From positions 1-10,679 of the IMG/VR virus record IMGVR_UViG_2711768034_000007: DNA of 10,679 bases, one strand, 5' to 3'. The stretch comes from a virus (lineage: Duplodnaviria; Heunggongvirae; Uroviricota; Caudoviricetes). The notes beneath the pieces are model-generated. The model had not been told where the DNA came from and made no database searches. It saw nothing but the letters and a program-made list of their open reading frames with translations. Below are positions 1 through 10,679 of the stretch, piece after piece. Each line of letters begins with the position of its first letter. Positions within the stretch are counted from its first letter, which is position 1. The translations under genes and the position numbers were made by a program.

Positions 1-201
1 TTACCCATTGGCGCGGCTTAAGAGCTTATTTTTGAATTCACAATGGTCACGATATAACCATCTTGCTCGCCCGTGGATAACTTTGGCTTTAGGCAGGTCT
101 CCGGACTTAATCCGGTCATAGATGAAGGTTTTACCGAAGCCAGTATCGGCCATGATGAATTTCAAATCAACCAGGGAATCAGGCTGTAGTTCGTGTTGCA
201 T
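1..201 (-). CDS. Putative excisionase (small HTH DNA-binding protein, Xis/AlpA-like, possibly DUF1233 type); last gene of the leftward operon in the window
   Basis: Complete 66-aa ORF (ATG at 201, stop at 1..3). Small basic protein with W/Y-rich C-terminus typical of small prophage excisionases as I recall them. Lies where xis sits in lambdoid phages, distal to the recombination genes; GGAG about 9 nt upstream of ATG. Not lambda Xis. Confidence 0.5.
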   Translation of the reverse strand: MQHELQPDSLVDLKFIMADTGFGKTFIYDRIKSGDLPKAKVIHGRARWLYRDHCEFKNKLLSRANG

Positions 202-243
202 GAGTGCTATCTCCGAATAGGGAATCGAACCTGCAAATCAGGT

Positions 244-267
244 AATAAAAAACCGCCATCAGGCGGC
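244..267 (-). terminator. Rho-independent terminator (minus strand) after the 55-aa ORF
   Basis: On the minus-strand RNA: GCCGCC-UGAU-GGCGGU stem-loop (5 to 6 bp, GC-rich) followed by UUUUUUAUUACC. The stop codon of the 55-aa ORF lies inside the hairpin. Confidence 0.5.
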
Positions 268-426
268 TTGGTGTTCTTTCAGTTCTTCAATTCGAATATT
301 GGTTACGTCTGCATGTGCTATCTGCGCCCACAGCATCCAGTGGTCATAGCAGTCGTTGATGTTCTCGGCTTCGATAACTCTGTTGAATGGTTCTCCATTC
401 CATTCACCTGTGACTCGGAAGTGCAT
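259..426 (-). CDS. Hypothetical small protein (55 aa)
   Basis: Hand translation of the minus strand: MHFRVTGEWNGEPFNRVIEAENINDCYDHWMLWAQIAHADVTNIRIEELKEHQAA. GGAG 7 nt upstream of ATG; ends in the terminator hairpin. Below the 60-aa track cut-off; preferred over the overlapping track ORFs 193..441(+) and 318..518(-). Confidence 0.4.
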   Translation of the reverse strand: MHFRVTGEWNGEPFNRVIEAENINDCYDHWMLWAQIAHADVTNIRIEELKEHQAA

Positions 427-533
427 TTATCATCTCCATAAAACAAAACTCGCCGTAGCGAGCTCAGATAAAAGAAATCCCCGCGAGTTCGAGGATTGTT
501 ATTCACCTTTGACGGCAAGTTGCAGGTTAGCCA

Positions 534-794
534 TTACCGCACCTCCAGTCTCCATACCGCCTGACCAATCCGGCTGGCATGGGTATCTTTGGATACTGCT
601 CCGTCTTTAGCCAGCTCCATAAGAATTTTGCGCAAATCTGCCGAACACCATTCTTCATCAGGAAATTCCTTCTCCATTGCCAACCGCAGATTCCAGGTTG
701 CTATCGTGAATGGATATTCCCCGCCGAGAGCTTTCTCTTGCAGGGCAGAACGGGAACGCATCACCTGCAAAACCTTCTCTTTTACATCCATCAT
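534..794 (-). CDS. Hypothetical protein (86 aa)
   Basis: Track ORF; start overlaps the stop of the upstream DUF551-like gene by 4 nt (ATGA coupling). Confidence 0.5.
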   Translation of the reverse strand: MMDVKEKVLQVMRSRSALQEKALGGEYPFTIATWNLRLAMEKEFPDEEWCSADLRKILMELAKDGAVSKDTHASRIGQAVWRLEVR

Positions 795-1429
795 TTTGCC
801 TCCTGCGGCGGTTCCGGTAGTGGCATCCAGTGGGTTACGTCATCCAAGATATTGCCTGATAAATATGTGAAAGCTCTGTATTTTTTGTAATCAATTGGAC
901 TCACTACCCAGTTCCAATATGCTGCCACTATTTGACCTTGACTAAATGCCAGTAACATTTTGGTGTCTTCCGGCATTCGCTCACTACAGCTTATCCAACC
1001 ATCCGGAGTTACCGGAGAGTTGCCGGGTTCTTTAATGTGCAAACAAGGATCACCATCTTTTGGTTCAGTCCACTGGCGCTCCATGTTGATCTTCAATTTA
1101 TTTTCCATAGCAGCGGTAATTTCAGCATCACTGATACCAGCACGGCGCTGTGCATCCCACAACAGGAACTGCATATCAGCCCACTCGCTGAGATCGTCTG
1201 GTTCGGCTGCGGCTTCCAGAGCCTCTTTTGAGAGGTGTTTCAGTGGACCAATGGGGCCAACGCAGCCAAATGTGGAGTCAGACCATTTGGCATGCTCGTG
1301 GCGAATCAGTTCGCGTTCCAGTGATGCCAGTGCAATTCGTGCCAGTTCCATTTGTTCGCCACGAGTAAGTCCGTTATCAAGCGGATTTTTAATGAATAAT
1401 TTGATACGTTCTTTGGTTATAGCGTTCAT
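791..1429 (-). CDS. Phage protein with DUF551-like C-terminal domain (212 aa)
   Basis: C-terminal segment (...WISCSERMPE...VTHWMPLPEPP) resembles the DUF551 signature common in lambdoid early regions. AAGGAGAG SD a few nt upstream of ATG; starts 1 nt after the stop of the Ead/Ea22-like gene. Confidence 0.55.
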   Translation of the reverse strand: MNAITKERIKLFIKNPLDNGLTRGEQMELARIALASLERELIRHEHAKWSDSTFGCVGPIGPLKHLSKEALEAAAEPDDLSEWADMQFLLWDAQRRAGISDAEITAAMENKLKINMERQWTEPKDGDPCLHIKEPGNSPVTPDGWISCSERMPEDTKMLLAFSQGQIVAAYWNWVVSPIDYKKYRAFTYLSGNILDDVTHWMPLPEPPQEAK

Positions 1430-1430
1430 C

Positions 1431-1838
1431 TCACTCTCCTTTGATGCGAATGCCAGCGGTGCGGATTGCAGCGATGACTTCAGAAACTTTGTATGCCATT
1501 ACCGTTTGGTAATCATCGTGAAAATCTGTTCGATGAAGCATGCTGCTACGTTCCGGGAGCAGTATTTCCCGCGCTTCCAGTTCTGCAATGCGCTTTTTTG
1601 CTGCTTCCAGTTCATCCAGTAATTCCAGCACGGTAGCCGGATTAGCCTTGGCAACAAAATCCCGGACTGGCTTACAATCAATCTCCGCAATGGGTTGATA
1701 CAATGTGTAGCCATGCTGTCTTGTATAACTACCGTGACGAATAACGAAAAAATCACCATTTATTTTTTTAGCCTGCCACTTATCTTCACCGGCTTTCTCT
1801 GCCGCTTCACGCAGTGCCTGATAGTCAATCTTGTTCAC
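1431..1838 (-). CDS. Ead/Ea22-like protein (135 aa)
   Basis: N-terminus MNKIDYQALREAAEKA... and ...ANPATVLELLDELEAAKKRIAELEA match the Ead/Ea22-like family of lambdoid prophages as I recall it. 4-nt start/stop overlap with upstream gene. Confidence 0.6.
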   Translation of the reverse strand: MNKIDYQALREAAEKAGEDKWQAKKINGDFFVIRHGSYTRQHGYTLYQPIAEIDCKPVRDFVAKANPATVLELLDELEAAKKRIAELEAREILLPERSSMLHRTDFHDDYQTVMAYKVSEVIAAIRTAGIRIKGE

Positions 1839-2059
1839 TCTTCATCCTCCAAGTCGGCAACGGCGTCCATCACATCAGAACCGCGAATAACCTCAAAAGC
1901 ACGGCAGGCCATTTGAAATACCAGTTGCTCTTGCGGGTGAGGAGACTCCCAATATTTGAAGCCTGGGCGATGCGTGTACCCCATCATTGAATAAAAATCA
2001 CCAGCAAGCTTAATCGCGGCATCGACAAGCTCTCTGTTAGTCATTCTTTTTCCGCTCAC
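1835..2059 (-). CDS. Hypothetical protein (74 aa)
   Basis: Track ORF, ATGA-coupled to both neighbours, part of a tightly packed same-strand gene chain. Confidence 0.45.
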   Translation of the reverse strand: MSGKRMTNRELVDAAIKLAGDFYSMMGYTHRPGFKYWESPHPQEQLVFQMACRAFEVIRGSDVMDAVADLEDEE

Positions 2060-2637
2060 TGGTTGCCTCCTTTGCGAAGCTGGGCAGCAAAGTCAACTAA
2101 CCACTCAGTCATTTCAACCTTCCCTACCAGGTCTGAACCAGGGTGCATACAGCAATCACTCTGCGCCGCTTTGAAATCCTTACACTCATATTCTTTGGCC
2201 ACCAGATTTTTTGCAGCTTCTATAGCAGCATCCACCCCCTGCGCCCGCACTTCAGCCAGAAAAGCATCGGTGGCTGGGGTTTCGACATCAAGCACAAACT
2301 GAAACTCATGCAGCGTTTGCCCGTCGATGAAGTCACTGGAATCAGAGCTGATAGTGGCGTTGAATTTCTCGTAGGCCTTGCACGCTTCACTCAGCAATTC
2401 TCGCCCCGTAGACTTCATCCCCGCATTCTCCGCCGCCAGCGCCGCGCACTTGGCCTCAAGGTTATCAATCGTGACTCCAGCAGAACGACACTCACGCAAC
2501 GCCGTTTCCAGTTTTGACTCAAGCTCACCGAACTTACGGACAAGATATTCAGCGTTTGTTTCGTTAACCTTTAAATCTCGTGGGATGCATTTACCTTTCA
2601 GAAATCCATCCATCTCAATTAGTGACATTTGTTTCAT
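2056..2637 (-). CDS. Hypothetical protein (about 193 aa; track ORF extends to 2655, I prefer the ATG at 2637 that overlaps the upstream stop as ATGA)
   Basis: Long ORF with predicted helical/coiled-coil character; start choice based on translational-coupling geometry. Function unknown. Confidence 0.5.
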
Positions 2638-2798
2638 TTCTTCCCACTCCGCCACATCGCATTCAGATATTTGTTTTGATTCACTGAAGGAAAAGAATTT
2701 CTCTTAAGCAATTCCTCTCTCGATGGCATTGGCTTTACGCGTTGGCGAATAATCATTTCTGCCGGAAGAATGCCGGGATTGTATGCAAGTCCTCTCAT
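2634..2798 (-). CDS. Hypothetical small basic protein (54 aa)
   Basis: ATG at 2798 preceded by GAGGAA about 8 nt upstream, immediately after the TGA of the 97-aa gene. This resolves the apparent overlap of track ORFs 2634..2948 and 2809..3102. Confidence 0.4.
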
Positions 2799-2808
2799 GG
2801 TAAATTCC

Positions 2809-3102
2809 TCAGTCATTACTGATAGCGCCATAGCGTGAGCGGTAATTACGCAGGCGCGGGTCAATTTCAGGGAAGTGGGTATATGTGGCTTTGCGGAATG
2901 GTCGGATTGATGTCTGGTAAATTCGCTCGCGTTCTTCTTTCTCTGCAAGCCATATACAATGGCGAAATTCCTTTTCCTCTTTCGTTTCCTGCGGTAGCGA
3001 CATTATCCGGTCGTAGTTTTTCCTGAATTTATCCAGCACCTCCGATACGGAATTGCCGGAACAGCGGCGCGCGTCATCCGCACCATACAGAGGCGCTGGC
3101 AT
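2809..3102 (-). CDS. Hypothetical protein (97 aa)
   Basis: Track ORF; GGAG 6 nt upstream of ATG at 3102; follows the exonuclease gene. Confidence 0.5.
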
Positions 3103-3118
3103 GGTTTTCTCCTGTTGA

Positions 3119-3667
3119 TTATTTAGCTAACTTTTTCCAGATCGCTGAAACGTATTTGGCTTGGTGAATGGCATCATCAAGCGCGTTGTGGCGAGTTCCT
3201 TTGAATGGCATATCTCGCTTAGGGTCGAATCCTATTACCTTCCCAAGTTCGACGATTGTTCTTACGTCGCGGTCATTCCACCACTGCCACGGAACTGGCT
3301 GCCCTGTCAGCGAATAACTGTTTCGGAGAATAACGCAGTCAAATGATGCTCCATTCCCCCAAACCTGAACGAATTTGTGGTTAGCGTTCTTTATGATGAA
3401 TTCAGATAACCATGAAAGAGCCGTTGAAAGCTCCTGAGTGTTGCTGGTTAGCGATTTTCTGGCTTCTTCACTCTGTTCCAGCCACCATAAAATCGTTGAA
3501 GCGTCAGGACGCGCCCGATATCGCATTGATGACTCAAGCGAGATATTTACCGAGAACTCTTCTCCTGTTTCTCCGGTATTCGGGTCAAAGAATACCGCCC
3601 CAATAGAAATAACTGGCGCATATGGCCCGTTGCCCATTGTTTCAAGGTCAACCATTAAGTGATTCAT
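3119..3667 (-). CDS. DEDDh-family 3'-5' exonuclease (DnaQ-like / Rv2179c-like fold), 182 aa
   Basis: Exo motifs visible in the translation: VDLET (Exo I, D-x-E), GASFD (Exo II), HNALDD (Exo III, H-x4-D). AAGGA SD upstream of ATG at 3667. Confidence 0.7.
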   Translation of the reverse strand: MNHLMVDLETMGNGPYAPVISIGAVFFDPNTGETGEEFSVNISLESSMRYRARPDASTILWWLEQSEEARKSLTSNTQELSTALSWLSEFIIKNANHKFVQVWGNGASFDCVILRNSYSLTGQPVPWQWWNDRDVRTIVELGKVIGFDPKRDMPFKGTRHNALDDAIHQAKYVSAIWKKLAK

Positions 3668-3675
3668 GTAAGTCC

Positions 3676-4182
3676 TTAAATTGCGTGAATAGCGTGACGA
3701 GGGAAGGGGAGAGTTACTGGTGCAAAGGGTATATCGTCGTCAAAATCCATCGGAGGTTCGTTGTGTTGTGCTGGTGATGATTGCTGCTGTGGCTTCTGTG
3801 ATTGCCTGCTGGCTGCTTGTTGTTTGCTGTCGCCAATTCCGCCAAGCATTTGCATCACGCCATTAATTCCGACATGAACCTCGGTTGTGTAACGGTCTTG
3901 CCCTGACTGGTCTTTCCACTTTCTGGTTCTCAGCATTCCCTCGAAATAAATCTGATCACCTTTTTTCACATACTGCCCCACGACCTCAGCCAGTTTCCCG
4001 GATACAGCAACACGATGCCATTCAGTCAATTCCTTTTGCTCGCCAGTATTTTTATCTCGCCATTGTTCTGACGTGGCTATTGTCAGGTTAGCGAACGCTG
4101 TACCTGATGGTGAGTATCGAACTTCCGGGTCTTGTCCTACCCGACCAAGGATAATCACCTTATTTACGCCTCTGCTTGCCAT
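3676..4182 (-). CDS. ssb: Single-stranded DNA-binding protein (SSB), with 15 extra residues after the canonical C-terminal DDDIPF
   Basis: N-terminus [10 protein letters not shown]..., OB-fold core (...TEWHRV...[11 protein letters not shown]...MQMLGG) and the [10 protein letters not shown] tail closely match E. coli SSB as I recall it. The ORF continues past DDDIPF as [15 protein letters not shown] before the stop at 3676..3678. Confidence 0.9.
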
Positions 4183-4890
4183 TTATGCCGCCTGTTTTAG
4201 TTCGTTAACTCTGATGTTCATTACCTGAACGCATTTAGCCTGCGCCTCCTCATTGCCAGCCATTAATTGCCAGTCACGCTGATAACGCTCGATGAGTTTT
4301 TTCTTGTCAGTTTCTGTTGACACATAATCGCTGAAGTCTTTCAGGATTTGTTCACAGTCAACCGATGGAGATTTCTGGTTGGTATTTTCTGGTGATGGTT
4401 TGTTATCTGATGCTGGTATTGCCCATCCCGGCAGCGATGGAGGGAGCCAGTAAAATCCTGTTCCATCCTTGAGTTTTGCCCTGTGCCATCCCTGCTTTTT
4501 ATCGAGAGATGTTTGTGCGAAACCTTCCTCAAGGTTATACAGATACCGACCGATTCCCCACTGAACGGCAGCGCGCTTCATTGCACCGGAACGACCACCT
4601 TTGACGGCTTCTACCTGCGTGTTTTCAGCAGCATCCCATTTGGTTACCCATTCGGAATCAATCTTTATTGATATGCCGCATTCAACGCCGCCGTTGTTGG
4701 GAATATCGCGGTATTCATTGCGCCATCCTGCTTTGCCGCAAACATCGTCCAGGCGTTTCATGATTGCCCGGTTCGTGACATAAGCCAGCACCATAGCCCA
4801 CACTTTGCCATCGCGTGTTTTACCGCTTTGCTGTATTCGCCATTCGATATCTTCAGGGCTGAATGGCTCATCGAATTTGTTCAAATCCAT
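4183..4890 (-). CDS. Rad52/Rad22-family single-strand annealing protein (Sak-like recombinase), 235 aa
   Basis: Segments ...RLDDVCGKAGWRNEY... and ...KGGRSGAMKRAAVQWGIGRYLY fit the conserved Rad52 N-terminal annealing-domain pattern. Directly upstream of ssb; GAGGTG SD before ATG. Confidence 0.6.
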   Translation of the reverse strand: MDLNKFDEPFSPEDIEWRIQQSGKTRDGKVWAMVLAYVTNRAIMKRLDDVCGKAGWRNEYRDIPNNGGVECGISIKIDSEWVTKWDAAENTQVEAVKGGRSGAMKRAAVQWGIGRYLYNLEEGFAQTSLDKKQGWHRAKLKDGTGFYWLPPSLPGWAIPASDNKPSPENTNQKSPSVDCEQILKDFSDYVSTETDKKKLIERYQRDWQLMAGNEEAQAKCVQVMNIRVNELKQAA

Positions 4891-4989
4891 AATTCACCTC
4901 AGAATGGACATGGCCCAAGAAAATAACGCTGATTTAATACTTCGACTCGGGACAAATTAAGGCATACCCGCATTCCTTCGCGGTCGCCA

Positions 4990-5148
4990 TTATGGCGATA
5001 CCAGAGAGCTTTCTGCGTGTACATGCGTCTCTGTAACTTGCTCTCCTTCACTGTGGTTGCAAGTGACATGAATATCTCCTTCGTTACCGATTAATTCTTT
5101 CATCTGACGAATGAATTCTTCGTCTGACCAGTTATCTGTAAAACTCAT
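4990..5148 (-). CDS. Hypothetical small acidic protein (52 aa)
   Basis: Hand translation MSFTDNWSDEEFIRQMKELIGNEGDIHVTCNHSEGEQVTETHVHAESSLVSP; ATG overlaps the kil-like stop (ATGA). Confidence 0.35.
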   Translation of the reverse strand: MSFTDNWSDEEFIRQMKELIGNEGDIHVTCNHSEGEQVTETHVHAESSLVSP

Positions 5149-5297
5149 TTCCTGCGATACCATGGAAGGTTGATAGCTGATTTCATCTCTTTATTTGCTT
5201 CAAGCCACATTTTTGAATCACCAATAAATCGGGCTATTACTGCTTTGTTTTGTGCCGCACGAAGCATCTGGTGATTAATGGCTATTTCATTGCGCAT
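5145..5297 (-). CDS. kil: Kil-like small protein (50 aa), candidate FtsZ/cell-division inhibitor
   Basis: Hand translation MRNEIAINHQMLRAAQNKAVIARFIGDSKMWLEANKEMKSAINLPWYRRK. Sits immediately after cIII as kil does in lambda, and has an I-A-x-F-I-G-D-x-K-M core resembling lambda Kil as I recall it. Start overlaps the cIII 3' end. Confidence 0.45.
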   Translation of the reverse strand: MRNEIAINHQMLRAAQNKAVIARFIGDSKMWLEANKEMKSAINLPWYRRK

Positions 5298-5413
5298 AAT
5301 AAGACCTCAACTCTTTTCCATCCGTCACGTAATTTACGGGTGATTCGTTCAAGTAAAGATTCATTTAATTGGAAGGCACCCATGCGAGCGCCTCCCGCGA
5401 TTGCGTAAATCAT
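5282..5413 (-). CDS. cIII: CIII-like protein (43 aa), FtsH inhibitor that stabilises CII
   Basis: Hand translation MIYAIAGGARMGAFQLNESLLERITRKLRDGWKRVEVLLCAMK. The core ESLLERITRKLRDGWKR matches the lambda CIII amphipathic-helix region as I recall it. AAGGA SD 7 nt upstream of ATG. Confidence 0.75.
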   Translation of the reverse strand: MIYAIAGGARMGAFQLNESLLERITRKLRDGWKRVEVLLCAMK

Positions 5414-5437
5414 GGGCGGTTCCTTATGTTGGTTTTA

Positions 5438-6406
5438 TTAGTAGGTTATTTTTGTTGCGAATACTTCGCCTTTTGCGATGGCTATTATGATATTTTTAGC
5501 AACATCTTCTGATGCGCCAACCTTGATAAGGTCAGCAAGTATTTTGTTATTTACTTCTTTCCGGTGAGCTTTATCCTTTGCTCTACGCTCTTCTTCGTCC
5601 TTGATTCTTTTCCCTTCTGCTATTCTGGCTTGCTCTTTTGCTTCAGCCTCGCGCCGGATTCGTTCAGCCTCCTCCTGTGCTTTTCGGCGTTCTGCTTCAA
5701 TTGCCGCCTGCTTTTCTCTTTCAGCTCGTTCTGCCGCCTCTTTTGCTTCGCGCTGTGCTCGTTGCTCGGCTTCAATGCGTTCACGCTCTGCACGTTCCGC
5801 TGCGGCCTTAGCTTCTGCTTCTCGCCTTGCTGCTGCTTCAATTTCGGCTTTTGCCTTTGCTTCGGCTTCTGCTCTGGCTTTCTCTTCAGCTTCTCTTTTT
5901 AAGCGTTCTTCATGCTCTCGCTTTTCCTGCTCCGCTTTGAGTCTTGCCTCTTCTCTTTGGCGGTCAAATTCGCGATCCATCAAAATCGCTATTTCATGGT
6001 CAGACTCAATTTGCTTTGCGAGAGCTTCAGCTGCTGCCTTAGCTTCTTCTTCGGCTTTAATCCGTGCCTGTTCCTCCTCATAATCAGTAAGAGGCTGGCG
6101 CGCCTTGGCTTTCAGCTCATCAAGGCGATCACGCACTGTCTTGCGGTTAGCATCAATTAGCTTTGGAATTTCCTTCAGTTCAGCAACAAGGTCTTTGCCA
6201 AGACCATCGAGATATGTTTTCGTCTGCGCAACTTTATACGCCAGAGAAGCGATCTCCTTTCTGCCCTTTGCCGTTGTAACATCAGGCACAAAGGACATAA
6301 CTTCACGTTCAACCTTTTGGAGAATTTCTTCAATCTGGTCGGCAGACTGAAATACAGTCATTGCATTTGCTTTTTCAATAACAACTAAATCTGTTACTTC
6401 ACTCAT
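5438..6406 (-). CDS. Charged coiled-coil protein with long E/A/K/R-rich low-complexity core (322 aa from ATG at 6406; track ORF extends to 6502)
   Basis: Start chosen at MSEVTDLVV... because GGAGG lies 5 nt upstream and the upstream in-frame extension runs through a terminator hairpin. Central about 150 aa is EAEAKAKAEIEAAARREAEAKAAAERAERER...-type repeat; N- and C-terminal parts look globular. Confidence 0.6.
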   Translation of the reverse strand: MSEVTDLVVIEKANAMTVFQSADQIEEILQKVEREVMSFVPDVTTAKGRKEIASLAYKVAQTKTYLDGLGKDLVAELKEIPKLIDANRKTVRDRLDELKAKARQPLTDYEEEQARIKAEEEAKAAAEALAKQIESDHEIAILMDREFDRQREEARLKAEQEKREHEERLKREAEEKARAEAEAKAKAEIEAAARREAEAKAAAERAERERIEAEQRAQREAKEAAERAEREKQAAIEAERRKAQEEAERIRREAEAKEQARIAEGKRIKDEEERRAKDKAHRKEVNNKILADLIKVGASEDVAKNIIIAIAKGEVFATKITY

Positions 6407-6418
6407 ATATCCTCCGTC

Positions 6419-6446
6419 AAAAAAAATCGCCCTCACATTGGAGGGC
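6419..6446 (-). terminator. Rho-independent terminator inside the pL operon (tL-type, presumably read through by N-modified RNA polymerase)
   Basis: Minus-strand RNA: GCCCUCCAAUGUGAGGGC hairpin (6-bp GC-rich stem) followed by GAUUUUUUUUGA, immediately upstream of the SD of the coiled-coil gene. Confidence 0.6.
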
Positions 6447-6550
6447 AAAGAAGATTTCCAATAATCAGAACAAGTCGGCTCCTGTTTAGTTACGAGCGAC
6501 ATTGCTCCGTGTATTCACTCGTTGGAATGAATACACAGTGCTTATTTGTA

Positions 6551-7021
6551 CTAATAAAATACCCAATTTTCTGTTTCTTGGTTGTGTCCAAAGTTATATT
6601 CAATATCTGGTGTTGATGTATCAATATTCTTCATCACATCAACAAGAGTTGATACAACAGCCAAATCTTGTTTGATTCTCATTAAATGGTATTTCTTCCG
6701 GCGTAATAAACTCTCAATGGCAAGTTTCTTCGTTGGGAATGCAAAAGATCTTTCTGCATTTTTTGCTACTTTCTTAATTGCATATCTATTTTTCCTTTGT
6801 TTCCATTCCTGTAACCACTGATTTGGTGCTGGTTTAAAATTAACAATCCAATGCGCAGGAACCAACCATGCATAATGCTCTGTCTGATGAAAAGATATAT
6901 ATTGAAGTGCGAATATTTTTATCCCATCTTCTTCAACTGTCGCCTGGAATCTCCAGAAAACAGGCATTCCATCATGTTCAGTTTCTGATTCAGGAAAAGG
7001 TACGCTCCATGATTTTGTCAT
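6551..7021 (-). CDS. Hypothetical protein (156 aa), AT-rich accessory gene directly downstream of N
   Basis: Track ORF; GAGGTG SD about 5 nt upstream of ATG at 7021. Visibly AT-rich relative to flanking genes. Occupies the slot that holds ral/sieB in lambda. No family recognised. Confidence 0.5.
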   Translation of the reverse strand: MTKSWSVPFPESETEHDGMPVFWRFQATVEEDGIKIFALQYISFHQTEHYAWLVPAHWIVNFKPAPNQWLQEWKQRKNRYAIKKVAKNAERSFAFPTKKLAIESLLRRKKYHLMRIKQDLAVVSTLVDVMKNIDTSTPDIEYNFGHNQETENWVFY

Positions 7022-7079
7022 ATCTCACCTCAAATAAGTGGTTTGCTGCCTAATTTCATTTTCTGGCGACCAACACAAG

Positions 7080-7463
7080 TCACCTTGCTGTCAGTTGTTT
7101 TGATTTCCTGTAGCCTGCCGCGTAAAGAGCTACATTTGGAAGACATACACCAGTTTCTGGTTGCTTATGTCCAAACTCATTCGCGTACACAATGGCCGCT
7201 CGCTCCAGATTGCGTCTGTATTCTTTCTGTTGCCAGATCACGTCCTGTGCCATGAACTTAATTGGCTTAGCGTCTTCTATGCGCTCAGGCGTTTCGTGAG
7301 TACCTTTAGCCTGAATCTGCGCTCTGCTTAGAGTAGGGCGGTGTAATACTTCTGAACTTATTGCTTCTTCGCGGGCCAGTACGCCGTTAGCTAATGCCTT
7401 TGCCTTTAAACGCTCACGACGACGAGAACGTGAATTGCCTTTGAACTGAGTTCTGCGTGTCAT
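7080..7463 (-). CDS. N: Antitermination protein N (P22 gp24 / phage 21 N-like), 127 aa
   Basis: First gene downstream of pL and nutL. Arginine-rich N-terminal motif (SRSRRRERLKAKALANG). C-terminus ...LPNVALYAAGYRKSKQLTAR closely resembles the P22 N-type C-terminus as I recall it. Strong SD (CAGGAGG) 5 nt upstream of ATG. Confidence 0.8.
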   Translation of the reverse strand: MTRRTQFKGNSRSRRRERLKAKALANGVLAREEAISSEVLHRPTLSRAQIQAKGTHETPERIEDAKPIKFMAQDVIWQQKEYRRNLERAAIVYANEFGHKQPETGVCLPNVALYAAGYRKSKQLTAR

Positions 7464-7628
7464 ATAGACCTCCTGATGAACTTTGGTGGTGTGGTAGGTG
7501 GGAGACCCATTTCGACCTGTTTCGGCCTACTTCAATTCGGCAATAGTCCCGCAGGCCTCGCCGCTTTACGTGCGACATATTCCCGTCCATGAACCATTCA
7601 CCACACCCCAAAGTTCACTTTGGTTATT

Positions 7629-7643
7629 GCGCTTTGTCAGCGC
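7629..7643 (-). promoter_or_regulatory. nutL boxB hairpin (P22-type)
   Basis: Minus-strand RNA reads GCGCUGACAAAGCGC (5-bp stem, 5-nt loop), about 60 nt downstream of the pL start; I recall this as the P22-type boxB sequence. No convincing boxA (CGCUCUUA-like) found upstream. Confidence 0.55.
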
Positions 7644-7704
7644 CGTAGATTCATATTCGAATCGTTGTATATTCACCGCCCTGGTGAGTAGTGCGTCCTG
7701 CTGA

Positions 7705-7740
7705 TGTGTTTAGTATCACCGCCAGTGGTATTTATGTCAA
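7705..7740 (-). promoter_or_regulatory. pL promoter (leftward early promoter)
   Basis: On the minus strand: -35 TTGACA (plus-strand 7735..7740), 17-bp spacer containing OL1, -10 GATACT (7712..7717), inferred start near 7705. Nearly identical to lambda pL as I recall it. Confidence 0.85.
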
Positions 7741-7774
7741 CACCGCCAGAGATAATTTATCACCGCAGATGGTT
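7714..7774. promoter_or_regulatory. OL operators: OL1 7714..7730, OL2 7738..7754, OL3 7758..7774
   Basis: Three 17-bp CI-binding half-palindromes read directly from the sequence: TATCACCGCCAGTGGTA, CAACACCGCCAGAGATA, TATCACCGCAGATGGTT, matching lambda OL1 to OL3 as I recall them. Confidence 0.9.
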
Positions 7775-7930
7775 ATCTGTATGTTTTTTATATAGATTTA
7801 TTTTTTTGCAGGGGTGTGTGGCTTGGGAGGTGATCGAGAGATCTGAATTGCGATGTTTAGTGAGTTGTATCTATTAATTTTCAAATAAATACAATTGGTT
7901 ATGTGTTTTGGGGCGAACGTGAGGCAAAGA

Positions 7931-7956
7931 AAACCCGGCGCGGTGGCCGGGTTTAT
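7931..7956. terminator. Hairpin terminator closing the cI-distal cassette (terminates leftward cI-operon transcription before OL/pL; potentially bidirectional)
   Basis: AAACCCGGC-GCGGTG-GCCGGGTTT: 6-bp GC stem extendable by A/T pairs, flanked by A-run on one side and T-run (TTTATTTATT) on the other. Immediately 3' of the stop (7957..7959) of the 216-aa gene. Confidence 0.6.
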
Positions 7957-8607
7957 TTATTGCTTAGGAGCTTGTTGTGATGACGATTGGTTAGTTGGAG
8001 CGCTCGTTAATGGTTGCTGTGTCGGTACCTGTATTATAATTGGAGCCGGGCTGGTTACTGATGGTGACTTGTCATTGCCGGAGATAATCCAACTTGAGGC
8101 TAACATCACGCCAGACAGAATCACAGTAACTAAAGTCAAGCCAACGGCCATCGCCCACTGAGTCGTTGTAAGTCCCGTTTTCAAACCGCCGATTTCACCT
8201 TTAATTTCAGCAATACCTCTCTCAATAGAAGAAAATTGCTGAGTATAATAGGTTTTAAAGTCAGCTGATTCGCGACGCATTTCCGCAGCAATAGACTCTA
8301 CCTCTGATTTGTTTTGTGAAAGCTTTGCGTCAAGTTCTTCTCTGGACATTCCGCTCACGCTTACCTCCAGGGTATCACTCTTCATCGCTACATCTTCCTT
8401 ACTTGGGCGCAAACCCGTTTCGTCCATGGCGTATGAAACTCTATTTGATACCTTAGCATCAATACCAATACTTTGGTACTGAGATGGATCCCCATAAGGA
8501 GAAACGGTTGTCGCTGCTAGGGTTGCACTAACTATAATACTTGGAAGAACTGATGATGTTGTTCCTGAGGTAGGTTGAACTGAAGAAACTGGCTTCAGTC
8601 TTTCCAT
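7957..8607 (-). CDS. Membrane-anchored protein (216 aa): S/T-rich N-terminus, predicted helical/coiled-coil middle, one C-terminal transmembrane helix, short S/P/Q-rich tail. Function unknown; occupies the rexAB slot
   Basis: Track ORF. Hydrophobic stretch WAMAVGLTLVTVILSGVMLASSWII near the C-terminus. ATG overlaps the stop of the upstream 88-aa gene by 13 nt (translational coupling). Terminator follows immediately. AT-rich. Confidence 0.55.
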   Translation of the reverse strand: MERLKPVSSVQPTSGTTSSVLPSIIVSATLAATTVSPYGDPSQYQSIGIDAKVSNRVSYAMDETGLRPSKEDVAMKSDTLEVSVSGMSREELDAKLSQNKSEVESIAAEMRRESADFKTYYTQQFSSIERGIAEIKGEIGGLKTGLTTTQWAMAVGLTLVTVILSGVMLASSWIISGNDKSPSVTSPAPIIIQVPTQQPLTSAPTNQSSSQQAPKQ

Positions 8608-8861
8608 AGCCCATTATCCCTGAGAGCTACCTGTAATGATTTTACTAATGCAACAGCTTGATCCGGGCTCATTGAGACTGACATGTTAGGGGTCAACTCA
8701 ACTTTTACTTGGAAGCTATTATTTCCTTGCTCATCAGACTGCATGTGATGCTCAAATTCATGGCGGTAAAAAGTAATGATTGTTTCAGCACGATCAGGCG
8801 TAATAAGAACTGATGTGGCGGTCATGTGCTGAGGTATGATTTTAATAGTGTTATCTGACAT
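8595..8861 (-). CDS. Hypothetical soluble protein (88 aa from ATG at 8861; track ORF extends to 9002), first gene of a coupled pair in the rexAB slot
   Basis: Start MSDNTIKIIPQHM... preferred: AAGGA SD about 5 nt upstream. Overlaps the downstream 216-aa gene. AT-rich. No family recognised. Confidence 0.5.
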   Translation of the reverse strand: MSDNTIKIIPQHMTATSVLITPDRAETIITFYRHEFEHHMQSDEQGNNSFQVKVELTPNMSVSMSPDQAVALVKSLQVALRDNGLWKD

Positions 8862-9053
8862 AAGTATCCTTTTTGTTTCCTTAGTATTTTTTTGCATTGA
8901 CATCAGAAATAGCGAATCCACAAGAGTATGAGTAAAGCTAATCAGTTTAGTGATACGGTGACTATTAAAGTGGTAAACCACATCAAAGCTCGCAGAGTGC
9001 ATACCAGGCTGTCACACATGACAAAGTAACGAGGATGCCTGATCTCATAGCGC

Positions 9054-9209
9054 TCAAAGAGACATGCCGATAATGGCATTAACCACGCATGACGCCATAA
9101 ACACGCCGCCAACGATGAAGCTGGCTTGGTTCTTCCTGGTAGCGCCAAGAGTCAACAGAACCACTGAAAGGGCAAAAAAAGGTATCGCGATTATGCTGAA
9201 CGTGTTCAT
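9054..9209 (-). CDS. Candidate small membrane peptide (51 aa, two predicted transmembrane helices)
   Basis: Hand translation MNTFSIIAIPFFALSVVLLTLGATRKNQASFIVGGVFMASCVVNAIIGMSL: two hydrophobic helices separated by RKNQ. GAGG about 5 nt upstream of ATG; 77 nt downstream of the cI stop. Below track cut-off; speculative. Confidence 0.3.
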   Translation of the reverse strand: MNTFSIIAIPFFALSVVLLTLGATRKNQASFIVGGVFMASCVVNAIIGMSL

Positions 9210-9286
9210 GTTGACCTCAACTTATTTCGATTCTCCATCACCCTTAATCCGCCGCCCCATGTGTTTGTTGTGATCCGTTGCTGGCC

Positions 9287-10003
<717 letters not shown>

Positions 10004-10010
10004 TTAAATC

Positions 10011-10083
10011 TATCACCGCAAGGGATAAATATCTAACACCGTGCGTGTTGACTATTTTACCTCTAGCGGTGATAATGGTTGCA
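10011..10083. promoter_or_regulatory. OR operators with divergent promoters pRM (leftward) and pR (rightward): OR3 10011..10027, OR2 10034..10050, OR1 10058..10074; pR -35 TTGACT 10048..10053, -10 GATAAT 10071..10076
   Basis: Sequence shows TATCACCGCAAGGGATA, TAACACCGTGCGTGTTG, TACCTCTAGCGGTGATA. The first two match lambda OR3/OR2 as I recall them; OR1 differs at one central position from my recollection (TACCTCTGGCGGTGATA). pR hexamers are 17 bp apart. Confidence 0.9.
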
Positions 10084-10091
10084 TGTACTAA

Positions 10092-10301
<210 letters not shown>

Positions 10302-10340
10302 GTAACACCGCTATTTTCACAATGGACATTCGTCCTACGT

Positions 10341-10353
10341 CGCTGACAAAGCG
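10341..10353 (+). promoter_or_regulatory. nutR boxB-like hairpin
   Basis: CGCUGACAAAGCG on the rightward transcript between cro and cII, same loop as the nutL boxB. Both nut sites are preceded by CUACG. Confidence 0.45.
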
Positions 10354-10439
10354 AGTCCCAATATATCTGACCAACTAAGGTCATATGCGTTTCCACGCAT
10401 ACCTTTCAACTAACTATTCACTATTGGAAATATTAAGAA

Positions 10440-10679
10440 ATGGAACAAACAAGTTACAGCAAACTATCACAGCGCGACGTTGATCGCGCAGAAACAGATT
10501 TACTCATCAACCTGTCAACGCTTACCCAGCGCGGTCTGGCAAAGATGATTGGCTGTCATGAATCGAAGATAAGCAGAACGGACTGGAGATTTATTGCTTC
10601 GGTCTTGTGTGCTTTTGGAATGGCATCAGACATCAGTCCGATTAGCAGGGCTTTTAAGTATGCATTGGATGAAATCACA
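10440..10679 (+). CDS. cII: CII-family transcriptional activator, 5'-partial at window end (at least 80 aa shown); not lambda CII
   Basis: Hand translation MEQTSYSKLSQRDVDRAETDLLINLSTLTQRGLAKMIGCHESKISRTDWRFIASVLCAFGMASDISPISRAFKYALDEIT... Position and an HTH-like segment (TQRGLAKMIGCHESKISR) parallel lambda CII, but the sequence is clearly divergent. No stop in window. SD weak. Confidence 0.55.
   Translation, partial: MEQTSYSKLSQRDVDRAETDLLINLSTLTQRGLAKMIGCHESKISRTDWRFIASVLCAFGMASDISPISRAFKYALDEIT

Follow-up and report, generated by a model that had tools for sequence, protein, structure and literature searches.

Between N and ea10, the early-left (pL) operon of phage lambda carries sieB, orf28 and ral, two of which (ral and sieB) were correctly named in an earlier note on the DNA studied here, and the terminator tL1 lies within the sieB/orf28 interval that splits ral from N. 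The membrane protein SieB is encoded on the strand opposite to pL transcription, with its own promoter active in the lysogen, and P22 holds SieB-Esc in the same N-proximal early-left interval. Ral of lambda and P22 is a 66-residue protein, encoded in the pL orientation by a promoter-less, pL-dependent gene. The ral–ea10 spacer of lambda encodes an Hfq-dependent small RNA, LPR1/PreS (~88 and 68 nt), whose 3′ end is the terminator tL2a and which is made from 10 min post induction and up-regulates dnaN (bioRxiv 10.1101/2024.10.31.621285). Variable regions with ral have been shown to hold other defense-interacting genes, including orf184, a gene of the ral accessory region that triggers gop-beta-cII (bioRxiv 10.1101/2023.04.06.535777). 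The accessory-region (anti-defense island) genes described by Silas et al. are short, variable and AT-rich, and occupy a hypervariable slot between conserved elements.

Here, we analyzed a 10,679-nucleotide stretch of viral DNA (the window; IMG/VR record IMGVR_UViG_2711768034_000007) that derives from a mosaic lambdoid phage and covers its immunity region together with the early-left arm, combining lambda-type cI, cro and oL/pL with H-19B/933W-type nutL and N and with HK97-like genes that replace rexAB (Table 1). Between N and PreS/tL2a, in the place of lambda's ral/orf28/sieB, it carries a ~500-bp promoter-less cassette consisting of a Shine–Dalgarno sequence (SD) and an open reading frame. 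The gene is known as gp45 in HK97, as L0079 in 933W and as ORF20 in Min27, whereas H-19B carries it without annotation; we refer to it as the gp45-type gene. In HK97, 933W and Min27 the same gene occupies the same place after N and is followed by the same terminator, with amino acid identities of 97-98% to HK97 gp45 and 933W L0079, whereas the 3′ neighbor of the gene is a TolA-like gene in the window phage, cIII in HK97 and ea10/ssb in 933W.

Table 1. Features of the window, in order of position
Feature	Position	Strand	Basis or remark
Abc2-like anti-RecBCD gene	2809-3102	-	RefSeq annotation, near-identical prophage
3′-5′ exonuclease	3119-3667	-	RefSeq annotation, near-identical prophage
SSB	3676-4182	-	RefSeq annotation, near-identical prophage
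Rad52-type annealase	4183-4890	-	RefSeq annotation, near-identical prophage
kil	5145-5297	-	RefSeq annotation, near-identical prophage
cIII	5282-5413	-	RefSeq annotation, near-identical prophage
Intrinsic terminator, lambda tL2a homologue; 8-bp stem with 5 GC pairs, T8	6419..6448	-	Terminator scan; HK97 record annotates putative terminator
Homologue of lambda sRNA LPR1/PreS, ~88 nt	6419..6506	-	5′ end approximate, set by length from 3′ end
14-bp perfect hairpin (GUGUAUUCAUUC/GAGUGAAUACAC core), first element of lambda-homologous ral 3′ flank	6504..6541	-	Invariant in six phages
gp45-type gene, 156-aa soluble basic protein	6551..7021	-	HK97 gp45, 933W L0079, PHROG 1636
N-to-gene spacer, contains SD GAGGTGA (7031..7025)	7022..7079	-	Segment common to all cassette copies from ~7037 (TTATTTGAGGTGAGAT)
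N antiterminator, 127 aa, HK97/933W/H-19B allele	7080..7463	-	PF25694 E 9.8e-16, phrog_271; annotated N in HK97, 933W
nutL, H-19B/933W type, boxB GCGCTGACAAAGCGC	7629..7695	-	Near-identical to annotated 933W nutL
pL promoter (TTGACA-17-GATACT; TATCTCTGGCGGTGTTGACATAAATACCACTGGCGGTGATACT) in lambda-type oL operators	7712..7740	-	Promoter scan 10/12; same hexamers at lambda pL

Positions 1-5300 (minus strand) form a P22/HK97-style recombination module, not lambda exo-bet-gam. Between cI and pL, at the place of lambda rexA/rexB, the minus strand of 7957-9209 holds HK97 gp48/gp49-type ORFs (7957-8607, phrog_5820; 8595-9002, phrog_26809) and a 51-aa hydrophobic ORF (9054-9209); in the lysogen their expression would accompany that of cI, and they are therefore candidate prophage defense genes. 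The hairpin at 7931-7954 is a bidirectional terminator.

The 156 codons of the gp45-type gene run from an ATG to a TAG, starting 58 nt after the end of N, in agreement with the earlier description of a 156-aa gene immediately downstream of N. The ribosome-binding site is strong, its SD ending 3 bases 5′ of the ATG, and the PHROG 1636 profile (phrog_1636) covers residues 1-156 of 156 (E 8e-110), confirming that the start codon is correct. By an arithmetic estimate, a stop-free run of this length would arise by chance at this base composition with a probability of ~1e-5. With a GC content of 0.352 (GC3 0.274), compared with 0.457 for the whole window, the gene is the most AT-rich stretch present: a GC content this low recurs in only 1.2% of all 471-nt windows, every one of which overlaps the gene, and the lowest value for a window that does not overlap it is 0.386. 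The AT-richness against the neighboring genes that had been noticed by eye is thus real.

The gene is also kept under selection. A search of 5,426 complete E. coli genomes found near-identical DNA in 598, with at least 80% of the gene covered in 593 of them; 40 alignment columns are invariant across 21 orthologues with identities down to 55%; and the informative comparison gave a dN/dS of ~0.17 at a dS of 0.55, indicative of purifying selection. The copies count as full-length in the same 593 of 598 genomes, which speaks against decay. The gp45-type gene is therefore a genuine, selectively maintained gene that encodes an 18.6-kDa soluble protein of the HK97 gp45/933W L0079 family. Its designation as an orphan with no recognizable family in the earlier note does not hold, since 11% of complete E. 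coli genomes carry the gene and it belongs to PHROG 1636 and to a superfamily that counts 86 clusters. It is found in ~85 phage records, always labeled 'hypothetical protein', and the Shiga-toxin phages that carry it include 933W, Min27, BP-4795, PA28 and Stx1a phages. Orthologues with identities down to 55% occur in Pectobacterium, Brenneria, Cronobacter and Rosenbergiella, and in metagenomes. The 86 clusters (at 50% identity) were obtained at E ≤ 1e-3 from a profile search of 1.84 billion representatives; members of this wider family are mostly 135-155 aa long, share 20-28% identity and have the motif Y[RK]…G[IVL]…ET…K[RK]xxK…sRFAFxTKxxAxxxLxxRKxxQLxHLxRxL followed by a C-terminal [YF]xF[D]. 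G33, T47 and K87 are nearly invariant and A101 is invariant, and the basic K[RK]xxK and RK elements are prominent in the consensus. The four PHROGs matched by 67 family members are all uncharacterized. The larger profile-matching proteins P0063, P0080 and P0051 were considered as possible fusions; their matches are to repeats or low-complexity segments and are uninformative.

As a rule, the gene lies within the early-left (pL) operon, reads in its direction and usually comes directly 3′ of N. In the window, pL drives the operon, and pL, nutL, N, the gp45-type gene and the terminator all have one orientation. From the pL leader to the gene, our scan, whose terminator search covers intrinsic sites and also missed lambda tL1 itself, predicted neither a sigma-70-like promoter nor a T-run intrinsic terminator; Rho-dependent termination may occur between N and the gene. 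Whereas lambda ral is split from N by the sieB/orf28 interval, no predicted element separates the gp45-type gene from N. With regard to the promoter and terminator of its own that would characterize a moron, no sigma-70-like site was found on the minus strand in 7022-7463, and the terminator 3′ of the gene is the lambda-like backbone tL2a/PreS element, present in lambda without the gene. Of the intrinsic terminators predicted after pL, this one, with its stem at 6448..6427 continued by T8 as far as 6419, comes first. The gene does lie ahead of it, as had been noted; the terminator itself, earlier placed at 6419..6446, is present, although it is not private to the gp45-type gene, being the lambda tL2a homologue and PreS 3′ end.

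This arrangement suggests when the protein would be made. In a lysogen the gp45-type gene should be silent, because it has no promoter of its own, pL is repressed and the terminator at 7931..7954 separates the gene from the cI transcript. Upon infection or induction, a pL transcript of ~1.29 kb, starting near 7705 and reaching 6419, would carry N, the gp45-type gene and PreS. As the first pL transcript can presumably stop at the tL2a-like terminator and would already contain both N and the gp45-type gene, their products would be made immediately, with little or no antitermination needed. In other phages, orthologues with 57-83% identity lie 3′ of an N-like gene in seven of nine enterobacterial contexts, with at least five N alleles, and three of these orthologues have their own, differing terminator hairpins directly after the stop codon. 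The recurrence of the N–gene–terminator layout with different N alleles and different hairpins argues that early co-expression with N is selected. In Pectobacterium and Brenneria prophages the orthologue adjoins xis-int, not N.

The DNA that follows the gene is lambda-like. Similarity starts 9 nt past the stop codon, at the ral 3′ flank, and the ~130 nt that follow the stop codon are ~99% identical to the lambda ral–ea10 spacer; in the stretch that begins with GCACTG (6541) and closes with the terminator stem, a single base differs from lambda, in the terminator loop, and the T-run is T8 here compared with T6 in lambda. The position of the gene in the ral/sieB region, proposed in the earlier note, is therefore correct at base-pair resolution. 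PreS in the window is known by sequence identity, the Hfq binding and the lytic-cycle RNA being lambda data, and an Rfam scan of 6300-7800 was empty, Rfam having no PreS model. By homology, PreS would form the 3′ UTR of the gp45-type gene in the window phage, not of ral. A 354-aa ORF from an ATG at 6502 was rejected as an artifact, since this ATG lies inside PreS and the frame reads through the terminator; a PHROG profile (phrog_1376) and an SD (GGAGGA) place the true ATG of this TolA-like gene at 6406. The TolA-like product is a very charged coiled coil, rich in E, A, K and R, and its gene region has an AT skew of -0.73 at 5550-5850.

Comparison of the copies defines the cassette as a unit of ~500 bp, 96.6-99.6% identical, that is found in at least five downstream contexts (including the TolA-like gene, cIII, ea10/ssb and gp17) and behind several N alleles. 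When six E. coli phages are aligned, the common unit runs from at or just before the SD, only ~16 nt 5′ of the ATG, through the terminator, and the flanks then diverge. The boundaries are clearest in E. coli CU568-3 (locus L014, 2990-3560, compared with 6542-7037 in the window), where imperfect direct repeats of the lambda-like ral 3′ flank, GAATAA(ACACT)GCACTG, bracket the cassette, AATTATTTGAGGTGAGAT-ATG…TAG-TACGAATAA; the minimal insert is therefore ~500 bp long and promoter-less. The flanks in CU568-3 look as if recombination at short homologies had inserted the cassette. Elsewhere in the region, module junctions are marked by a recurrent hairpin, GCCGCATAGTCGGCCTTT, which is also present 3′ of the orthologues in L011 and L017. 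For the recent horizontal acquisition put forward in the earlier note, these data substantiate the movement of the cassette, although they do not date it, so that recency finds no support.

To what else the slot is open was addressed with 120 viral contigs (IMG/VR loci L022-L141) collected by the exact 42-nt PreS core. Among 105 PreS-bearing contigs, the gene just 5′ of PreS encodes Ral in 35, the gp45-type protein in 17, an Nmad5-family protein in nine and an ECs1180-like protein in two; the other 42 hold additional, unrelated ORF types, at least six of them among the commonest listed. The gp45-type gene is thus one of at least ten alternative cassettes, and in lambda, P22 and Sakai Sp5 the same interval is filled by other genes: the slot between N and PreS is a hypervariable accessory site. 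The Nmad5-family occupant is a 'nucleotide modification' protein, and its gene co-occurs with ral or with the gp45-type gene. Other occupants include an apparently hydrophobic 140-149-aa protein starting with MEEQANKILVELL and a 62-aa MKVKITASNTSF protein, and all of these small ORFs are candidates for the same kind of function.

The gp45-type gene and ral fill one and the same slot, bounded to the base by N on one side and the hairpin-PreS-tL2a block on the other, and the gp45-type gene is likewise pL-oriented, promoter-less and dependent on pL, but it encodes 156 residues without sequence similarity to Ral. In the 94 PreS contigs that extend 1.5 kb or more upstream, the gp45-type gene is present in 13 and ral in 43, never the two together (hypergeometric P 1.6e-4, uncorrected for relatedness). 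The mutual exclusion may reflect lineage structure or plain allelism at one site. SieB shares the N-proximal interval, whereas it is set apart by its strand and promoter, the gp45-type protein being soluble, co-oriented with pL and unrelated in sequence. The Silas et al. genes resemble the gp45-type gene in length, variability, base composition and setting, and their accessory regions, like the gp45 slot, also host a known counter-defense gene; however, none of their tested genes was matched to the gp45-type gene by sequence in the supplementary files.

Searches for a known function returned only negative results. Pfam, NCBIfam and PADLOC gave noise for both the gp45-type protein and the 67 family members, the best PADLOC-DB match being E 0.015 for the protein itself and E 0.0012 for the family members, with no PADLOC-DB family matched by more than three of them; a PDB sequence search with two profiles likewise gave noise. 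In these databases, no homology to characterized counter-defense, takeover or nucleic-acid-binding proteins was detected. Comparison with Ral of lambda and P22 gave a BLASTP E of 24, with no match to a Pfam or PHROG Ral family, the best SieB hit was E 0.2 over 14 residues, and P22 gp17 gave E 4.4; in H-19B and PA28, gp17 is a separate gene neighboring the gp45-type gene. Three specific leads were rejected. The resemblance of the RFAFxTKeeA (K..sRFAFxTKeeA) motif to an AP2/GCC-box-like DNA-binding domain reached an hhalign probability of 0.5%; the 'H-x-T' motif of a 2H-phosphoesterase fails because the His is replaced by R, K or G in many members and the second motif is absent; and orf184 of Silas et al. 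has a different N-terminus (MEALVVERSEDGYWT) that does not match the gp45-type protein. The gp45-type sequence was not found in the supplementary files of two Silas et al. papers, nor HK97 in the supplements of bioRxiv 10.1101/2023.04.06.535777, and we found no relevant literature on L0079, HK97 gp45 or PHROG 1636. The distant homologues (20-28% identity) also lie in early operons of phages or prophages (L004, L006/L007, L021, L143, L144); a DNA methyltransferase gene is present within 5 kb in five of eight contexts, and in L143 a Lar restriction-alleviation gene lies two genes upstream. This linkage is compatible with an anti-restriction neighborhood, and five of eight contexts are too weak a basis to use it as a functional clue.

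The protein has a pI of 9.05 and no transmembrane segment (maximum 19-aa hydropathy 0.77), and its residues 71-120 contain 16 K/R with a net charge of +12, with acidic ends on either side. An AlphaFold model built with 21 close orthologues reached a pLDDT of only 56.6 and was discarded, whereas an alignment of 103 sequences that included the distant relatives gave a pLDDT of 95.1 and a pTM of 0.82. The latter AF2 model contains a long beta-hairpin (residues 19-46), two more strands and three helices, of which two are short and one spans 33 residues (98-130); its C-terminal tail is ordered. PDB fold searches with it revealed no significant relative, and a fold search against predicted viral structures returned 13 matches at E < 1e-3, all to uncharacterized proteins of phages that infect Erwinia, Achromobacter, Delftia, Rhizobium, Sinorhizobium, Tenacibaculum and Cellulophaga. 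On the strength of these models, the fold is predicted to be phage-specific and to extend beyond the lambdoid group, into phages that we take to be lytic. The remote-homology and structure searches that the earlier note had proposed thus matched no structural or metabolic protein, and yielded a confident model without a PDB relative.

The evidence on what the protein does is circumstantial, and guilt by position is a weak argument. The reading that we favor, tentatively and at somewhat less than even confidence, is that of a soluble, basic, immediate-early accessory protein that acts on a host macromolecule for counter-defense or takeover. An early role directed at the host is favored because of the early expression, dispensability, cassette exchange, exclusivity with ral, phage-restricted fold and basic face of the protein. 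The protein would be non-essential and would bind its target through the basic beta4-loop-long-helix face (residues 71-120, with their 16 K/R); the target would be a nucleic acid or an acidic protein surface, and binding, rather than catalysis, would blunt a host defense or reprogram the host. It would then be a functional alternative to Ral and not its relative. A bolder version, which we consider possible but doubtful, is that the protein is the founding member of a phage-specific effector family with a new structure that acts in the immediate-early phase; made with N before antitermination, it would neutralize a host defense and stand in functionally for Ral in HK97-like phages and most 933W-type Stx phages, with a different fold and probably a different target.

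The basic patch in the model could equally serve a role internal to the phage. The protein would in that case be an early regulator or an accessory of DNA or RNA transactions, binding nucleic acid of the phage or the machineries of transcription, recombination or integration, and would tune N-dependent transcription, the lysis–lysogeny choice, excision or recombination, not host immunity. We regard this alternative as unlikely, though it is the best of the rivals: the conserved surface is strongly basic, the protein has a long helix, the gene is always in early-left operons (by N, by xis-int or ahead of a ParB-like gene), and family members also occur in non-lambdoid phages. However, lambda, P22 and Sp5 lack the gene, so that it is dispensable for lambdoid growth as such, and a specific partnership with N is made less plausible by the free exchange of the gene among five or more unrelated N alleles; the protein has no recognizable DNA-binding motif, the AP2 comparison described above having failed.

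It is less likely still that the protein, whatever its other early role, is notable chiefly as something sensed by host abortive-infection systems. The precedent is orf184, itself from a ral accessory region, and the diversity of cassettes at the slot is compatible with arms-race turnover. That precedent is nevertheless a different protein, as its N-terminus demonstrates, neither the gp45-type sequence nor HK97 appears in the supplements of the study concerned, and a trigger role does not explain the purifying selection on the gene.

AT-rich accessory genes in prophages are often defense genes, and sieB lies in this very N-to-ral interval in both lambda and P22; the two observations would suit superinfection exclusion or prophage defense of the SieB or Rex kind, shielding the lysogen from other phages. 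We nonetheless consider this improbable, more so than the trigger role. SieB-like exclusion is disfavored because the gene has no predicted sigma-70-like promoter of its own upstream and is oriented with the repressed pL, unlike sieB, and because the protein has no membrane segment (with the hydropathy maximum given above) and no similarity to SieB; in addition, the terminator at 7931..7954 isolates the gene from the cI transcript, and PADLOC gave no meaningful match for the protein or its 67 family members. Finally, a non-functional or decaying ORF hitch-hiking beside the selected PreS/tL2a element, for which the lack of annotation alone would speak, is improbable in the extreme and, judged by the conservation data (dN/dS, invariant columns and full-length copies), effectively refuted, and the confident structure prediction and the relatives in phages without PreS likewise contradict it.

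The 933W and HK97 genome records already list the gp45-type gene, so the feature itself is not new; what is new here is the delineation of the cassette in the ral slot 5′ of PreS/tL2a, the exclusivity with ral, the wider family and a confident model without a solved relative. The gene is best filed as an uncharacterized lambdoid early-left accessory gene, a well-defined experimental target and not a surprise. Roughly one in nine complete E. coli genomes and many Shiga-toxin phages carry it, with neither a Pfam family nor a solved structural relative. Its location, at the place in the early-left operon that is most privileged for expression and exactly where lambda has ral, together with the exclusivity, makes it a sharply defined candidate for anti-defense screens, and now that the cassette boundaries are defined, a clean ral-for-gp45 swap is possible. 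Should it prove inert in anti-defense assays, it would stay an ordinary hypothetical accessory gene; should it be a true counter-defense factor, it would enlarge that repertoire by a new fold and would bear on the spread of Stx phages among E. coli strains.

Follow-up and report, generated by a model that had tools for sequence, protein, structure and literature searches.

What takes the place of rexAB in a lambda-immunity prophage that lacks it, and what would that DNA do for the lysogen? The slot between cI and OL is the classic home of rexAB. The exclusion gene stk of phage 933W occupies the same slot, and in P22 sieA adjoins mnt in immI. Published work describes the slot as a mosaic accessory and defence locus with RexAB, BstA and HigBAC (PMC8585504; PMC7067206; bioRxiv 10.1101/2024.02.24.581848), which backs an earlier sequence-only reading of this DNA that called it a hotspot for defence cargo.

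The DNA analysed here, called the window, is a stretch of 10,679 nucleotides from a virus record (IMGVR_UViG_2711768034_000007). Positions 9291-10312 correspond to lambda 37231-38252, which is cI through cro, at 97.75% identity. Positions 7673-7957 correspond to lambda 35550-35829 (PL/OL with the terminator and the final 5 nt of rexB) at 89.9% identity. This maps the junctions with lambda to the nucleotide, with the cI stop codon on one side and the terminator on the other. Given that both junctions are exact, the 1333-bp block 7958-9290 stands in the precise place of lambda rexB-rexA. The comparison with lambda finds no counterpart of rexB-rexA DNA anywhere in the window. This confirms the claim that rexAB is absent here and has been replaced between cI and OL. 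The three open reading frames proposed as its replacement are all present, and all are on the minus strand in the same orientation as cI, as the sequence-only reading had it. The features are:

7712..7774, minus strand: lambda-type left operators OL1 (7714-7730), OL2 (7738-7754) and OL3 (7758-7774), read directly from the sequence; they bound the slot
-35 at 7740-7735 and -10 at 7717-7712, minus strand: promoter PL, from a promoter scan, in the region that is 89.9% identical to lambda 35550-35829
7923..7954, minus strand: intrinsic terminator of tIMM type at the end of the cI operon; 9-bp GC-rich stem, 6-nt loop, then UUUUCUUU
7957..8607, minus strand: gp48, an inner-membrane protein of 216 aa with a C-terminal anchor (HK97 Gp48)
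gp48 residues 1-86: low-complexity variable N-terminal region
gp48 residues about 87-146: conserved helix and coiled coil
gp48 residues about 150-177: transmembrane helix, the sole hydrophobic segment by hydropathy; helix 147-177 in the AF2 model
gp48 residues 178-216: 39-residue Pro/Gln/Ser-rich tail with a PIIIQVP motif
8595..8861, minus strand: gp49, an 88-aa soluble partner with four beta strands and a C-terminal helix, translationally coupled to gp48
8862..9053, minus strand: spacer between orf51 and gp49, 192 nt at 39.6% GC, without a supported gene or promoter; it holds an unsupported 5' extension of the gp49 frame
9054..9209, minus strand: orf51, encoding a membrane protein of 51 aa in which a basic loop (TRKN) connects two hydrophobic helices; its ATG has a GAGG Shine-Dalgarno 5 nt upstream
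9287..10000, minus strand: cI repressor of lambda immunity type, a 237-aa ORF annotated cI in HK97 and the first gene of the lysogenic transcript

The cassette is 99.8% identical to genes 49 and 48 of phage HK97. That the window is HK97 itself was considered and rejected, given that only about half of it matches that phage. The carrier is an HK97-type prophage with lambda immunity, and 7958-9290 is accessory cargo. Both gp48 and gp49 have been annotated in HK97, without function, since the genome was published in 2000. The frames are therefore not new as such, although the statement that they belong to no characterised family stood up to searches in Pfam, NCBIfam, PHROGs, PADLOC, PDB and fold libraries. 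The insert had also been called AT-rich, which is true only marginally: the GC content of the cassette is 43.7%, while the window averages 45.8% (sd 2.1% for pieces of cassette size). The gp49 gene and the spacer come near 40% and no other part does, while orf51 reaches 48%.

The same lambda-immunity flanks carry other cargo elsewhere, such as rexAB, hicAB with one further ORF, c105/c104 of HK542, a DUF1828 pair or a DUF6932 pair. A strictly defensive role is not true of everything found in this slot.

Transcription of the block can be read from its signals. The terminator stem is perfect, pairs 7931-7939 with 7946-7954, and is followed by UUUUCUUU on the minus strand. The hairpin has an energy of -19.1 kcal/mol (z = -4.0), which confirms the strong terminator that was said to close the cassette before OL. 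It is homologous to lambda tIMM, with 92% identity to the 3' end of rexB in lambda, and it shares 100% identity with the site that the mEp234 and HK106 records label 'Timm'. Within the cassette, the minus strand contains no convincing terminator. A promoter scan finds no consensus promoter there either; the best candidate by eye has 8 of 12 matches. Given this and the shared orientation with cI, read-through up to tIMM is to be expected. In a lysogen the block would be transcribed together with cI from PRM, and during establishment also from PRE, as lambda rexAB is. An Rfam search of the whole window returned no match. A Shine-Dalgarno sequence precedes the start codons of orf51, gp49 and gp48 alike, each of these genes has conserved homologues, and their substitution patterns are consistent with coding constraint.

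The smallest of them had been proposed as a possible two-helix membrane peptide. It is a real gene: in addition to the Shine-Dalgarno sequence, hydropathy gives two hydrophobic segments, and there are 35 clusters of homologues at 67-98% identity, nearly all of exactly 51 aa. In comparison with chromosomal homologues, the DNA similarity ends exactly at the ORF boundaries. The strand was called from this boundary conservation and from synonymous versus non-synonymous counts, where the sense frame has an excess of synonymous changes and a ratio above that of the antisense frame. Third-position bias is of no help in separating the two, because both frames share wobble positions. The gene is missing from the annotation of HK97 and of E. 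coli S1, and the HK225 record has the antisense ORF instead, which goes to show that annotation misses small membrane proteins in immunity regions. Judged by its sequence, orf51 is a real, conserved and so far unannotated two-helix membrane protein.

Within E. coli, orf51 is found only together with the cassette (52 of 52 genomes). In other Enterobacteriaceae its homologues are mostly chromosomal, for example near pmrD, yceI or an ECF sigma factor gene. Since these relatives are small chromosomal genes, orf51 is probably an independent moron, captured from an enterobacterial chromosome. It is not present in any other locus of the gp48 family that was inspected. The block therefore holds two separate units, orf51 and the gp49-gp48 pair, with orf51 outside the conserved module. 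Of the three-gene cassette that was first described, only gp49 and gp48 recur as a pair.

For gp49, the frame is open up to 9002, yet all homologues are 88 aa long. The possible starts at 9002 and 8903 have no Shine-Dalgarno sequence, and the ATG at 8861 is the only one that does. Hydropathy shows no hydrophobic segment, so the description as an 88-aa soluble protein is correct. Its overlap of 13 nt with gp48 (8595-8607), also part of that description, is real and is kept in a homologous pair from Klebsiella and in locus L044. No DNA-binding fold was found in gp49, and a sequence-profile search of the PDB with it gave no match. A resemblance to DUF3467 or SecB-like folds was considered and dropped, as no search supported it.

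The larger protein, gp48, had been said to carry a single C-terminal transmembrane helix. There is indeed one helix, but given the Pro/Gln/Ser-rich tail of 39 residues that follows, it lies near the C-terminus and not at it. The AF2 model of gp48 is poor, with a mean pLDDT of 49.8, which makes oligomerisation and pore formation speculation. The protein matches phrog_5820, annotated as function unknown. Weak matches below threshold point to the stress protein sll1863 (E 0.003) and to the coiled-coil CCDC90-like family.

Across Pfam, NCBIfam, PHROGs and PADLOC, the three proteins return only PHROGs of unknown function and sub-threshold matches of coiled-coil or transmembrane type. No Pfam, NCBIfam, PADLOC, PDB or fold match points to a function for any of them. 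PADLOC-DB v2.0 in particular has zero matches for gp48, gp49 and orf51; the extended 135-aa frame of gp49 has a weak match to PDC-S52 only (E 0.0095), and 43 members of the gp48 family have only scattered weak matches of coiled-coil type. The searchable literature on gp48/gp49, their accession numbers and exclusion by HK97 lysogens holds no report on function or phenotype.

What the pair does have is relatives. A profile search finds 210 clusters related to gp48 at E<=1e-3. The family layout starts with a variable N-terminus, goes on with a conserved helix, a coiled coil and then a single transmembrane helix, and ends in a tail rich in Pro and Gln. In the family alignments the conserved helix reads ISREELDAKLxQNKAEVxxVAAEMRxEM, and gp48 has it too. 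Exactly one transmembrane helix is present in 124 of 146 relatives, with a median length of 144 aa before it and a median tail of 35 aa. The tails are 51% P+Q+S+T, with recurring motifs of the PIIIQVP type.

It had been suggested to check whether the pair recurs as a unit in other prophages. It does, in several genera and next to differing repressors. Among 20 representative loci, drawn from 80 viral contigs, a small soluble partner gene lies directly upstream of the membrane gene in all 20. The pair is downstream of a cI-like or short HTH repressor in 15 of these, and diverged pairs are directly downstream of such repressors in Yersinia, Klebsiella and Kosakonia prophages. In the other five it adjoins an Arc/Mnt-type repressor with an antirepressor, as is the case in Xenorhabdus-type and other prophages. 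HK225 carries an identical cassette next to a different repressor. In every locus inspected, the module is within a prophage immunity region.

The two genes also vary together. Of 18 tabulated pairs, 11 have overlaps of 4-17 nt between partner and membrane gene. Over the 18 pairs, partner clusters nest perfectly with clusters of the N-terminal region, while the core of helix and transmembrane segment is common to all. Comparison by hhalign of the gp49 family with the partners from Yersinia, Kosakonia and Xenorhabdus was not significant (the best match has 17 columns, E 0.002), so the partners are treated as separate classes. On sequence grounds, gp49/gp48 is one version of a widespread and unnamed family that joins a small partner to a tail-anchored membrane protein and is linked to repressors. 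New here are orf51 as a gene, the gp48 family, the recurrence of the pair beside repressors, and the co-variation of partner and N-terminus.

As the sequence-only reading also suggested, gp49/gp48 may serve in phage exclusion or abortive infection, here as an envelope module of two components that the lysogen expresses. The proposal draws on position and architecture only and is put forward tentatively, as close to an even call. The first 150 or so residues of gp48, holding the variable region and the coiled coil, are most probably cytoplasmic, and the Pro/Gln-rich tail with its conserved hydrophobic strand motif would be periplasmic. The variable N-terminal region of gp48 is probably the binding site for gp49, a small cytosolic beta/alpha protein; this contact is suggested by the perfect co-variation of partner type and N-terminal type across the family. 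The same co-variation could also be simple linkage of adjacent DNA, without physical contact. The pair would most likely shield the lysogen from other phages. Partner and N-terminal region would set the specificity. The core of coiled coil and transmembrane helix would act at the inner membrane to block genome entry, which amounts to superinfection exclusion, or alternatively, once triggered, would disturb the membrane, which amounts to abortive infection.

A more ambitious form of this proposal is possible but doubtful. Here the pair would serve as type member for a class of defence modules in prophage immunity regions that is widespread but had gone unrecognised. In these modules an exchangeable specificity unit, made of the partner and the N-terminus, would be fused to a tail-anchored coiled-coil effector that is conserved. 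With its rigid, Pro-rich tail in the periplasm and the conserved strand motif, the effector would sense an incoming phage at the envelope or block it, and would couple what happens in the periplasm to the cytoplasmic partner. The mechanism would then be distinct from that of RexAB and of known Sie proteins.

Lambda RexA/RexB is the obvious comparison. Both systems have the same slot and orientation, from cI to tIMM/OL, both combine a soluble with an inner-membrane protein, and both are presumed to be co-transcribed with cI. There the likeness ends. No Pfam, NCBIfam or PADLOC match to Rex is found for gp48, gp49 or orf51, and there is no sequence similarity. The partner gp49 has 88 aa where RexA has 279. 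RexB is a channel of 144 aa with four transmembrane segments, in contrast to gp48 with its one helix, long cytoplasmic coiled coil and periplasmic tail, as predicted. The promoter scan also shows no sign of an internal PLIT-like promoter in the cassette. By sequence, gp49/gp48 is unrelated to RexAB.

Also comparable are the pairs gp30/31 of Sbash, gp30/31 of Butters and gp43/44 of CarolAnn. These actinobacteriophage systems pair a cytoplasmic with a membrane protein, lie next to the repressor, are expressed from the prophage and defend against heterotypic phages. They come from other hosts and have multi-pass membrane partners, and relatedness to gp49/gp48 is unlikely. A family relation exists with c104 of the pair c105-c104 in HK542 and HK244 (EF120457/EF120458, records of Degnan et al. 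2007), wild phages that share both the slot and the lambda immunity. The 206-aa c104 protein belongs to the gp48 membrane-protein family and has an overlapping partner gene upstream. Its coiled coil is longer, however, and neither its N-terminus nor its 144-aa partner, of phrog_5893 type, is related to the corresponding part of gp49/gp48. Like gp49/gp48, this pair is uncharacterised. The CCDC90-like/DUF1640 family (PF07798) also has a coiled coil followed by a C-terminal transmembrane helix, and 16 of 43 gp48-family members match it, with a best E-value of 2e-8. For gp48 itself the match is 12.6 bits (E = 0.12), below the Pfam gathering cut-off of 33.5. The likeness is largely compositional, coming from the coiled coil, and no bacterial function is known for the Pfam family.

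Defence is not the only role such a locus could have. It is conceivable, if unlikely, that gp48/gp49, orf51 or all of them convert the lysogen in ways that have nothing to do with phages, by altering envelope physiology, stress tolerance or host interaction (compare lambda bor and lom). The proteins are membrane-located, the gp48 tail is predicted to be periplasmic, the relatives of orf51 are ordinary chromosomal genes near envelope and stress genes, and gp48 has its sub-threshold matches to stress-protein and coiled-coil families. Such a role sits uneasily with a module that every inspected locus places within a prophage immunity region. Fast swapping of partner and N-terminus also fits a specificity element in an arms race better than a housekeeping role in the envelope.

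Quite unlikely is an addiction pair, in which gp48 would be a membrane-active toxin restrained by gp49, encoded upstream, so that the prophage is stabilised and phage defence is secondary. Neither protein resembles any toxin or antitoxin family in Pfam, NCBIfam, PHROGs or PADLOC, gp49 has no DNA-binding fold for the usual autoregulation, and the pair apparently has no promoter of its own. It does share with type II toxin-antitoxin operons that the small gene comes first and that stop and start overlap, and true toxin-antitoxin cargo occupies the same slot in sister phages (hicAB; HigBAC, bioRxiv 10.1101/2024.02.24.581848). The pair might also serve the life cycle of the phage itself and bring the host no benefit, for example by influencing how lysogeny is set up or maintained, how the prophage is induced, or what happens at the membrane during lysis or injection. 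Its tight linkage to the repressor gene over many immunity types would suit this, and a coiled coil with a C-terminal transmembrane helix is loosely like phage lysis-associated proteins of the XhlA type, a likeness that no match supports. Yet sister phages with identical lambda immunity have rexAB or hicAB and do without the pair, which is therefore dispensable for the switch. With a position on the lysogenic transcript that is wrong for lysis genes, and no Pfam match to XhlA or holin families, this role is very unlikely.

For orf51, the closest analogy is HK97 gp15, a superinfection exclusion moron that derives from YebO and is expressed by the prophage (PMC3594210). Like orf51, it is a small inner-membrane protein of an HK97-type phage with chromosomal enterobacterial relatives. 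They differ in that gp15 has one transmembrane helix and lies in the tail operon, whereas orf51 has two and comes after cI, and there is no apparent sequence relation.

HK97 is a model phage, and its cargo in the slot where rexAB is classically found has been without an assigned function since 2000. The gp49/gp48 pair is a good candidate for an anti-phage module, from a modular family that adjoins the repressor genes of many enterobacterial prophages. Being no orphan but part of a repressor-linked family in many prophages, it offers a concrete and cheap target for a defence screen. If active, the swappable partner and N-terminus would form a natural system for specificity exchange in membrane-based phage exclusion. 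Of complete E. coli genomes, about 1% have the pair in its exact form, and more have variant forms.

The sequence-only reading held that rexAB is replaced between cI and OL by three genes co-oriented with cI, and this replacement can be placed to the nucleotide. By BLAST against lambda, window 9291-10312 matches cI-cro at 97.75% identity, and 7673-7957 matches PL/OL, the terminator and the last 5 nt of rexB at 89.9%. These flank matches end at 7957 and 9291, and therefore a 1333-bp block, 7958-9290, lies exactly at the rexB-rexA site. The three ORFs are all present on the minus strand:

9054-9209 (-), orf51, a 51-aa two-helix membrane protein
8595-8861 (-), gp49, an 88-aa soluble protein
7957-8607 (-), gp48, a 216-aa membrane protein

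The 13-nt overlap claimed for gp49 and gp48 is real, and so is the hairpin terminator, with a perfect 9-bp stem and a U-tract (-19.1 kcal/mol, z = -4.0). It is the element annotated 'Timm' in GenBank records of other lambda-immunity phages. The lambda-type OL is borne out too, as OL1-OL3 and PL can be read directly in the sequence. The insert is AT-rich only marginally, at 43.7% GC where the window averages 45.8% ± 2.1%.

On its right-hand side the window is a lambdoid immunity region of HK97 type. Window 7880-9290 shares 99.8% identity with phage HK97, in which the ORFs are annotated Gp48, Gp49 and cI. The cassette is real, but in its bare form it is already on record as HK97 gp48/gp49. The additions here are the reality of the 51-aa gene, the extent and build of the gp48 family together with its obligatory partner, and a presumptive specificity module whose parts co-vary. 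The window is not HK97 itself, which covers about 50% of it (from around 6540 onwards, with some pieces elsewhere). Window 1-6540, with an Erf/SSB/exonuclease-type recombination module, has its matches in phages N7, CurroJimenez_Bas106 and Huey (96-97% identity). This makes the source a mosaic relative of HK97, probably a prophage of E. coli; the cassette is present at 100% identity in one E. coli genome.

Published accounts treat the cI-N interval as mosaic and as a hotspot of accessory and defence genes, namely RexAB, BstA and HigBAC (PMC8585504, PMC7067206, bioRxiv 10.1101/2024.02.24.581848). The terminator-side flank is present in 566 of 5,426 complete E. coli genomes, 52 of which have the HK97-type cassette, always at 99% identity or more. 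At least five other sets of cargo were found between the same lambda-type flanks, with examples from inspected loci L018 and L101 and genome matches H126 and H135:

rexAB, the lambda-type cargo
hicAB (hicA-hicB) plus one hypothetical ORF, in mEp234 (L101), HK106 and E. coli PE15
the HK542 variant of the gp48 family
a pair of one DUF1828-domain and one hypothetical protein, in E. coli CFT073 (L018)
a pair of one DUF6932 and one hypothetical protein, in E. coli R18

The last two sets, with DUF1828 and DUF6932, are uncharacterised as well.

Judged by sequence comparison, orf51 is a genuine gene, although it lacks an annotation in HK97 and in nearly all of the 52 E. coli genomes where it occurs. 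A GAGG Shine-Dalgarno lies 5 nt upstream. The homologues, in 35 clusters with 67-98% identity, almost always have a length of exactly 51 aa, and DNA similarity starts and stops at the ORF boundaries. In three homologues, synonymous to non-synonymous changes are 20:9, 22:15 and 26:12 in the sense frame, and 14:16, 14:22 and 18:19 in the antisense frame. The antisense start codon is missing in two of the three. HK225 has two annotated plus-strand ORFs antisense to orf51 (locus L002 3507-3852, about window 9064-9273), for one of which the record notes a 'poor ribosome-binding site'. Comparison with the homologues speaks for the minus-strand gene rather than these.

Relatives of orf51 in Atlantibacter and Lelliottia have ordinary chromosomal neighbourhoods, and one in Kosakonia is near a phage tail gene. 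In E. coli it occurs only together with the cassette (52 of 52 genomes), and it is absent from all other gp48-family loci. We treat it as a putative independent moron, resembling in this HK97 gp15, which derives from chromosomal yebO (PMC3594210).

For gp49, the start at 8861 is correct: it has an AGGA Shine-Dalgarno, which the alternative ATGs upstream lack, and full-length homologues are 88 aa. No characterised family had been recognised in any of the three proteins, and Pfam, NCBIfam and PADLOC likewise gave no significant match. PHROGs assigns gp48 to phrog_5820 and gp49 to phrog_26809, both of unknown function, and a literature search not covering Degnan et al. 2007 found no paper that gives either a function. 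The single transmembrane segment of gp48 is there (about residues 150-177), but it is C-terminal only in the sense of being near the end, as a 39-residue tail follows. The AF2 model is poor overall (pLDDT 49.8), but it has two helices, a long one at 89-139, modelled with confidence, and another at 147-177. Because there is no signal peptide, and some 150 hydrophilic residues precede the only transmembrane segment, the topology is predicted to be N-in/C-out.

The gp48 family is larger than a word-indexed search, with 11 relatives, would suggest. With a full profile search over 1.84 billion representatives the number rises to 210 at E<=1e-3, of which 109 reach E<=1e-10, and a degenerate-pattern scan of viral contigs found 80 loci. 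The order is a variable N-terminal region, a conserved helix (ISREELDAKLxQNKAEVxxVAAEMRxEM), a coiled coil of varying length with G-x-I-x-G-L-K-like repeats, a single transmembrane helix and a Pro/Gln/Ser/Thr-rich tail. Exactly one hydrophobic segment is found in 124 of 146 relatives, with a median of 144 aa before it and a median tail of 35 aa. Among 43 members, Pfam matched coiled-coil families only and PADLOC gave scattered weak matches only. CCDC90-like/DUF1640, matched by 16 of the 43, also ends in a transmembrane helix, but gp48 itself is far below the Pfam threshold.

Family tails often have a short hydrophobic motif (PIIIQVP, PLIIQMP, PTVIYVQQP) or PAPAPAP repeats. In gp48 the tail (residues 178-216, window 7957-8076) is predicted periplasmic, with a strand motif flanked by Pro/Gln; the motif recurs in the family (PIIIQVP, PLIIQMPAQQ, PTVIYVQQP), in some with PAPAPAP spacers. 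A possible role is beta-augmentation or docking, with a partner in the periplasm or outer membrane or with a component of an incoming phage.

A survey of whether the pair recurs had been called for. Each of the 20 representative loci inspected has a soluble ORF of small or medium size directly upstream of the membrane gene on the same strand, and 11 of 18 tabulated pairs have stop/start overlaps of 4, 11, 13, 14 or 17 nt. In 15 of the 20, the pair comes immediately after a cI-like (S24) or short HTH repressor and in the same orientation, divergent from cro/cII and the replication genes. The other five, Xenorhabdus-type or other prophages, have it beside an Arc/Mnt-type ribbon-helix-helix gene and an antirepressor, which we take to be an immI-like neighbourhood, the site of P22 sieA. 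HK225 has the same cassette adjoining another repressor, and in the lambda-immunity phages HK542 and HK244 the rexAB slot holds another gp48-family version, c105 plus c104. A Yersinia intermedia prophage (L003 4746-5691) has two more paralogous ORFs of about 133 aa between repressor and pair, each with an N-terminal transmembrane helix, which adds to the uncharacterised membrane cargo of this slot.

Several classes of partner can be told apart (phrog_26809, 4231, 4293, 5893/5881 and others); they are unrelated or barely related to one another, and none has a known function. In an all-against-all BLAST of 18 pairs, the partner clusters nest perfectly with those formed by the N-terminal region of the membrane protein; the helix/TM core is common to all. 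The exchange unit is therefore the partner plus the N-terminal region, with its breakpoint where the conserved helix starts. Read most simply, this would mean that the partner contacts the N-terminal region and that together they confer specificity, which implies a gp49-gp48 contact. Linkage alone could also produce this co-variation.

Anatomy, conservation, coupling, modular architecture and repressor-linked placement are established. The cassette is likely co-transcribed with cI, since a sequence scan detected no internal promoter or terminator. The favoured function, quite possible if somewhat short of probable, is that gp49-gp48 protects the lysogen from other phages; what points this way is where the pair lies, how it is built, and the swapping, as in an arms race, of a presumptive specificity unit. 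The pair would then be a two-component envelope module, acting by entry exclusion or a triggered membrane insult. A lysogenic-conversion function unrelated to phages is unlikely, a membrane toxin-antitoxin addiction pair is less likely still, and a role in the phage's own cycle is the least likely.

RexAB membership was ruled out: the pair has neither homology to RexAB nor its four-TM channel feature. It may work like RexAB in outline. As a new variant of repressor-linked prophage exclusion systems, gp49-gp48 is a solid, testable, undemonstrated candidate.

Elsewhere in the window, a 156-aa ORF at 6551-7021 (-), just past N on the PL operon side, is HK97 Gp45, which has no annotated function. 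No stretch of the window is more AT-rich than the one in which it lies (GC 0.35-0.37, mean 0.46). The HK97 record has a putative terminator downstream of the gene, which may be a further accessory, moron-like one. The centre of a 354-aa ORF at 5438-6502 (-) is an extremely charged Glu/Lys/Ala/Arg-rich repeat, which leads to strong AT skew (to -0.73) and, in other frames, to several long ORFs that are spurious. The feature name 'TolA' appears in one mEp234 record, among the annotations under its match to the window.
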